This document shows, piece after piece, positions 1 through 64,000 of a stretch of DNA of 64,000 nt. Each line of letters opens with the position of its first letter. Position 1 is the stretch's first letter. The position numbers and the translations under genes are program-made. The notes under the pieces are model-generated. The model saw nothing but the letters and a program-made list of their open reading frames with translations, searched no databases and was not told where the DNA came from. Source of the stretch: Candidatus Heimdallarchaeota archaeon (GTDB lineage Archaea > Asgardarchaeota > Heimdallarchaeia > Heimdallarchaeales > Heimdallarchaeaceae); the NCBI GenBank assembly GCA_030603365.1, contig JAUVXV010000003.1, forward strand, positions 1-64,000, written 5' to 3'.

Positions 1-144
1 TTTATTTCAAATATTGAGCCACTCAAAGTATTTGTTTTCAAATTTTCTCAAACTTGGCAATATATATTCTGGTTCTTTTTATAGCTATTTCTCACTGTAT
101 ACTTGGCTACTTCTAGTAGCACAATAATTGAGAGATGATAAAAA

Positions 145-1661
145 ATGAATAATAAAAAAATATTAAGTCTAATAGTTACAACTATTATGGTTTTCTCACT
201 AGCAGGAATGATTCCAACTATGCTAGTACAGGGAGATTCAGGTATGGAGTAACAATAAACGAACCAACAGGAACTACAGAAGTTCTGTTCTATAACAAAC
301 TAACTGTCAATTTCACTGTTACCAAAGGAGCTGCTCCATGGATTTATACTGGTGCACATATCTATCTTGATAACTGAGCAGTTGATTCTACATCTGGTGG
401 TCTAAGTTCTCCTTTTGTAAAAACCTACTATCCTGAAGGATACGCAGGAGCTCACTTTGTCAGAGTTGAAGCTCACTTTGTTAGAGGATGGCAAGATACC
501 GAAGATAAATCAGATACAGCTGGCTACATTGTCAGGATTGCTGTAAATACAACGAATATCGAAGATTTACGTATAGACAAACTCCATGACTACGAGAGCA
601 ATAAAGGATTTCTTGATGGTGATGGAATAAACATCTGTATCATCGATGATAAACTTGGTGCAGATGATAGCTATTCAGGCTTTCACAAATCATTAATTCG
701 TTCAGGAAAGAATGATATCTACGATAATTCTGATAGAAAATATATTGATATCCAATATTATGAATATAATTCCGACTTGGAAACCTTTGAACAAAACTGG
801 GATGCTACAACTAGAGAAGGTAAATGGGAAGAATTATTCAACGAGAATGAAGGTGATTATGATGAAGAGGGCGATATCCATGGAACTTACCATTTTGCAA
901 CTTTGAGACAAATCGCCCCAGGAGCTAATTATACATTCATTGAAGTAGGCGATTATTTTGCAATTAAAGCTCTAGCTATTAGTTGGATAGCTGCAAACTA
1001 TTCAGCTTTTAACTTAGATTTTGACATAATAAGTTTTGCATCAACAGGTTCATCATCATGGCAGGAAGATATTGAGACTATTGTGGATTACGGTGTTTTA
1101 TTTGTGTCAGCAGCTGGTAATGAAGGAATTGAAATGGATGGTTTTCCAGGTGATGGTATTGGTAGGTACCCACAGTGTTTCAATTCAACTATTGGTGTAA
1201 CAGGCGTAACTAATAGTTATTACTCCAATTCATCTCATACTTGGAAACAAGAAGAAGGTGTTAATTGGGGTTATGGTATCGATATTGCTTGTATATCCAA
1301 TCGCACAATATTGGATTGGGCACCTGTTCCATATGATTCTGAATTTGGTGGAACGAGTAATGCTGAAGCCATAGTTGCTGGTATCATGGCACTAGTAGAA
1401 GAATATCAAGACAACTATAAATCTGCTAATGATCTGGATATATTCAGAGCTCACACAACTTTAAAGAATACAAGTGATGCTCCTAATACTCCTCCTAGAT
1501 TACAGAATGCTACAGAAATTGCAGGATATTATTCAGGTGTCAGCAGTAATTATTCCGCATTTCCTTATATAAAACATTATACCTTGTATGAAACCTATTA
1601 TTATGGCTGGGGAATCATAGATGCTTACGAATTTTGGAAATATTTCAAAAATAATTACTAG
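145..1661 (+). pseudogene. Disrupted secreted subtilisin-like (S8) serine protease
   Basis: ATG145 opens a signal peptide (MNNKKILSLIVTTIMVFSLAG...) that stops at about 252. A frameshift near 241-243 leads into the frame of ORF 777..1661, which has an in-frame TGA at 375-377. That frame holds DGDGINICIIDD (Asp), DIHGT (His), AAGNE (oxyanion Asn) and GGTSNA (Ser). Confidence 0.8.
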
Positions 1662-1710
1662 CATCTTCCCTTCTTTTTTTTAGATATATTCTCCTACTGT
1701 CACATTTTTT

Positions 1711-2421
1711 CTATCTTATCTTTGATTTCTTCTTTCTTAGTTTCAAAAATAGGGTGTTTGCCACGAGTAGTAATATGACAGACAATTGTTTTAGACTTGT
1801 TTCTGTTGTGGAGATTTCTGTTGTGGAGATCTCTGTGTCTTGATTAATGTCAAACACTTCGGTACTATTATCATACTCGTTGAAATAAGTCATATTAGTC
1901 TCTGTAACATTAATTATCATCTTTTGACAAACTACAGGTACAGGAACGGAACTGCTATTTTTATAATCAAACCATAATGTATATTCTCCCATAGGAAGGT
2001 TTTCTACTTCTTCAGGATAGTTAAAGATTATCATCTCAAATGAGAACGTGTCTCTTTTTACTCCTGGTACTAAAGTAAAAGTTCCTGTTATCCATTCTAG
2101 AGTAAAAGCCAAGCTGACTTCCATGCTTTTATTTGCTAGATTTGTTGTTAATTGTGGAAAAGGATAAGGAGTACATCCATAAGTTATGGTAATATTGTTA
2201 GAAGTTGGATTTTCTGTTTCAATAATCATTGGGATTAAGAATATAGTATAGTTATGAGTACTCTGTTCAAAAAAATACACTATTGGTGTATCTGCTTCTA
2301 CTATCCTCGTTATTAGATAATCCCCTTCTTCTCCCCATGTTTCTTTATTATTTCTTAAACCAAACAATACTGTACTGACTAGTAAGATAGAGATAAGTTT
2401 CTGTTTAGTGCTTTTCTTCAT
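1711..2421 (-). CDS. Secreted/membrane-anchored hypothetical protein
   Basis: Signal peptide from MKKSTKQKLISILLV (ATG2421). Thr/Ser-rich linker, then C-terminal TM helix and basic tail KLRKKKSKIR. Confidence 0.7.
   Translation of the reverse strand: MKKSTKQKLISILLVSTVLFGLRNNKETWGEEGDYLITRIVEADTPIVYFFEQSTHNYTIFLIPMIIETENPTSNNITITYGCTPYPFPQLTTNLANKSMEVSLAFTLEWITGTFTLVPGVKRDTFSFEMIIFNYPEEVENLPMGEYTLWFDYKNSSSVPVPVVCQKMIINVTETNMTYFNEYDNSTEVFDINQDTEISTTEISTTETSLKQLSVILLLVANTLFLKLRKKKSKIR
1800..1836. repeat. 15-bp tandem repeat TTTCTGTTGTGGAGA (two copies plus a partial) encoding the TEIST linker
   Basis: Exact copies at 1800-1814 and 1815-1829; the protein reads TEISTTEISTTETS. Confidence 0.8.
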
Positions 2422-3102
2422 ATTTCTAACCCAATGCAAATCCTTTTACTGTTTTCTATTATCTAATTCTTCATTTCGATATTTAAAGTTACATCAATTT
2501 TTCTGATTATGTTCTCTTATTATCTTCATTATTTTTCAAAGATATATGCTAAAAAGAAGAAACAGGCTTTCACGACAGATCTAGCCAAGTCTGATTTTGG
2601 AGATGAAATGGAATTACTAGTCAGAATGTGTATGTCTTTACCATCCTTTTTTTCTATGTTGATAAAAACTCGGGTGAATCCTTGTTGCTGATTTTCTTTA
2701 ATAAGTAATATATTGAAGAAATGTTTTTGGGTTCTCATTCTGATTTTGGCAAGTATGTAACAAAGTGTGAAAAATTTCACAGTTTTATATCTAACTAGTC
2801 AGAATTAAATATAAATTCAACAGAAGTGCTTCTACTTTATTTTTACCAACTTTATACAAGTAAGTGCATAAGGTGAAAGTTACCGTTAGAAAAATACTGT
2901 TCCTTCAATATTAGTCATTTTAGTGACAAGTGTTATTGTTCCCATTTTTGTTTCTAGAGAAGCTCATTGTTATGAATTTAGTTGGATTCCCTCATAAATT
3001 TTCTTTGATTCACTGTTAACATTTATTTCTATATAACAAGTGCTTGATGTTGATACTGGAATTCTTAAAACTGTAGTCCCCCTAACTATCATGTGTAAGT
3101 AG

Positions 3103-3960
3103 GTGGTAATTAAGATGGTTTCAGATAAGAAAGAGATACTTATTTTTCAAATCGATGCATTTGCAAATGAAGCTTTTCAAGGTAATCCTGCTGCAGTTTG
3201 CATTCTTACTCAAGAATATGATGATTACATTCTTCAACAAATAGCTGCAGAAATGAACTTGTCAGAAACAGCTTTTGTTTATATTAAAGATATGTCTTCG
3301 GTTACTCAAGAAAATACCTTCCCTCTGAGATGGTTTACTCCACAAGTTGAAGTGAATCTTTGTGGTCATGCTACCTTAGCTACTGCAGCAGTAATGTTTC
3401 ATGAAGTTGGTATAAAATTTGATGAAGTTTTTTTTGATACACTAAGTGGAAGATTATCTGCAAAAAGAGTAAAAGAAGGAATAGCACTTAATTTTCCAAA
3501 AAATGAACCTGAACAGATTTCTGCTCCAGATGAGCTCTTAGATGCTTTAGGTATCAATAAATATGTAAACGCAGCTTATGCGGAAGGAGTTACAGATCTT
3601 TTAATTGAGTTGGAAACTGAACTGGAAGTTAAATACCTAAAACCAAATTTTGCAAGATTAACTAAACTCGAGCTTGACAATAAGATAAGAGGAGTAATGG
3701 TTACAGCAAAAGGAAATAATGAGATAGATTTTGTCTCTCGTTTCTTTGCACCTTGGGTAGGAATAAATGAAGACCCTGTGACAGGATCTGCTCATACTAT
3801 TCTCGCTCCATATTGGTCTAAGAAACTCCATAAAAATGAGATGAATGCAAGTCAAATTTCTGAAAGAGGTGGAAAACTTACAGTTAGGGTTCTAGAAGAC
3901 CAAAGAGTTGAGATTATAGGAGAAACCAGATTAGTACTGAAGGGAGAGTTGTTCTTATAG
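3103..3960 (+). CDS. PhzF-family isomerase/epimerase
   Basis: IDAF...GNPAAV, EMNLSETAF, LRWFTP..EVNLCGHATLA and EDPVTGSAH motifs. Confidence 0.92.
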   Translation: MVIKMVSDKKEILIFQIDAFANEAFQGNPAAVCILTQEYDDYILQQIAAEMNLSETAFVYIKDMSSVTQENTFPLRWFTPQVEVNLCGHATLATAAVMFHEVGIKFDEVFFDTLSGRLSAKRVKEGIALNFPKNEPEQISAPDELLDALGINKYVNAAYAEGVTDLLIELETELEVKYLKPNFARLTKLELDNKIRGVMVTAKGNNEIDFVSRFFAPWVGINEDPVTGSAHTILAPYWSKKLHKNEMNASQISERGGKLTVRVLEDQRVEIIGETRLVLKGELFL

Positions 3961-4665
3961 TTACTCTTCTACTTCTAAAACTTCAGTTTCTTTTTCCTCT
4001 TCATGTTTTTCCTTTGCTTCTTTACTAGCTTTCATATGATCTTTTATCCCATTTATCTGCTTATCAATTAATTCATTTAATTTTTTTGATCTAATTGTAG
4101 TATTCTTCATAGGGTCACAAGGAGGATCTGCAGTGTGCAACGAACATGTTTCGCAAAGATCTAAATTAGCTCTTTTCCCCCTAATAATAAAGAATAGTGC
4201 TAATTCAAAAGGTATGAAACCTATTAGTATCAACCTTATCCACCAAGTAGGACCTAATATGATTATTGACAAATAGGCTCCAATTCCTAAGCCAAAAGAC
4301 GCTCGGAAAAATGCCTTCAACCATTTGTTCTTAGGTCGAATAAATATGTGCAACGATAGAGCCGCAATTCCGTAAAGATAAACAATAGGAAGTATGATTG
4401 GATACGTTCTAAAAAATGTATTAGCTGAAAAGAAAGCAATTAGTGCTGCTCCTATCATTGAATAGAAACTTGTACAACCAACACAAAGTTTGACCCGACC
4501 AATTTTAAAATAATGGTTCTTATAAACACTACAAGTTGGGTGGTGTGCAAAATTCTGCCATGATGTGAGTTTAAACATTGCCCATATTACTCTAAGAGGA
4601 GTAACCTTAGTGAGATATATTTTTTCTGAAAGATATGGCGTTTCAATTTGCTCTTCTTTTATCAT
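3961..4665 (-). CDS. Membrane protein with His/Cys metal-binding motif (DUF2085-like)
   Basis: HHPTC...HYFKIG..LCVGC followed by four TM helices and a CxxC...C motif. Confidence 0.6.
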   Translation of the reverse strand: MIKEEQIETPYLSEKIYLTKVTPLRVIWAMFKLTSWQNFAHHPTCSVYKNHYFKIGRVKLCVGCTSFYSMIGAALIAFFSANTFFRTYPIILPIVYLYGIAALSLHIFIRPKNKWLKAFFRASFGLGIGAYLSIIILGPTWWIRLILIGFIPFELALFFIIRGKRANLDLCETCSLHTADPPCDPMKNTTIRSKKLNELIDKQINGIKDHMKASKEAKEKHEEEKETEVLEVEE

Positions 4666-4772
4666 ATAAACGTCAAGCTCGCTAGAATAGGTTTTATGGT
4701 GATAAAGTGTGCTCTTTTTAAAACATTTTCTGTAGAATAAAAGAAGAAAAAGAAAAAGAAAAAAATTTTGAA

Positions 4773-5057
4773 TTATGCCTTTGGAAATAGGTCAGGCACA
4801 TCATCAGTTGCTGCTAGGAAGTACATATATAGATGTCCTATCCATTTTGCAATTCTCAATACGAAATCATAATGTAATTTGAACCTCTTACCCATTATTA
4901 AAACTGTGATACAATTAATAAAGAAGGTAATACCAATGATGAAATTGAAAATCATCATTACTAATCCAATAATTAAGCCGTATAGAATTTGCAACAGAGG
5001 TCTGATGATACAGAAGTTTAATCTGCTTGCTGCTTCTTTAAAACCAGGTAGCGACAT
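4773..5057 (-). CDS. Small membrane protein, DUF4389-like
   Basis: EAASRLNF.IRPLL start, two TM segments, and a Y..AATDDVPDLFP ending. Confidence 0.6.
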   Translation of the reverse strand: MSLPGFKEAASRLNFCIIRPLLQILYGLIIGLVMMIFNFIIGITFFINCITVLIMGKRFKLHYDFVLRIAKWIGHLYMYFLAATDDVPDLFPKA

Positions 5058-5284
5058 AGTAATTTAATTAGGAATTTGCTCCTATATAAAATTATGTGCG
5101 ACTTCATGCACAGTGTATCAAGAATGTCTCTGGTGTGAAATCAAATCGCACACTTTTATTTTCTTTTATAAAGAGTAGTACGAAACGTCATTTCGAATTT
5201 TCTCGAAATTATAATTACATTTCCATAAACATGGAATTACTGTTTCACTGTATTTTTGATAAGTGTTGGTGTGCTTATTAACTC

Positions 5285-6310
5285 ATGAAAGTTCTGGTAA
5301 CAGGGGCATTTGGTAATGTGGGTCAGAATGTAATAAGTATCCTCCTTGAGCGGGGTTACTCAGTGCGTTGCTTTGACTTGAAAAATACTCGTAATATGAG
5401 AGTAAAAAATAGATTACTTAGAAAAGGAAAATTTGAAGTCATCTGGGGTGACATTCGAGATTCTAAAATTACTAAACAGTTAGTACAAGAAGTAGAATTC
5501 ATAATTCATCTAGCAGCAATAATTCCACCACTAGCATACAAAATTCCCAAAATTGCTTATGATGTGAATGTCAAAGGTTCAATAAATTTGATTAAAGCTG
5601 CAGAAAGGATGAAGAATCCTCCTAAATTTATTTATGCTTCATCTATTGCAGTTCATGGGAATAGGATGGAAAAGAAACCTCCAACAAAAGTAGATGATCC
5701 ACTTGCACCTCTTGATTATGATAATTATGCTAAACATAAGATTGAGGTTGAGAAGTATCTACAAAAAACAACTATACCTTGGACAATATTAAGATTTGCT
5801 GCAATTACTCCCTATGAATTAGGATGGGAAATTCCAGATATAATGTATGATATACCTTTAGATCAAAGAATAGAGGTAGCAGATACAAGGGATGTTGCAT
5901 TAGCCTGTGTAAACTCGTTAATAGCAGAAACTATAGGTAAGACTTTGTTTATCGGTGGAGGAGAAGGCAATCAATTATATCAAAGAGATTATGTTTCATT
6001 AATCTTAGAAGCAGTAGGAATAGGAATGCTTCCCGAAGAAGCTTTCAAAAAAGCAAAGAGTTTAGATGACTACTATCATTGTGACTGGATGGATACAAAA
6101 GAAGCACAAGAAATACTCCATTTTCAAAGGTTTACATTTACAGATTTCATAAAGAAATTTAGGAAAAAAGTAAGTTTCAGAAGATTCATTATAACAATCT
6201 TCAGACCTTTAGTACGCGCAATACTCTTGGCTAAATCTCCATACATCACAAAATCTAAAAAGAACAAATCCAGAAATAAAACTAGAGAAAGACGTTCAAC
6301 AGCTAGTTGA
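5285..6310 (+). CDS. NAD-dependent epimerase/dehydratase (extended SDR)
   Basis: VLVTGAFGNVG Rossmann motif, HLAA, and YAKHK (YxxxK). Confidence 0.88.
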   Translation: MKVLVTGAFGNVGQNVISILLERGYSVRCFDLKNTRNMRVKNRLLRKGKFEVIWGDIRDSKITKQLVQEVEFIIHLAAIIPPLAYKIPKIAYDVNVKGSINLIKAAERMKNPPKFIYASSIAVHGNRMEKKPPTKVDDPLAPLDYDNYAKHKIEVEKYLQKTTIPWTILRFAAITPYELGWEIPDIMYDIPLDQRIEVADTRDVALACVNSLIAETIGKTLFIGGGEGNQLYQRDYVSLILEAVGIGMLPEEAFKKAKSLDDYYHCDWMDTKEAQEILHFQRFTFTDFIKKFRKKVSFRRFIITIFRPLVRAILLAKSPYITKSKKNKSRNKTRERRSTAS

Positions 6311-6498
6311 ACTATAGTTTTCTTTTTTCTTATTTTGATTGTAAATTATTATTCAGAAGTATACTGAAATTTTCACTCAGTAAAAAGTTTTTCAAAATGG
6401 TAAAATATATATATCAGTAAATGACATCTAAAACAGAAATGCTAACAAGAGCTTAGCAAAAATCATTATAAAAAATAAGTATCATATTAGGTGATTTA

Positions 6499-8382
6499 AT
6501 GAGCAAAGATACAAAGAAAGAACTCGTTGTAGGTATTGATTTAGGTACAACTAATTCTGGTATAGCATACATGGTTGCTGGAAAACCTGAAATTATCCCC
6601 AATATTGAAGGCGGAAGATTAACTCCCAGTGTTATTACATTTAATGAGGATGGTAATCGTTATATCGGGATTCAGGCAAAAAGACAGGCAATTGCTATAC
6701 CTGATCGTACTGTCAGATCAATTAAAAGGAAAATGGGTACAGATTACAAATTTACAGTTGATGGCAAAGATTATCGTCCAGAAGAAATTTCTGCCATGAT
6801 TTTATCTAAGATGATAGATGATGCTGAAGTTTATTTAAGTCAGAAAATAGAAAAAGCTGTTATTACAGTTCCAGCTTATTTCAGTGATTCACAGCGACAA
6901 GCTACCAAAGATGCTGGTGAAATTGCTGGTTTAGATGTTTTAAGAATAGTTAACGAACCTACTGCTAGTGCCTTGGCATATGGTTTAGATAAAACAGAAG
7001 CTGAAAGAGTTCTTGTTTTTGACCTTGGTGGTGGAACTTTTGATGTTTCCATTCTTGAACTTGATGGTGGATTATTCAAAGTTATTGCAACTTCAGGTAA
7101 TAATCTCTTGGGTGGAGATGACTTTGATCAAAAAATCATAGATTGGATGGTTGTAGAATTCAAGAAAAAAGAAGGTATTGATTTATCTAAAGACCCCAAG
7201 GTAGTTCAAAGACTCAAAGATGCAGCTGAAGAAGCTAAAATGGAACTAACTTCAAAATTAAAGACAAACATCAGTCTCCCCTATATCACGGCTGATGCTA
7301 CTGGCCCCAAACATCTTGATTTAGAATTATCAAGAGCTAAGTTTGAAGATATGTCTAAAGATTTAGTAGAGAAATGTGCAGGACCTTCAAGACAAGCGAT
7401 GAAGGATGCAAAAATCAAAGCTAGTGACTTAGATCAAGTGATTCTTGTAGGTGGAGCTACTCGTATGCCAATGATTAGAGATATGGCAAAAGATTTGTTC
7501 GAGAAGGAACCTCATAAGGGTGTGGCTCCTGAAGAAGTTGTAGCTTTAGGTGCTGCAGTACAAGCTGCAGTTCTAGCTGGAGAAGTTAAAGATATCTTGC
7601 TTCTAGATGTTACACCATTATCTCTAGGTGTCGAAACACTAGGAAATGTAATGACTCCTTTGGTTGAGAGAAACACAACCATTCCTGTTACAAAGAAGAA
7701 TGTATTTACTACAGCTGCAGATATGCAAACATCTGTTGAAGTTCATGTTTTACAAGGTGAACGAACAATGGCTGCTGATAACATCACATTGGGTAGATTC
7801 CAATTAGTAGGTATTCCTGCTGCCCCACGTGGTGTTCCACAGGTAGAAGTATCATTCGATATGGATGCTAATGGCATACTCCAAGTTTCAGCAAAAGATC
7901 TAGGCACTGGGAAGAAACAGAGTATTGTAATTCAATCCTCACATCTATCTGATAGTGATATTGAGAAAATGAAAGTTGATGCAGAAAAGTACAAGGAAGA
8001 AGATGCAAAGCGTAAAGAAGAAATCGAAATTCGAAACACAGCTGAACAAGTCATCTATTCCACTGAAAAAGCTATCAAAGATTTGGAAGAAAAAATAACT
8101 GATTCTGAAAAGAAATCACTTGAAGATAAAATAGAAGTTCTCAAGAAGAACATGGAAACTGATGATTTTGAGAAGATAAAAGCAACAACAGATGAACTTA
8201 TGGAAGAAATGATGCAAATATCTCAAAGAGTCTATGCAGAGACAGGGCAAGCTCCTGATGCAACAGGTCCTCAACCAGGTGATTATGGTCCTGGAGCTCA
8301 ACAAGAACCTGCTCCAAAACAATCAGATATCGATGAAGAACAAGTTATAGATGTAGATTATGAACCAGTTGAAGATGATTAA
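6499..8382 (+). CDS. dnaK: Chaperone DnaK (Hsp70)
   Basis: [38 protein letters not shown]. Confidence 0.98.
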
Positions 8383-8476
8383 TATCACCTTCCATTTTCA
8401 TTTCTCCTCAATCGATACTATTTTTATTACTTCTCTATTTTTTATCCTAATATCTCCTAAATGTTGAGGATTCAAA

Positions 8477-9652
8477 ATGTCTAAAAAAAGAGATTATTAT
8501 GAGGTTTTAGGAATATCTAAGGATGCCAATGAATCACAGATAAAAAAAGCTTTTAGACAAAAGGCAATGCAATATCATCCTGATAGAAATCCTGATAATC
8601 CTGAAGCATCTGAGAAATTCAAAGAAGCAACTGAAGCGTACGATATTTTATCAAATCCAGAAAAAAGATCATCGTATGATAGATTTGGTTTTGCTGCTGT
8701 TCAATCTGATTTTTCATCTGTGAATGTAGGAGATTTCTCAACCTTCTCTGATTTGTTCTCTTCCCTCTTCAGAGACGATTTCTCTGGTGACGATATATTC
8801 AGCCAATTCTTTGGAGGAAGAGGTCGTTCTCGTCGTCCTTCAGGTCCTCAAAAGGGTTCTGATTTATTAATGGATTACAGAATTACTTTTGAGGAAGCTA
8901 TTTATGGAACAAAAAAAATTGTTGAAGTTCCAATTAAGAAGGAATGTGAGACTTGTCAGGGTTCAGGTGCTCAAGACGGTACATCGCCAAAGAGTTGTCC
9001 CAACTGTCAGGGTTCAGGTGTTGAAACTGTGCAAAGACAAATGGGTTTTACCAGATATATTTCTCAACAAGCATGTAGTAGATGTAGGGGACAGGGTATG
9101 ATAATCAATAAACCATGTAAAACATGTAACGGGTCTGGTAGATCTAGAGATAATGAGAAAATTAAACTGGAAATTCCACCTGGTGTAGACTCAGGTTTTA
9201 GACTAAGAATTAGAAACAAAGGAGAAGAAGGAAGACTTAATGGTCCCAGAGGAGATCTATATGTCCGATTGATTGCTGAGACTCACGAATTCTACAAGAG
9301 GCAGGGAGATAACATAATCGTTGAGATAGAGATTCCTTTTGCAATGTCTGTTCTTGGTGGTGAAATGGAAATACCTACACCTTATGGAACAGAGAAGATC
9401 AAAATTCCTAAAAAAACAAAGGAAGGTCAAATTCTTCGATTACAAAGAAAAGGAATTCAACGAAAAACACAATACGGGATGAATTATGGCGATTTTCTTA
9501 TTCTTGTTCATTATCATATTCCAAGTAAAATGACAGATGAGGAGAAAGAACTTCTACAGCAATTGAAAGACATTTCACCACTACCTCCAAAGCAAGTAAA
9601 ACTGTTTAAAAAGCTAATACAAGATTCCAAGAGAAACAAAGTAGATGCTTAA
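8477..9652 (+). CDS. dnaJ: Chaperone DnaJ
   Basis: J-domain with HPD, G/F-rich region, four CxxCxGxG repeats, C-terminal domain. Confidence 0.98.
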   Translation: MSKKRDYYEVLGISKDANESQIKKAFRQKAMQYHPDRNPDNPEASEKFKEATEAYDILSNPEKRSSYDRFGFAAVQSDFSSVNVGDFSTFSDLFSSLFRDDFSGDDIFSQFFGGRGRSRRPSGPQKGSDLLMDYRITFEEAIYGTKKIVEVPIKKECETCQGSGAQDGTSPKSCPNCQGSGVETVQRQMGFTRYISQQACSRCRGQGMIINKPCKTCNGSGRSRDNEKIKLEIPPGVDSGFRLRIRNKGEEGRLNGPRGDLYVRLIAETHEFYKRQGDNIIVEIEIPFAMSVLGGEMEIPTPYGTEKIKIPKKTKEGQILRLQRKGIQRKTQYGMNYGDFLILVHYHIPSKMTDEEKELLQQLKDISPLPPKQVKLFKKLIQDSKRNKVDA

Positions 9653-9702
9653 TCGACCTATTACTTCAGATACTTTTTTATTTCTAAGCTCATATTTATT
9701 TA

Positions 9703-10500
9703 TTGATGAGTGAAGAATTTGTTCGCTGTTCAGAATGTGGGAACCTCAATATTCAAGGTTCTACACGATGTGTTTTTTGTGATAATCCAATTATAAAGGA
9801 AGAGGCTGAAGCACTGAAAGAAGAGTTACCTGTAATTCCCAGTGCTCCTACAGTTGAAGGGATTCCTGCTCCTGGAGATTCACAAGAAGAGAGTATAGAA
9901 AAAGCTTCACCCAAAATCCCAGATATTGAAATTGCTAAAGTAGAACCAAAAAAGAAAGGAGTTGTTATCAAAGACGATACAATTAAGGAACACTCTTTTA
10001 CACGGAAATTCTTTATGATATCATTGTACACAATCCTTATTTCGGCTGTACATTATCTCTTGAATCTTTTGGTTTCAGTAATTTCTGTAAGAATCGATAA
10101 CAATAATGTTAATGCTTACCCACTAAGTAGTGATTTAAATCAATATATTGGAATTAGCGTGGTTAGTATAGTCTTGGGAATACCTTTCGCAATTGCTATT
10201 GGCTATATACTTGGTAAAGTAATTCGAAAATTCACAACCAAGAAATCAAGTTTAATAAAGTGGTTCAGTTACGCTGTTTTTCTAGATTTGATAATCAATA
10301 CAGTCATTGCTCTTGGTTTAATATTGGCATTTAATGCGTTAGCTGAGAAGGATATCCTATTTCTCAAACTTGCAGGATCTGCATTCATCTTTGTAACAGT
10401 CAGTATCATTACACTGTTTATACCCATGATTTCTGGATCATTTCTTTTTTTCAGCAAAGTAGACAAAATATTCTTTCCTAAGAAATATGCTGAACTCTAA
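9703..10500 (+). CDS. Zinc-ribbon plus multi-TM membrane protein
   Basis: N-terminal CSECG...CVFC, Pro/Glu linker, about four TM helices. Confidence 0.7.
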   Translation: MMSEEFVRCSECGNLNIQGSTRCVFCDNPIIKEEAEALKEELPVIPSAPTVEGIPAPGDSQEESIEKASPKIPDIEIAKVEPKKKGVVIKDDTIKEHSFTRKFFMISLYTILISAVHYLLNLLVSVISVRIDNNNVNAYPLSSDLNQYIGISVVSIVLGIPFAIAIGYILGKVIRKFTTKKSSLIKWFSYAVFLDLIINTVIALGLILAFNALAEKDILFLKLAGSAFIFVTVSIITLFIPMISGSFLFFSKVDKIFFPKKYAEL

Positions 10501-10950
10501 ATGGTGAAATCATTGGGATTTGATGATAAACTTACAAATTTCCTGAAATATGAAATAGATTCAATTAATAAGCATCTCCCAAAAAAGAGAACTTCACTTG
10601 ACATGGCTCTGAAGGGTTTTAATCTCTATGTTAGTATGGAAAATAATCAAATCCACATTGATAAAAATGAAATTAAGTATCTCCAAGAACTATGCCCAGA
10701 GGAGAAATTAAAGAATGTACATCTTCCGATAATCATTATCCGAAGAAGAGATCTTGGATCAGGAACTTATGTAATTTCAGGAGAACTACTAGAACAGTAT
10801 TTGATTCTTAAAGCTCTAGACAAAACAACAGAGGATTGGGAGACTTTCCTAAAGGAAAAACATTCAACAAAATTATTCTTTTTATATAAACCAGATTTAA
10901 TAAAATTAAGAAAAACACTTCCTACTAGTACAGTTATAGGATTTTCCTAG
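10501..10950 (+). CDS. Archaeal DUF61-like protein
   Basis: INKHLPKKRTSL, LPIII and LRKTLPTSTVIGF resemble DUF61/UPF0216. Confidence 0.7.
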   Translation: MVKSLGFDDKLTNFLKYEIDSINKHLPKKRTSLDMALKGFNLYVSMENNQIHIDKNEIKYLQELCPEEKLKNVHLPIIIIRRRDLGSGTYVISGELLEQYLILKALDKTTEDWETFLKEKHSTKLFFLYKPDLIKLRKTLPTSTVIGFS

Positions 10951-10962
10951 AAGTGATAAAAT

Positions 10963-12147
10963 ATGGATGAATATACAATATCAAAAGAAAATCATTTACG
11001 AAGGATTGAAAAAATTAAGAGTTTTATGAACAAAAATGCAATGGGCTCTTTTATCTTCTTCAGCCCATTATCTATCTATTATCTAACTGGATATCATTTT
11101 ATCCCAACTGAAAGACCAATCGCTTTGGTTCTACCGATTGCTGATGAACCATGGTTCTATGTACCTCGATTAGAGCAAGAACATCTAATTGAAAAAATAC
11201 CTTGGGTTGAAAGAGAAATATACTTTGAATATCCTGATAAAAAACATCCCGCAAATATCTTTATTGAGAGACTTGTTGAAAGAAAGATAACTGATGAAAA
11301 AATAGGGATGGAATCTACTACTTTCTCCAGTTACTGGGGATATGAAGGACCAAAATTAGCTGATTTACTTGAAAATAAAGCCAAAACAGAATTACATTCA
11401 ACTCTAATAAGAGAGATAAGAAAAATCAAAGATAGAGAAGAACTTGAGCTGATTAAGATTTCAGCTAAATACGGTGATTTAGCTCATAGGCTGTTGCAGA
11501 AATATACGGTAGAAGGAAAAAATGAGCTAGAGGTTTCTCTTAAGGCATGTACTGAAGCTTCTGATAAGATGCTTGAAGATTTGAAGGGCATCATTCCACG
11601 TGGATTGCTACCTGCACGAGCAGGATATAGAGGACAAATCGGAGCTTGGTCTGCAATTCCTCATTCCGTACTTCAAAAAACCATTTTCAAGAAAGGGGAT
11701 GTTTTGGTTACTGGAGCTTCAGCTAATATATCTGGATATCACTCAGAATTAGAGAGAACCATGTTCATAGGAACTCCTAGTGACAAACAAAAACGTTACT
11801 ATGATATTATGAAAAAATCTCAAGACGCTGCTTTAGAAGCTTTCAAACCAAATATCCCATGTAGTGAGGTAGATAAAGCTGCCAGAGAAGTTTTCAAAGA
11901 TGAAGGAGTCTTCCATCTAGTCCAACATCATACAGGTCATGCTATAGGATTAGAAGGACATGAAGCACCTTTTCTAGATATTGGTGTTGATGAAATTATC
12001 AAACCAGGAATGGTTTTTACATGTGAACCTGGTATCTACGAATACAAATTTGGTGGATTTAGGCATTCAGACACAGTAATAATAACTGAAGATGGATCAG
12101 AACATATAACTCCTTATCCAAGAGATATTGAAGATCTTATTATCTGA
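10963..12147 (+). CDS. Xaa-Pro peptidase family (M24B) protein
   Basis: Creatinase-like N-domain; HHTGHAIGLEGHEAP, CEPGIY, GFRHSDTV. Confidence 0.88.
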   Translation: MDEYTISKENHLRRIEKIKSFMNKNAMGSFIFFSPLSIYYLTGYHFIPTERPIALVLPIADEPWFYVPRLEQEHLIEKIPWVEREIYFEYPDKKHPANIFIERLVERKITDEKIGMESTTFSSYWGYEGPKLADLLENKAKTELHSTLIREIRKIKDREELELIKISAKYGDLAHRLLQKYTVEGKNELEVSLKACTEASDKMLEDLKGIIPRGLLPARAGYRGQIGAWSAIPHSVLQKTIFKKGDVLVTGASANISGYHSELERTMFIGTPSDKQKRYYDIMKKSQDAALEAFKPNIPCSEVDKAAREVFKDEGVFHLVQHHTGHAIGLEGHEAPFLDIGVDEIIKPGMVFTCEPGIYEYKFGGFRHSDTVIITEDGSEHITPYPRDIEDLII

Positions 12148-12165
12148 TGTTTTTTCTTTTTTTCT

Positions 12166-13086
12166 TTATTTTTTACCAGTTAAAATAAACACTTGTTTTT
12201 TACCTATGAAAACTGTCTCTTCTTCTTGAGTTACTGGACTTTTTGTCGATTCAACTAACACAGGATAACCATGAATTATATGGTCATCATGAAGTCTTTT
12301 ATTTGCTTTTTCTATATCTTCTATTGAGAAACCAGCATTATACACCCATCTCCAACTGAAAGGAAGTTTGTGAAAATTAGCATCAATAAATTGGTAAATA
12401 GTGTTAATCTTTGAAGATAAATTATCATTTTTAACTTCTCGAAACTGTTGGAAAATTGTTTCATCACTACTATCTGTAACTCTTCCTATGCCTGTTGTTG
12501 CAAATGGTTCGATAGCATAAGCTTTTCCAATTTTAAAACGATGAGAACTGTCTCTTATTTTTCTTGAAACATTATAGTTTGGGATTGAGATTCCATTATG
12601 TAGAGAATATCGGGCTAAGGAATGACCACTTAGATTAACAATTGGTTTGAATCCTTCATCCTCGATACATTTCTGAACAATTTCACCTATACGAAAAACA
12701 CTTTCATTAGGTTTAATGGCTTTAAGAGCCTCATCCAATGCTTTACGAACTGTATCTTTCATGTGTTGCCATTTTTCATCAAAAATAAAGGTTCTAGCTG
12801 CATCTGTTAGAAAACCGTTTACTGATACTCCTGCATCTATTTTAACAATTGACTTCTCTGGTATTTCACAATCATCATTAATGATGGGAGAATAATGGGC
12901 AGCTACTTCATTGATTGAAATATTTACTGGGAATGCTGGTTTTGCTGAGTGTTTTAGAATGAACTTCTCGGCTTTTTCAGCTATTTCCAATAAAGGAACC
13001 CCCGGTTTGACAGATGTTCCTATGTATGCAAATGTTTTTGCTAGGATTTCGCCTGATTTTGAGTAGTTTTGGAAGGCGTCGGTCAT
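12166..13086 (-). CDS. map: Methionine aminopeptidase type II
   Basis: PAFPVNISINEVAAHY, KIDAG, DAART, NLSGH, AIEPF, with the type II helical insert (LPFSWRW). Confidence 0.92.
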   Translation of the reverse strand: MTDAFQNYSKSGEILAKTFAYIGTSVKPGVPLLEIAEKAEKFILKHSAKPAFPVNISINEVAAHYSPIINDDCEIPEKSIVKIDAGVSVNGFLTDAARTFIFDEKWQHMKDTVRKALDEALKAIKPNESVFRIGEIVQKCIEDEGFKPIVNLSGHSLARYSLHNGISIPNYNVSRKIRDSSHRFKIGKAYAIEPFATTGIGRVTDSSDETIFQQFREVKNDNLSSKINTIYQFIDANFHKLPFSWRWVYNAGFSIEDIEKANKRLHDDHIIHGYPVLVESTKSPVTQEEETVFIGKKQVFILTGKK

Positions 13087-13142
13087 CTATATCGTTACTC
13101 TCTATGTTTTGAACTTTTTTTGTCATATATTATTTTGTGTTG

Positions 13143-13577
13143 TTACAGTTTTTTGTATCCAGAATGCGCTAAAAAAGAATAGAAAGTTTCTCCTAATGCA
13201 GTTGAAATCAAAGTAGTTTTTGTGTTGCCTCTTGTTCCATTAGTTTCAAAGAATCCTATATCACGAAGTTTGGTTATATTCCATTTTGTAGTAGAAAATG
13301 ATATTTCTAGTTTATGTGATATTATCTCTGAAAGCTTATTTAGAGAAAGAAAATTATTTTTCAATATCTTAAAACTGGTAAAGAATATCTTTTTCTGTTT
13401 ACTGTTTAATTGGTCAAAAAGTAAAGTTATACTCTTATTCAATAATTCAAGCAAAAGTAGATTGTCTTTTTCAAGCTCTCTTATTCTCTCTTGCGCAAAG
13501 GCGATCCCTTCTTTTATGTAGTCTGGATTTTCCAGCTGTTCGCTTATGAATTTCGCTGGGGTTAACAAAACGTTCAC
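13143..13577 (-). CDS. Putative winged-helix DNA-binding protein
   Basis: SLNKLSEIIS...ISFSTTKWNITKLRDIGFF...TALG wHTH pattern; divergent from the 13790 operon. Confidence 0.6.
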   Translation of the reverse strand: MNVLLTPAKFISEQLENPDYIKEGIAFAQERIRELEKDNLLLLELLNKSITLLFDQLNSKQKKIFFTSFKILKNNFLSLNKLSEIISHKLEISFSTTKWNITKLRDIGFFETNGTRGNTKTTLISTALGETFYSFLAHSGYKKL

Positions 13578-13789
13578 CTATCATATTTACACCTCTGCTT
13601 TTAGTATGTCACTTTATTGCATGTATGCTTTTATATTTTTCGACTGACAAGTAAGATATAGTTTAAAAATATATTTTTACAAATACAAAATTGTACAATA
13701 AAATCTATATGATTATAGCGTACTATGTACATTCATAGATTTTATAAGATAAACAGGATATCAACTAATATAGAAATATGTGAGGATAA

Positions 13790-15568
13790 ATGAGCACTCA
13801 AGACAACAACCTTTTCCAACCATGTTCTCCCAATGACTTCTATGGTTTGAGAGAAATTCTTAGTGAGTTTAACAAAGTTGTTGAACAAATGAAGAAAGAA
13901 GATGGAAGAACCCATTCAATCCTGGTTGTAGGGAATGAAGGAACAGGGAAAAGCTCTTTGTTAACTAAACTTCATTCAACACTAATAGGAAGAAAGGATC
14001 TCGGTCATTCAATAACTTTAATCCCAGAAGAGAAAATGCTTTTGGAATTTTTTAAGGAATGGAAAAATGCAATTGATGAAATGTCTCCAGACTGGCGTTC
14101 AATATTAGAGAAAGTTGGGAAAAAGCAACTAGGTGATGATTTACCAGCTTTAAAAGAGAAAATCAAGAAACAAAGTTCACAATCTTACACTGAAGTGTGG
14201 GTAAAGTTGTTTTTTGAGAGTCTTGATAAAGTTGATCAAAAACTAAAAGAAACCCAAACAAATCTATATTTCTTCTTTGACAACCTACATCTATTCAAAC
14301 TCATGGATATTCAAGAGTTCTACCCTATCTTTTCAACAATAATTAAGGAAATAGTAGAAAGAAATTATAACATAGTCGTAGTATCGGCCTTCAATGAACG
14401 CTATTTATACGACTTTGATTACGAGAAGAATCTAACAGATAACTCAACTATACTAAGAACAGAAGCTCTATCTGTATCAGAATCTGAAATCTTCTTAAGA
14501 AGAAAAGCACCAGCACTTCTGAACAAAGGGCTCTTAGAACTTGTCACTAATAGTCAAAGATCTTTCTTTGATCTAAATGTAGGAACAAGTTTCATTGAGT
14601 CTGGTTACGGAATTGATGATTTTGTTGAAAGGAATATCCCTGATTTATTCAAACTAGAAGAAGATGAAGAAGCAACCCTTTTAGAAATGTCTTCCTATAA
14701 TGAAAACCTCTTTCTAATTGAACAGTTGACAGCTTATGTCCCACATGAGGCGCTGAAATCGCTTGAAGCCAAAGGTATACTTTGGCTAGGTTCAACACAT
14801 GCAAGATTATATCAAGAATCCTTGCTTACAGCTATGAAATTCAGAATGAGATTATTTAGTCCCTTAACAACTCTAATGGTTTCATTAGATTCAATTTTGG
14901 AAGACTTGGATAAGTTCATTGCTCCCACTGACAGAATAATAGCTCAAGTATCAGATTTAACAACAAAGATACGAGATAGACTTGCAGATTTCGCAATAGC
15001 TGCAAAAATAAAAAGAGTAGCTAATCTGTGTATTCAAAGAAAAATGTTTCAACGAGCTTATGATTTTGCACTAATTAATGCTCAGCAATTTGAACAAATA
15101 AACGAGTTAGAACAAGCGGGAGGGTTTTGTGAGCAGATAGCAAGAGAATTTGAAGAGAAAAACTATTATTTTGCAGCGAAATTATATCTAAAATCTGCTT
15201 CTTATTACAGCGATGTAAAGGAAGATTTGAAAGCTAATAGATCATATGCAAGAGCTGCAGATCAATTTGAAAAACAAGCTATGTCACTCCCAATAGAAAC
15301 CAGTGAGTATGCCATTAGAGGTTACATGAAATCAAGTTTAAACTGCTATAAGAACATGGGAGACAAAAATAATTTTGAAAGAGTCAGAACAAAAGCGATA
15401 GAAATGTATGAGAAAGAAAGCATACATCATAATTACTTTACCAATATGGTATATGTAGAAGAAAAGGAAGAAATAATGGTTCCAGAAGTAGAAATTCCAA
15501 AAGAAGAAGAAGCTGAAAAAGTAGATGAAATTTCTATTGAGAATATCGAAAAGGAGTTAGATTTTTAG
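13790..15568 (+). CDS. STAND/AAA-like P-loop NTPase with C-terminal TPR/alpha-SNAP-like repeats
   Basis: DFYGLRE, Walker A GNEGTGKS, Walker B FFFDN, EALSVSESEIFL, a wHTH-like segment, helical repeats (AAKLYLKSASYY..., RSYARAADQF) and an acidic tail. Confidence 0.72.
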   Translation: MSTQDNNLFQPCSPNDFYGLREILSEFNKVVEQMKKEDGRTHSILVVGNEGTGKSSLLTKLHSTLIGRKDLGHSITLIPEEKMLLEFFKEWKNAIDEMSPDWRSILEKVGKKQLGDDLPALKEKIKKQSSQSYTEVWVKLFFESLDKVDQKLKETQTNLYFFFDNLHLFKLMDIQEFYPIFSTIIKEIVERNYNIVVVSAFNERYLYDFDYEKNLTDNSTILRTEALSVSESEIFLRRKAPALLNKGLLELVTNSQRSFFDLNVGTSFIESGYGIDDFVERNIPDLFKLEEDEEATLLEMSSYNENLFLIEQLTAYVPHEALKSLEAKGILWLGSTHARLYQESLLTAMKFRMRLFSPLTTLMVSLDSILEDLDKFIAPTDRIIAQVSDLTTKIRDRLADFAIAAKIKRVANLCIQRKMFQRAYDFALINAQQFEQINELEQAGGFCEQIAREFEEKNYYFAAKLYLKSASYYSDVKEDLKANRSYARAADQFEKQAMSLPIETSEYAIRGYMKSSLNCYKNMGDKNNFERVRTKAIEMYEKESIHHNYFTNMVYVEEKEEIMVPEVEIPKEEEAEKVDEISIENIEKELDF

Positions 15569-15578
15569 GTGAAATAAA

Positions 15579-17036
15579 ATGTCTGAACGAATAATAAAAG
15601 ATTTAGATAAATTGAGAAGAGATATAGGAAATTTAGATGGAGAGATAACTAATTTCAGAGAATCTCTTGATAATTTGCAAGAATTACACCAGTTCTATCA
15701 GACTTTAGCAACTTTAGTTCAGAATAAGTTCATAGGTCTAAATGAGAAGTTGCGTGCGTTGATAGAGGAAAATAAGAATTCATTAGATGAAACAATTGCT
15801 TCAACTGCTTCTAATGAAAAGAAGCTTCTTGAAGAATGGACAAACACACAAACTGAGTTCGTTGGTAGTAAGTTAGATGCAACAAAAACTGATTTAGAAA
15901 AACTACAAAATTCCATTGTAGCACTTCTAACAGAAAGCAAAAATAATTTTGAGGATTATTCAACATCATTTGGTCAAAAATTAACAACAACATTCGGTTC
16001 CCATGAGAAGGACCTAGAACGATTAGCAAATAATCAAGTTAAGGCTTTTAGAAAAGCTGTAGATGATGTTAAAGAAAATGCAAGTCAAATAAAAACTACA
16101 AACCTCTCAACATTCAAACAGAATACAGAAGATATGAGAAAGCAACTTGAAACCAATATTAACATTGCAGAAAATATTATGCAAGAATCTATAGAACATA
16201 TGCGTTCAGAGTATGGAGATAAACTAACAGAAAACATGGAATCCATATTTGAGAGTTTTAATAGAATAAAAAGTGAACTTGGTCAATTAGTTAATAATGC
16301 TGTTCAAAGAATTCAAGCAGAACTTTCAGGTGTAACAGAAACTATGGATAAATATCTAATTGATGAGATTGCAAAAATACAGGATGTTCTTGCGGAATAT
16401 GAGACTGGAATGATTGATGTAAATGAAGTTACAATGTCTAATTTTAATACTTCAAAAGAATCAATGCTCAATTCTTATGGCAATTTGACAAATGAGCAGT
16501 ACGATCTTCAAAACACAGAGTTATCTGAATTTGAAACAAAGTTCAATAAGGAAGTTGATGGCATTCTCGTTTCTCTATCTGAACAATCTGATACAGTTAA
16601 GAGAGAAATTAAAGAATATGTTTCAAATGAACAAGCAGATGTAAACAGTCATTTTGAAACAGTAATTTCTGATTTATCAACTAAAACTGAAGGAATACAA
16701 AAGGATATAGGCAAAATTGTAAATGAAAAATCTGCAAGCATAGAAGAAGATGTTGTGAGTTTAAAATCATCTCTTGAAAGAACCTCACAACAAATAACAT
16801 CTCAAATTGATTCTTCTCAAAAAGATGCTTCAGCAGCTATAGTTTCATTATCATCAAATGCTAAAAGCAAAATATCAGAAACACAAGATTCAACGATTTC
16901 AGTTCTTGAGATAGAAGCAAAGAGTCATATCAAAGGAGCTGAACAATCAGAGAAACTGAAGAAAGATCTTGTAGGAAAAATAGAGAGACTTGAAAGAACT
17001 CTTGAAATAATGAAGAATGAATTAAATGGATTGTGA
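15579..17036 (+). CDS. All-helical coiled-coil/apolipoprotein-like protein
   Basis: 485 aa with no Pro and continuous amphipathic heptads; AGGTGA RBS; overlaps the next ORF. Confidence 0.75.
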   Translation: MSERIIKDLDKLRRDIGNLDGEITNFRESLDNLQELHQFYQTLATLVQNKFIGLNEKLRALIEENKNSLDETIASTASNEKKLLEEWTNTQTEFVGSKLDATKTDLEKLQNSIVALLTESKNNFEDYSTSFGQKLTTTFGSHEKDLERLANNQVKAFRKAVDDVKENASQIKTTNLSTFKQNTEDMRKQLETNINIAENIMQESIEHMRSEYGDKLTENMESIFESFNRIKSELGQLVNNAVQRIQAELSGVTETMDKYLIDEIAKIQDVLAEYETGMIDVNEVTMSNFNTSKESMLNSYGNLTNEQYDLQNTELSEFETKFNKEVDGILVSLSEQSDTVKREIKEYVSNEQADVNSHFETVISDLSTKTEGIQKDIGKIVNEKSASIEEDVVSLKSSLERTSQQITSQIDSSQKDASAAIVSLSSNAKSKISETQDSTISVLEIEAKSHIKGAEQSEKLKKDLVGKIERLERTLEIMKNELNGL

Positions 17037-20000
17037 TTAAAATGGAATCAACGTTAGAAAAAATTGGTTTATCAAAAGATGAGGTTCAAGTATATTCTAT
17101 AATAGTTCAATACGGATATAGAACTATAGGGCAAATACAGACCTATTACAAACAACCTGCAGATACAATCAAAATCGCACTAACTAGTTTGGCAAGCAAA
17201 GGATACATAAGAGAAATAAAAGCAAAAAATCAAGAAGGAACACCTTATTTTATTCCTCTTCCTCCTCAGATTAAACTGACAGAAGATGTATCCATTCGTC
17301 TAGAAAACGAGCTAAAGGAGTTAAGTGATGATGTAAAAGCAGACTGGAATAAAACAATGAATAATTTCAGAACCCAACTATCATCTTTTCACAATAAAAT
17401 TACTGAAGATGTAGATGGTCATGCTTCTGAAATAACAACAACTGCTACTAAGTTTCTAGAATCATTATCGAGTGTTGTTTCTTCTGGAAAAACTGAATTA
17501 ACAGAAATGATAGAACGACTAAAGTCAGAAACTTGCACTCTTTCTTCAACAAATAGCGATGCTATTGCAAAAACTGCTCAAAGAGTAACAGATAATGTTC
17601 AGACATCGTTTACTTCTACTATCAGTAAGATCGGAGAACATCATGAATCTTTCAAGATAAAAATCGAAGAAACTCTTAGTACACTACAAAAAGAACATGA
17701 TGACAGAACACAATTGCAATTGGAAGCTCTTCTTGCAAAAGTTGAAAATATAAAGGAGAGTTTAGCTGTTCAAGTCCAAGAATTTAACGAATCAGCAGAA
17801 CAACAAAAAGCTGTAATTGATACAATAACTGATGAATCTGTCAAGAAACTTAAAGGTGATTCCAGCACAGTTTCAAGAGGTTCAACAAAAAAACTTTCAG
17901 ACACTGTAAACAAAATAATTACCAACTACGAGAAGAAACTTGATGGTTATCAAGCCAAAGTCAAGCAAATTTTAGTGTCACTCAATGATGAATTGAAGAA
18001 ATTAGAGGATGCTACAACTGATAGAATTAGAACTTCAATCGATAAATCAAAAGAGACAGCTGTAAATATTCTAAAAGCAAATGAGACACAATTTGTAGAT
18101 TTATTGAACACTACCAAGGTTGATTCAGTTGAGAAGTTAGGTGATCTAATAACACAAACTGAAGCAAAAACAGGGGAAATGAAGATCAAATTAAGTAAAG
18201 ATCTAACTTCCTATCTGAAAGATTTCAAGACGAATAGTGATAATCTTCTTTCTATGCTTAATTCAGCTATAGAGAATGGTTTTAATTTATTCGAAGAAAA
18301 TCTATCCTCTTCTATTGAAAACGTAAGTAATCAAATTAAACTATTTGTAGAAGATATAATGTCAGTGTTTAGAGAATCTACTAATACTTATCTAGATAAA
18401 TTATCTAAAACAACTGCTAAATACGAAAAATCCTTAAAAAACAGAAAAGAGAAATTTACTGCTTCGCATGAAGAGTTTAAAGAGGGTTTCAGCAATCACC
18501 TTAATGAACTAAAGACTTCAGTAATTTCAAACATAGAGACAAACATAAAAGATAACGATGAAGCTTTAAAGACTCTATTAACTGAAAAAGAAAACCAATT
18601 TAAATCTGAAGTTGAGATTTTCTTAGATGATTTTTCTAAAAGAGGAAGAGATGTTAGAGATGAAGTTCCTAATTTAGTTCAAATTAACTATCAAGCAAGT
18701 CTTGATAGATTGAATGAACTTGATGATCAGCTTAAATCAGCTATCACCAAAATTGGATCTATAAATGAGGCTTTCCAAGGATTAGAAGAAAAGCAACTTC
18801 AAAGGGTGTTTGGAAAAGAAGAAGGCCCAAAAATGGCTCAGTTAATTGGAAGTATGAATAGAGACATTGAATTAGTAAAAGACAATGTAGAAACCAAAAT
18901 TGGGGAGATGATTCAAACATTCACCAATTCAATGAATTCCTTATCTAACGAGATATTTGATAAGTTAAATACCAAGTTAGAAGATCTTACCAGATTTACT
19001 TCTAACACACTTCTGTCCAATAGTCAGTCCTTTGATGATTCTAGAAATAAAATCACCAATCAATTTAACGCATCATTGCTTGATATGAAGAAAACAATAG
19101 AAGAAACATATGGAATTTATGAAGAACAGTTCAATGAATTGCAAGGAACAAGTACAAAATCCTTAGCTGATGTTGTAGGCGCCGAATCTAAAGCATTTAC
19201 CGATGTAACTAAATCCATTAGTGGGTCCTTGGATGAAATTATACAACCACCGGATACTGCAGATGATGAGCAACAAAATGAAATCCACCAAACAATCAAA
19301 GAAGGTTTAGCTATACTCCAAACTACTAAACAGGAAATATTTGACCTGATGAAGAAAAACAATTCTGAAGTAATAACTAATCTTCAAGAAACTCTAAAAA
19401 CAAATATTGATGAACACTCTCAACTAGTAACTAAAACAACTTCATCAATGGATGGAACAATGAAGTCTCTTCAAAGCGAATTTGATGTAGCAAAGAAAGC
19501 TCTTGACACTGATGTTTCTGTTGCTCTAGATGAAGCTGTAAAGAATTATGGTGTCCAAACAGCAAAAGTAGAAGATGAAATTAATAATCTGATTGAACAG
19601 GAGGTACAACAGTTTATTGAAGGTACAGAAGGTGTTATGGCTGAACTAAATGTTTCTCCTGAAAAATCATCTTTATTGGATGAAGCCATTGCTCATACTA
19701 AAGGAGAACTTCAGAAACTTGGCACTACTTATCCTAACTGGGTGAAAACTGATACTGATTCTTTTGCAACTAATCTGGGGACTATAATAAAAGAATTTCA
19801 AGAAAGTGCTCAAAGAGAATTAGACACATTATACACAACTGTGCAGTCAGATTTGCAGAAATCGTATGAACGAATGGATTCTGATTTTGTAAACAATGGA
19901 ATTGAAATTCAGAATGAATTTGATAAAGAGAAGAATGATTATGAATTGAATATTACTCATCAGATAAATAGTTTTATTACTAATTCAGATTCAAATTCTT

Positions 20001-20812
20001 CAGCTTTAGTAACTAATATTCAAGGTACTAAAGATGCTCTTATAGAGGCTATAACTTCAGGTAATAACGCAGTTAATGCAGATCTTGGCAATTTGGAGAA
20101 GACTCTTACTGATTTATTTAATATATACTTGAATTCACTAAAAGAGAAATTAAATGTTGCAGAAGAAGAATCAAAAGTTGTTGAGTCACAAAAGGACCAA
20201 TATAATTCTAAACTCATGAGTTTCAAAGAAGAATTCATTACAGTTACTCAACAAGAAATAGAAACTATAGATTCGAGTGTTTCGGGTACCCTCAGTTCTA
20301 TTCCAAACAAAATTAGTGGAGCTCTAGACGCTACTAGAGAATCTATGAAACTGATAAGGAGTGTTTTATCACTTGGTTCAGGTATTGAACCTAATCCAAT
20401 AGAAGATATTTGGGTTGTAACTGGTAATGAGCAAGTTAACGGTACAATGATGTCTCTATTGAGGAACACAAAATCTTCAGCAACAATCATTTGCCCACAA
20501 GTTAATTGGATTGATGCAGAATTCATCGAAACTTTTGCTAGAAAGTTAGAAATAGTAACAAATACCTCAGCTCATACTGATGAAGATACAGCTATCTTAG
20601 GTAAATTGTTAGGAATGGGAAATGTAGTTGTTAAGGATGACCCTAATCTAACAGTTATGATGGCAACAAGAGATGGAATTGAAGAAGGTTTCTTAGGGCA
20701 CAAGACTCCAAGCGGAGATCCTCTGTTAATTGTTACTTTTAATGAAGAAATGGTCAGAGAAATAACTAAGATTTACTATGATTACCGAAGTAGAGCACCT
20801 CTACGGCAATAG
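17033..20812 (+). CDS. TrmB-type wHTH protein with very long helical insertion and C-terminal TrmB/PLD-fold domain
   Basis: N-terminal LEKIGLSKDEVQVY...LASKGYI..TPYFIPLPP (TrmB HTH), about 1000 aa helical region, C-terminal IWVVTGNEQV..MSLLRNTKSSATIICP. Likely start ATG17042. Confidence 0.75.
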   Translation: MIKMESTLEKIGLSKDEVQVYSIIVQYGYRTIGQIQTYYKQPADTIKIALTSLASKGYIREIKAKNQEGTPYFIPLPPQIKLTEDVSIRLENELKELSDDVKADWNKTMNNFRTQLSSFHNKITEDVDGHASEITTTATKFLESLSSVVSSGKTELTEMIERLKSETCTLSSTNSDAIAKTAQRVTDNVQTSFTSTISKIGEHHESFKIKIEETLSTLQKEHDDRTQLQLEALLAKVENIKESLAVQVQEFNESAEQQKAVIDTITDESVKKLKGDSSTVSRGSTKKLSDTVNKIITNYEKKLDGYQAKVKQILVSLNDELKKLEDATTDRIRTSIDKSKETAVNILKANETQFVDLLNTTKVDSVEKLGDLITQTEAKTGEMKIKLSKDLTSYLKDFKTNSDNLLSMLNSAIENGFNLFEENLSSSIENVSNQIKLFVEDIMSVFRESTNTYLDKLSKTTAKYEKSLKNRKEKFTASHEEFKEGFSNHLNELKTSVISNIETNIKDNDEALKTLLTEKENQFKSEVEIFLDDFSKRGRDVRDEVPNLVQINYQASLDRLNELDDQLKSAITKIGSINEAFQGLEEKQLQRVFGKEEGPKMAQLIGSMNRDIELVKDNVETKIGEMIQTFTNSMNSLSNEIFDKLNTKLEDLTRFTSNTLLSNSQSFDDSRNKITNQFNASLLDMKKTIEETYGIYEEQFNELQGTSTKSLADVVGAESKAFTDVTKSISGSLDEIIQPPDTADDEQQNEIHQTIKEGLAILQTTKQEIFDLMKKNNSEVITNLQETLKTNIDEHSQLVTKTTSSMDGTMKSLQSEFDVAKKALDTDVSVALDEAVKNYGVQTAKVEDEINNLIEQEVQQFIEGTEGVMAELNVSPEKSSLLDEAIAHTKGELQKLGTTYPNWVKTDTDSFATNLGTIIKEFQESAQRELDTLYTTVQSDLQKSYERMDSDFVNNGIEIQNEFDKEKNDYELNITHQINSFITNSDSNSSALVTNIQGTKDALIEAITSGNNAVNADLGNLEKTLTDLFNIYLNSLKEKLNVAEEESKVVESQKDQYNSKLMSFKEEFITVTQQEIETIDSSVSGTLSSIPNKISGALDATRESMKLIRSVLSLGSGIEPNPIEDIWVVTGNEQVNGTMMSLLRNTKSSATIICPQVNWIDAEFIETFARKLEIVTNTSAHTDEDTAILGKLLGMGNVVVKDDPNLTVMMATRDGIEEGFLGHKTPSGDPLLIVTFNEEMVREITKIYYDYRSRAPLRQ

Positions 20813-20908
20813 TTAATCTCTTTTTCTTATTTTTCCTATTTTTCTTACAGTACTTCTGTAAAATTTTTATGTGCATACTCTGTTAGTATATTGAAGGCGT
20901 AGATTCGA

Positions 20909-21274
20909 ATGTGGAGAATGCAACCATGTCCCATGCATAGAGAGATTGAAAATACTACTTATTGCGTGTTAGATAACGAGTTTGAAATGATACTTTTGAT
21001 TTCATTCTATGATCCAGAAGAACTCTTCGCAGCTGATCTTGATGAATTTGTAAATCCAACATTTTGTTTAAATGCTGTCGAAACCGATGATGAGGGTTTT
21101 ATTTTCTGTCCAACCAAGAGAAGAAGAATAGAAATAAGAGAAAAACCTATCCCTCAGAAAGTATATGAGAACACAAGAGAGACTTTGCTTTTCATGGACC
21201 CAGATGCTATAAGTTGTTCTGATTGTTTGTACAAAGCATTTGTTACCTTAATAAAAAGTTTGGAAGAGATGTAA
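20909..21274 (+). CDS. Small Cys-rich hypothetical protein
   Basis: CPMH, C, C, CP and CSDC in 121 aa. Confidence 0.65.
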   Translation: MWRMQPCPMHREIENTTYCVLDNEFEMILLISFYDPEELFAADLDEFVNPTFCLNAVETDDEGFIFCPTKRRRIEIREKPIPQKVYENTRETLLFMDPDAISCSDCLYKAFVTLIKSLEEM

Positions 21275-21277
21275 TTA

Positions 21278-22291
21278 TTACTCTCCCTTGTTTAAAATAT
21301 ATTTAGCTAGTCCAATCATTCTGTTTGAATAACCAGTTTCGTTATCGTACCAAGCAATCACTTTTACTTGATTCTTATAACACATTGTCAAAGAAAGATC
21401 AACTGTTGCAGAGAATTTGTTTCCATTGTAATCGGTAGAAACCAATGGTTCATTAGAAATAGCTAGTATTCCTTTTAAATCTCCTTCAGAAGCTTTCTTG
21501 AATAGATTATTCACTTCTTTTACAGTTGTTTCTTTATCAAGTGTATAAACAGCATCAATTAAAGAAACATTAGGTGTAGGAACTCTGATAGACATTGCTT
21601 GAAGTTTTCCTTCTAGATGAGGAAGGACTTTTCCAACAGCTTTTGCTGCTCCTGTAGATGTTGGAATCATTGATAAAGCAGCAGAACGGGCTCTACGTAA
21701 ATCACTATGTGGAAGGTCTAATAAACTTTGATCAGTAGTGTATGAATGAATTGTTGTCATAAAACCTGATTGAACTCCATAAGTTTCATCTAGTATTTTA
21801 GTTACAGGTGCATAACAATTGGTTGTGCAACTAGCATTAGAAATAATCTTATGTTCTTCAGAATCGAATTTTTCCTCATTTACTCCTAGTACAAATGCTG
21901 GAATGGGTTTAGTCTTTCCTTTATCAGGAGCTGAAAGTATAACTCGTTTTACTCCTCTTTCAAGATGTTTGGAGGCTAGTTCATATGTACGGAAAATTCC
22001 AACACACTCAAAAACCAAATCAACTTCCCATTTATCCCAAGGGATACTTGCAGGATCTCTTTCTTTTGAAATTGGTATCTCTCTATCCTTTACTTTTAGT
22101 GAATTTTCTGTAGCAATTACATCATATGGAAATTTCCCATGAACACTATCATACTTGAGAAGATGTGCCATAGTTTTAGAATCACCAATATCATTAATTC
22201 CAGCTACTTCAACTTCTTCTTCATCAAAAGCTGCTCTAAAAATACCTCTTCCAATTCTTCCAAAACCGTTTATACCTACACGTAATTTCAT
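21278..22291 (-). CDS. gap: Glyceraldehyde-3-phosphate dehydrogenase, class I (bacterial/eukaryotic type)
   Basis: GINGFGRIGR, LLKYDSVHG, ASCTTNC, PTSTGAAKA, WYDNE. Confidence 0.97.
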   Translation of the reverse strand: MKLRVGINGFGRIGRGIFRAAFDEEEVEVAGINDIGDSKTMAHLLKYDSVHGKFPYDVIATENSLKVKDREIPISKERDPASIPWDKWEVDLVFECVGIFRTYELASKHLERGVKRVILSAPDKGKTKPIPAFVLGVNEEKFDSEEHKIISNASCTTNCYAPVTKILDETYGVQSGFMTTIHSYTTDQSLLDLPHSDLRRARSAALSMIPTSTGAAKAVGKVLPHLEGKLQAMSIRVPTPNVSLIDAVYTLDKETTVKEVNNLFKKASEGDLKGILAISNEPLVSTDYNGNKFSATVDLSLTMCYKNQVKVIAWYDNETGYSNRMIGLAKYILNKGE

Positions 22292-22369
22292 GTATTCACC
22301 AATAATTCACTACTAAATAAAGGCTACTCTTAAGTTTAATAAAAAGTGAAGGAAAAGGTTCCTTCTAAA

Positions 22370-23404
22370 CTATTTTTCCTCTTCAGCAGGGGAAGTTGAA
22401 ACACCATGTACTATGTTGAAGAACCATGTAGCGAAAATACCTACTCCAGCGAAAAGCAAAGCGGCTGCAAAAGCTGCATATCTCATGATATCTATCTGTG
22501 CCCATAATCCATCTATTACGTAATATTTGACTATTAGGTATCCAGAGAATACAAAGAAAAATAGTGTTACTAATACTTGAAGAAACACATTTGTCCAGAA
22601 GAAATTTTTTGATCTCGTTTCAACGTATTTTTCACCGATTAGGTATTTCAAAACAAATCTTCTGATTGCATCATGAGCTTTTACTATACCATTTTTTATT
22701 TTGATAAAGAAGTTTTTTATGACTTTGAACACTTTTCCTTTTCTAGCTAAATTGACTATCAAAATGATTAATCCTGTTCCTACAACTAGAATAGCTAGTA
22801 AGATTAAAGCACCAACCCATTGCTGTGTTGCTAATAGGTCTGCAAAATTACCGATTATCATTTCTCCTATAAATATTACAAATACAGGATATAGAATATA
22901 TTCGTAAATTCCAATACCTAAGTCAACAAACCATTTGCCAATAGATGCCCAGAAACCATAATCTGCAAAGGCTTCCCTTGTTTGAGCAAAGATGTCATAT
23001 ATTGAATCTAGATAGAATAGTAAATAGACAATAATCATACAAATTGCCATCATAAAGAATAATGTGGGTATCAAAGACAAAAATTTCTTGTCATCTTCTG
23101 TTAATGGATCTTTACTTCTAACTCTCAAGAATTTGTAAGTTTTAACAAATAATACTCCTGTATACCAGAATGGAAAGAGTACATATTTTAAGAAGAATTT
23201 AATGATTTTCCAAATCACTTTGAGAAAAATTAAAATTCCTGACCAAATCACTTTGAAAAACCCTAATGCACTTTCTTTGGGTTTTCTTTCCTTCTTTGGT
23301 TTTTTCTCCTTCTTGGGCTTTTTCTCAATCTTTTTAACCACTTTAGCCTGAGTTTCGACCTCTACTATCTCCTCTTCCTCCATTTCTTTGGCTTTTTCAT
23401 TCAT
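22370..23404 (-). CDS. Multi-pass membrane protein, hypothetical
   Basis: Lys/Glu-rich N-terminus and several hydrophobic segments. Confidence 0.7.
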   Translation of the reverse strand: MNEKAKEMEEEEIVEVETQAKVVKKIEKKPKKEKKPKKERKPKESALGFFKVIWSGILIFLKVIWKIIKFFLKYVLFPFWYTGVLFVKTYKFLRVRSKDPLTEDDKKFLSLIPTLFFMMAICMIIVYLLFYLDSIYDIFAQTREAFADYGFWASIGKWFVDLGIGIYEYILYPVFVIFIGEMIIGNFADLLATQQWVGALILLAILVVGTGLIILIVNLARKGKVFKVIKNFFIKIKNGIVKAHDAIRRFVLKYLIGEKYVETRSKNFFWTNVFLQVLVTLFFFVFSGYLIVKYYVIDGLWAQIDIMRYAAFAAALLFAGVGIFATWFFNIVHGVSTSPAEEEK

Positions 23405-23493
23405 ATCTGTACAATAATATCATGTCATATTAAATTTTTTTGCAAATACTAAGGGTTTTTAGTCTATTGTTTGACTATTATTCAAGAGAACAA

Positions 23494-24486
23494 ATGACAG
23501 TTAGAAAGTCTTTATCTATTTTGATAATTATCTCCATTTTCTTAGGCACTTTAGCTAGCTTAACAGAGATTTCTGGAGATTTTCAACAGTCAACAGAAGA
23601 CATTGATAATTGGTCTAAATCAGTTACAACTGTAAATTTCTCTAAAGATGACCATCTCAAATTTAATTTTGCTATAGCTGATGAAGCATCAGATTATGTT
23701 CTCATTATGTACCTAACATTTCACACTATTCTTAATCTACCTCTAGAAGTGGTTTCGTATCTTGATCATAATAAAAACGAACAAACAGCTGATTTTGGAA
23801 TACAGGTAAGTTCTAATCAAGGAAACTTCTCTCTGGGTTTAAATGGAACAATAATCATAGATACTCCCTTTACAGATCCAATATTCATAGAAATAACAGA
23901 AGGAGAACAAATAACAATAGCAGATTTTACTAGTTTCTTAGGAGAGAACATAACAATCCCCATTAATTTTATACCTTTCAAGTTCCCAATAGATATTGTA
24001 GATGTATTTGGAATTCAAGGTTTAAATCTAATCTTGACTCCTACAGCAGTTTTACACGGTTCTAGCAGTATTCAAGCAAGAATTATGTCGCAGAATATTG
24101 TTATAACAGATCCTCAGAGTGTTTACACTGACACATTTCCTGTTAGTGAAGATTTTACATCATTCAGTACAGAAATGCGTGACATTTATCTTGATATAGA
24201 CAATGTTTCTTTAGCCATAAACTCGCTCACTGCAGCTATTGTTTTGGAAACAAATTTAGGTAATTTAACACAGGATTTTACCATTGACTTGAGCACAATA
24301 GATACCTCAATTGTAGGCGACCCGATAGGCGAACTATTACTCCTTTATGTTAGTAGTACCTTTTACTTAGGAGACCTTACTTTGACGGTATTATTGAATT
24401 CGGCTCCTTATTCGTTTATCTCTCTACTTATCGCATTAGTTGCATTTTCTGGTTTCGCTTTTCTTAAAAAACGAAAAAAGGTGTGA
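23494..24486 (+). CDS. Secreted protein with C-terminal membrane anchor
   Basis: Signal peptide from ATG23494 (MTVRKSLSILIIIS), beta-rich body, APYSF-TM-KKRKKV tail. Confidence 0.7.
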   Translation: MTVRKSLSILIIISIFLGTLASLTEISGDFQQSTEDIDNWSKSVTTVNFSKDDHLKFNFAIADEASDYVLIMYLTFHTILNLPLEVVSYLDHNKNEQTADFGIQVSSNQGNFSLGLNGTIIIDTPFTDPIFIEITEGEQITIADFTSFLGENITIPINFIPFKFPIDIVDVFGIQGLNLILTPTAVLHGSSSIQARIMSQNIVITDPQSVYTDTFPVSEDFTSFSTEMRDIYLDIDNVSLAINSLTAAIVLETNLGNLTQDFTIDLSTIDTSIVGDPIGELLLLYVSSTFYLGDLTLTVLLNSAPYSFISLLIALVAFSGFAFLKKRKKV

Positions 24487-24544
24487 AAACGTCTTTTCAA
24501 CTAAAATTTTAAAAGCCTAATTCATAACGGATGCATGAGAAGTT

Positions 24545-25786
24545 GTGGTAATAATGGCTAAAAATAAGAAAGATTTGGCGAAATACTATCTAGAACTGGA
24601 TAAGAAGTGGACTGCTCACAATTATAAACCAATACCAGTGGTAATTGAAAAAGCAAAAGGAATATGGGTTTGGGATGTAAATGGAAAGAAATACATGGAC
24701 TGTTTAAGTGCTTATTCCAGTCAGAATTTTGGTCATGGACACCCAAAACTAGTTAATGCTTTAATAAAACAATCGAAGAAAGTTATTCTAACATCAAGAG
24801 CTTTTTGTAATGATGCTATGGGAGAAGCTGCAAAAAATCTATGTGAATTATCAGGTTATGAAGTGTTTCTTCCTATGAATACTGGGGCAGAGGCAGTTGA
24901 ATCTGCATTGAAGATAGCTCGAAAATGGGGATACGAAAAGAAAGGTGTAAAAGAAGATAAGGCAGAAATCATTGTTTGTGAAAACAATTTTCATGGAAGA
25001 ACAATCACTATTGTAGGGTTCTCCACAGACCCAGATGCATCTCAAGGATTTGGCCCCAAAACTCCTGGTTTCAAGGTAATACCTTATGGGGATTTAGAAG
25101 CATTAAAAAAAGCTATTACAAAAGAGACTGTTGCTTTTCTAGTAGAACCAATACAAGGTGAAGCAGGTGTTCTGATTCCACCTAAAGGATATTTGAAAGA
25201 AGTACAAGCATTATGTAAAAAGAACAATGTACTTATGATAGCAGATGAAATCCAGACTGGATTATGCAGAACTGGAGCTTTGTTTGCATGTGATCATGAT
25301 AATGTTAAACCTGATGTTACTCTTGTAGCTAAAGCTGTAGGTGGTGGTGTTTTTCCTGTTTCTGGTGTATTATCTAGCTGGGAAATTATGAATGTATTAA
25401 CCCCTGGTACTCATGGATCTACTTGGGGTGGTAATAGTCTAGGAATGGCCGTTCTTAATGCAGTTTGCAATCTTTTAAGAGATGAAAATTTCTCAACAAT
25501 GTCAAAGGAGTTAGGAGAATATTTTGTTGCGGGGTTAAAACGTATTCAAATGAAACATCCTAAGAAAATTAAGGAAGTACGAGGGATAGGTCTTCTGACA
25601 GCAATTGAACTTCATGAAAAAGCTCGTCCTTATACTGAAGCAATGATGAATAACTCTCCTAAAGGTCTATTAGCGAAAGAAACTCATGAATTTTCTATAA
25701 GATTCATCCCTCCATTAATTGTGACGGAATCTGAACTAGACTGGGCATTAAGTGTGATAGAGAAAGTATTTGACGAAGTTAATTAA
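24545..25786 (+). CDS. rocD: Ornithine--oxo-acid aminotransferase
   Basis: AHNYKPIPVV, CLSAYS, LTSRAF, PMNTGAEAVE, NFHGRT, EPIQGEAG, DEIQTG, HGSTWGGN. Confidence 0.92.
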   Translation: MVIMAKNKKDLAKYYLELDKKWTAHNYKPIPVVIEKAKGIWVWDVNGKKYMDCLSAYSSQNFGHGHPKLVNALIKQSKKVILTSRAFCNDAMGEAAKNLCELSGYEVFLPMNTGAEAVESALKIARKWGYEKKGVKEDKAEIIVCENNFHGRTITIVGFSTDPDASQGFGPKTPGFKVIPYGDLEALKKAITKETVAFLVEPIQGEAGVLIPPKGYLKEVQALCKKNNVLMIADEIQTGLCRTGALFACDHDNVKPDVTLVAKAVGGGVFPVSGVLSSWEIMNVLTPGTHGSTWGGNSLGMAVLNAVCNLLRDENFSTMSKELGEYFVAGLKRIQMKHPKKIKEVRGIGLLTAIELHEKARPYTEAMMNNSPKGLLAKETHEFSIRFIPPLIVTESELDWALSVIEKVFDEVN

Positions 25787-25797
25787 CTTCTCAACTT

Positions 25798-26028
25798 TCA
25801 AATTTTTTCATTATAATAAAAATCAGCTTCGTTATAATCATAATCATTTTTTCTTAATATTTGGTATGCGCGATCTATTGAAGTAGTGAAAATCTTCCTG
25901 TCTGGTTCTTTGAAAATCTTAACTTGAAAAATAGTCTTATTGACAGAAATAATCTCTCCATTCTTATGTATCAATACTACCTCTTTTTCAATTTGATCAG
26001 TTGATGGTAGAATCTGTTGACTACCCAT
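25798..26028 (-). CDS. Small hypothetical protein
   Basis: 76-aa ORF filling the intergenic gap, ATG start. Confidence 0.5.
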   Translation of the reverse strand: MGSQQILPSTDQIEKEVVLIHKNGEIISVNKTIFQVKIFKEPDRKIFTTSIDRAYQILRKNDYDYNEADFYYNEKI

Positions 26029-26145
26029 GACTTACACTCTATCTTACAATATTTAAACCCAGAAAGGAAAAACATGCAAATTAATTTCAGTGAGGTTACG
26101 ATAAAAAATAAAAAAAGGAGGAAAAATTCTCCCTATCTACTTTAG

Positions 26146-27408
26146 TTAAACAAGTATAGCTATGTCTTCGAACAGTATAACGAAGACAAGAATCTGAAGT
26201 ATTATTATCATTATCCCTTCGAAAATATCGAATTTCCGGTCTTGGATACACCGTTTTACAAACCAAAGCGTACCCGCAATTGACGCTAATTGGATTAGAA
26301 CAAATGGATGTAGTGTTATTACTGTTATCATTCCTAATATTCCAAATATAAGCAAAGCTGATTGAAGAATGCCGCCCATAGCATTTCCAATACCAACTTC
26401 TATCTCTCCTCTAACAGAAGAAAGAATTGCTATACTGTGTTCAGGGACTGCGCCTGCTGCACCTAACATTAGTGCAAGGGTAATTTCTCCTTTAGCAGAT
26501 TCGAAGAAAGGAGCATAAGATGTGATATGCACTACGCTTTCAGTTAATATCTCACCACCAAAGAAAATACCTACAAAACCCATCACTAGAAGTAAAATAG
26601 TAAATGGAATAGATAATTTTTCATGTTCATGGTCATGTGAAGAAACTTCTTCATCTTGATGATTTGATTCTTCTTCTGAGGCTTTGATGTGACCTTCCTC
26701 TTCCTCTAAAGAATTTGACATTTCCTTGTTGTTCTCTTTAACTGCAATAAGATAGATGAGGTAAATTAGGTAACTTAGAGCTAACATTGCAGCAACTGGT
26801 ACTGTTAAAACTGCACTTTCCAAACCTGTTGTTCCTTGATTAAGCTTTAATGTCCCAAAAACATTCACCTTTTCAGCACCAAGTACTGCATACTGAACAA
26901 GACCAAAAATTACTGTCATTAGTAGAGCCACAATCGCCCATCTCATTATTGGAGCTTCTTTTGTTGCAAGTTCTTCCGGTACAGCAATTTTTCCTTTATT
27001 CTTAATGGTTGATATAAGTATAGCAATACCAAGAATCAATGTGTTGAAACCTGCTGCTGATAAAACAGTGATCACAGCAATGAGTTGTTTACCTTTAATA
27101 ATCAGTAATACTGCAATTACAGCTTCAGGTAAATTTGAAGCTAAGCTTGATAGTACTCCTGCAACATAATCAGATAAACCTACATATTTAGCACCACTAT
27201 CTAGACCAGTTACTGCCCATTCTGATGGTCGAAAAGCTAGCCATGTTCCAACAACAAAACCTGAGATTGTTAACCAGAATGGAGGATGCCCAGCATAGAC
27301 GGCTTTTGCTAGAATGAAATAAGTTACAACAACTGATAGAGCTATAATCATTTCCCAAATAGTAATGTGAAAAATACTCTTGAATTTCTTGATAAAACTC
27401 ATATTCAA
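26146..27408 (-). CDS. Ca2+/cation antiporter (CaCA) family
   Basis: Two alpha repeats (SLASNLPE, AAGAVPE), about 10 TM helices, His/Glu-rich central loop. Confidence 0.85.
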   Translation of the reverse strand: MNMSFIKKFKSIFHITIWEMIIALSVVVTYFILAKAVYAGHPPFWLTISGFVVGTWLAFRPSEWAVTGLDSGAKYVGLSDYVAGVLSSLASNLPEAVIAVLLIIKGKQLIAVITVLSAAGFNTLILGIAILISTIKNKGKIAVPEELATKEAPIMRWAIVALLMTVIFGLVQYAVLGAEKVNVFGTLKLNQGTTGLESAVLTVPVAAMLALSYLIYLIYLIAVKENNKEMSNSLEEEEGHIKASEEESNHQDEEVSSHDHEHEKLSIPFTILLLVMGFVGIFFGGEILTESVVHITSYAPFFESAKGEITLALMLGAAGAVPEHSIAILSSVRGEIEVGIGNAMGGILQSALLIFGILGMITVITLHPFVLIQLASIAGTLWFVKRCIQDRKFDIFEGIMIIILQILVFVILFEDIAILV

Positions 27409-27456
27409 GAATATAAAGAGAGTTATATATAAATTGTTGGGAAATGACTTCTTAAC

Positions 27457-30400
27457 CTACATTTCTTCGCTTTTAGTGCCATCTTCTTCATTTGCTTGCT
27501 GAGAATTATTGCTTTCATCGACCAAGTCTATTTGCTCTTTAAGTATCTTCCTTACTTGTTCAGTTTCCAAATAACTTTCAGATATTTTTTGAGTAATTTC
27601 TTCAATTTTTCGTGCTTCTTCAATAATTATAGTTGCGTGTAAAGTTTCAGAAAGTTCAGCATATCCAATTACACCCATGAGTGGGTTTCTGATTCTATCA
27701 ACTAATTCAGCAAAATCCTCAATATTTTGAGCAATTTGGGCATAAGCTTGATTACGAAGTTCTTCATCTCTCTTTCTTTCTGTAATATCTCTCGCTGTAA
27801 CAAGCACACTTATCTCACCTTTAAGCATGAAAGGAGTTGCATTAATTTCAACTGGAAAACTAGTACCATCTTTTCTGTATAAGTCTCTTTCAAAAGTTAT
27901 GAAATCATTCTCAAACATCTCTTCCAGAATGGTTTTAATATCTTGCTCACTAAGATCTTTAACAACTTGATCGAGTCGTAATTTTGTTATTTCTTCTGAT
28001 TCATATCCAGTTTTTGTAATAGCAATTTGATTGACTTCAATGAATTTTCCTACTGAACCATCTCTTGGAACGCTAATTACTGCTACTATGTCGTTTGCAT
28101 TATGGAAGAGATGACGGTATCGTTCTTCACTTTCTTTTAATTGAGCTTCAGCTATTTTTCTTTCAGTAATATCCCTTAATACAGATAAGGCAACTTTTTC
28201 ATCCCTTAGTGTAAAAACATGAGAACTAACTTCAGTTGGAATTCTAGTACCAGATTTTGTCATTTGGACCGATTCGAAAGTTGTTGAACCCTTCTCAATA
28301 ATATCTTTGATGCTTTCAACAAGTGCATCTTTTTCTTCTGGAGCAGTTATATCAAGAGATCTCTTATCTAGTAATTCTTCTCTTGTATATCCCATCATAC
28401 TACATGCTACATCGTTAACCTCAATGAATTTGCTAGTAGTTTTGGTTGATTCATCAATTCTTGTAAGAAAGATTGCATCATTAGCATTATTGAACAATTG
28501 TCTGAACTTCTCTTCTCTTTCCATTAATTCCTGTTCAGCCTTTTTTCTTTCTGTAATATCTCGGATTATTCCTTGGATAACAGGTATTCCACCTACTTCG
28601 AAGAAACTTGAAGAAACATCTGCAGGAAATAGAGACCCGTCTTTTCTTCTAAAAATAGTTTCAAACTGAACTGAACCCTTGTCTTGAACCTCTTCAAATG
28701 CTTCTCTTGACATTTCATGTTCAGTTACTGGATGCAATTGAGTAACTGTTAATGATAAAAATTCGCTTTTAGAGTAACCCATCAAGTCTTTAGCTCTCTG
28801 ATTTACATCAAGAATATTACCTTTAACATCATGCAGAAGTATTCCATCATTTGACAGATCAAATGTCTGTCTAAATTTCTCTTCACTTTCTTTGAGAGCT
28901 AATTCAGATTTGGCTCTTTCTGTAATGTCTTCTATGACTGCAATTACTCCCACAGGTCTTCCTTCTTCATCAGCAACAAAGGAAGCATTTACCTTAACTG
29001 GGAATCTTGTTCCATCCTTTTTCAGTGCAATCAGTTTGCTAATTTGGGATTCTTTGTTTTTTATAATACCTGAAATTGTAGCATTAGCTGTTTCCAGATC
29101 CTCTCTTACAATAATGTCAACCGGAGCTAAACCAATCAGAGAATCAACACTTTCATATCCAAACATCTGAGCAGCCTGAGGATTGGCGAATTGTATTTTG
29201 ATACCTTGATCTACCAGAATAATTGCATCAGGAGATGTTTCCACAAGGGTTCTATAGCGCTCTTCACTAGCCTTGATAATTTCTTCTGCTTTCTTTCTTT
29301 CCGTAATATCTCGAACAAGAGAAAGCAGTACTTGTTCATTATTTAAGGTAAATAAGTGAGAACTAAATTCTACTGGTCTTGTCTCACCAGATTTATTTTG
29401 AATACTACTCTCAAAAGTAATACTTCCTACATCTAGAATATTTTCATCCAAGTTTAAAGAGACTTCTAATTTTGGAAAACTACGTTTTTCTTCTGCAGAA
29501 TCTAAAAGTTCATCTCTTGAATATCCCAACCATTGGCAAGCAATCTCATTAATTTCCAACAATTTGTCAAGATCTCCATCCTTTGTGATACTATGTATAA
29601 GGATTGCATCTCTAGCATTTTGAAATATCTGTCTAAACTTTTCTTCACTTTCTTTCAGAGCTTCCTCTGACTCTTTTCTTTCAGCAATATTAATTACTAC
29701 TCCTATAAATCCAGTAACACTTCCTTCAGAACTTTTTATAGCTGCAGCATGAAACTCACCAGGGAGAGTAGAACCGTCCTTTCGTTTTATCTTGTATTCA
29801 AAATCATGAACAGAACCATCCTCTATACATCTTTGCATAATTATTGTAGAAAGACCTCTATCATCTTCAGAAACAAGATCATTAGTTTTTTTACCTAATA
29901 ACTCATCTGCAGAATTAAATCCATGTAATTCTACAGTTTGTTGATTTACAAAAGTAATAGTACCACTTGAATCAGAACGAATTATGGCTGCTGGAAAAGT
30001 TTCAACTAGTTTTCGATATTTTTCTTCACTATCAAGCAAATCTCTTCTAGCTTTCTTTCTTTCTGTGATATCTCGTGCATTAGACAAAATTACCCGTTTT
30101 TCCCCAAGTTTGAATAAGTGAGAACTAATTTCTACAGGTATTCTTTTTCTTTCTTTTGAAAAAAGAACTGTTTCAAAGGTAGCAAATCCTTTTTCTACAA
30201 TTTTACTAATAATTTCAGGATTTTTTTCTTTTTCTTCAGGAGCCGTTATGTCTATAGAAGTCATTGTTAGGAGCTCATCTCGTTCAAATCCGAGCCATCT
30301 GACGGTAACATCATTTACTTCAATTAATAGACTAGCTTTATCATCTGAAGAAAGATGTGATAGAAAAACAGCATCATTAGTGTTATGGAAAATTTGTCTG

Positions 30401-31932
30401 AATCTCTCCTCTGAAAGTTCAACTTCTTGTTCTGCTCTCTTTCTCTCTGACAGATCTCTTGCAGTTGTTAAAATTACTCTCTCTCCACTAAGTGTAAACA
30501 TGTGGGAAGTATATTCAACTGGTTTTTTACTACTATCTTTATGAATGATATTTCCTTCAAAAGCAACTACACCATGTTCAAGAAGACTTTTACCTATGTC
30601 AGAATCTCCAACAGTATCTTCAGGACTATTTACTTCTGTAGGAGTCATTTGGAGCAATTCATCTCTTGAATATCCCGTCCATCTACATGCATTCTCATTA
30701 ACTTCTATGAAATTTCCCTGCTTGTTTTCAGATGTTATGGAGTGGATAAAAAGAGCATCACCAACATTCTCAAATATTTGGCGAAACTTTTCTTCATTTG
30801 CAATTAATTCTGCGTTTTTACTTGTTCTTTCAGTTATATCACGTACAACAGTTAAGTTTACTGTATCTTCTCCCAATTTAAAAACATGAGCACTAATTTC
30901 GACGTTTACTTCTTTACCTTCCTTAGTCTTATGAAGTCGTTCAAATGTCAGCTTTTTCTTTTCCATCAACTCCTGAACGAATTCAGCTGATTCTTCTTCT
31001 CCCAAAACATTGAAGTCAGAAGGTTTCAATTTCAAAAGCTCGTCTCTTGTATAACCATATATTTCAAGTGCTACATCATTAACTTCAATTATTTTTTCGA
31101 AACTACCATCTTTTCCTCTTCTAACAACGAAAATACCATCATTGGTATTATGGAATATCTGTTTGAATCTTTCCTCACTTGCTTGCAATTCTGTGATTGT
31201 TTCCTTATTTTCTGTTATATCGCTAGCTAATTCAGCAGCTCCAATAAGAGAACCATCATCACCAAATACAGGATAACCTCTAATAAACCAAACCTTATTG
31301 TCGGGTGTAATTACTTCTGCAGTATGTTCCTTACCTGTTTCAATAGCTCTGATAACTGGGCAATTCTCACAAGGAACCTCTGATTGATACCATAATTTGT
31401 AGCATACTTCTCCCACAATCTCTTCTGAATCTTGACCTAGTAAATCACTAGCAATTTTATTTGACCAGATAATTTTCAAATCAGTGTCATAGAATATAAT
31501 GTGTTCAGTAAGATAATCTAGAAACATTGATTTTTTAAATTCAGATGCAAGAAGCTTTGTTTGTTTTTGTTTAATGGCTGTTATATCTTCTGTAAAAACA
31601 AGAAATCTAGGTGTTTTTTCTTCACCCTTTACAGGATACATTGAATTACGGATAAATTTCCTAGTTTCATCTTTTAATTCAATCCAAAATTCAACCTTCT
31701 TAGGAAAGTTTCCAGATTCTTCTAAATCCGATTTAATTTTCCTCAATCTGTTTTTTTCTTCTTTTGCGGCGTAAAAGATACAATTTTTCCCTATAACATC
31801 CTTTAATTTATGTCCAATTATTTCTAAGAAAAATTTGTTTGCATGAATTATCTTATCATTTTTAATGATAGATATACCTATATTAGTTTGATCGAATACC
31901 TCCCCTAGACCTTCTTCTGACATCTGATTCAC
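27457..31932 (-). CDS. Multi-PAS sensor (11 PAS/PAC) with degenerate HisKA-like tail and no ATPase domain
   Basis: Eleven units ending in DITERK-like PAC motifs; C-terminal LVDRIRNPLMGVIGYAEL. Confidence 0.88.
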   Translation of the reverse strand: MNQMSEEGLGEVFDQTNIGISIIKNDKIIHANKFFLEIIGHKLKDVIGKNCIFYAAKEEKNRLRKIKSDLEESGNFPKKVEFWIELKDETRKFIRNSMYPVKGEEKTPRFLVFTEDITAIKQKQTKLLASEFKKSMFLDYLTEHIIFYDTDLKIIWSNKIASDLLGQDSEEIVGEVCYKLWYQSEVPCENCPVIRAIETGKEHTAEVITPDNKVWFIRGYPVFGDDGSLIGAAELASDITENKETITELQASEERFKQIFHNTNDGIFVVRRGKDGSFEKIIEVNDVALEIYGYTRDELLKLKPSDFNVLGEEESAEFVQELMEKKKLTFERLHKTKEGKEVNVEISAHVFKLGEDTVNLTVVRDITERTSKNAELIANEEKFRQIFENVGDALFIHSITSENKQGNFIEVNENACRWTGYSRDELLQMTPTEVNSPEDTVGDSDIGKSLLEHGVVAFEGNIIHKDSSKKPVEYTSHMFTLSGERVILTTARDLSERKRAEQEVELSEERFRQIFHNTNDAVFLSHLSSDDKASLLIEVNDVTVRWLGFERDELLTMTSIDITAPEEKEKNPEIISKIVEKGFATFETVLFSKERKRIPVEISSHLFKLGEKRVILSNARDITERKKARRDLLDSEEKYRKLVETFPAAIIRSDSSGTITFVNQQTVELHGFNSADELLGKKTNDLVSEDDRGLSTIIMQRCIEDGSVHDFEYKIKRKDGSTLPGEFHAAAIKSSEGSVTGFIGVVINIAERKESEEALKESEEKFRQIFQNARDAILIHSITKDGDLDKLLEINEIACQWLGYSRDELLDSAEEKRSFPKLEVSLNLDENILDVGSITFESSIQNKSGETRPVEFSSHLFTLNNEQVLLSLVRDITERKKAEEIIKASEERYRTLVETSPDAIILVDQGIKIQFANPQAAQMFGYESVDSLIGLAPVDIIVREDLETANATISGIIKNKESQISKLIALKKDGTRFPVKVNASFVADEEGRPVGVIAVIEDITERAKSELALKESEEKFRQTFDLSNDGILLHDVKGNILDVNQRAKDLMGYSKSEFLSLTVTQLHPVTEHEMSREAFEEVQDKGSVQFETIFRRKDGSLFPADVSSSFFEVGGIPVIQGIIRDITERKKAEQELMEREEKFRQLFNNANDAIFLTRIDESTKTTSKFIEVNDVACSMMGYTREELLDKRSLDITAPEEKDALVESIKDIIEKGSTTFESVQMTKSGTRIPTEVSSHVFTLRDEKVALSVLRDITERKIAEAQLKESEERYRHLFHNANDIVAVISVPRDGSVGKFIEVNQIAITKTGYESEEITKLRLDQVVKDLSEQDIKTILEEMFENDFITFERDLYRKDGTSFPVEINATPFMLKGEISVLVTARDITERKRDEELRNQAYAQIAQNIEDFAELVDRIRNPLMGVIGYAELSETLHATIIIEEARKIEEITQKISESYLETEQVRKILKEQIDLVDESNNSQQANEEDGTKSEEM

Positions 31933-32061
31933 TTGAATAGATTAATTTCCCCAGATTGATAACATCACCAATAAATTGGCTAGTTCATCTAGATTGAAAT
32001 ATAATTATAATTTTAATAAGATTGTGATGGTTCTAGTCACTTTTGTTAAAAAGAAATTATT

Positions 32062-33177
32062 CTAATTTACTCTTTCACCTGTTCTATCAAACACATAGAT
32101 ACTTTCCGCATAAATTATAATTTGAATAGATGTTTTTCTTTCAAATTCTTTCATAGTTTTAGTAACAAAAACAAGTTTCTCATCATGGTAATTAAGTGTT
32201 AAAATCTGCTGCTCAAGTACTTTCTCAACATCCTCAATTAGACATTTTAGTATCACCATATTTTTTTCGACAGGTCTATCAGGATCAAATTCTCGTATGA
32301 ACTCAGCTCTAAATCCTATGTCTCCTTCCTTCAAATCATTAGTAACAATAATTTTCTCTATCTGTTTAGGTAACTTGATTTTTGGATCTGCATTTAATGC
32401 AATCGTATTATCTATATTTTGAAAAGATAGAAAATTCATAGGGTAATTTCCAATGAATTCAGCTACGAATCTCTCTTTCGGATTATAATATAACTCTTCT
32501 GGAGTAGCTTTCTGAACTATTTTCCCTTGATTCAGCAAAACAATTGTGTCACCTAAAGCCATGGCCTCTGATTGATCATGAGTAACATAAATCATGGTTC
32601 TATTTAATAGCTCATGAAGTTTTCTTATCCATGTTCGCATTTCGTATCTTAATCTTGCATCAATATTACTCAAAGGTTCATCAAATAAGAATATAACAGG
32701 ATCTCTAATGAGTTCTCGTCCTATTGCAACTCTTTGTTGTTCACCACCTGAAAGCTGTGATGGATACTTATCTCTGTGCTCTTCAATTTGAAGCGTTTTT
32801 AGAGTTTTATCGACTTTGATTTGTATCTCTTCATCACTATAAATTCTCCTTTTGAATATTTGACCTTCTTTCTGACTCTCTAATGGAAATTTGAGATTTT
32901 CATAAACTGTCATGTGTGGAAAGAGAGGATAGTTTTGAAACACCATTGCTACATTTCTTTTATTTGCTGGTTTTTGAGTTATATTATTTTCTCCAAAAAA
33001 TAATTCTCCCTCAGTAGGATAAAGTAATCCTGCCAATATGCGTAACAATGTGGTTTTTCCACTACCAGAAGGCCCCAAGATTACAATGAAGTTACCCTCT
33101 GGAATTTCTAAATTTACATCTTTCAGAGCTACTTTTTCTCCGTATTTTTTAGTCAAATTTTTTATTGATACTTTCAT
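32062..33177 (-). CDS. Sugar ABC transporter ATP-binding subunit (MalK-like)
   Basis: GPSGSGKT, VFQNYPLFPHM, LSGGEQQRVA, DEPLSN, YVTHDQ. Confidence 0.93.
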   Translation of the reverse strand: MKVSIKNLTKKYGEKVALKDVNLEIPEGNFIVILGPSGSGKTTLLRILAGLLYPTEGELFFGENNITQKPANKRNVAMVFQNYPLFPHMTVYENLKFPLESQKEGQIFKRRIYSDEEIQIKVDKTLKTLQIEEHRDKYPSQLSGGEQQRVAIGRELIRDPVIFLFDEPLSNIDARLRYEMRTWIRKLHELLNRTMIYVTHDQSEAMALGDTIVLLNQGKIVQKATPEELYYNPKERFVAEFIGNYPMNFLSFQNIDNTIALNADPKIKLPKQIEKIIVTNDLKEGDIGFRAEFIREFDPDRPVEKNMVILKCLIEDVEKVLEQQILTLNYHDEKLVFVTKTMKEFERKTSIQIIIYAESIYVFDRTGERVN

Positions 33178-36100
33178 TTAAATCTCCCTATAACTAGTTG
33201 AATTATTAAAACCACTTAAAACATAATTTCCAATAAAAGCAAAAAGGTTAAGCAAAATAATTGTTACAAGGATTGATGCAGCTGCGAACAATCCCCACTC
33301 TGGAGAACTGGATTCTATCGATCCCACAAATGTATATAATCTAATTGGTAGAGTATATTTGCTTGGAGACTGTAAGAGGACAAAAGCTAACAAAAAACCA
33401 TTCCAGGTTTTCATGAAATTTAATAGAAATGTTATTGCAATTGCAGGACCTGCTAAAGGCAAAATAATTTTTCTTAATACTCTAAATGTTGAATTTCCCA
33501 TTAAAGATGCAGATTCATCTAATTCTTTAGGAATCGAATCCATGTATCCTTTAATTATCCACAGAGCTAGAGGAATTGTGTGCGTACTATAAGCTAGAAT
33601 TACTCCAAAATAAGAATCTATTAACCCTAAATTATACATTATCAAGTAGAAGGGTATAAGTGTTAAAATTCCGGTAAACATCTTGAGAGTAAAAACTCCA
33701 ACCATCAACTCTTTTTTTCCAGTGAAAGAGTATCTAGAAAATGCATATGCGGCAAGAACCGTTAATACTACACATACGGTAGCTGATCCTAACGAGATGA
33801 ATAGTGAGTTAATAAAATTTAGATGAATATGCTCTTGAGTGAATAACAAAATAAAGTTCTCAAAAGTTGGATTCTCAGGAAAGAAAGATGTAGGCACTAC
33901 ACTATCTCCTTTAGAAAAAGCAATCCAAAATATATTCCATAGAGGTAAAAGAGCTACAAGTAAAATAGCTAATAGAAATGTTGTGTAGAAACGAGGTTTC
34001 GAAATGAATTCTACTGTTTTTTGTATTCTCATAGACTTGGATGTCGTGCCATTCAAATAGAGTTTTGATGATCCCAAGAGATAAATTAGTGAGAGCAAAC
34101 TATGGATTACTATCCATCCAATCGAGAACTCGGAAAAAATCAATCCAACCCAGAGTAAAGGTTGCACTAATATTGCTAATTTAAATACTATTTTTGAGAA
34201 CAAACTACCTATCAAAATACATGTGTACATGCCGAAAATTAACCACGTTAGCCATATATTGACATTTATTGTAAATGCTGAAAGAAAGATGAAGACTGTT
34301 TGAATAGTTATAATTCCATGGAGTGGTGATAACTGTATAATGTTACTATCAATTTGAAATGCAATTTCCTTAATCTTCTTAGGTATTTTTGAGAAGAAAC
34401 TTTTGAATTGTTCTAGGATGTTTGGTTGTAATGCTGATTGCCTTGACACTTTGATTTCAGTTAACATATAGAATTGTGCAACAATAACAAAAATATTCCA
34501 ATTAAATGCATACCACATTTGGTAAAAGAAAAATTGTGATAGAGATAATAATAAATCAAGTAATAATGTGTATTTGACTACCTTTAACATTTGATAAGGG
34601 AATTTGAAACTCAGAATACCAATTATTAGATATATTCCCGCTAAAATGAAACTGAGATACGGATTCCAGTGAATTCCAAAATATCTAAATCCTGTAGTTC
34701 CAGCAATAAGATAACCAGTAGCTTGAAGGAAGAGTAGGATGATGATTGTAATACGACTTTTTGGTACTTTCTTTTTCTTTTCAGGTCTAAATGAACTTTG
34801 AGTACCCTTAGATATTTTCAACCATATTAATACAAAGAAGAGTGTTAAAAGACTCATTATTGTAGAATAGGCTGCTGCTATCCCAATATCCCTTCTTTGG
34901 TAAAACATGTAGAAAGTGAAAGTACTGAAAAGATCCGTAGCTCCAATAACACCAATCTCACTCGTACCATAAGATAATAACGGATATCCTTTTGTTAATA
35001 GAAAAGCAACATTGAAACTGCCAAATGTCTTGATAATCTCAAGGATTATTGCAGGTAGTATAATCGGTTTTATCAAAGGCACAATTACTTTTCTTATTTT
35101 TGTTCTCTCTCCAATCTGGTCAATATCCGCCATATCATTCATTTCTTTTGGAATGCTACTTAAACCCCCTAAGAAAAGGGTTGTAATCAAGGGTATTGAA
35201 TCCCATACTTCTACAAAGCAAGCAATGAATAACGTTGCATAGGGCTGTGTTAACATGTTAACATTCGTTCCAAAAATCAAGTTGAAAATAGAAACTCCTC
35301 CACTCCCATGAATAAATGATCGCCACGATAGAATTTTGATATAAGAAGGAATGGTCCATGGAACATATAAAAAGAAATACCATAATTTCTTTCTTTTAAC
35401 CTTATATTGAATTATGTATGCTAAAATGAACCCCAACACAATTTTCGCGACAATTATTAGCGTACTCCAAACTAAGGTTGTTGTAAAAGTTATTGGGAGT
35501 TGAGGGTTTTCTGCAATGTGGGCATAATTCTCAAAACCACTCAATACAGGACTTTCTCCCCTTTGAAGATTATAATCTGTAAACGATAAAAATACTCCAT
35601 AAATAATTGGATAAATCTCTAAAAGCACTAAAGCAAGTAATGCAGGAAAAATGAAAACATAAGCAATTCTGTTGAAAGGAACATCTTTCTTAGCGATGAA
35701 ACTGAAAACTACTATGAATAGTATAACTATTACTAATATTGACAAGGACGTTGCTAATTTGGAATATTCTAATCTATCCTCATAGCTTTGTAAGGTCTCT
35801 ATTTGTTCAGATTCCCAAAAAAATTCTTCAGATTCAGTTGTAATTAGATAATCTCCATTATCTATTCCAAATGATGCATTTACCATATAGAGAGATATTG
35901 AATAAGTATTAACAGGTTTAAGTCCTGTAATTTTGGCTTGGATAGTTTCAGCATCAGTATCCACCAGATATACTGTGAAGTTAGTTGTGTAAATTTTCTG
36001 TGATAAAAAAACATCGTTGTTGCTGGAATAATTAACTTGAGAGAAATACTCAAGCGAAGTGCTTTGAGTTTCATTGAGAACAACCATTGACCATGTAAAG

Positions 36101-36345
36101 CTCTGATTTAAACTATGATTATAATACTCGATTCTAAACCCGTTGTAGATGTAGGAATCTGGGAGTGTCCAATTGACTATTACATATCTCTCACCTATCT
36201 CTGTTAAAACTGCTTCATCTGTTTGAGCACTCACATATTTACCTGCAAAAAATAACAATGAGATTAGCAAAATACCACATATAGCTAGGACCGCAAGAAG
36301 ATTTTTTCTTGGGTTTTTATTCTCATTGCTATTTATCTTAATCAT
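33178..36345 (-). CDS. Fused MalF+MalG-type ABC permease with N-terminal extracellular domain
   Basis: Two EAA-loop permease units (SIPKEMNDMADID; SIPKELDESASLMG) and an N-terminal FN3-like beta region. Likely start ATG36345, overlapping the stop of the binding-protein gene. Confidence 0.85.
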   Translation of the reverse strand: MIKINSNENKNPRKNLLAVLAICGILLISLLFFAGKYVSAQTDEAVLTEIGERYVIVNWTLPDSYIYNGFRIEYYNHSLNQSFTWSMVVLNETQSTSLEYFSQVNYSSNNDVFLSQKIYTTNFTVYLVDTDAETIQAKITGLKPVNTYSISLYMVNASFGIDNGDYLITTESEEFFWESEQIETLQSYEDRLEYSKLATSLSILVIVILFIVVFSFIAKKDVPFNRIAYVFIFPALLALVLLEIYPIIYGVFLSFTDYNLQRGESPVLSGFENYAHIAENPQLPITFTTTLVWSTLIIVAKIVLGFILAYIIQYKVKRKKLWYFFLYVPWTIPSYIKILSWRSFIHGSGGVSIFNLIFGTNVNMLTQPYATLFIACFVEVWDSIPLITTLFLGGLSSIPKEMNDMADIDQIGERTKIRKVIVPLIKPIILPAIILEIIKTFGSFNVAFLLTKGYPLLSYGTSEIGVIGATDLFSTFTFYMFYQRRDIGIAAAYSTIMSLLTLFFVLIWLKISKGTQSSFRPEKKKKVPKSRITIIILLFLQATGYLIAGTTGFRYFGIHWNPYLSFILAGIYLIIGILSFKFPYQMLKVVKYTLLLDLLLSLSQFFFYQMWYAFNWNIFVIVAQFYMLTEIKVSRQSALQPNILEQFKSFFSKIPKKIKEIAFQIDSNIIQLSPLHGIITIQTVFIFLSAFTINVNIWLTWLIFGMYTCILIGSLFSKIVFKLAILVQPLLWVGLIFSEFSIGWIVIHSLLSLIYLLGSSKLYLNGTTSKSMRIQKTVEFISKPRFYTTFLLAILLVALLPLWNIFWIAFSKGDSVVPTSFFPENPTFENFILLFTQEHIHLNFINSLFISLGSATVCVVLTVLAAYAFSRYSFTGKKELMVGVFTLKMFTGILTLIPFYLIMYNLGLIDSYFGVILAYSTHTIPLALWIIKGYMDSIPKELDESASLMGNSTFRVLRKIILPLAGPAIAITFLLNFMKTWNGFLLAFVLLQSPSKYTLPIRLYTFVGSIESSSPEWGLFAAASILVTIILLNLFAFIGNYVLSGFNNSTSYREI

Positions 36346-37585
36346 CCTGATTTGCCTCAATATTATGCTGCGTATCATCTAAAATAGTCTGTGAATCTTG
36401 ATGATCCAAGAGAATGAAATTCAGAGCTGCTCTCATAAACTCTGAATATATATTGTATATTGGATCTAAAGGGTGATATTGACTGAATTCAATTTGTTTG
36501 ATTTGCTTGAGGATTAAAGGCTCATTCTGAACTAATGGTGAATTTTTTAGTTCGATTAGTGTTGGTACTTTATACTCCTCAGTCAACAAGTTTTTCTGAA
36601 CAGTTTCAGATGTTAAAAAACTGATAATATCATAACATGTGTCTGAGTATTGTGTGTCTTTTGACATTCCCCAACCTTTAATTTCAACCATCGGTGTAAT
36701 CCTTTGATTTGTGGAGGAAATTATAGGTAAAATTTCTATTCCATAATTCATATCAAATTCATTTAAGGCAGGTATATACCAACCACCATAGATGATCATA
36801 GCAGCCTTATCTGTAATAAAAGCTTGTGTAGCCGAACTACTACTATCATCATAGCTAACGCATCTTTGCGTATATTTAAGGTCATAAATAAAGTCCACTG
36901 CATTAACAGATGAAGAATCATTTACTATAATGGAACCATCTTGATACAATGAGCCATGACCGAAACCATATTGAAAAGCTGGCCACATGTAGGGAGAAAT
37001 TGTAGCCCATGCGAGACCATATATCTGATTTACTGATCTATCTGTAAGATTAACAGCTGCTTCTAGAAATTCCACATCTGTCCAATTTTCTTGCGGATAA
37101 GATTGACCATTGCTATCAAATAAGTCTTTATTATAGAACATAAATATTGAATCAAACCAAAGAGGTAAACCCCACAGTTCATTCTTGTAGCTCAAGCCAT
37201 TAATTGCTGCAGGGAGGAATTTTGCTTCCTCAATTGGAGAGAGATAATTGGTTAATGACTGAGTGTAATTTAGCTCTGCAAGTTCTCCAAACCAAGAACC
37301 TTTAGCAAGAAAAATATCAGGAGCATTACCAGTTTGTGCAACACTTAAGAATTTGTCTAACCATCCGGATGATGGTTGTTCAATGAAATTTATACTAACA
37401 GAAGGATTCAGTGCTTCATATTCAGCTATAGCTTCCTCAATTACAGCTCCACCTTCATAAGTGTACCACAAGTCAATCTCTATTTCATTTTCTTTTCGGT
37501 AATTAAAACTGAAGAACGCAATCGGAATTAATAGTCCAAGTATTAGAACAGAAGTAAGGATTATTTTCAAATATTTAGAAACCAT
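36338..37585 (-). CDS. Sugar ABC transporter substrate-binding protein
   Basis: N-terminal anchor; APDIF, GLPLWFD, FYNKDLF, AAMIIYGGW (family 1 SBP). Confidence 0.9.
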   Translation of the reverse strand: MVSKYLKIILTSVLILGLLIPIAFFSFNYRKENEIEIDLWYTYEGGAVIEEAIAEYEALNPSVSINFIEQPSSGWLDKFLSVAQTGNAPDIFLAKGSWFGELAELNYTQSLTNYLSPIEEAKFLPAAINGLSYKNELWGLPLWFDSIFMFYNKDLFDSNGQSYPQENWTDVEFLEAAVNLTDRSVNQIYGLAWATISPYMWPAFQYGFGHGSLYQDGSIIVNDSSSVNAVDFIYDLKYTQRCVSYDDSSSSATQAFITDKAAMIIYGGWYIPALNEFDMNYGIEILPIISSTNQRITPMVEIKGWGMSKDTQYSDTCYDIISFLTSETVQKNLLTEEYKVPTLIELKNSPLVQNEPLILKQIKQIEFSQYHPLDPIYNIYSEFMRAALNFILLDHQDSQTILDDTQHNIEANQDD

Positions 37586-37720
37586 TTCTTATATCACATC
37601 TGTTATAGAAATTCTTCTGTTTAACGATAAAAGAAGAAGCTTTTATTCAATGTTTTGCATAATACATGATTTGATACAGTAATATTGTTACTTAATAAGG
37701 TTTAAAACTCATTTACTGGA

Positions 37721-38734
37721 ATGTCATTCATGAACTTAAAGACCAAAATAGCGGTTGGTGTCTTCTCAGCTTTTGTTCTTTCTGGAATTGGTTTAGGTGT
37801 GTATTTTGGAGCCTTTTATATACAAAATATCGATACTGAACCAGAAGAAGTTGTTCTTACATTATATGGAAATACCTCCACTAAGAATTATACTTTAACG
37901 GAATTGAAGAGCTTCCCAAACGTTACTGGTTACGCTGGATACAGGAAATCCACTGGAACTCTTGTTGGTCCTAACTTGTTCAAAGGTATATTATTACAGG
38001 AACTAATTGATGAGGTCGGAGGAATTTCAGCTGGTGAGGAACTAGAAATAATTGCAGGAGATGAATACAAAGTAACTTTCACTGAAGAAATGATTGATGG
38101 ACAATTTCCAGCATATGATAATGTAACAGGTGATTACCTTGGTATCAGAAGCTTCAGAGTCCTTTTAGCATATGAGATGGATGGACAGAAACTTGTTTCA
38201 TCAGATGGAGTCTTAAGGGTAGTCTGTTTAGCAGAAGATGGAGCGGGGTATCTATCTGATGGGTCTCCTTGGGTGAAAGATGTACAGCGTCTCAAAATTA
38301 TTCCGTCTGCTTCATGGATTGTTTACTTATATGGTACCATTAATGATAGCATCGATAAAGCAACATTCGAAGCCTATATGCACATGAATGATGAGGCAAA
38401 TCTACTAGTATATCAACTACTGGAAATAGATAGAACAAATACTTACGAAGGTCTAGCTTTGTGGAGAATTATAGGAATATTCGATGATGACGATCCTAAT
38501 TCGTTTAACGAAACTAAGGCTTTAACAGGATATACAATAATTCTGAAAAATGAACTCAATGAAAGCATAACATTTGATTCAACAGAAATTTCTATGAATA
38601 ATAGTTTCATTCTTGCTTCGAAGAAAAATGCCGTATTTCTAAGCGGAGATCAAGCACCTCTAATTTTAGTTGGTCCTGGTGTATCTGAACTACAAATGAT
38701 TAGCAGAATATACGAAATTGAGTTAGATTTCTAA
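37721..38734 (+). CDS. Membrane-anchored protein with two molybdopterin-oxidoreductase-like domains
   Basis: FKGILLQELI..AGDEY..LAYEMDG..LRVV..WVKDV pattern, repeated degenerately in the second half. Confidence 0.6.
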   Translation: MSFMNLKTKIAVGVFSAFVLSGIGLGVYFGAFYIQNIDTEPEEVVLTLYGNTSTKNYTLTELKSFPNVTGYAGYRKSTGTLVGPNLFKGILLQELIDEVGGISAGEELEIIAGDEYKVTFTEEMIDGQFPAYDNVTGDYLGIRSFRVLLAYEMDGQKLVSSDGVLRVVCLAEDGAGYLSDGSPWVKDVQRLKIIPSASWIVYLYGTINDSIDKATFEAYMHMNDEANLLVYQLLEIDRTNTYEGLALWRIIGIFDDDDPNSFNETKALTGYTIILKNELNESITFDSTEISMNNSFILASKKNAVFLSGDQAPLILVGPGVSELQMISRIYEIELDF

Positions 38735-38955
38735 ATTTTCCTTCTTTACAATATTATTTATTTTGTTTACTTTGATATGAAATGGGATAAAACCTAATTG
38801 ATGAGTATCATGAATTTGTGACAGTGGGAAATTACTCTAATTCTTAGGTATAATAAACTTAATAATTTGATAAGAAAAAAATTGCAACAAGCCTATTTAG
38901 TAAGATATCTACAATTAAATATGGCTCTTTAAATAACAAAAACTAATAACTACTA

Positions 38956-40893
38956 TTGAGTGGGAAAAGAATGACTGAGAACTTCTCTAATGGCATAACT
39001 GGAGAATTTTATGACCAAGTTATGGATAAATATAGTAAGAAAAGCCATTTAAAATGGGTTTTTAGTCATGTACTTGCTCACAAAGGTATGATAGCTATAT
39101 TTTTCCTATTTGCAACAACAAGTGCAGGAATTGGTGCTATTTCTCCCTTAATACTAGGTAATCTGATTACTGAAATCCTACAACCTTCTGGAACTTGGGA
39201 AAGAATTACCTATCTAGCATTCATTCTGCTTATCTTGACAATTGTGAGTGGTTTTGCTAGCTTTGCTTCGGGTTTGATAATTGAAGTAACTTCTCAACGT
39301 GTTGAGAGAGATATAAGAAACGAATATTACGCTTCAATGCTTTCAAAGTCTATGACTTTTCATGATGAAGTTAAAGCAGGAGATGTAATGGCTCGAGCAA
39401 CATTTGATACAAGAATGGTAAATTTCTTTGTAAATCCTGTTATACATCTGGCTTATTCCGCGACTTTTGGGGTAATGTTTGCAATTGGGGCAATGTTCTT
39501 TATCACTCCTTACTGGAATAGTCTTCCTGTTCTAATCATTATACCTGTTATTATCGCAGTTCCAATATTCTTCTTCGCAAGAAGATATTACAAATCTGTA
39601 GGACCAATATCAATGCAAATTCAACAATCCTATTCGAATCTTTCTGCGTATCTTCAAGAGAAATTATTGGGTATTAGTGTAATCAAAATTTTTGCCAGAG
39701 AACCATTTGAAAGAGTATCTTTTAGAGAAAAGAATGATCAACTATCAGATGAGATAATTACTAGAGGAAAACTACGATCAAAGTATTATCCTGTTTTACT
39801 TGTAGGATTAGGCGTAGGTCTATCTATTCTATGGGGAAGTTTGTTAATTAGCTGGGGTATCGGTAATCCTGTTACTCAGGTTCTATGGAGTTTTGGTACT
39901 CTTAATGTAGGTGGCGTAGCTGTAGCTGGTTTTGGAATAGGAGAACTAATCACTTATTCATTGTTAGCTGGTAATCTTTTCTTTCCAGTATGGGTTATGT
40001 CTTGGATGCTTGTCCTAATACAAATGGGATTTGCAGGAGCAGATAGAATTGTTGAAATTCTTACCAAAGAGACTATCATTCCTTTACCCGAAGAACCTAT
40101 TATTTTAGATAATGTGAAAGGAGACATTGGTTTCCATGATGTTACGTTTTCATATGAAAATGATGTGAAAGTTGTAAAGAACATTTCATTCAGAGTACCA
40201 GCAGGAAATAGAGTAGCTGTAGTTGGACCTGCAGGTTGTGGAAAAACGACCATAATGAAACTTCTGACAAGGCTTTATGATGTTGATTCAGGAAGCATTC
40301 AAATTGATGGAGTGGATATAAAGAAATTATCCTTAGATACGATTAGAGGAAATATAGGTGTAATTGAACAAGATATTGTTTTGTTCTCTGCTACAATTAA
40401 GGAAAACATCTCTTATGGTAAACCTGATGCTACTGATGAGGAAATCTTTGAAGCAGCTCGAATGGCTCAAGCTGAAGAATTTATACAGAAATTCGATAAA
40501 GGTTATGACACAATTGTTGGTGAAAGAGGTACTACATTAAGTGGGGGACAGAAGCAAAGAGTAGCAATAGCAAGAATGTTACTGGCCAATCCTAAAATAC
40601 TAGTGTTTGACGACGCAAGTTCAGCTGTGGATTCAGAAACAGAAGACAAAATTAACACTGCTATCAACAGAGTACTGAAAGACCGAACTAGTTTTATTAT
40701 TACTCATCGACTTTCAACTATTAGACATTCAGATATTATAATTGTACTTAAGCAGGGGGAGATACAAGCAATAGGTACTCATGATGAACTCCTCAAAGAA
40801 TCAGTTGATTATTGGCGAGTATTTGCACGATTTTCTGAAATTAGGAAAATGATGCCTGAACAAATGTTGACAGAGTTGTATCCTGGAGAGTGA
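38956..40893 (+). CDS. ABC exporter half (TMD+NBD), degenerate Walker B
   Basis: GPAGCGKT, LSGGQKQ, VFDDASS. Confidence 0.92.
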   Translation: MSGKRMTENFSNGITGEFYDQVMDKYSKKSHLKWVFSHVLAHKGMIAIFFLFATTSAGIGAISPLILGNLITEILQPSGTWERITYLAFILLILTIVSGFASFASGLIIEVTSQRVERDIRNEYYASMLSKSMTFHDEVKAGDVMARATFDTRMVNFFVNPVIHLAYSATFGVMFAIGAMFFITPYWNSLPVLIIIPVIIAVPIFFFARRYYKSVGPISMQIQQSYSNLSAYLQEKLLGISVIKIFAREPFERVSFREKNDQLSDEIITRGKLRSKYYPVLLVGLGVGLSILWGSLLISWGIGNPVTQVLWSFGTLNVGGVAVAGFGIGELITYSLLAGNLFFPVWVMSWMLVLIQMGFAGADRIVEILTKETIIPLPEEPIILDNVKGDIGFHDVTFSYENDVKVVKNISFRVPAGNRVAVVGPAGCGKTTIMKLLTRLYDVDSGSIQIDGVDIKKLSLDTIRGNIGVIEQDIVLFSATIKENISYGKPDATDEEIFEAARMAQAEEFIQKFDKGYDTIVGERGTTLSGGQKQRVAIARMLLANPKILVFDDASSAVDSETEDKINTAINRVLKDRTSFIITHRLSTIRHSDIIIVLKQGEIQAIGTHDELLKESVDYWRVFARFSEIRKMMPEQMLTELYPGE

Positions 40894-40897
40894 TGAT

Positions 40898-42715
40898 ATG
40901 GGTTTTATACAAGAACTACCAGACGAGAAATATGACAGAAAGTATGGTGATATCTATCTCTTCAAACGTTTATTTGGATATATTGCTAAACATGACATGA
41001 AGACCTTCTTTACAGTACTCATGTGGATGATACTCCAAACTTCAGCAACCATCGGTATTCCATTTTTCATAAGGTTCGTTATTGAAGGGGTTCAGAATGG
41101 TAATTTTAATGCAGTATTCTATGTTAAAACAGCTGCCATTATTGTTCTATATGGTTTTTTCTGGTTTGCACAATATAGAGCCTTATACAAAACTTCCATT
41201 TTAACTGGTGAAATGCTTAGAAGAGTCAGAAAAGATAGTTTTGAAACTCTCCTAAGAAATGATATGAAATTCTATGATGAAAACAAGAGTGGTAAATTAG
41301 TAAGTAGAGTGACCAGTGATTCTGATACAATCTCACAGATGGTTCAAATTACTACATCATTTTTGATCAATATTCTTGTTATGATTATAGTCTTGATAAT
41401 TTTATTCATAACTGATGTTCGACTAGCTTTGATCACATTAGCGGTTGTACCAGTACTCTTTGGATTAGGTATTGGTATGAGATTATTCTCCCGAAGAACT
41501 TCGAAGAACTGGAGAAAAACCATTGCCATACTAAATGCTAATGTCTCTGAATCAATATCAGGGATTGAAGTAACTAAAAGCTTCAACCAAGAAAAAGAAG
41601 CTTTTGAAAGATTCAAAGGAATAAACATGAGAAATTACCGAGCTGCATATATTAGAGCTTGGGGAATGAGTATTTTCTTCCCAATTATCGAAACCTTGTT
41701 TGGCGTAGGGACATTTTTAGTACTATATTATGGTGGAAATATAACTTTCACAATAGGAGATATCAGTGTTGCAACTTTGTATTTCTTCATTCTTATGTTG
41801 AATAGGTTCTTCATGCCTTTGTTAGAAGTAACAAGATTCTTTAACCAATTCGAAGCTGGACTAGCAGCTGTAGAAAGGATTTTCAGTTTAATGGACAGTA
41901 AACCATCGGTAGTAGAAGATCCAAATCCTGTAGCAGTAGAAGAGCTCCAAGGTAAGATTGATTTTGATGACATGACATTTTTCTACAATCCTTCAGAACC
42001 ATTGTACAAAGATTTCACAATGTCAATTCCTGCAGGGCAAACAGTAGCAATTGTAGGAAGAACTGGAGCTGGTAAGAGTACTTTGGTTTCACTTCTTACT
42101 CGCTTCTACGATGTTGAGAAAGGATCCATTATTGTTGATGGAACAGATATTCGTAGATATGTTCTTCAAGACTACAGAGATCAAATAGGTGTTGTTCTAC
42201 AAGATAACATACTGTTCAGTGGAAGTATAGAAGAAAATATTCGATATGGTAAGCTTGATGCCACAAAAGAAGAAATCGAAAAAGTTGCAAAAAATGTCTA
42301 TGCTTGGGAGTTTATCCAAAGTCTACCCAAAGGATTAGATACAGAAGTGGGAGAGAAAGGAACCAAACTTTCAGCAGGTCAGAAACAACTTGTAGCCTTT
42401 GCGAGAGCATTGCTTTCTAATCCCAAGATTCTGATTCTAGATGAAGCCACAGCTGCAATTGATGCTTACACAGAATCATTGATACAAGAAGCTCTCAAAG
42501 TATTATTGGAAGGAAGAACTGCAATTATTATTGCCCATCGCTTAACAACAGTTGAGAATGCAGACAGAATAGTAGTTATCGATGATGCTAATATAGTAGA
42601 AGAAGGTAATCACCAGCAACTTATGGATAAAAAAGGAAAGTATTGGCAACTCTATGATATGTATTTTAGACATCAATCTCTAGAATATATAGAACAAGCT
42701 GCAAAATTAGTCTAG
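40898..42715 (+). CDS. ABC exporter half (TMD+NBD), partner subunit
   Basis: GRTGAGKS, LSAGQKQ, LDEATA. Confidence 0.92.
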   Translation: MGFIQELPDEKYDRKYGDIYLFKRLFGYIAKHDMKTFFTVLMWMILQTSATIGIPFFIRFVIEGVQNGNFNAVFYVKTAAIIVLYGFFWFAQYRALYKTSILTGEMLRRVRKDSFETLLRNDMKFYDENKSGKLVSRVTSDSDTISQMVQITTSFLINILVMIIVLIILFITDVRLALITLAVVPVLFGLGIGMRLFSRRTSKNWRKTIAILNANVSESISGIEVTKSFNQEKEAFERFKGINMRNYRAAYIRAWGMSIFFPIIETLFGVGTFLVLYYGGNITFTIGDISVATLYFFILMLNRFFMPLLEVTRFFNQFEAGLAAVERIFSLMDSKPSVVEDPNPVAVEELQGKIDFDDMTFFYNPSEPLYKDFTMSIPAGQTVAIVGRTGAGKSTLVSLLTRFYDVEKGSIIVDGTDIRRYVLQDYRDQIGVVLQDNILFSGSIEENIRYGKLDATKEEIEKVAKNVYAWEFIQSLPKGLDTEVGEKGTKLSAGQKQLVAFARALLSNPKILILDEATAAIDAYTESLIQEALKVLLEGRTAIIIAHRLTTVENADRIVVIDDANIVEEGNHQQLMDKKGKYWQLYDMYFRHQSLEYIEQAAKLV

Positions 42716-43168
42716 ATTATTCAAAATAAGCTCACAAGTTAATTTTTCGCTTAATGTAATTTGTATATTTCTTTGTTCTTTGAGTTTAAAAAATTCTGGA
42801 ATAATCTTCTTGAGAGTTGGAAGATTAAAGGATTCACTCTTTCCACATTTTGAGACAAATTCAATTAATAGATCCCTGTATGGTATGGGGTTTGTATAGA
42901 TGTCTAATAAGAAGCCTATTGATACCATTGTGTCTCGAGGATCTGCTTTTTTATCAATTGGAGGTGTAGAAGTTAAGTATCCTGCTACTTGAAAATTGTT
43001 GAATACTATAGAGGAAAAATCATTTTCCTTACTTCCCATGGGCATGCATTTCAGTGAAAGTTCTATCATTTCATCACTGGATAAAATGCTTTCAGGGTGA
43101 AGAATAATTACTTCTGGTCCTTTTTTTGGAAGGATCGCTGCTAGAAAAACTGCACGCATAAGACACAT
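42707..43168 (-). CDS. uDENN/longin-like domain protein
   Basis: VFLAAILPKKGPEVIILHP...LSLKCMPMG..NDF resembles the uDENN/AVL9 N-terminal pattern. Confidence 0.55.
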   Translation of the reverse strand: MCLMRAVFLAAILPKKGPEVIILHPESILSSDEMIELSLKCMPMGSKENDFSSIVFNNFQVAGYLTSTPPIDKKADPRDTMVSIGFLLDIYTNPIPYRDLLIEFVSKCGKSESFNLPTLKKIIPEFFKLKEQRNIQITLSEKLTCELILNNLD

Positions 43169-43261
43169 AATATTATATCGTTTAAAAACTTTTTAAGCTC
43201 CTATTTTTTCAGATTTTTTCAAAGTTGGTTTAATCTTCTCTGTTAGGATTTTGAAATAAGT

Positions 43262-45016
43262 TTAATGGAAGAGATACAGAAATCTCTCCATAAAGTACAA
43301 GAAAAGCTGATTATAATTGCCAGAGAAGTAGAGATCACTTGCATGTCCAGCAAAAAGTAGGTAAATAATACTACAATTTGTATTTCCCTTATCCAAATAA
43401 GCTTGTAATAGTGCTTCAGAAACTTCTGGTTTAACAAGACCATCTTGTGTTCCTTGGAAGATAAGACAAGCTGGACTGTTGATGTCTACTAATAACGCAG
43501 GATTATCATATACATCTGTTTCTTCATAAATTCTGTTTGCAGGATAGAAAGGAATTAGACCTTTAATAGTGAGTGAGGATCCGAAGATGCTTGTATTTAG
43601 ACCAGATGATATGCCTAACGCTGTTATGGAAGCTAGTTGACCTCCAGCAGAACCTCCAGAAACAAAAACAGAACTCAAATTAGCACCATATTCTGCAGCA
43701 TGGTTTCCTAGATACTGAGTGAAATTTCCTATGTGTCTAACCATATCGTCTCTCGTGAAATTTCCTTGAACATTTTCAGGAGTAATAATTTTGAATCTAT
43801 CACTTTCGCGTAGACCATATTGAATATCAAAAACAATATATCCTTGAGCAGCAAAGTATTTGTTCATCTGTAACATATTACTTCTCCCCTTATCTCCAAT
43901 TGACCATCCTCCTCCATGAATGCGAATGATTGTAGAATTTTCTCCAGGCAGACCTACTCCTCCATTAAGAGGAAGATATGCGTCAAAATACAAAAGAATA
44001 TCATAATCAACTGAAAAAGAGCTTTCAGAACCATTGAAATACAGTATATCTTGTAACACTACACAGTCCTTTGGTTCTACTCCAAGAAAATATTGTGTTA
44101 GATAATAAGGTGATTGGAGGAAATAAGCTTCAATTTCTGGACTAATTTGTTCTTCCCAGTTTCCTCCAAATGCTGGATTGAAGGCATTGTCAAAATTCTT
44201 TCCTGCTTGATAAGATGAGAAGGGCATTGATAGCATCGGTAAAAGGGTGATAATAACTAGAACGAGACCAAGAGCTGAGATAGAATAGAAATGGATCAGA
44301 TTCTTTTTAGTTTTTCCAATGAGAATTATGATTGTACAACTTGCAATAACTAAACCCCATGAAAGCGCAAATTGAGATGCAGCTACTCCCCAATAACCAA
44401 AAGTGTGACCAATCTGTACACCAAACAAAATAGTTACTGATGTTATTATACAGATAGCTAGACCAAAATAACTTAATGAAATAATTGTATATTTGGCTAT
44501 TTTGCTTCCCATGCTTTTCTTTACGATTAGTACTGAATCATCTGCTTCCTTGCTCCAGAGCTCTTTATTCACTCTCTCCATCGCAGCAATAAAAGATAAA
44601 TACCAACCTAGACCAAACATGCCAAAATAGCCCAGATATACCAAAAGATTTGCAAAGAGATTATTTGTTAAACCATTCTCATAAGACATAGAAATAAGTA
44701 AATTCCCAAAATTCATGAACAGTAAAGCAAGAGCAGAATAAGCTAAGTAAGCGTAGATGAGAATGTTAAGTCTTTTACCAATGGGGGTTTTCTTATTAAT
44801 CTTCAATTTCAACCAATAAATCAATACAAAATTAATGGCTAAATTCAATATTAATAATATATCAAAAATTTCCCAGAAAATCGAATAAACTTTGACTGTA
44901 AGATAAATTAGACCTAAAATAAGTGATAGTGAATTTAGAACAATAGAACTTAAAATTAGTATATTAGCAAAAGATGTCTTTTTGGAAAACATGTCAATAT
45001 TTGCATCCGATTCCAT
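43262..45016 (-). CDS. Membrane-bound alpha/beta hydrolase (HSL-like esterase)
   Basis: About seven N-terminal TM helices; IHGGGW, GGSAGG, GTQDGLV, AGH. Confidence 0.88.
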   Translation of the reverse strand: MESDANIDMFSKKTSFANILILSSIVLNSLSLILGLIYLTVKVYSIFWEIFDILLILNLAINFVLIYWLKLKINKKTPIGKRLNILIYAYLAYSALALLFMNFGNLLISMSYENGLTNNLFANLLVYLGYFGMFGLGWYLSFIAAMERVNKELWSKEADDSVLIVKKSMGSKIAKYTIISLSYFGLAICIITSVTILFGVQIGHTFGYWGVAASQFALSWGLVIASCTIIILIGKTKKNLIHFYSISALGLVLVIITLLPMLSMPFSSYQAGKNFDNAFNPAFGGNWEEQISPEIEAYFLQSPYYLTQYFLGVEPKDCVVLQDILYFNGSESSFSVDYDILLYFDAYLPLNGGVGLPGENSTIIRIHGGGWSIGDKGRSNMLQMNKYFAAQGYIVFDIQYGLRESDRFKIITPENVQGNFTRDDMVRHIGNFTQYLGNHAAEYGANLSSVFVSGGSAGGQLASITALGISSGLNTSIFGSSLTIKGLIPFYPANRIYEETDVYDNPALLVDINSPACLIFQGTQDGLVKPEVSEALLQAYLDKGNTNCSIIYLLFAGHASDLYFSGNYNQLFLYFMERFLYLFH

Positions 45017-45056
45017 TCTAGATTTACAAACGTAAATACTTGTATAACAAGTTTAT

Positions 45057-46055
45057 CTAAACTTTGAACAATTTCTTAGCATTTTCCCAGTAGAGTTTCT
45101 TCAAAATATCTAGAGGTAAATCTAAACCATTTATTTTTGTCTTGTTATCATTCTCAGGATCAGGGATTGGAAGAGGTAAATTCTCTACATTTGTTTCGAA
45201 TAATGCTTGGAAACTGAGAAAACGGTTGATGTAATATCCAGGAATCGGCTCTCTATCTCCTCTTCCTGCAACAAAATCTGTACCAAACATTATACGATTT
45301 TGATGTTTTTTGAAGAACTCAATAACTTCATTTTTTTTGTATCCAAATTCTCTGACCATCCATTTGGCAGAACCTGTATCTACATAGAAATTTGGATACA
45401 TATCTAACCATTGATCTAGTTGCTTTAGATTTTCAGGTTGACTAGCCATATGCGCGCCAATAACTTTCAGTTTAGGATACCATTCAAGAATATTTTTCAG
45501 AGCATTGATGTGGTCTTCCTTAATACCAAACTTACTTGAAGGTTGGTAGTTCTGTTCGTAAAGAAGGTCTGGGTCACTCACATGAAGAAGTAAAGTAAAA
45601 TCTAGTTCCTCTAACCTTTGAAAAATGGGTTCTAGTTTTGGATCATTTAGGTGAACATCCTGAGTACGGAATTTCACATTCATATCGTCTCTACTAAAAT
45701 AATTAATCCAACGAGGTGAAAACCAAAGTTTTCCAAGATTGAAGCCATCAGCATATGCTTTTTCTAGGAAATCCATTGATCCTTTGATATCATCTTGCAA
45801 AGCTTCTCTAATTGATAGGAAGATTGAATACACAAACAAGTCTGGAAATTCCTTTTCAATTTCATCTCTGCTTTCTTTATCTCGAACTATTCCAAAGATT
45901 TTCTTGACATTGAATTCTTTTTCATATTTGACCATTGTTTTTACGTCTTCAACCTTACCCAAATGAGTATGAGCATCAAATACAGGACCAGTATATTTTC
46001 TTTGCATAGTTTTGAAGTAAGGTTCCATGTTGTTTTCTACGTATTCAGCAGCCAT
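45057..46055 (-). CDS. Amidohydrolase family protein
   Basis: DAHTH, LLHVSDP, GAHM, MFGTDF, LYWENA. Confidence 0.85.
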   Translation of the reverse strand: MAAEYVENNMEPYFKTMQRKYTGPVFDAHTHLGKVEDVKTMVKYEKEFNVKKIFGIVRDKESRDEIEKEFPDLFVYSIFLSIREALQDDIKGSMDFLEKAYADGFNLGKLWFSPRWINYFSRDDMNVKFRTQDVHLNDPKLEPIFQRLEELDFTLLLHVSDPDLLYEQNYQPSSKFGIKEDHINALKNILEWYPKLKVIGAHMASQPENLKQLDQWLDMYPNFYVDTGSAKWMVREFGYKKNEVIEFFKKHQNRIMFGTDFVAGRGDREPIPGYYINRFLSFQALFETNVENLPLPIPDPENDNKTKINGLDLPLDILKKLYWENAKKLFKV

Positions 46056-46240
46056 TAGATGGTCTCCATCTGTAAAAAAGCAAGCCTCCTTATCTAAATT
46101 GCGATTATACTATAATTTAGAAAAATGAAATAAAAGAAGAGAAATTATTTCTTTTTTCTTCTAATAATCTGGGAACTGACAAATTTTACTGGGAGCATTT
46201 TATCCCTAGTTTTTCTTTGTAATAAATATCTTTGTAGCAT

Positions 46241-48190
46241 TCAGATGACAATATTAAATAATTTATGTTGTGCTTCTGGTTCTCTACATCTCAATTCACT
46301 AATATTCACTTTTCTGATTCCTTTTACTGATTCTTCAATTCTTATTATTTCCATTCTCTGGGAAATGGAGCTTGTATTTTTTTCTAGTCTCAATAATTCT
46401 ATAGATTGAGATGTTAATTTCTGCTGTTCTTTCAAAATCTTGAGAGCTAATCTCTTTAAACCCCGATTCTCAGCAATCTTAAGTGCTTCTGCCAATTTAT
46501 TACGTGCATTATCTAGGTCCATTACGAGTAAATTCACTTGTGATTCTAAGATTAATGTTTCAATAGTGTAAATAGGAGAACCAAATTCTATTGTAAGTTC
46601 ATACATTTTAATAACACATTTATGTAGCTTATCTAGTTTTTTACCGTTATCACCGGTACTTAGACCTAAGAGGAGGACTTCGCAAAGTGTAATTAAGGCA
46701 TTTATCTGCGATTCGAGATGTGCTTCTTCTTCTAAATGCACATCTAGGAGAAATTCAGCTTTTATTCTATCACTTTTTTCAGTGCTTATCTTTAGAATTT
46801 TAGCTTCTGTCAGTCGATATAATTGTTTGAGACGCTTACTCCCCACATCTTCCTTAATCTCTTGCATTTCTTGTTGATATTCATTTGCTGACTCAATATC
46901 ATTGATTTCAGTTGTATAATGTATCAATGCTTCCAAAGTAAATGCGGTTGCAATTTTATGTCCTCTTTCTCTCCATATCTTCAAACTTTGTTTCTGCAAT
47001 TCAATTGCGCGTTCTATATGACCTAGACGCCAAAAGATGGAAGATTTCCGATGAAAACCCATGGCCAGTATTGTTTTACTTTCGAATTCTTTACTCAGTT
47101 CCATAAGTTCATCCTGTAATTTCAAACTTTCATCCAATTCTCCCTTAAATTCATAGATCTCTCCCATATTACATAAAACTGTTGTCAGAATCATATGTTT
47201 GACATCTGTGAAATAGTTCTTCGCTTTGGTGAAATATGCTAGAGCTTGGTCCAGCTCTCCAACAAGTTTTGAGTTCTCTCCTGCATAGAAGAGTGCCCAA
47301 GCTTCCATTTCATCATTTTTCAATGTTTTATAAATTTCTAGATTCTTTTCAAAATACTCCAATGCTTTTGCTCTATCTCCAATTCGTCTATAATATACCC
47401 CAAAATATCTAAAAATCAATGCTTTACCATTAGCTGAATTTAATTCTTCATAAACTCCCAGTGCTCTTTCTAGATATTCATGGAAAACTTGATACTCTCC
47501 CATTTTTTGATATGTATAACCGATAAATGAGAGCGTTCTGGCTAGAAAATACTTATCATCTAATGATTCTAAAACTTTTAAACACAACTTATAGTGTTCA
47601 ATTGATTTTAAGAAATCAGTATGTCTCCAATAAATCCTGGCCATCTCCCAATGGCATTTTGCTTCTTCTCTCTTGTTTTCAAATTTTTTAGTAAGTTCTA
47701 CACACTTATTATAGATTTCTAATATTTCTTTGAATTCAGCTTTTTTTCTGTCAGATGAGACTATTTTAAACCTTAGTAAAACAGCTTCTCTTTGTTTCAA
47801 CTCCTTAATATCATCTAATGCAATTTTTTCGAATATTTGCTCTGATTTTTCTAAAACTTTTTGAAAATCATCAGATTTCCCCTTGTATATGTAATAATCA
47901 GCTAAAGCAAGACTCGAATCGAACATAAGTAAATTATCCTTAACTTTTCCACTTTGTTCAAAGGCTTCTTTTGCAAGTTCATGTGCAACATCTACTCCTC
48001 CTCTATTTTCAGAGAATCTTGCAAACTGGACAACTGTTTCACTTTTTTGTATTTTAGCTCTAATTGTTTGTTCTTGTGGTAGGTTTTTCTTATTCAGTAT
48101 TTCATTTAAAACTTCTAATGCGTCAGGATATTTTCCATTATAGATTAGGATATTTACTCTCTCTAAATCTTGCGAAACAGATGAAGTCAT
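46241..48190 (-). CDS. Long TPR-repeat protein
   Basis: Multiple TPRs (GEYQVFHEYLERAL, GDRAKALEYFEKNL, GELDQALAYF, GELDESL). Confidence 0.88.
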   Translation of the reverse strand: MTSSVSQDLERVNILIYNGKYPDALEVLNEILNKKNLPQEQTIRAKIQKSETVVQFARFSENRGGVDVAHELAKEAFEQSGKVKDNLLMFDSSLALADYYIYKGKSDDFQKVLEKSEQIFEKIALDDIKELKQREAVLLRFKIVSSDRKKAEFKEILEIYNKCVELTKKFENKREEAKCHWEMARIYWRHTDFLKSIEHYKLCLKVLESLDDKYFLARTLSFIGYTYQKMGEYQVFHEYLERALGVYEELNSANGKALIFRYFGVYYRRIGDRAKALEYFEKNLEIYKTLKNDEMEAWALFYAGENSKLVGELDQALAYFTKAKNYFTDVKHMILTTVLCNMGEIYEFKGELDESLKLQDELMELSKEFESKTILAMGFHRKSSIFWRLGHIERAIELQKQSLKIWRERGHKIATAFTLEALIHYTTEINDIESANEYQQEMQEIKEDVGSKRLKQLYRLTEAKILKISTEKSDRIKAEFLLDVHLEEEAHLESQINALITLCEVLLLGLSTGDNGKKLDKLHKCVIKMYELTIEFGSPIYTIETLILESQVNLLVMDLDNARNKLAEALKIAENRGLKRLALKILKEQQKLTSQSIELLRLEKNTSSISQRMEIIRIEESVKGIRKVNISELRCREPEAQHKLFNIVI

Positions 48191-48282
48191 AGGTTCACCA
48201 AATATAAAACATATAAAAATAAGGTTTTAGAAATTAAAACTTTTCCTAAAACCTCAAAGTGAATCAGATATTTTTTTGTTTT

Positions 48283-49731
48283 CTATAATTCTAAGAAAGA
48301 TTCGAAATCTATCTTTTTGTATCTCATTATTTCTATTAAGTATTCAGACGTATCTTTATCTAATGAAGATCCTGGGTATCTGTTGAGGAGCTTATCTACT
48401 TCTTCATTTGCTCTTTGTCCTATGGTTTTTCTTCCCTTGCCTTCCCATTCTTCTCTTGAAGATCTATCTACAACTTCACTTGGTAAGTAAAGTTCTTCTC
48501 TAAACCATTTCAGTGTGTGATCATGTGATAAAAGGTGTGTTTTATCTAAAAAGACTTTTAGTAAATCTTTTGCAATAGGTTCATCTCTTTGCGTAATCCC
48601 ATCAATGAATTTGTATGTCATTCCTGCGATTTCATTATCAATTACAACCTTCTGAATGCTTTGTGTTGATTCAAAGTTCATCATGCCTGCACCAGATATC
48701 ATGTTTACTCCTTTAATTCCAGCTAGAAGTGAACCCATTCCTGTTTCAAATCCAGATTGCATATCAAGAATTTTACCATCAGACATGCCTAAATAAGCAT
48801 GAGTTGGTAGATTGAGATATTTTCCAATCTCTGTATAACCTAGATCAATAAGGATAGTATCAACAGAAGCTAAATACATAGTTCCCTTTCTCATATCAAA
48901 CGCTGCAGGAGAACCACCCCAAATAACAGGGGCTCCTGGAGAAACGAGTTGAGTAATAACTAATCCCGCTAAGGTCTCAGCTGCATGCTGAACAATCGCC
49001 CCCAGTATGGTTACTGGAGCATTAGCACCTGTCATTGGCATAGAAACAAATTCTGAAGGTATTCCATATTTTGCACAATCAATAATACTTTGGCAAGTCA
49101 GATCACTCCACTTTAATGGTGGTGAAGGGCATGCATCAAATATTGCTAAAGGCTTTTTTCTGAGCTCCTCTTCACTTCCCCTAACTGCTACAAGCATGTC
49201 TTTCATTACTTCAAATGATTCCTTGACGAATGTTCCGGTTACAATTGGTTTAGATGAGTAAAGCAATGTAATTAACATCCTATATCTGTCTCCAATCTCT
49301 TCTGGTACATCAGAGCATACTATTGCTGTACTCTGAGCATGTATGTGTTCAAGTTGGTCAACAACTTTAGTGAAATCAACAAAATCCTTTGTAATAGCTG
49401 TCCTTATCTCATTAGTTTCAGAATCTAGAACATTTAGTGCTGCTGAACCAGGATCAAAACAAATGTTATCTCCCTCTAGTTTTGTTACTAAACCACCTTC
49501 TCTATCATAAAGAGGAATAGAGGAAGGAGCGCTTTTCAATGCTTTTTTTATTAAATCTGGAGGGAGTTTTGCACGCCTTCCCTCTAAATCTATATCTATT
49601 CCTTCATTTTGGAGAATTAGTATTGCTTCATCATTTTCTACAAAGAAACCCATTTCCTCTAAAATCTCCATTGCTTCAACTACAACTTTTTCCTTTATTT
49701 CCTCTTCAAGAATATTGATAACAGGTCTCAT
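48283..49731 (-). CDS. Trimethylamine methyltransferase (MttB) superfamily, non-pyrrolysine member
   Basis: SPPLKW, MPMTGANAPVT..GAIVQHAAE, FDMRKG, GVNMISGAG, IDNEI; no in-frame TAG. Likely start ATG49731 after GAGGT. Confidence 0.9.
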   Translation of the reverse strand: MRPVINILEEEIKEKVVVEAMEILEEMGFFVENDEAILILQNEGIDIDLEGRRAKLPPDLIKKALKSAPSSIPLYDREGGLVTKLEGDNICFDPGSAALNVLDSETNEIRTAITKDFVDFTKVVDQLEHIHAQSTAIVCSDVPEEIGDRYRMLITLLYSSKPIVTGTFVKESFEVMKDMLVAVRGSEEELRKKPLAIFDACPSPPLKWSDLTCQSIIDCAKYGIPSEFVSMPMTGANAPVTILGAIVQHAAETLAGLVITQLVSPGAPVIWGGSPAAFDMRKGTMYLASVDTILIDLGYTEIGKYLNLPTHAYLGMSDGKILDMQSGFETGMGSLLAGIKGVNMISGAGMMNFESTQSIQKVVIDNEIAGMTYKFIDGITQRDEPIAKDLLKVFLDKTHLLSHDHTLKWFREELYLPSEVVDRSSREEWEGKGRKTIGQRANEEVDKLLNRYPGSSLDKDTSEYLIEIMRYKKIDFESFLEL

Positions 49732-50173
49732 TACTATTACCTCAAACAATTAATCATTTATGAATGTAGTAAATAAATATTTATAAGATTTTTGAAGATT
49801 AATTAAAAAAAAGTTTCTTAACTTAAGCATTGCTTTATAGTAATTACTATTATAAATAAAAGATTATTTATATTTTGATTTAATTAATTATAGATTTAAT
49901 ATATTGTTTATTAATAACAATTAAAAGTATTTGTTTAAATATATACTAATAAAAGAATAACTATTTAAAGATATGGTTTATTATATGTTAGACTAACTAT
50001 AATGCTCGATTATAAGCTAAAATACTAGAATCTCTCTCGAAAATTGACTTCGGTTGGGATATTAAATATTGAAAACTACTTTATTTACTTAGAAATGTTT
50101 AAAACCGTGAAAATTCGAAGATGATTCTTAATAAGTCAATATTACATTACTAGAAAACAATTCGGTGAAAAAA

Positions 50174-50308
50174 ATGTATAAAGAAACAAAATACTTAGAA
50201 AGCAACTTTAATTTAGAATTAGTTTGTCAACACCACTTTATTACGAGAAAAATAGCATTTAAAACGGAATCACCTCACTTACTTAACCCTAAGTGGGTGA
50301 TTAAGTGA
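50174..50308 (+). CDS. 44-aa leader ORF coupled to the opine dehydrogenase gene
   Basis: GGTGA RBS at 50164; MYKETKYLESNF...PKWVIK; its TGA overlaps the downstream GTG (GTGA). Confidence 0.45.
   Translation: MYKETKYLESNFNLELVCQHHFITRKIAFKTESPHLLNPKWVIK
50268..50302 (+). promoter_or_regulatory. RBS-sequestering hairpin
   Basis: AATCACC-T-CACTTA pairs with TAAGTG-GGTGATT (13 bp, one bulge, 8-nt loop), covering the GGTGA RBS. Confidence 0.5.
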
Positions 50309-51411
50309 ATATCGCAATAATTGGTGCTGGGTGTGGAGGTCATGCAATTGCAGGATTTCTGGCAAGTAAAGGAAATAAAGTAAATCTATACAATAGATCT
50401 TTGGACAGAGTCCGTTTACTTTTGAACAAAAAGGAAATTGAATTAATAGGCGAAGTACAGTCAAAAGGAAAGCTAAATCTAGTAACTACTGATATTTCAG
50501 AAGCTGTTAATGAAACAGAATTAATAATGGTAGTAACTACAGCTACTGGACATTATGATATAGCAACTGAATTAGCTCCCCATCTTAGAACGGGTCAAAT
50601 AGTTGTATTAAATCCTGGAAGAACTTTTGGTATTTTAGAATTTATGAATGCTCTTTTGGAAGGTGGTTTGGATGCAGATGTAACTGTAGCTGAAGCTAAT
50701 ACTTTGATATATGCTACAAGAACCATAAGACCTGGATTAAGTGATATAAAGGGTATCAAGAGTTCTGTTTCTGTATCAGTTATACCTAATCATCGTACAT
50801 CTCATGTAATTTCAAAATTAAATGAAAGTTATCCTCAATTTTATGCAGTTGAGAACTTTTTAAAAACAAGTTTAGGAAATATTGGGGCAGTTTTCCATCC
50901 TACAATAGCTTTATTGAACAAAGAGAGAATAGATAAGAAAGAAGCATTTGATTTTTACAGAGACGGAGCTACAACGGAAGTAGTCGACTATATGGAACAA
51001 GTTGATAATGAAAGACGAGCTCTAGCACGAAAGTTTGGAGTTGAAGTTCAATCAATTAAAGAATGGTTGCGTGAAAGATATAGTCTTCCAGACTCGAATC
51101 TTTTTGATGCTTTACACAATAATCCTTCTTATGCAGGATTGGCAGCTCCTACAACTTTTAATATGAGATACTTAACAGAGGACATTCCTACAGGTCTTGT
51201 TCCCTTTTCTGAACTTGGTAAATCTGTTGGGGTTGATACAAATTATATTGATGAATTGATAAATAAAGCTTCAAATGAACTGAATGTTGATTTTAGAAGT
51301 CAAGGAAGAAATTTGTATAAGTTAGGACTTAACGCTGCTACTATATTTGAGGATCTAAAAGAAGTGTCTCGAATAGAAAGAATCACAGAATATAAAAAAG
51401 CTGCAAGATGA
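50305..51411 (+). CDS. NAD/NADP octopine/nopaline (opine) dehydrogenase family
   Basis: IIGAGCGG, LNPGRTFG, NIGAVFHP, FDFY, RYLTEDIPTGLVP. Confidence 0.9.
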   Translation: MNIAIIGAGCGGHAIAGFLASKGNKVNLYNRSLDRVRLLLNKKEIELIGEVQSKGKLNLVTTDISEAVNETELIMVVTTATGHYDIATELAPHLRTGQIVVLNPGRTFGILEFMNALLEGGLDADVTVAEANTLIYATRTIRPGLSDIKGIKSSVSVSVIPNHRTSHVISKLNESYPQFYAVENFLKTSLGNIGAVFHPTIALLNKERIDKKEAFDFYRDGATTEVVDYMEQVDNERRALARKFGVEVQSIKEWLRERYSLPDSNLFDALHNNPSYAGLAAPTTFNMRYLTEDIPTGLVPFSELGKSVGVDTNYIDELINKASNELNVDFRSQGRNLYKLGLNAATIFEDLKEVSRIERITEYKKAAR

Positions 51412-51417
51412 GATAAA

Positions 51418-52932
51418 ATGAAAAAAATACTTGGAGCTTGCATTGGAGATTGTGTTCATATTGCTGGAGTTCATAGATTCTTGAAAATAGCAGAAAACCA
51501 AGATTATGAAACAATATTCTTGGGTCCTGCTGTAGATACTGAACAACTCATTGATGCAATTAGAGAACATGATCCTGATGTAGTAGGTTTGAGTTACCGA
51601 TTAACTCCTAAAGCAGGAATTGAAATTCTTAGAGAAATAAAAAGAAGAATTACAGAAGAAGGATTAAGGGGAAGAGAATTTGTTCTAGGGGGTTTACCGG
51701 AACTTGTTCAGAGTGAAAAACAAGAAGGTTTCTTTAGTGCTTATTTTCAAGGTGATGATGCAGAACAAGCGATTGCTTATCTTAGAGGAGTAGTTATTGA
51801 AGTTAAATATCTGACACCTCCTCAAAATATTATAAAAAGGATAGACTCTAAATATCCTTTTCCAGTTTTAAGGCATCATTTTGGACTGCCTACTTTAGAA
51901 GAAACAGCGAAGGGAATTAAGAAAATTGCTGAGAGTGGATGTCTTGATATCATTTCTTTAGGAACTGACCAAAATGCACAAGCACACTTTTTCCATCCTG
52001 AAAGAATGAGTTCTGGAAAAGGTGCAGGTGGTGTTCCTGTTCGAACAAAAGAGGATTTTGTAAAACTTTTTGAAGCTTCAAGGGTTGGGAATTTCCCTTT
52101 AATGCGAACTTATGCTGGAACAGATGATTTAATTGAATTAGCTCAGATTTATGTTGATACAATAAATAATGCATGGACTGCAATACCTATATTTTGGTTC
52201 AATAAAATGGATGGAAGAGGTCCAATGGAGTTAGAATCTTCACTACGAGCTCATCTTAATGCAATAAAATGGCATGCTAAAAAAGAACTTCCTGTTGAGA
52301 TTCTTGAATCACATCATTGGTCATTGAGAGATGCAAAGGATGAAGTAGCAATAGCATCAGGATTTTTGGGTGCTGATATATGTAAAAAGTTGGGAGTAAG
52401 AAATTTTTTCTCACAATATATGTTTAATACTCCTCCTCAAACAAATCAAAGAGATGATTTGGCTAAGATGCTAGCTCAAAAAGAGATGATTGAATCTCTG
52501 CAAGATGAAAATTTTACTGTTTATACTCAAACAAGAACTGGCTTGTTTAGCTATCCAATAGATTTAGATATGGCGAAGGGGCAACTAGCTCAATCAACAA
52601 TGTTGCAGATGCAACTTAATCCACATATTGTTCATGTTGTAAGTTATAGTGAAGCAAACCATGCGGCTACTCCTGAGAATGTGATTGAAAGTTGTAAAAT
52701 AGCCAAACAAGTAATTGCAAAATGTCTTGAGGGTCAACCTGCTATGATCTGGGATCCTTATGTTCTTGAAAGAAAACAAGAGCTAATTGAAAAAGCAGTT
52801 TCAATAATCAATACAATAAAATCTATTGGATCAGTGTTAGATCCCATTGTTCTTCATGAAAGCATAAATCAGGGATTATTGCATGCACCTCAGCTTGATT
52901 CTTATAAATCTAAAGAAGTTATAATTGGGTGA
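51418..52932 (+). CDS. Cobalamin-binding protein with TIM-barrel-like catalytic region (uncharacterised mutase-like family)
   Basis: N-terminal B12 Rossmann domain (GDCVHIAG, GLSYRLT, LGG), then LRHHFG, GAGGVPVR, HHWSLRDA, HVVSYSEA. Confidence 0.75.
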   Translation: MKKILGACIGDCVHIAGVHRFLKIAENQDYETIFLGPAVDTEQLIDAIREHDPDVVGLSYRLTPKAGIEILREIKRRITEEGLRGREFVLGGLPELVQSEKQEGFFSAYFQGDDAEQAIAYLRGVVIEVKYLTPPQNIIKRIDSKYPFPVLRHHFGLPTLEETAKGIKKIAESGCLDIISLGTDQNAQAHFFHPERMSSGKGAGGVPVRTKEDFVKLFEASRVGNFPLMRTYAGTDDLIELAQIYVDTINNAWTAIPIFWFNKMDGRGPMELESSLRAHLNAIKWHAKKELPVEILESHHWSLRDAKDEVAIASGFLGADICKKLGVRNFFSQYMFNTPPQTNQRDDLAKMLAQKEMIESLQDENFTVYTQTRTGLFSYPIDLDMAKGQLAQSTMLQMQLNPHIVHVVSYSEANHAATPENVIESCKIAKQVIAKCLEGQPAMIWDPYVLERKQELIEKAVSIINTIKSIGSVLDPIVLHESINQGLLHAPQLDSYKSKEVIIG

Positions 52933-52963
52933 AGTCTCTAAAATTAGGAGTTCTGTTGTTAAA

Positions 52964-53437
52964 ATGTCAAAAACACTAATTGCTTATGGAACACGCTATG
53001 GCGCAACAGCTGAAGTTGCTGAAGAGATGTCAAAAATATTGAGGGAGAAATTCCAATTGGAAGTTGAAGTGATAAATCTTGAAGAAATTTTTCCAAAAGG
53101 AAAAGAATTAGCGATATATACCAATATTATTATTGGGAGTGGAATAAAAGTTGGGTAATGGGTTAATCGTGCTAAAAGATTCTTGAAAAGTGACTTTGAA
53201 AGTAAGAAAGTAGCTGTTTATGTATGCTCTAGAAGATCAGGAGAACCTGAATTATATGATTATGCTTACGAGAACTATATTAAGAAAATATTGTTAAAAA
53301 ATCTTAAGACTAAGCCAGTTGCACAAGAAGCTTTTGGGGGACGAAAACCACTAAAAGATGATAATTTCTATGAAAATAGAAACTGGAATAAAATTAAGGA
53401 ATGGACAATGGAAGTAGGAGAAATGTTCTCTCTCTAG
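52964..53437 (+). pseudogene. Flavodoxin-domain (HemG-like) protein interrupted by an in-frame TAA
   Basis: IAYGTRYGAT...IIGSGIKVG*WVNRAKRFLK...AFGG; stop at 53156-53158, both halves in the same frame. Confidence 0.8.
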
Positions 53438-53442
53438 ATTTC

Positions 53443-54093
53443 TTAAATCCTCCTATAAGCACAATTGAACATGTCACAGTTCTCGCAATCTCTCAATCCC
53501 AGTTCTTTATCAACCTCTTTTCCAATGTTAATGGCAAATGACACAGATTTTACTGGGTTCATCATCATAGAAGATGTGAGAGAAACACCTATCTTTGAAC
53601 TGTCAAGAAGCTCAAAAATAGTTTTTTGCCCTTTACCTAATTCCCACTGACAATAACCGGGACTAAATCTACATGTTGTATCTTTTCCTTGAATCTCCAT
53701 TGATAATTCGTTTAGAATAGTTTGGTTAACATGTTCAGCTGTTTGCTCAGCTGCGTGGGATGCTATTGCATTTAATATGACACCTTTAGCTAATTCTCCT
53801 TTCTGTAGATGCTCTCTAGTATGTGTCTCTAACTTTTTTCCTATAGTGCAGATTGCAAAAACTGTTATTTCTGATTTATTGAATAAGAATTTTGGTTCTA
53901 GTTCTTTGCTCTCAAAACTATCATAGATTGCTCTTGATTGAATTAACAGTAGAGCCTCGTCTGTCATTCTCTTTATGTCATCTACCAGGGCTTGAGGTGC
54001 TTTTCTAATGTTATCTTCAGAATTCTTGCTTTGGAGTAAGCGTAGAATTTCATTAGTGTCTAATTTGATAACCAAGTTTTTCAGAATTTTCAC
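53443..54093 (-). CDS. Methionine synthase B12 activation-domain-like protein
   Basis: CTIG, RFSPGY, IGVSLTSSMMMNPVKSVS, C-terminal CENC..C..R. Likely GTG start at 54093 after GAGGAG. Confidence 0.85.
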   Translation of the reverse strand: MKILKNLVIKLDTNEILRLLQSKNSEDNIRKAPQALVDDIKRMTDEALLLIQSRAIYDSFESKELEPKFLFNKSEITVFAICTIGKKLETHTREHLQKGELAKGVILNAIASHAAEQTAEHVNQTILNELSMEIQGKDTTCRFSPGYCQWELGKGQKTIFELLDSSKIGVSLTSSMMMNPVKSVSFAINIGKEVDKELGLRDCENCDMFNCAYRRI

Positions 54094-54103
54094 TTTTTTC
54101 TCC

Positions 54104-54982
54104 TCAAAGTTTCTCTTTAATTCGAACAATGAATTCTGGGCTAGTTCCACAGCACCCACCAATGACTCTAGCACCACCTTTCACCATCTGGTGTAAGTCA
54201 ACAGAAAATTCCTCTGCTGATGTAGGATAGACAGTTTTCCCTTCATGCAATTGTGGTTTTCCAGCATTAGGTTTTGCAGAAATTGGAAGGTTTGTTTCAT
54301 TTGAAATTAGAGAGATTAGATCTATCATTTCATCACTGCCGATTGTACAATTTGCACCAATAACATCTGCACCTGCTTTCTCAAGAGTTTTGACACAATC
54401 TATAACAGAATTCCCCATTATGGTGAAGAATCCACGTTTGGTTTTTTGATAAGTAATAGATGCAAAAATAGGAATATTTGAGACATTTTTTGCTGCTTTT
54501 ACAGCTGCTTCAGCTTCTTTAAGATCAACCATTGTCTCAATAAAGAAAAAATCTACTCCTGCAGCAGCTAGAAAACCTGCTTGTTCTAGAAAATTCTCGT
54601 AGAAGTCATCAATAGTTACATTTCCCACAGGTGGAAGAAAAGCTCCAGAAGGGCCAATGTCTCCTGCTATGTAACGGTCATCAGGACAGATTTCTTTAAC
54701 TAATTCTACAGCTTTTTGATTATACTTCTCAACGCTATTTCCATGTTTGTGAGCAGACAATTTCATTCCAGATCCACCAAAAGTATTAGTAAGAACTGCA
54801 TCGGATCCAGCATTGAAGTAATCTAAATGGATTTTTTGTATATTTTCAGGATGTGAAACATTCCAATATTCTGGTGGGATTCCAGGTTCTAAACCTTGGT
54901 TGATGAGCAAAGACCCCATAGCTCCATCTAGTGTGATTACTCTCTCTTGTATTAGCTTTAATATGGGTTTCTTACTACTCAG
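54104..54982 (-). CDS. Homocysteine S-methyltransferase domain protein (MetH N-terminal-like)
   Basis: LDGAMG (begins upstream of the tracked ATG), AGSD..TNTFG, GDIGPSG, GANC, PNAG, GGCCGT. Inferred CTG start at 54982. Confidence 0.88.
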   Translation of the reverse strand: MSSKKPILKLIQERVITLDGAMGSLLINQGLEPGIPPEYWNVSHPENIQKIHLDYFNAGSDAVLTNTFGGSGMKLSAHKHGNSVEKYNQKAVELVKEICPDDRYIAGDIGPSGAFLPPVGNVTIDDFYENFLEQAGFLAAAGVDFFFIETMVDLKEAEAAVKAAKNVSNIPIFASITYQKTKRGFFTIMGNSVIDCVKTLEKAGADVIGANCTIGSDEMIDLISLISNETNLPISAKPNAGKPQLHEGKTVYPTSAEEFSVDLHQMVKGGARVIGGCCGTSPEFIVRIKEKL

Positions 54983-54993
54983 AGAAAAACCTC

Positions 54994-55629
54994 CTAATCT
55001 TCTAGTACTTTTTTCGCTAACTTAACTGCACTTACTGCATTTTCAGCAGAACCATCTGCTCCTATTTCCTCTACCCACTTCTTAGAGATTGGAGCACCTC
55101 CAATAAGAACTTTGAATTTATCTCTAATATTCTTCTCTTTGAGCTGATCAATTAGTTTTTTTTGACCCACCATAGTGGTAGTTAGTAGTGCAGAAATACA
55201 GATGATATTTGCGTCAATCTCAATTGCTTTTTCAATGAAAGTTTTTACAGGAACATCTGCTCCTAAATCGTGAACATCAAATCCTTCAGCTGTTAACATA
55301 GAAGCTACAAGTGTCTTTCCAATGTCATGAATGTCTCCTTCGATGGTTCCAATTACAACTTTTCCTCGAAACCTATCTTCTTTTCCTTCCTCAAGAACAG
55401 GCTGAAAGATAACCATCGCAGCTTTCATAGCTTCAGCACTACGCATTAATTCTGGTAGGAAAAACTCTCCTTCTTCAAATAAATCACCAGCTTCACGTAT
55501 AGCTAATGAGAAAGCATCGATTGCTTCATTGACATCTAGCTTCTCATGGATGACTTTGTGAGCTAGCTCTTCTGCTAAACTAATGTCCCCACTTAAAATT
55601 GCACTTTTACATTCTTCACTGAAAGACAA
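54994..55629 (-). CDS. Methyltransferase corrinoid protein (MtbC/MttC-like)
   Basis: Cap domain FLPELM, GDIHDIGK, DLGADVP, SALLTTTM, IGGAP. Confidence 0.93.
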   Translation of the reverse strand: MSFSEECKSAILSGDISLAEELAHKVIHEKLDVNEAIDAFSLAIREAGDLFEEGEFFLPELMRSAEAMKAAMVIFQPVLEEGKEDRFRGKVVIGTIEGDIHDIGKTLVASMLTAEGFDVHDLGADVPVKTFIEKAIEIDANIICISALLTTTMVGQKKLIDQLKEKNIRDKFKVLIGGAPISKKWVEEIGADGSAENAVSAVKLAKKVLED

Positions 55630-55706
55630 ACTTTTTCACCATTGGCTTAACGTTATTACAAATAGTGAGTAAAATTATCTGTTAATTAGACTTTCTCTTT
55701 CTTTTC

Positions 55707-56090
55707 TTATTCGTGACAAGCTTTAATTGTCCAATCAACTACTGGTTGAAGAGCTTTAGATAATTCCTTTCCTTTATCTGAAAGTGAATATTCTACCTTT
55801 GGAGGAATTTCTGCATGAATCTCTCTAATAAGTAATCCTTCCTCTGACAATTCATTCAAGCGTACAGATAGTGTAGCATCACTGATTTTATTTTGCTTCC
55901 ACCCTTTACGCAATAACTCCCTCAATTCATTATATCTTACTTTTCTACCATCACTTAAAATATTGATTAGTTGAATGCTCCATTTTTTACCAATAAGATT
56001 CAATACTCTTTGAGCAGGTATAAAACAAGGAAAGCCGTTTTTTTCATGTGAGCATTTCACGACAGAGGGGGATTCATTAATTTTACTCAT
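55707..56090 (-). CDS. HxlR-family transcriptional regulator
   Basis: LIGKKWS, RYNEL, LSVRLNEL..GL, PPKVEYSLS..G. Confidence 0.9.
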   Translation of the reverse strand: MSKINESPSVVKCSHEKNGFPCFIPAQRVLNLIGKKWSIQLINILSDGRKVRYNELRELLRKGWKQNKISDATLSVRLNELSEEGLLIREIHAEIPPKVEYSLSDKGKELSKALQPVVDWTIKACHE

Positions 56091-56147
56091 AATACTTCAC
56101 AATTACAGAGTTACTTAAAAAACTATTAGAGAGACCTTATATATAAA

Positions 56148-56189
56148 TACTTTCATATCTAAAGTAATAACACTTTAAGAACTAAAGCA
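56148..56189. promoter_or_regulatory. Putative HxlR-type operators (TACTTT-N7-AAAGTA and CACTTT-N7-AAAGCA)
   Basis: Inverted repeats at 56148-56166 and 56171-56189, just downstream of TTATATATAA (56138-56147) in the divergent promoter. Confidence 0.55.
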
Positions 56190-56201
56190 AGGTTATGGAA
56201 A

Positions 56202-56357
56202 ATGAACGAAGATTGTAAAGGCAAACATCACAATTGTGGAGAATTTGCAGGAAATGAAGACAAAGAAACAAAATTGAAACACTTGAAAGAATGTAAGGAA
56301 AGCTTACTGAAGAAAGTCGAGAAAATCGAAAAAACTATTAATGAATTAGAGGGATAG
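56202..56357 (+). CDS. 51-aa Cys/His plus coiled-coil protein (not in the ORF track)
   Basis: MNEDCKGKHHNCGEF...KLKHLKECKESLLKKVEKIEKTINELEG*. Confidence 0.65.
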   Translation: MNEDCKGKHHNCGEFAGNEDKETKLKHLKECKESLLKKVEKIEKTINELEG

Positions 56358-56367
56358 TTTTCCTTCT

Positions 56368-56820
56368 CTATTCTTTTTTTGGAAAATGACCGCTTAATTC
56401 CCAAAATGGTGGAACAAGTTCAAGATCTACAAGTATATCAACTAAACAGAAAGCCCCCCATTGATTTATTACTTTTCCATCTTGATTAACTTCGAGAATT
56501 GACAATCCATCTATCCCTGTTTCTTTGTTGGTTGGTTCAAAACCCCAAGCATTACCTCCATGTTTCATAGTCGCTTTATATCAGACCCAGACTTTATTCT
56601 CTTCAGCAATAATATCCTCTATTGTATAGTTAAGCTCATGAAATGCTGACCTAAAATATTTCATTTCATGTATGACTAATTCTGATCCTTGCTTAGGGAT
56701 TCCAATATATTCAGGTTTAAAATCAGGATGAATAATCTTATGGGCTAGATTAAAATCTGGCTTACTCCACATCTCCTCAAACCATAATCTACCTATTTCT
56801 TTATTCCTTTCTACTGACAT
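56368..56820 (-). pseudogene. SnoaL-like ester cyclase interrupted by an in-frame TGA
   Basis: RNKEI..WFEEMW...FHELNYTIEDIIAEENKVWV*YKATMKH..WGFEPTNK; stop at 56581-56583, both halves in frame. Confidence 0.8.
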
Positions 56821-56865
56821 ACTAGAAAAAACGAATGGGACGTTAATAATTATTTCTAGACGATA

Positions 56866-57831
56866 CTAGAATATTAGCAGACTAAGAACTCTCTGTTTTG
56901 CTTCTAGATACTTATCTTCTTGATTTGATTCGCTAAAGAAACCAGCTGCAGTCATACCAATATATAACTTGTAGCAGAGTAGTCTTTCTTCATAATTTTC
57001 GAAATCTAATAGGTTGGAATCCTTATACTTTTTACAATATAAATTTGAATAGGTATTTTCATCTCGGAAACCCCAGAAGTCTAACCAAGCAATGTCGTAG
57101 ACAAAATCCCCGAAAATAGCGTGCTCCCAATCATAAACTGCCGTTACATTACCATCGTTGTCTGCCAGCACATTGTCATATCCATAATCTGCATGAACTA
57201 AATGACGTTTGGACGAACAAAATTTAACCAATTCCTTAATCTTTGCTGAACCTTGTAAATACAGATCTTCTTCAAATATTCCTGAAGAATATCTTTCGTT
57301 TGTGTGGATTTTCTGTCTCTCTAAAACATCTAATACGTGCTCTTGCATTGACTTAAATTTCGCTTTATTCCATTTCTCCCAGTTTCCATATCCTTTTGTT
57401 TTTGAAACATCTATTGAGTGAATCTGAACTAATACATCTACTAAGGATTCATCAACTAGATGAGTTTTTTCTTTTGGAAAAAGATGAACGAATGATCCTG
57501 GTGCCTTTGTAACAATGCTATAAATGAACTTGTCTTTTTTTGTTTCCTTAAACAGTCCATACTTGATGATTTTAGGGATGGGGATTTGAGTATTATTTTT
57601 AATTGCGATTTTCGATATTATGATTTCTTTTCCAAAAGGATCAGCTTTCCTGAATCTCTTTCTTACTTTTCGAACCTTAATAACAAAATTATTAGAATTG
57701 CTCATGAAAGAAAATGCTTGAGAAATTTCACCACCCTTGAGAATTTCTATGTTTTGTATATCTACACTAAAGCTCTTCTTCAGAAACTCCTCAATTTCAG
57801 AGATACTTACTCTAGTTTTTAGTATAGACAT
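56866..57831 (-). CDS. Aminoglycoside-phosphotransferase-fold kinase
   Basis: GGEISQAF, IPIPKI, LVHADYGYDNVL, YDWE, YDIAW. Confidence 0.85.
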   Translation of the reverse strand: MSILKTRVSISEIEEFLKKSFSVDIQNIEILKGGEISQAFSFMSNSNNFVIKVRKVRKRFRKADPFGKEIIISKIAIKNNTQIPIPKIIKYGLFKETKKDKFIYSIVTKAPGSFVHLFPKEKTHLVDESLVDVLVQIHSIDVSKTKGYGNWEKWNKAKFKSMQEHVLDVLERQKIHTNERYSSGIFEEDLYLQGSAKIKELVKFCSSKRHLVHADYGYDNVLADNDGNVTAVYDWEHAIFGDFVYDIAWLDFWGFRDENTYSNLYCKKYKDSNLLDFENYEERLLCYKLYIGMTAAGFFSESNQEDKYLEAKQRVLSLLIF

Positions 57832-57946
57832 AGTTTTTGAGTAAACAGTTCCGGTTTTAATCTTTTTGTTCGATTAACTTGATAATCAGTCGATTAGGAA
57901 AGGATCATTACTACCTTTAGTTCTAAAATCAATGGTGCAGTTGTAA

Positions 57947-58828
57947 CTAGCATTCAAAAGTTAGAATATCTCCTACTTTGAATGGCTTAACGATGTTTTC
58001 TCCGAAGTATTCTGTCATGAATTTGATCGCTTTTTTACCTGTACAATGACTGAGGTATAGGAGCGGTTTATTGTATTTTTGTTCAAGTTGCTTAGCAACA
58101 TATTCAAGATCTTTTTCTTCAGTTAGAGCAACTAAATGAGTTCCACCAATTATCATCTTAATTTCTCTACCAGGATGAATCTCTTTAGCTCTTGCGCATA
58201 TGTTGAGAACTCCTGCATGACCACAACCTAAGATTAACACCATTCCATCTTTAGTCTTTAGTACAAGTGAAAGATCATCTAGAAGTTCATCCTTGACATA
58301 CTTTCTATCAAGTTTGATTGTCAGTTTGTCTATTTTACTGTGTTTTTCTTTCCATTCATTGATTTCTCCAATAGTGGTGAAAATGGGTGTAATCTCATAA
58401 GGTTCTATTATTTCAGTAAATTCTAGTTTTGACATTATTTCCTCAGAGAGTTTGGGAAAACCTAAATTGCTCCATCGATATTTTAGATATGCTAATATCC
58501 TGAGAATGGGTTGCTTTATTCTTCGTTTTTTAAAAGCATGAGGATGAGCTATTAAGTTCAAAACAGGTGCATCTCCTCTAGCGTACATGAGGGCTTCAAT
58601 ACCGAAAGTATGATCCCAATGACCATGACTAAAAACGACCATGTCAATGGTTTTAGGGTCAATATTGAGTATGTTCATGTTGTTAAGAAGTATAATGCCT
58701 TGATCTCCAGTATCAAACAAGATTGTCTTATTCTCAATTTTAATTAGATAGCATAAACCATCAGATGGAATCAAATCTCTATCGGGTTGAACTTCTTTAT
58801 CTACAATATTTGTTAGCTTGACTTGCAT
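57947..58828 (-). CDS. Metallo-beta-lactamase-fold hydrolase
   Basis: LFDTG, SHGHWDH, GCGHAG, GGTHL, HCTG. Confidence 0.9.
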   Translation of the reverse strand: MQVKLTNIVDKEVQPDRDLIPSDGLCYLIKIENKTILFDTGDQGIILLNNMNILNIDPKTIDMVVFSHGHWDHTFGIEALMYARGDAPVLNLIAHPHAFKKRRIKQPILRILAYLKYRWSNLGFPKLSEEIMSKLEFTEIIEPYEITPIFTTIGEINEWKEKHSKIDKLTIKLDRKYVKDELLDDLSLVLKTKDGMVLILGCGHAGVLNICARAKEIHPGREIKMIIGGTHLVALTEEKDLEYVAKQLEQKYNKPLLYLSHCTGKKAIKFMTEYFGENIVKPFKVGDILTFEC

Positions 58829-58977
58829 TGCTGGTCAAATTATACTTTTTTACATCTTCTTAATTTTAACTATAAAACACTATTATTTTTCATCCAAGTT
58901 TTATTGTAAAAGAGTGTAGGAAAACTATATAAGACGAACTAGAGATAGTGTACAATCGCTTTAGGAAGCTGAAAAAA

Positions 58978-59823
58978 ATGAAAAAAATAACTCTGAACTC
59001 TATTTTAGTAATAACGAGTTTAATACTCCTAGGATTAATTAGTGGAAACCTAGTCCAAGGTTTGACAACCATTCCCAATACTGCAGGACCAAATAAACTT
59101 CCAAGAAATCAAGCCGAAACATTAGATTTATGGTTGATACAAGACACGAAAGCTATAGTTAATGAAGACACAGAAATGACCTTTGGTGTTCGAAGTCATG
59201 TTGCCGGTGCAATAGATGTTACACTAAGATTATATGATAATGATCCTCCCTCGGTTGAAATCTACCAAGAAACCATTGGTATGATGGAACTTGCAGAATA
59301 TGAATTCACTTATTATTACAACTTTACCTCTACAGGACAACATCCAATAGTCTTTACTGCAGAGGTGGATGGAGGTGGTGAAAATTGGTTGGAGTACTAT
59401 TATTGGGATGTCTATGAAGATGGATTTTTTGTTCTAACGATTGCTCAAGATACAACTACTTATATTGGAGTTGAGAATAGAATGTACTTCAATGTAACCA
59501 ACTATTATAAAATCGGTAAGAACCTAACTCTTCAAGTTGAAATCTATAATGGAACCTATTCAATAATAATCTATGACAATTGGATACCTTTGGATATCTC
59601 CCAAATTTATAGCTTTGATGCATCATACACATTCGATGATACGGGAAATTACGTTGTGTTGTTCAACGTCACTGAAACGGATGCAGATAACCCGTCATGG
59701 TTAGAATACTGTATGTGGGATGTAATTCCTGTAGTATCTGAATTCTATGGATTTTACATACTTCCCTTATTAATATTCATGATTATACCTACCATGTACA
59801 TACGCAAACGTAAGAAACAATAA
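58978..59823 (+). CDS. Surface protein with two tandem Ig-like domains and a C-terminal sorting-type tail
   Basis: Signal peptide MKKITLNSILV; internal duplication (WLEYYYWDV / WLEYCMWDV); VSEF-TM-RKRKKQ tail. Confidence 0.72.
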   Translation: MKKITLNSILVITSLILLGLISGNLVQGLTTIPNTAGPNKLPRNQAETLDLWLIQDTKAIVNEDTEMTFGVRSHVAGAIDVTLRLYDNDPPSVEIYQETIGMMELAEYEFTYYYNFTSTGQHPIVFTAEVDGGGENWLEYYYWDVYEDGFFVLTIAQDTTTYIGVENRMYFNVTNYYKIGKNLTLQVEIYNGTYSIIIYDNWIPLDISQIYSFDASYTFDDTGNYVVLFNVTETDADNPSWLEYCMWDVIPVVSEFYGFYILPLLIFMIIPTMYIRKRKKQ

Positions 59824-59884
59824 TCAATCTAAACCCACTAATTCCTTTTTTTATTATTTATCATACTTCTTTCCACTCTTTGTC

Positions 59885-59954
59885 TATTTTTGTCCCGAGA
59901 CAAAAATATTTTTAAATGATTAGGTGAATCATTTATTGTCTCGAGACGAAAATA
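59885..59954. promoter_or_regulatory. Pair of palindromic operator/centromere-like sites flanking a TATA-like box and a third inverted repeat
   Basis: TATTTTTGTC-CCGA-GACAAAAATA (59885-59908); TTTTTAAA (59909-59916); TAAATGATT-N5-AATCATTTA (59913-59935); TTGTCTCGAGACGAAAATA (59936-59954). Confidence 0.7.
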
Positions 59955-59965
59955 AGGTGATTGAA

Positions 59966-60835
59966 ATGAATGATAAAGAAAAAAAAGGACCAGGACGACC
60001 CAAAAAATATGCTACAGACGCTGAACGAAAAAAGGCCTATCGTGAGCGCAAGAAGGAAGAACGACAACAATGGGAAAAATCACGAGTTAAACGAATAGTC
60101 GAATTACAAGAAAGAGTTGATAGAATGGAAAAAACTATTGAGACATCAACATACGAAAAAGAAAAAAATAAAGATACTCATGAGCATTTTGTATACCTTG
60201 AGATAAAAGAACAAATCAAAGTTCGTTCAGCTAAATATACTCCATGCGAATTAGCTGAAATGCCACTTGAAGATCTCTTAAGGATTCAAAATACTCTGAA
60301 TTCTAGATATTATGGAAGCTATTATAATCCAATACAAGCAGCATTGGAAACAGCTGTCATGCCCTCAGTTGACCGAGAATTTGATTCACGTAAATCTGAA
60401 CTTGGATTAAAAACTCCTGAAGCGAAGCTAGCAAAGAAGTTAGCTAAAACTAAGGATAGAGCAACTCCCAAGACAGATCAAAAAATCGAGGAATATATAC
60501 AAAAACTCAAAGAAGAAGGTGTTGAATTAACATCTGAAGATGAGCTAGCAATTCGTTCAACAATGGAAAAAAGATCTGATGAAACTAGTAGACCATGGCG
60601 TGCTATAAAATCCCCTTATAGGACAGATCAGTTTATTGATGTTTTTCAAGAATTGATGTTACTCTCCAATGTTCAAGCTGAAATATCTAGTAGAGAACGA
60701 GAATCAAAGCTTGATTCAAGTATTGAAAAACTTGAAAAAAGATTAGAGGATTTGGAAAAAACCATGTCAGATGAGAAAGAGAAATCTGTCAGAGAAAGTT
60801 ATGCTAGACGGAAGGAGAAGAAAGATGGCAGCTGA
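59966..60835 (+). CDS. AT-hook/basic-helix coiled-coil protein, putative DNA-binding partner of actin
   Basis: AGGTGA RBS at 59955 then ATG59966; KKGPGRPKKYATDAERKKAYRERKK; N- and C-terminal heptads; overlaps the actin start by 11 nt. Confidence 0.75.
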   Translation: MNDKEKKGPGRPKKYATDAERKKAYRERKKEERQQWEKSRVKRIVELQERVDRMEKTIETSTYEKEKNKDTHEHFVYLEIKEQIKVRSAKYTPCELAEMPLEDLLRIQNTLNSRYYGSYYNPIQAALETAVMPSVDREFDSRKSELGLKTPEAKLAKKLAKTKDRATPKTDQKIEEYIQKLKEEGVELTSEDELAIRSTMEKRSDETSRPWRAIKSPYRTDQFIDVFQELMLLSNVQAEISSRERESKLDSSIEKLEKRLEDLEKTMSDEKEKSVRESYARRKEKKDGS

Positions 60836-61964
60836 ATCACTCCAGACTAAACCTCTTGTTGTAGATAATGGAACTGGATTTACAAAAAACGGATTTGCAG
60901 GAGAAGATCAACCAAGAAGTGTTTTTCCAACAATTATAGGTTATCCTAAGCAACCGGTTGTAATGCCTGATGTTGAAGGATGGATAAGAGAACACTACAT
61001 TGGTGAAGAAGCAATGAATATGAGAGGTGTTCTCAAGCTAGTTTACCCCATGGAACACGGGCAAGTTAAGGACTGGCAAGCAATGGAAAACATTTGGCAT
61101 TACACGTTCTACAATGATCTAAGAGTTAATCCAAATGAACATCCTATAATGTTAACTGAACCCCCTTTGAATGATAATCGAAACAAGGAAAAGATGGCTG
61201 AGTTAATGTTTGAAATTTTCAATGTTCCAGCTATATATATCTCAATGCAAGCTATACTTTCACTCTATGCATCTGGAAGAACAACTGGACTTGTTGTAGA
61301 TGCAGGAGATGGAGTTATTCATATAGTTCCGGTCTATGAAGGTTTTGCGATATCCCATGCTATACACAGATGCGACATTGGAGGACGAGACATTACTCAT
61401 TATCTGCGAACTTTACTTAAACAACGAGGCTATTCACTGACAACTAGTGCAGAACGAGAGATTGTACGAGATATCAAAGAAAGATTATGTTACATTGCAT
61501 TAGATCCTGAAAAAGAATTAAGATTATCTGAAAGAGTCTCTGGAATGGAAAAGGATTATGTTATGCCTGATGGTGAAAATATAACAATAGGATCAGAACG
61601 ATTTATAGCACCAGAGTTGCTATTCAACCCTGGTGTAATTGGATCAGAAGAAGAACCTTTGGATGAGATAATTTACCGAATGGTACAGAATTGTGATGTT
61701 GATCTACGCAGAGATCTTTTTTCAAATATAGTGCTCTCTGGTGGAACAACAATGTTTCCAGGATTAAAGGAACGGCTACATAAAGAACTAGTTGAACTCG
61801 TTCCAGAAACAACTGAGGTAAAAATAATCTCACCTCCAGAGAGAAGATATTCCGTTTGGATTGGTGGAAGTATTTTAAGCTCTTTGAAAACATTCAATAA
61901 ATTATGGGTTACAAAAAAGGAATATAAAGAAACAGGACCTACAGCAGTTTATCGCTGTATTTAG
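60825..61964 (+). CDS. Actin (Asgard Lokiactin-like, 379 aa)
   Basis: LVVDNGTG, GFAGEDQPRSVFP, YPMEHG, IWHYTFYNDLRV, LTEPPLN, QAILSLYASGRTTG, DAGDG, TTSAEREIVRDIKE, LSGGTTMFPG, PPERRYSVWIGGSIL. AAGGAG RBS at 60812 supports ATG60825. Confidence 0.97.
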   Translation: MAAESLQTKPLVVDNGTGFTKNGFAGEDQPRSVFPTIIGYPKQPVVMPDVEGWIREHYIGEEAMNMRGVLKLVYPMEHGQVKDWQAMENIWHYTFYNDLRVNPNEHPIMLTEPPLNDNRNKEKMAELMFEIFNVPAIYISMQAILSLYASGRTTGLVVDAGDGVIHIVPVYEGFAISHAIHRCDIGGRDITHYLRTLLKQRGYSLTTSAEREIVRDIKERLCYIALDPEKELRLSERVSGMEKDYVMPDGENITIGSERFIAPELLFNPGVIGSEEEPLDEIIYRMVQNCDVDLRRDLFSNIVLSGGTTMFPGLKERLHKELVELVPETTEVKIISPPERRYSVWIGGSILSSLKTFNKLWVTKKEYKETGPTAVYRCI

Positions 61965-62117
61965 ACAGTTTATTCCTTTAAACGCCCACTTTTTTATTTT
62001 TTTAGAAGATTCCTCTTCTTTCTGAAATTATTTGTTCTTCATGGGATTCAAGAGAATTTTTGTTTCCGAAGAGCAAAAGTTATATTTCAATACTTTTACT
62101 ACTAATTTAGTGATAAT

Positions 62118-62294
62118 ATGGTAGTTTATAGACCCGATGCTTTTATCTGTAATAATTGTGGAGAGCGCTTCAACAACGAACAGAAAAAGACCTTAAAAGA
62201 ACAAGTAGATGGAATATTCATCACAAAAACTGTTTGTCCTGAATGTTTATCACCAGATATTAGAACAACAATTACTGGTCATCGGGATGAATAA
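62118..62294 (+). CDS. 58-aa zinc-ribbon protein (not in the ORF track)
   Basis: MVVYRPDAFICNNCGERF...VCPECLSPDI...*; GTGA RBS-like sequence upstream. Confidence 0.65.
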   Translation: MVVYRPDAFICNNCGERFNNEQKKTLKEQVDGIFITKTVCPECLSPDIRTTITGHRDE

Positions 62295-62369
62295 GAACAC
62301 ATTTTTGTATTACGGGGGTAGTCTCTTTATCATACTTACTCTATAAAAAAGTAAAGCTATTTTTATTAT

Positions 62370-62543
62370 ATGCAACCCGAGAATCTTGTAAATGAGATGA
62401 ATCGAATCCTTGTGAAAATGGACAAAGAATTGCATAGTTTGAACAAGGAACTAGATAAGATTTTGAAGAAATATCCCGGATACATGGAAGATGAAGAAAT
62501 TAAGTTAAAATACGCTATGCGTAGATACAACCATGGAAAATAG
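62370..62543 (+). CDS. 57-aa helical hypothetical protein (not in the ORF track)
   Basis: MQPENLVNEMNRILVKMDKELHSLNKELDKILKKYPG...*; more protein-like than the tracked antisense ORF. Confidence 0.5.
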   Translation: MQPENLVNEMNRILVKMDKELHSLNKELDKILKKYPGYMEDEEIKLKYAMRRYNHGK

Positions 62544-62669
62544 ATTGTACTCAAATCCTCTATGGCTTAATTTGGGGGGTTCTGGGGATGATTTACTCTA
62601 TTTGGCATTAGAATTATTGAGGAATCATTTTATATTATACATCCTAAGTATTATCAAAAAAGCAATATA

Positions 62670-63707
62670 GTGTTGAAGATGAAAGAACTCAAAATCTCTG
62701 TTCAGGCAGAACGGTTGGATATTGTAAAAGAATTATTCGAAAGGTTGGGTTATACTTATACGATAACAATCTTTGAAGAAATAGCTACTCTAACAATAAT
62801 TGTGAAAAATCAGCATACGTCTACAATATTAGAAGAATTAAAAGGAATAGGAGTTGGAACAGTTTTTGGAACAATTGTTGTTTCTCCCGTTGATTTAGAA
62901 ATTTCATCTACAAAGAAAGAATCATTGTTGAGAGATAGAGGAATCAGCATTGATGAAATGATATCAAATACAAAAGGATTAGCTCTCATTAATACAACAT
63001 TTGTTGGTTTAATAATTCTAGCTGGGCTTTTATCTTCGTTTGGTTTAATCTACGATAATGTAGTTATTATCATTGCAAGTATGATCATTGCTCCTTTACT
63101 GGGACCAATAGCTCTTACAGTTATTGGTACAATGACTCCTAAGAATATTTATTCAAAAAGATCTATAGCAGCTGAAATAATCGGTTTATTCGTAATTATC
63201 TTCATTGGTTTTATAGTGGGAATAATATACAGATACGCTGAACCAACTGCGATTGTTGCTAGTGATACTATACAAAGTGATCAAATACTCCTAAGAATTA
63301 AACCAACTATAGGTGACATTATTTTTGCAATAGCTAGCGGATTAGCTGCAGGTCTTTTTATCATTAGAGGTGAAAGTACTGCTATTGTAGGCGTTGCAGT
63401 TGCTGCATCTTTATGTCCACCCGCAGCTAATGCAGGTTTATTATTAGCAACACCTGGTTTGATTAGTGAAGCATTTGGATCTTTGGTATTACTAGGATTG
63501 AACGTTCTAGCAATTTATGCATCCTGCGCACTAATATTCTGGACATCACAATCATTTGTAAGAGGAGGAACAGTTTCCACTAGGCAATTCAAAAAAATCA
63601 GCAGAAAATACATTACACAAATTGTAATGACTTTCCTTGTCTTAGCTGCACTAATCACACTAATAGTGCTAGATAATATTTACAACTTTATTGTAATAAA
63701 TCCGTAA
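62670..63707 (+). CDS. DUF389/TIGR00341-family membrane protein
   Basis: VIIIASMIIAPLLGPI, IASGLAAG, GVAVAASLCPP. Confidence 0.88.
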   Translation: MLKMKELKISVQAERLDIVKELFERLGYTYTITIFEEIATLTIIVKNQHTSTILEELKGIGVGTVFGTIVVSPVDLEISSTKKESLLRDRGISIDEMISNTKGLALINTTFVGLIILAGLLSSFGLIYDNVVIIIASMIIAPLLGPIALTVIGTMTPKNIYSKRSIAAEIIGLFVIIFIGFIVGIIYRYAEPTAIVASDTIQSDQILLRIKPTIGDIIFAIASGLAAGLFIIRGESTAIVGVAVAASLCPPAANAGLLLATPGLISEAFGSLVLLGLNVLAIYASCALIFWTSQSFVRGGTVSTRQFKKISRKYITQIVMTFLVLAALITLIVLDNIYNFIVINP

Positions 63708-63740
63708 CGAATCAATGAAAAGGTTGGCAAATAAATTTTT

Positions 63741-63926
63741 TTATCTAAAATGCTCAATCATTGATTTCATAACCATTTTTACAGCATATTGTGCTTCTTC
63801 GGTTAAATCTGAAAAATCTTTCCCACAACTTGGGCAACCTTCATACCCTTCTGGGTCACTTTTTCCAAATTTAAATCCACAATGGAAGCAATATACATTA
63901 TTTGGCAATTTGCTCATGTTTATCAC
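63741..63926 (-). CDS. Small zinc-ribbon protein
   Basis: YCFHCG...GCPSCG. Confidence 0.65.
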   Translation of the reverse strand: MINMSKLPNNVYCFHCGFKFGKSDPEGYEGCPSCGKDFSDLTEEAQYAVKMVMKSMIEHFR

Positions 63927-64000
63927 AATTAATTAAGGATTCTTTCCAAATAAACTTTTGTGAAATTTTCGTATTTTTTCGAGATAGTATTTATGTGAAA

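What the first reader, a model, noticed from the sequence alone, without database searches (positions are those of the whole stretch)
59885..61964. Palindromic site + DNA-binding coiled-coil protein + true actin: a ParMRC-like cassette built on eukaryote-type actin
Seen: paired palindromes, then a gene with an AT-hook/basic-helix N-terminus and coiled coils. Its last 11 nt overlap the start of a complete actin, whose RBS lies inside that gene. The unit is bounded by T-rich tracts. Established: type II partition loci combine a cis site, an autoregulating DNA-binding adaptor and an actin-fold filament (ParM), but ParM is very distant from eukaryotic actin, whereas this protein is Lokiactin-like. 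Inference: this is either an actin-DNA coupling system (segregation or nucleoid positioning) or a transcription factor dedicated to controlling, and possibly sensing, actin. I know of no described Asgard actin operon of this form.
Basis: partly seen in the sequence, partly recalled or inferred. Interest (0 to 1): 0.88.

Follow-up and report, generated by a model that had tools for sequence, protein, structure and literature searches.

The report
Self-regulated DNA-binder plus spare actin
In a Heimdall-type Asgard archaeon, a helical DNA-binding protein whose two mirror-image sites bracket its own promoter is followed, in what looks like one transcription unit, by a second, fast-evolving and often-lost copy of actin. 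This gives a testable case of dedicated control of an archaeal cytoskeleton gene, not a plasmid-style DNA-segregation machine.

Summary
Two 22-nt palindromic sites (59887-59908, 59933-59954) bracket a TATA-like box. They precede a 289-aa helical protein (59966-60835), which overlaps a complete actin (60825-61964) by 11 nt.

The sites score 30-32 bits against 17.9 for the next best place in the 3.65-Mb genome. They recur upstream of every homologue in the genus, and upstream of short (~200 aa) relatives in another Heimdall family.

The actin is not the main Lokiactin, which lies elsewhere and is found in all 31 genomes of the family. It is a faster-evolving paralogue with a proline-bearing D-loop, present in 10 of 25 genus genomes and always next to this protein. 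It has been deleted at least five times, leaving scars. The DNA-binder stays under purifying selection (dN/dS about 0.2) without it.

Three further deep lineages of the protein also precede an actin.

Best reading: an autoregulated AT-hook plus bZIP-like regulator that sets the expression of an accessory actin. Membership of ParMRC fails on most defining features. Physical actin-DNA coupling remains possible but untested.

The scan found this cassette before on other DNA (e1-5449694, e1-2482448), with the same conclusion.

The parts
59846..59859 (+). T-rich tract after the upstream membrane-protein gene (stop at 59823); likely the archaeal terminator that bounds the unit on the left
   Evidence: Read directly
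59887..59908 (.). Operator site 1: palindrome TTTTTGTCCCGAGACAAAAATA, abutting the upstream edge of the TATA-like box (BRE position)
   Evidence: 31.8 bits; unique in the genome. Conserved in 17 genus loci.
59908..59915 (+). TATA-like box TTTTTAAA (consensus TTTTAWA across species)
   Evidence: Conserved column block between the two sites. That it is a promoter is inferred, not measured.
59933..59954 (.). Operator site 2: palindrome TTATTGTCTCGAGACGAAAATA, covering the expected transcription start about 25 nt after the TATA box
   Evidence: 29.9 bits. Conserved.
59956..59960 (+). Shine-Dalgarno-like GGTGA, 5 nt before the ATG
   Evidence: GTGA conserved
59966..60835 (+). Gene for the 289-aa regulator (P0001). 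It has an AT-hook GPGRPKKY and a basic helix DAERKKAYRERKK with a short zipper (residues 18-66). A helical middle domain with the motif ALETAVMPSVDREFDSR follows, then a partly disordered K/E-rich stretch and a long C-terminal helix (221-288).
   Evidence: (no Pfam family). The true start is ATG 59966. The GTG 59924 extension merely translates operator site 2.
60810..60817 (+). GGAAGGAG ribosome-binding site of the actin gene, inside the regulator's last codons
   Evidence: Read directly
60825..61964 (+). Accessory actin (P0002, 379 aa). It is a Lokiactin paralogue with D-loop changes Q44P, I46V and T48P relative to the main Lokiactin, and overlaps the regulator gene by 11 nt.
   Evidence: Pfam Actin 434 bits; separate clade, 95/87
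61990..62003 (+). T-run TTTTTTATTTTTTT after the actin stop; likely the terminator that bounds the unit on the right. The zinc-ribbon gene at 62118 has its own conserved AAAGTTATATTT box.

Best explanation
This is an old, lineage-restricted two-gene cassette of Heimdallarchaeaceae-type Asgard archaea.

The first gene encodes a dimeric DNA-binding protein. An AT-hook sits on a basic helix that runs into a short leucine-zipper-like coiled coil. Further helical and coiled-coil parts follow.

I infer that the basic helices read the 10-bp core GTCYCGRGAC and that the AT-hooks read the flanking A/T tracts. One site abuts the TATA box on the BRE side and the other covers the transcription start. Occupancy should therefore block TBP/TFB or polymerase, so that the protein represses its own promoter.

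The only other gene on that transcript is an accessory actin isoform, so its level is set by this regulator. The actin is translated by coupling (11-nt overlap) or from a strong AGGAGG site with a TTG start in relatives.

The accessory actin is dispensable and often lost. The regulator is kept, so it also has a role of its own that is still unknown.

Shown: anatomy, conservation, uniqueness of the sites, paralogy and losses of the actin, and selection on the regulator.
Inferred: DNA binding, repression, co-transcription.
For: 1. The sites are unique in the genome and lie 12 or more bits above the background.
2. In 25 genus genomes almost all matches to the site sit at the homologue's promoter.
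3. The footprint GTCYCGRGACAAAAA-N3-TTTTAWA-N~20-TATTGTCYCGRGAC-SD-ATG holds across proteins only about 50% identical.
4. The same operator and layout occur in three further settings. These are the ~200-aa relatives in another family (L026, L030, L031), the 186-196-aa metagenomic relatives (L087, L088) and the divergent paralogue cassettes (L064, L083).
5. Lineages with a different palindrome also have an altered basic region. Examples are GTAACGTTAC in L022, L023, L084 and L085, and TTTGTAAT-N5-ATTACAAA at G000 C7.
6. The N-terminus fits the bZIP register N/D-x7-R-x9-L-x6-I/L. The best solved-structure matches of its profile are bZIP domains aligned in register: 7aw7_D at E 0.005 and Pap1 1gd2 at E 0.07. 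bZIP_1 gives sub-threshold hits in 9 of 42 members.
7. The actin is a distinct, faster-evolving clade. It is found only next to this gene, in 10 of 10 genomes that have it.
8. Adjacency recurs in four deep lineages of the regulator.
9. The overlap, or the 30-90-nt spacers, leave little room for a separate promoter.
Against: - No binding, footprint or transcript data exist, and no RNA run was listed.
- The bZIP likeness is below curated thresholds. The AlphaFold model is only moderately confident (pLDDT 73) and is a monomer.
- The match between basic region and operator is not clean. Some relatives with AARKK or RQ variants still have the GTCYCGRGAC-type site.
- A pure 'regulator of the actin' role does not explain two facts. 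The regulator is kept, with its operators and dN/dS about 0.2, in at least 8 genomes that lack the actin. Short relatives regulate only themselves.
- Loci with the longer 70-90-nt spacers (e.g. L013, with AAATATAAAT) could hold an internal promoter.
Confidence: 0.6

Rival explanations
1. ParR/TubR-like adaptor. The protein marks one chromosomal locus through the paired palindromes and couples it physically to actin filaments, either the accessory actin or, where that is lost, the main Lokiactin. The purpose would be DNA positioning or segregation, with autoregulation as a by-product, as in partition loci.
For: - A unique site next to its own gene, an autoregulating site-specific binder and a cytomotive-filament gene are the hallmarks of partition cassettes.
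- The order site-adaptor-filament is that of TubZRC (own knowledge).
- Archaeal SegAB likewise has two palindromic sites upstream of the operon (PMC8682754).
- The site is unique in the genome.
- Adjacency to actin is old and recurrent.
- The long forms that accompany actins carry a conserved middle region absent from the stand-alone short forms.
- Retention without the accessory actin could be explained by use of the 83%-identical main actin.
Against: - The filament gene is lost at least five times while the adaptor persists.
- Short relatives with the same operator have no filament partner.
- There are only two sites and they sit exactly on the core promoter elements.
- The locus is chromosomal, syntenic and not near any Cdc6/Orc1 gene; the nearest is 250 kb away.
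- There is no homology to ParM, ParR, TubR or SegB.
Confidence: 0.12
2. Actin-sensing feedback regulator, in the manner of MRTF/SRF. The protein binds monomeric or filamentous actin through its middle or C-terminal part. This changes its DNA binding, so that the cassette tunes accessory-actin output to the state of the actin pool.
For: - Translational coupling gives fixed stoichiometry of the two products.
- A conserved, long-form-specific middle motif ALE[ST]A[IV]MPSVDREFDSR is under selection.
- Persistence after loss of the accessory actin would fit if the protein also senses the main actin.
Against: - No operator lies at the main actin gene or anywhere else. In actin-less genomes the circuit would therefore control only itself.
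- No known actin-binding motif was recognised.
- No interaction evidence of any kind was obtained.
Confidence: 0.13
3. No functional link. The actin duplicate merely landed beside an unrelated autoregulated gene and has its own promoter, so the adjacency is inherited history.
For: - The actin is freely lost without affecting the neighbour.
- The histories of the two genes disagree in places. The G027 regulator is 93% identical to that of actin-less G033, yet its actin is sister to the G025 actin.
- Some spacers contain TATA-like runs.
Against: - Adjacency is kept in four lineages whose regulators are only 30-45% identical and whose actins are as low as 38% identical.
- Two of these lineages have an 11-nt gene overlap, and others have spacers of about 35 nt that are too short for a promoter.
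- The accessory actin is never found away from this gene.
Confidence: 0.08

Closest known systems
Archaeal promoter-occluding autoregulators (operators over BRE/TATA or the start site, as described for Lrs14, MDR1, Phr and TrmB-type factors; own knowledge)
   Same: Palindromic operators placed on the core promoter elements of the regulator's own gene. The first gene of a small operon controls the rest.
   Different: The DNA-binding part is not a helix-turn-helix or ribbon-helix-helix but an AT-hook plus a basic-helix/zipper. The cargo is a cytoskeletal actin. No other target site exists in the genome.
Eukaryotic bZIP factors of the Pap1/Yap type (solved examples 1gd2 and 7aw7)
   Same: Register N/D-x7-R-x9-L-x6-L. 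The motif A-[FY]-R-E-R-[KR] aligns in register with the profile. The targets are palindromic.
   Different: Only sub-threshold sequence similarity. The zipper has only 2-4 heptads. An AT-hook is fused in front, and a large extra helical and coiled-coil body follows. The 10-bp core with A/T flanks is longer than a bZIP site. The N-terminal motif also occurs in bacterial and phage proteins.
AmzR, an archaeal zipper-like regulator of Methanosarcina (bioRxiv 10.1101/2025.05.05.652248), and GvpE of haloarchaea (own knowledge)
   Same: Archaeal regulators proposed or shown to bind promoters through paired basic helices resembling bZIP/bHLH.
   Different: AmzR carries PAS-GAF sensor domains and binds methylamines. 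No sequence relation to this family was found here. The present family has no recognisable ligand domain.
Type II (ParMRC) and type III (TubZRC) partition loci; archaeal SegAB
   Same: A cis site upstream, an autoregulating site-specific binder and a filament- or polymer-forming NTPase in one small operon. SegAB also has two palindromic sites upstream of the operon (PMC8682754).
   Different: See the membership test. The folds of both proteins and the site architecture differ, the locus is chromosomal and syntenic, and the binder outlives the filament gene.
Lokiactin, the main Asgard actin (PMC9834061)
   Same: 83% identical, with all nucleotide-binding residues kept and the same length.
   Different: A separate clade with branches 10-20 times longer. 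Nine fixed differences, three of them in the D-loop (two new prolines). Patchy presence and repeated loss.

Membership tests
ParMRC (type II partition) | Filament protein belongs to the ParM/Alp branch of the actin fold | tested here: not met
   Pfam Actin at 434 bits and MreB only 17.9 bits. The tree places it with the Lokiactins.
ParMRC (type II partition) | Adaptor is a small ribbon-helix-helix ParR dimer | tested here: not met
   The model is all-helical with no strand. There is no ParR or RHH family hit.
ParMRC (type II partition) | Centromere made of arrays of short direct repeats (parC: two blocks of five) | tested here: not met
   There are two palindromes only. No further copies occur nearby or in the genome.
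ParMRC (type II partition) | Carried on a plasmid or other separately inherited replicon | tested here: not met
   Conserved chromosomal synteny MBL - regulator - (actin) - Zn-ribbon - orf57 - DUF389 across species. The contig is 365 kb.
ParMRC (type II partition) | Adaptor and filament are inherited and lost together | tested here: not met
   At least 8 genomes keep the adaptor, at dN/dS about 0.2, after deleting the actin.
ParMRC (type II partition) | Adaptor binds the filament end and the site | not testable with these tools
   This needs biochemistry.
bZIP transcription factors | Basic region with N-x7-R/K followed in register by a heptad Leu/Ile zipper (R-x9-L-x6-L) | tested here: met
   Most family members show N18-x7-R26-x9-L36-x6-I43-x6-I50-x6-L57. 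P0001 has D18 and a one-residue shift.
bZIP transcription factors | Reaches the curated Pfam bZIP_1/bZIP_2 score | tested here: not met
   bZIP_1 matches 9 of 42 members, with a best E of 0.001, below the gathering score. The best PDB profile match is bZIP 7aw7_D at E 0.005.
bZIP transcription factors | Binds a short palindrome as a parallel coiled-coil dimer | not testable with these tools
   The operators are palindromic. Dimer-DNA modelling was not available.
Archaeal promoter-occluding autorepressor | Operator overlaps BRE/TATA or the start site of the regulator's own gene | tested here: met
   Site 1 abuts the TATA-like box. Site 2 lies 18-39 nt after it, over the expected start. The arrangement is conserved in 13 aligned species. 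The promoter elements are inferred from sequence.
Archaeal promoter-occluding autorepressor | The protein binds the operator and lowers transcription | not testable with these tools
   There is only indirect support. Site and basic region change together in three lineages.
Actin (Lokiactin group) | Full-length actin domain with intact nucleotide-binding motifs, grouping with Lokiactins | tested here: met

The most novel reading that the evidence does not exclude
The cassette is a chromosomal actin-DNA coupling device. The AT-hook/bZIP-like protein marks one locus through its two palindromes and tethers it to filaments of a eukaryote-type actin. This would be a functional analogue of ParR or TubR built on Lokiactin, in the archaeal lineage closest to eukaryotes.
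Probability: 0.12. Interest if true: 0.92.

Novelty: new variant of a known kind. Interest (0 to 1): 0.62.

Why it matters
How Asgard archaea control their eukaryote-like actin cytoskeleton is almost unknown. Work so far concerns the filaments, profilins and gelsolins.

This locus supplies three things that can be tested at once:
- a defined operator;
- a candidate regulator from an uncharacterised family;
- an actin isoform with a changed D-loop.

The regulator family pairs an AT-hook with a basic-helix/zipper in bZIP register. It therefore bears on whether bZIP-like DNA reading predates eukaryotes.

The repeated loss of the actin shows that isoform diversification of actin, a eukaryotic habit, is under way and reversible in Heimdallarchaeaceae.

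Tried and rejected
- Complex prediction of actin with the regulator: no verdict (score 0.23, mark 0.32). Not used as evidence either way.
- RNA runs: none was listed, so co-transcription is untested.
- Foldseek against the PDB, VIA-align wide (best Z 6.5 on helical hairpins) and the Atlas by features (0.76): no informative match. The fold is not shown to be new.
- Pfam, PHROGs and PDB by sequence for the whole protein: only coiled-coil noise and weak phage families of unknown function.
- Mobile-element origin: viral contigs gave only one 24-residue motif hit, and the synteny is chromosomal. Rejected.
- Origin proximity: the three Cdc6/Orc1 genes lie on other contigs or 250 kb away.
- Search for a wider regulon: nothing above 18 bits in this genome. 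Extra CG-core matches in the other Heimdall family lie mostly inside coding regions.
- The 38%-identical actins of three sister genera have no such regulator upstream; ABC transporter genes precede them.
- Literature: no description of an Asgard actin operon or of this family was found.
Full report
OBSERVATION

The region reads as described.
- Two related 22-nt palindromes, TTTTTGTCCCGAGACAAAAATA (59887-59908) and TTATTGTCTCGAGACGAAAATA (59933-59954), lie 46 nt apart. TTTTTAAA lies between them.
- GGTGA precedes ATG 59966. The 289-aa ORF (P0001) ends at 60835.
- The actin ORF (P0002) starts at ATG 60825, an 11-nt overlap. GGAAGGAG lies 8-15 nt upstream, inside the first gene.
- T-runs flank the pair.
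- P0002 is a full actin (Pfam Actin 434 bits). P0001 has no Pfam family.

The core GTCYCGRGAC occurs only twice in the 3.65-Mb assembly, both times here. A weight matrix built from the sites of related species scores these at 31.8 and 29.9 bits. The next best place scores 17.9, and the reversed genome gives at most 15.

THE PROTEIN FAMILY

Full-length relatives (47-94% identical) come almost only from Heimdallarchaeota metagenomes.
- In 400 genomes of the phylum, full-length copies occur in two genera of one family: 17 of 24 and 2 of 2, plus G022 at a contig end.
- The first ~60 residues also match ~200-aa proteins in two other families, several per genome.
- An exhaustive profile search found only a handful of full-length clusters. 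It also found a set of 185-200-aa proteins that match at both ends, and many small bacterial-looking proteins that share only the N-terminal motif GRPRK[YW]-x3-AER-x-RAYR-x-RK.
- The window's own genome holds one further short member, at C7:116315-116482.

The AlphaFold model (pLDDT 73) is all-helical.
- Residues 1-17 are extended and carry the AT-hook GPGRPKKY.
- A helix spans 18-66, followed by a helical middle domain (71-145).
- Residues 146-220 are a poorly ordered stretch.
- A long helix spans 221-288.

The N-terminus fits the bZIP register. Most members show N18-x7-R26-x9-L36-x6-I43-x6-I50-x6-L57. A profile of this part finds bZIP domains as its best solved matches, aligned in register (KAYRERKK against RAFRERRA). 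These are 7aw7_D at E 0.005, Pap1 1gd2 at E 0.07 and GCN4 at E 0.2-2. Pfam bZIP_1 is hit below threshold by 9 of 42 members. I call the domain bZIP-like, not a proven bZIP.

THE OPERATOR BELONGS TO THE PROTEIN

Upstream of every genus homologue the same footprint appears: GTCYCGRGACAAAAA, 3 nt, TTTTAWA, about 20 variable nt, TATTGTCYCGRGACRAAA, GTGA, ATG. It holds across proteins only about 50% identical and regardless of what follows the gene.

In 25 genus genomes nearly all matches to the site lie at this promoter. The same site and layout precede:
- the short relatives in another family (L026, L030, L031);
- two metagenomic short forms (L087, L088);
- the divergent paralogue cassettes (L064, L083).

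Where the palindrome differs, the basic region also differs. This is seen in two settings:
- GTAACGTTAC flanks the TATA box in L022, L023, L084 and L085, and the basic region shows an insertion and/or AARQK in place of AERKK.
- TTTGTAAT-N5-ATTACAAA lies at the C7 paralogue, whose basic region is likewise altered.

The correspondence is not perfect, so it is supportive rather than decisive.

Site 1 abuts the TATA box on the BRE side and site 2 covers the expected start. This is the usual geometry of archaeal repression by promoter occlusion (own knowledge). The flanking A/T tracts are where AT-hooks placed N-terminal of the basic helices would lie (inference).

THE ACTIN

The genome has three actin-family genes: this one, a copy 83% identical at C1:309232-310359 next to a prefoldin-beta-like gene, and an Arp-like one.
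- All 31 genomes of the family have the C1 type, which is nearly identical across species.
- Only 10 of 25 genus genomes have the window's type, always directly after the P0001 homologue.
- In a maximum-likelihood tree the linked actins form one clade (95/87). Their terminal branches (0.017-0.094) are about ten or more times longer than those of the main actins in the genus (0-0.006).
- Even so, they remain 85-93% identical among species whose regulators are only about 50% identical.
- Only nine positions separate the two clades. Three lie in the D-loop: Q44P, I46V and T48P.

This is therefore an accessory isoform, not the main Lokiactin.

LINKAGE AND LOSS

Synteny is MBL-fold gene, regulator, actin or nothing, zinc-ribbon gene, orf57, DUF389. 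Where the actin is missing, scars remain:
- L006, L007 and L008 share one junction. The ATG is mutated and about 15 nt of the actin 5' end survive.
- L010 and L012 keep about 30 nt.
- L020 keeps the AGGAGG site only.
- The second genus (L022, L023) keeps the first 21 codons fused out of frame to the last 31.
- L098 keeps about 130 disrupted codons.

That makes at least five junction types.

The regulator stays intact. dN/dS is 0.18-0.24 within the actin-less group at dS up to 0.89, the same as in actin-bearing pairs.

Conversely, the regulator-actin pairing is old.
- A relative of the second genus's orthologue (L085) still has the complete actin, starting 13 nt after the regulator's stop.
- P0056 (37% identical, L084) is followed by an actin with a TTG start.
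- A 243-246-aa paralogue type is followed by an actin only 38% identical, again with an 11-nt overlap in G011, G012 and L083. In L099 the same pair is adjacent, but its junction was not read. A GTCYCGRGAC-type operator pair was read upstream in L064 (G012) and L083.

Accessory actins were never seen away from such a gene. The 38%-type actins of three other genera are a different matter and have ABC transporter genes upstream.

INTERPRETATION

The data fit an autoregulated regulator whose transcript also carries an accessory actin. The asymmetry is informative. The actin always comes with the regulator, while the regulator often comes without the actin. This suggests that the actin depends on this promoter and perhaps on tight control. 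It also suggests that the regulator has a further role, as its stand-alone short relatives do.

ParMRC membership fails on fold, site architecture, replicon and co-inheritance. The looser idea that the protein also couples DNA to actin, or senses actin, is not excluded.
- In its favour: the site is unique, the pairing is old, and the long forms carry a conserved middle region (ALETAVMPSVDREFDSR) that the short forms lack.
- Against it: the losses, the placement of the sites on the core promoter, and the lack of any interaction evidence.

Archaeal SegAB shows that two palindromes upstream of an operon can serve as centromere-like sites (PMC8682754). AmzR shows that archaeal zipper-like DNA binders exist (bioRxiv 10.1101/2025.05.05.652248).

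NOVELTY

I found no paper describing this family, its operator or an Asgard actin operon. Earlier notes of this scan describe the same cassette in other genomes, and one follow-up reached the same reading. I re-derived the points here independently.

Noticed in passing
window 59924-59965: The GTG-started 303-aa ORF, and the 302-310-aa database versions of several homologues (P0005-P0012), begin with '..LLSRDENKVI.M'. This is simply operator site 2 and the Shine-Dalgarno region translated. The conserved 'extension' is DNA-level conservation and the starts are mis-called.
   Followed up: yes
own genome C7:116315-116482 (minus strand), outside the window: A second, short (~206 aa) family member with an altered basic region (KYARQKAYYERKK). 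It has its own, different palindrome TTTGTAAT-N5-ATTACAAA upstream of a TATA-like box and is followed by a TPR-repeat gene. TPR neighbours also occur beside short forms in another family (L026, L029).
   Followed up: partly
P0099, P0120, P0134, P0143, P0148, P0165: The N-terminal motif GPGRPRKW-x3-AER-x-RAYR-x-RK heads many small coiled-coil proteins of high-GC, bacterial-looking composition. It also matches phage families of unknown function (phrog_6334). P0148 carries three tandem copies at its C-terminus. No Pfam family covers it, so it is an uncharacterised and widespread DNA-binding module.
   Followed up: partly
L083:1-2532: One 5.4-kb metagenomic contig carries the end of a 47%-type actin, then the operator pair, then the 243-aa paralogue, then a 38%-type actin. 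Actin-family genes cluster around this regulator there.
   Followed up: partly
L065-L068 (genomes G013-G016): Three sister genera have a further divergent actin-family gene (34-39% identical) directly after a pair of ABC-transporter genes. No regulator of this family is present.
   Followed up: no
L005 versus L006 and L035 versus L037: Gene histories disagree. The G027 regulator is 93% identical to that of actin-less G033, but the G027 actin is sister to the G025 actin (99/97), and the G025 regulator belongs to the group only ~50% identical to P0001. The actin-less junction is also shared by lineages that bracket an actin-bearing one. This suggests recombination or allele exchange at the locus.
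   Followed up: partly
L069 (G040:C391): A third actin, 65% identical to the window's, lies on a 1.6-kb contig of a genome with 8% estimated contamination. It may be another paralogue or foreign DNA.
   Followed up: no
window 59913-59935: The perfect 9-bp inverted repeat TAAATGATT/AATCATTTA between the two operators is not conserved in relatives. The 'one long cruciform' idea has no comparative support.
   Followed up: yes
L090:1558 (G083:C12): One intergenic copy of the operator, followed by TTTTTATTAA, lies about 110 nt upstream of a PAS-domain gene in another Heimdall family. It is a possible extra target of a short family member.
   Followed up: no
L013-L019, L021, L084: In most species the linked actin starts with TTG after a strong AAAGGAGG site and a 30-90-nt spacer. 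The 11-nt overlap of the window is shared only with G027 and, independently, with the divergent paralogue cassette.
   Followed up: yes

Follow-up and report, generated by a model that had tools for sequence, protein, structure and literature searches.

A conserved, genome-unique operator pair and its probable role in the autoregulation of a new bZIP-like factor in Heimdallarchaeia

Introduction

To our knowledge, hardly any experiments have addressed how Asgard archaea regulate their genes. The locus described here, from a Candidatus Heimdallarchaeota archaeon, raises a specific question of this kind: what reads a pair of similar palindromes that bracket the TATA box of a two-gene unit ending in an actin gene, and what would their occupancy control? 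The window that we analysed is the whole stretch of 64,000 nucleotides that begins contig JAUVXV010000003.1, which belongs to a genome assembly (G000) of 3.65 Mb in 17 contigs with 33% G+C and 89% completeness. The original prediction, made from the letters of this window, saw in the palindromes two dimer-binding sites that would give autorepression and possibly a parC-like nucleation site.

Operators placed in this manner are well known from other archaea. Gene-specific regulators such as MDR1, Phr, LrpA, NrpR, TrmB/TrmBL1 and SurR have operators that overlap the BRE/TATA region or the start site, and Ss-LrpB is autoregulated and has palindromic boxes. Such a geometry is standard for blocking the recruitment of TBP/TFB or of RNA polymerase, or for position-dependent activation or repression. 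Partition loci also regulate themselves via a cis site, as is the case for R1 parC-ParM-ParR and AlfA/AlfB-parN (type II plasmid partition) and for the archaeal SegAB and AspA-ParBA systems.

Two palindromic boxes frame a TATA box

The unit begins with a gene that we call X (59966..60835, + strand; 289 aa), whose product is the putative box-binding autoregulator proposed below. It is followed by an actin paralogue ('actin-2'; 60825..61964, + strand; 379 aa; Pfam Actin, 5.8e-130), which begins inside X, with 11 nt shared between the two genes. The unit had been described in advance as an actin operon; its actin is a paralogue and not the organism's main actin. X is likely to have its own promoter, since the gene upstream of it (58948-59823) is followed by an oligo-T tract (59843..59860, + strand) that is a likely archaeal terminator. 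Another oligo-T tract (61990..62003, + strand), 26 nt past the actin stop codon, likely marks the operon end. The upstream gene is itself a 291-aa ORF on the + strand, with no Pfam match and a hydrophobic C-terminus, and lies between a metallo-β-lactamase-fold gene (57947-58828, - strand) and X. In several relatives (G005, G008, G013, G014 and G024) no long ORF separates that β-lactamase-fold gene from X, so the 291-aa ORF looks like a lineage-specific insertion.

Box 1 (59885..59908; no strand is assigned to this or the other palindromic features) is the dyad TATTTTTGTC-CCGA-GACAAAAATA. It has the perfect 10-bp arms and the CCGA centre that had been noted as a 24-bp palindrome, and its core GTCCCGAGAC lies at 59892-59901. 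Its 3' A-tract fills the BRE position, directly 5' of the adjoining TATA box TTTTTAAA (59909..59916, + strand). Box 2 (59932..59953) reads TTTATTGTCTC/GAGACGAAAAT (TTTATTGTCTCGAGACGAAAAT) and carries the perfect core GTCTCGAGAC at 59938-59947, so the second copy expected 46 bp downstream is indeed present. The sequence shared by the two is ATTTTYGTCYC/GRGACRAAAAT, where the slash marks the centre; the two 22-nt copies lie 46 bp apart from start to start, are 86% identical and are each dyad-symmetric. The separate 9-bp inverted repeat that had been seen between them, TAAATGATT/AATCATTTA, is also found in this genome (59913..59935; arms at 59913-21 and 59927-35). A Shine-Dalgarno sequence, GGTGAT (59956..59961, + strand), precedes the X ATG by 4 nt, and RGTGAT is kept in the promoter alignment described below.

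The centre of an archaeal TATA box lies about 26 bp upstream of the transcription start, and at this canonical distance the start is predicted at about 59938-59941, within the core of box 2. Box 1 would then span about -53 to -32. The arrangement would resemble that of the archaeal regulators listed above, with putative palindromic operators at the promoter of the regulator itself, one being beside the BRE/TATA region and the other over the start, here a predicted one.

How much weight a palindrome of this size deserves was gauged from 20 first-order Markov simulations of 64 kb, which contained 0-4 inverted repeats with perfect 10-bp arms each (mean about 1.25). As one per 64 kb is the level of chance, a lone palindrome is no evidence. 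The signal that goes beyond chance is the combination of duplication, genome-wide uniqueness and conservation. Within the 64-kb window there is no further copy of the box core, as had been claimed, and the nearest approach to it is a single 1-mismatch match at 14083.

The palindromes might also act as nucleic-acid structures, as a hairpin that ends transcription of the upstream gene, as a cruciform or as an RNA hairpin in the 5'-UTR. Such a role would suit box 1, which in this genome is predicted to form an RNA hairpin of -8.4 kcal/mol (z = -5.3) and is followed by a T-run, but box 2 has no significant fold against shuffled controls (z = +0.4). Nor is pairing selected: of 35 sites, just 7 have a Watson-Crick match at the internal Y/R pair, while 18 have G-T and 10 have bases that cannot pair. 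Rfam returned only microRNA-like hairpins at 14-25 bits, against gathering scores of 82-122, and the upstream gene is often divergent in relatives, where no terminator would be needed. The hairpin, cruciform and terminator readings were discarded on these pairing statistics and on folding, and we hold a structural role of the palindromes to be barely credible.

The box pair is conserved and reserved for one promoter

Among 16 congeneric X promoters, box 1, the TATA box, box 2, the Shine-Dalgarno sequence and the ATG are the only parts that can be aligned; the 5' flanks cannot, and the upstream neighbour genes vary among relatives. The aligned consensus consists of AATTTYGTCYC/GRGACAAAAAT, 1-2 nt, TTTTTAWA, about 20 nt and ATATTGTCYC/GRGACRAAAAT. 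The two boxes keep their positions relative to the ATG (about -74 for box 1 and about -27/-28 for box 2), and their centres are 44-48 bp apart in 14 of the 16 promoters. The conserved TATA box follows the end of box 1 at 0-1 nt. Its TTTTA core is invariant in the 16 aligned sequences, and TTTTAWA begins between -53 and -58 relative to the ATG; G008 and G024, which carry insertions, are the exceptions. Thus the prediction that two dyad-symmetric sites bracket the TATA box holds for the 16 promoters and not for this genome alone, and the motif recurs upstream of the orthologues, in its place, in about 16 congeneric genomes. The 9-bp repeat in the middle had been a candidate for a third functional site, which was ruled out by its lack of conservation in the same alignment; it is lineage-specific and probably without a function of its own.

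The boxes are as exclusive as they are conserved. When this genome was scanned with a weight matrix built from the other genomes, with G000 left out, box 1 scored 33.6 bits and box 2 29.4 bits, as against 16.8 bits for the next best site in 3.65 Mb and a control maximum of 13.3. The exact box consensus occurs at the X promoter and nowhere else in the whole genome. A search of the genus, 25 genomes in all, for exact copies of GTCYCGRGACRAAA gave 31 matches, every one of them at an X promoter; among these is the promoter in G005, whose X is cut by a contig end. A control pattern gave 1 match. The frequency of the motif is therefore far above background, and it is unique in the genome and limited to X promoters in the genus. 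A wider regulon that would take in the core actin or other cytoskeletal genes was ruled out for G000, where no other site rises above control level.

Some promoters depart from the standard layout. In G024 an insertion of approximately 75 bp between the TATA box and box 2 puts the two about 100 bp apart. Box 2 is retained nonetheless, which a model of pure start-site occlusion does not predict. In G014 the boxes are degenerate although X is intact. The promoter of G010 (L010) has an extra copy of box 1 and TATA box 119 bp further upstream, and that of G008 (L012) a short tandem duplication beside box 2; together with that of G024 (L011), these are the rearranged X promoters.

Gene X belongs to a predicted helical protein family of Heimdallarchaeia

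In the X protein, from the N-terminus onward, a GPGRPKK hook is succeeded by a basic helix (AERKKAYRERKK) and coiled coil, and these by a small helical domain; a disordered linker then leads into a long helix at the C-terminus. AlphaFold2 models residues 1-17, which include the GRP hook, as disordered, residues 18-65 as one continuous helix, and the C-terminal helix at a length of 68 residues; in the model of a short paralogue, a continuous helix spans residues 17-54 with pLDDT values of 92-96. No Pfam family matches X at or above its cut-off, and a weak match to DUF2115 (17.9 bits), recurring in 3 of 26 orthologues, was dropped. A Foldseek search of the X model against the PDB gave nothing at E ≤ 0.001, a wide VIA-align search had a best Z of 6.7, which is inside the range of helical noise, so that no fold was assigned, and the best ESM Atlas score (0.76) was uninformative.

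Of the 24 other genomes in the genus, 17 have an X gene, with identities of 50-81%, and an 18th copy, the one in G005, is cut by the contig end. The N-terminal GRP(K/R)KY..(D/N)AERKKAYRERKK is nearly invariant among them despite an overall identity of 50%. The close X family numbers 56 proteins, every one of them unannotated and from a Heimdall-group assembly, and among 300 genomes of the phylum the family is restricted to three families of the class Heimdallarchaeia; one member carries the label Hodarchaeales. A profile search of 1.84 billion proteins returned just 75 matches. These include proteins of 180-200 aa that share the N- and C-terminal modules of X, and scattered proteins that have the N-terminal module alone or in tandem. 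To judge from this sampling, the X family is confined to Heimdallarchaeia. Three unrelated, unannotated metagenomic proteins (P0130, P0091 and P0117) carry the N-terminal module (GRPR.Y....A.R..A.RER.) singly or in two to three tandem copies, and lack the coiled coil. The occurrence of the module alone or in tandem in proteins that have no coiled coil suggests that it is a self-contained DNA-binding motif. We found no description of the family or of the box element in the literature on Asgard or Heimdall actin operons, Asgard bZIP proteins or Asgard promoters.

The archaeal regulators with comparable operators belong to winged-helix, HTH or RHH families that are common to archaea and bacteria. 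X has no such domain; it is instead predicted to be an all-helical protein with a basic helix and coiled coil, and it is found in Heimdallarchaeia only.

Family members appear to read their own promoters

Evidence on what reads the boxes comes from the promoters of other family members as well. From the X boxes we derived the general pattern YGT-N6-ACR, usually flanked by A/T-rich arms (TTTTGT...ACAAAA), and counted its 12-nt core alone upstream of 20 family genes other than X. The 4.26 kb of these promoters hold 28 occurrences, or 6.6 per kb, as compared with 0.36 per kb in the genome. At least two boxes are present in 5 of the 9 non-X subfamilies, as against 0.4% of 2628 control upstream regions; relatives are not independent, and the subfamily count is therefore the fair one. 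The short paralogues of about 200 aa (L063, L070, L072 and L074-L082; that of G000 is L063, at 115880-116482 on the - strand of contig 7) have a TGT-N6-ACA box pair of their own, for example TGTAATATTACA and TGTATAAATACA. At most short-paralogue loci the next gene is a large, co-oriented gene with TPR repeats, which makes a recurring cassette of boxes, family gene and TPR gene.

In each subfamily examined, one box adjoins the TATA box. This box sits where a BRE would be, and its A-rich arm comes to within 1-3 nt of the TATA box. A basal factor, such as a specialised TFB or TBP paralogue, might then be what reads the boxes, as an extension of the core promoter. Box 2 of X, however, lies downstream of the TATA box, the cores differ between paralogous promoters of a single genome (X and X2 in G000), and the motif is found at one promoter per genome, unlike a basal element. 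We consider this reading highly improbable.

The centres of the boxes are specific to each subfamily and track the basic helix. Members with Arg at the position of the bZIP arginine (AY-R-ERKK) have CpG-centred boxes (34 boxes), and members with Tyr or His have A/T-centred ones (CpG in 1 of about 33); this co-variation comes from few independent lineages and possibly from one Arg/Tyr split. In a sister genus, g10, an X-like gene with 40% identity and an altered basic helix (..QKAYRYRKK) is preceded by two boxes with a different core, GTAACGTTAC, which flank the TATA box. The box counts, their places beside TATA boxes and the co-variation would make little sense if the members of the family did not each read their own promoter, and it is from this family-wide comparison that we infer autoregulation by X. 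Conservation and uniqueness by themselves prove only that some factor reads the boxes, and that factor could in principle be a different sequence-specific regulator encoded at an unlinked locus, with X having a role elsewhere, for instance a structural or actin-related one. Yet there is a single target per genome, in about 18 genomes, and it is always the X promoter, for which X itself is the simplest reader; a regulator from elsewhere also fails to explain paralogue-specific box variants that track each basic helix. We regard it as unlikely that such a regulator is responsible.

It is more probable, in our judgement, that the boxes are private operators of the X and actin promoter, putatively bound by a dimer of X in the manner of a bZIP protein. 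According to this proposal, the basic helix, continuous with the coiled coil, would read each GTCYC half-site across the central CpG, and the N-terminal GRP hook would lie in the flanking A/T tract. Both half-sites read GTCYC, in keeping with a symmetric dimer to which both pyrimidines are acceptable. With box 1 adjoining BRE/TATA and box 2 over the predicted start, occupancy of the boxes would set the expression of the X-actin operon itself. Box 2 is at a position over the predicted start that would be repressive, and box 1 could either repress, by occluding TFB, or help to recruit TFB/TBP.

Resemblance to bZIP and AT-hook proteins

The architecture put forward for X resembles that of eukaryotic bZIP factors (Pap1/Yap1/HapX; PDB 7aw7, 1gd2), in which, as in the X model, a basic helix runs into a coiled coil. 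X itself has no Pfam bZIP match at E ≤ 0.1, nor do its residues 1-70 have one even at E ≤ 10, and only 2 of 26 X orthologues match, at E ≥ 0.039. In the short paralogues, bZIP_1 (11 of 22) and bZIP_2 (8 of 22) are the commonest Pfam matches at E ≤ 0.1, and they always begin at about position 18 of the profile. None of them exceeds 22.1 bits, where the cut-off is 27.6, and all matches of the family (Pfam PF00170 / PF07716) are sub-threshold, a kind of match that basic-plus-coiled-coil proteins tend to draw. When the family profile was run against the PDB, the best match was 7aw7_D, a bZIP of the Yap/HapX type (E = 0.0064). The zipper is in register there, as are the Asn and A(Y/F)RER (N-x7-R), and further down the list come Pap1 and GCN4. 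Among the 75 matches from the search of 1.84 billion proteins, none of the 18 that were inspected resembles a bZIP factor.

Residue by residue, the family sequence N-A-E-R-K-K-A-Y-R-E-R-K-K aligns with the bZIP signature NRAAQRAFRERR, N-x7-R and zipper being in register. The likeness extends to the putative targets, which are CpG-centred dyads as in CRE-type sites, and loss of the Arg is accompanied by loss of the CpG centre. X differs from bZIP proteins in its Pfam scores, which are below the cut-off, and in having Arg-Lys in place of Ala-Ala and, in this genome, Asp at the Asn of the signature. It also has an AT-hook-like GRP before the helix and an extra helical domain and a second long helix after it, and the boxes of the family, at 18-22 bp with A/T-tract arms, are unlike bZIP sites. 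As for the hook, two short paralogues score above the Pfam AT-hook cut-off (PF02178; 19.0 and 17.8 against 17.4 bits), 3 of 26 X orthologues have sub-threshold matches, and X contains GPGRPKK, a GRP core with basic residues. X is therefore described here as bZIP-like with an added AT-hook-like motif and not filed as a member of the bZIP family, whose profile threshold it does not reach. One attractive possibility is that X and its paralogues of about 190 aa are genuine prokaryotic relatives of eukaryotic bZIP proteins, found in Heimdallarchaeia only, in which N-x7-R reads CpG-centred dyads. We put this forward tentatively and regard it as doubtful.

The linked actin is an optional partner

G000 has three actin-family genes. 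The core actin (L058; contig 1, 309232-310362, - strand) is present in every genome of the genus with a mean identity of 99.2% (97.3-100%) across species. This near-invariance, in species whose X proteins are just 50-80% identical, amounts to extreme constraint. The second actin is present in 10 of 25 genus genomes and forms a clade apart from the core actin with support of 100/100; its members are 88% identical to each other and 84% to the core actin. In all 10 genomes that have it, the second actin lies directly behind X. Some copies show the 11-nt overlap; the others follow a spacer of 25-60 nt that carries AAAGGAGG and lacks a TATA box, and they apparently start at TTG. In the group B linked actins (L019-L026) the apparent TTG start is 6-8 nt past AAAGGAGG, and their frames contain no in-frame ATG ahead of the PLV(I/L)DNGTG motif. 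By these comparisons, the linked actin is a fast-evolving, optional duplicate and not the main actin.

X and its boxes also occur with no linked actin, in at least five genomes (G013, G014, G022, G024 and G002). In g10, the X-like gene is followed by a mini-ORF (L094, G043:C35:54300-58300; L095, G180:C36:15000-19200) in which the first ~20 actin codons run straight into the last ~20. It is what remains of an actin gene after internal deletion, and the G043 copy is frameshifted too. Together, the data on the linked actin indicate that the link between X and actin-2 is old, that the actin is dispensable and that X and its boxes are the stable part.

These observations bear on the parC-like nucleation site of the original prediction. 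In a segregation cassette of the ParMRC kind, the boxes would be a parC-like centromere, X a ParR-like adaptor and the actin the motor filament, with autoregulation as a by-product. The locus shares with partition loci a cis site in the promoter of an operon for a DNA-binding protein and a filament-forming NTPase: the order is cis site, gene for a predicted DNA-binding coiled-coil protein and filament-forming ATPase, translational coupling is suggested by the overlap here and by the spacer with a strong Shine-Dalgarno sequence and no TATA box elsewhere, and the accessory actin is found behind X only. The differences are more telling. The actin is of the eukaryotic type and not a ParM or Alp, and the putative binder is all-helical in the AlphaFold2 model, with no ribbon-helix-helix and no match to a ParR family. 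There are two palindromes and not an array, with no further copy in the window or in the genome, and the locus is chromosomal, with 253 kb between it and the closest orc1/cdc6 gene of its contig. In at least five genomes X and its boxes have been kept where the linked actin is absent, and in g10 they stand beside a remnant. The short paralogues share the promoter design, and their partners are TPR proteins and not filament proteins. The idea of a nucleation site thus finds little in the locus to sustain it, and we consider a segregation cassette very unlikely.

X may nevertheless have a relation to actin that goes beyond its promoter. Since the optional actin paralogue occurs nowhere but behind X, X might also sense or tether actin as a second layer of its function, an unsupported idea that we hold to be less likely than a kinship with bZIP proteins. 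A complex prediction for X and the linked actin scored 0.01 and gives no verdict either way.

Discussion

The X promoter carries a conserved operator pair that is unique in its genome. Most likely, a new bZIP-like factor specific to Heimdallarchaeia regulates itself through this pair and would also drive the accessory actin. Our comparisons speak against the tempting view of the locus as an actin-driven segregation system of the ParMRC kind and point to X and its boxes as the stable core of the locus. What they leave is a small, complete and testable circuit, in which a defined promoter, two operators, a candidate factor and a cytoskeletal output gene are all in hand.

The bZIP-like architecture, the helix signature and the CpG dyads bear on whether DNA recognition of the bZIP type predates eukaryotes. 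So far as we are aware, bZIP factors are usually regarded as a eukaryotic invention. If the tentative kinship of X and its short paralogues with eukaryotic bZIP proteins is true, the bZIP would be another eukaryotic signature protein derived from Asgard archaea, and one whose cognate sites have already been identified.
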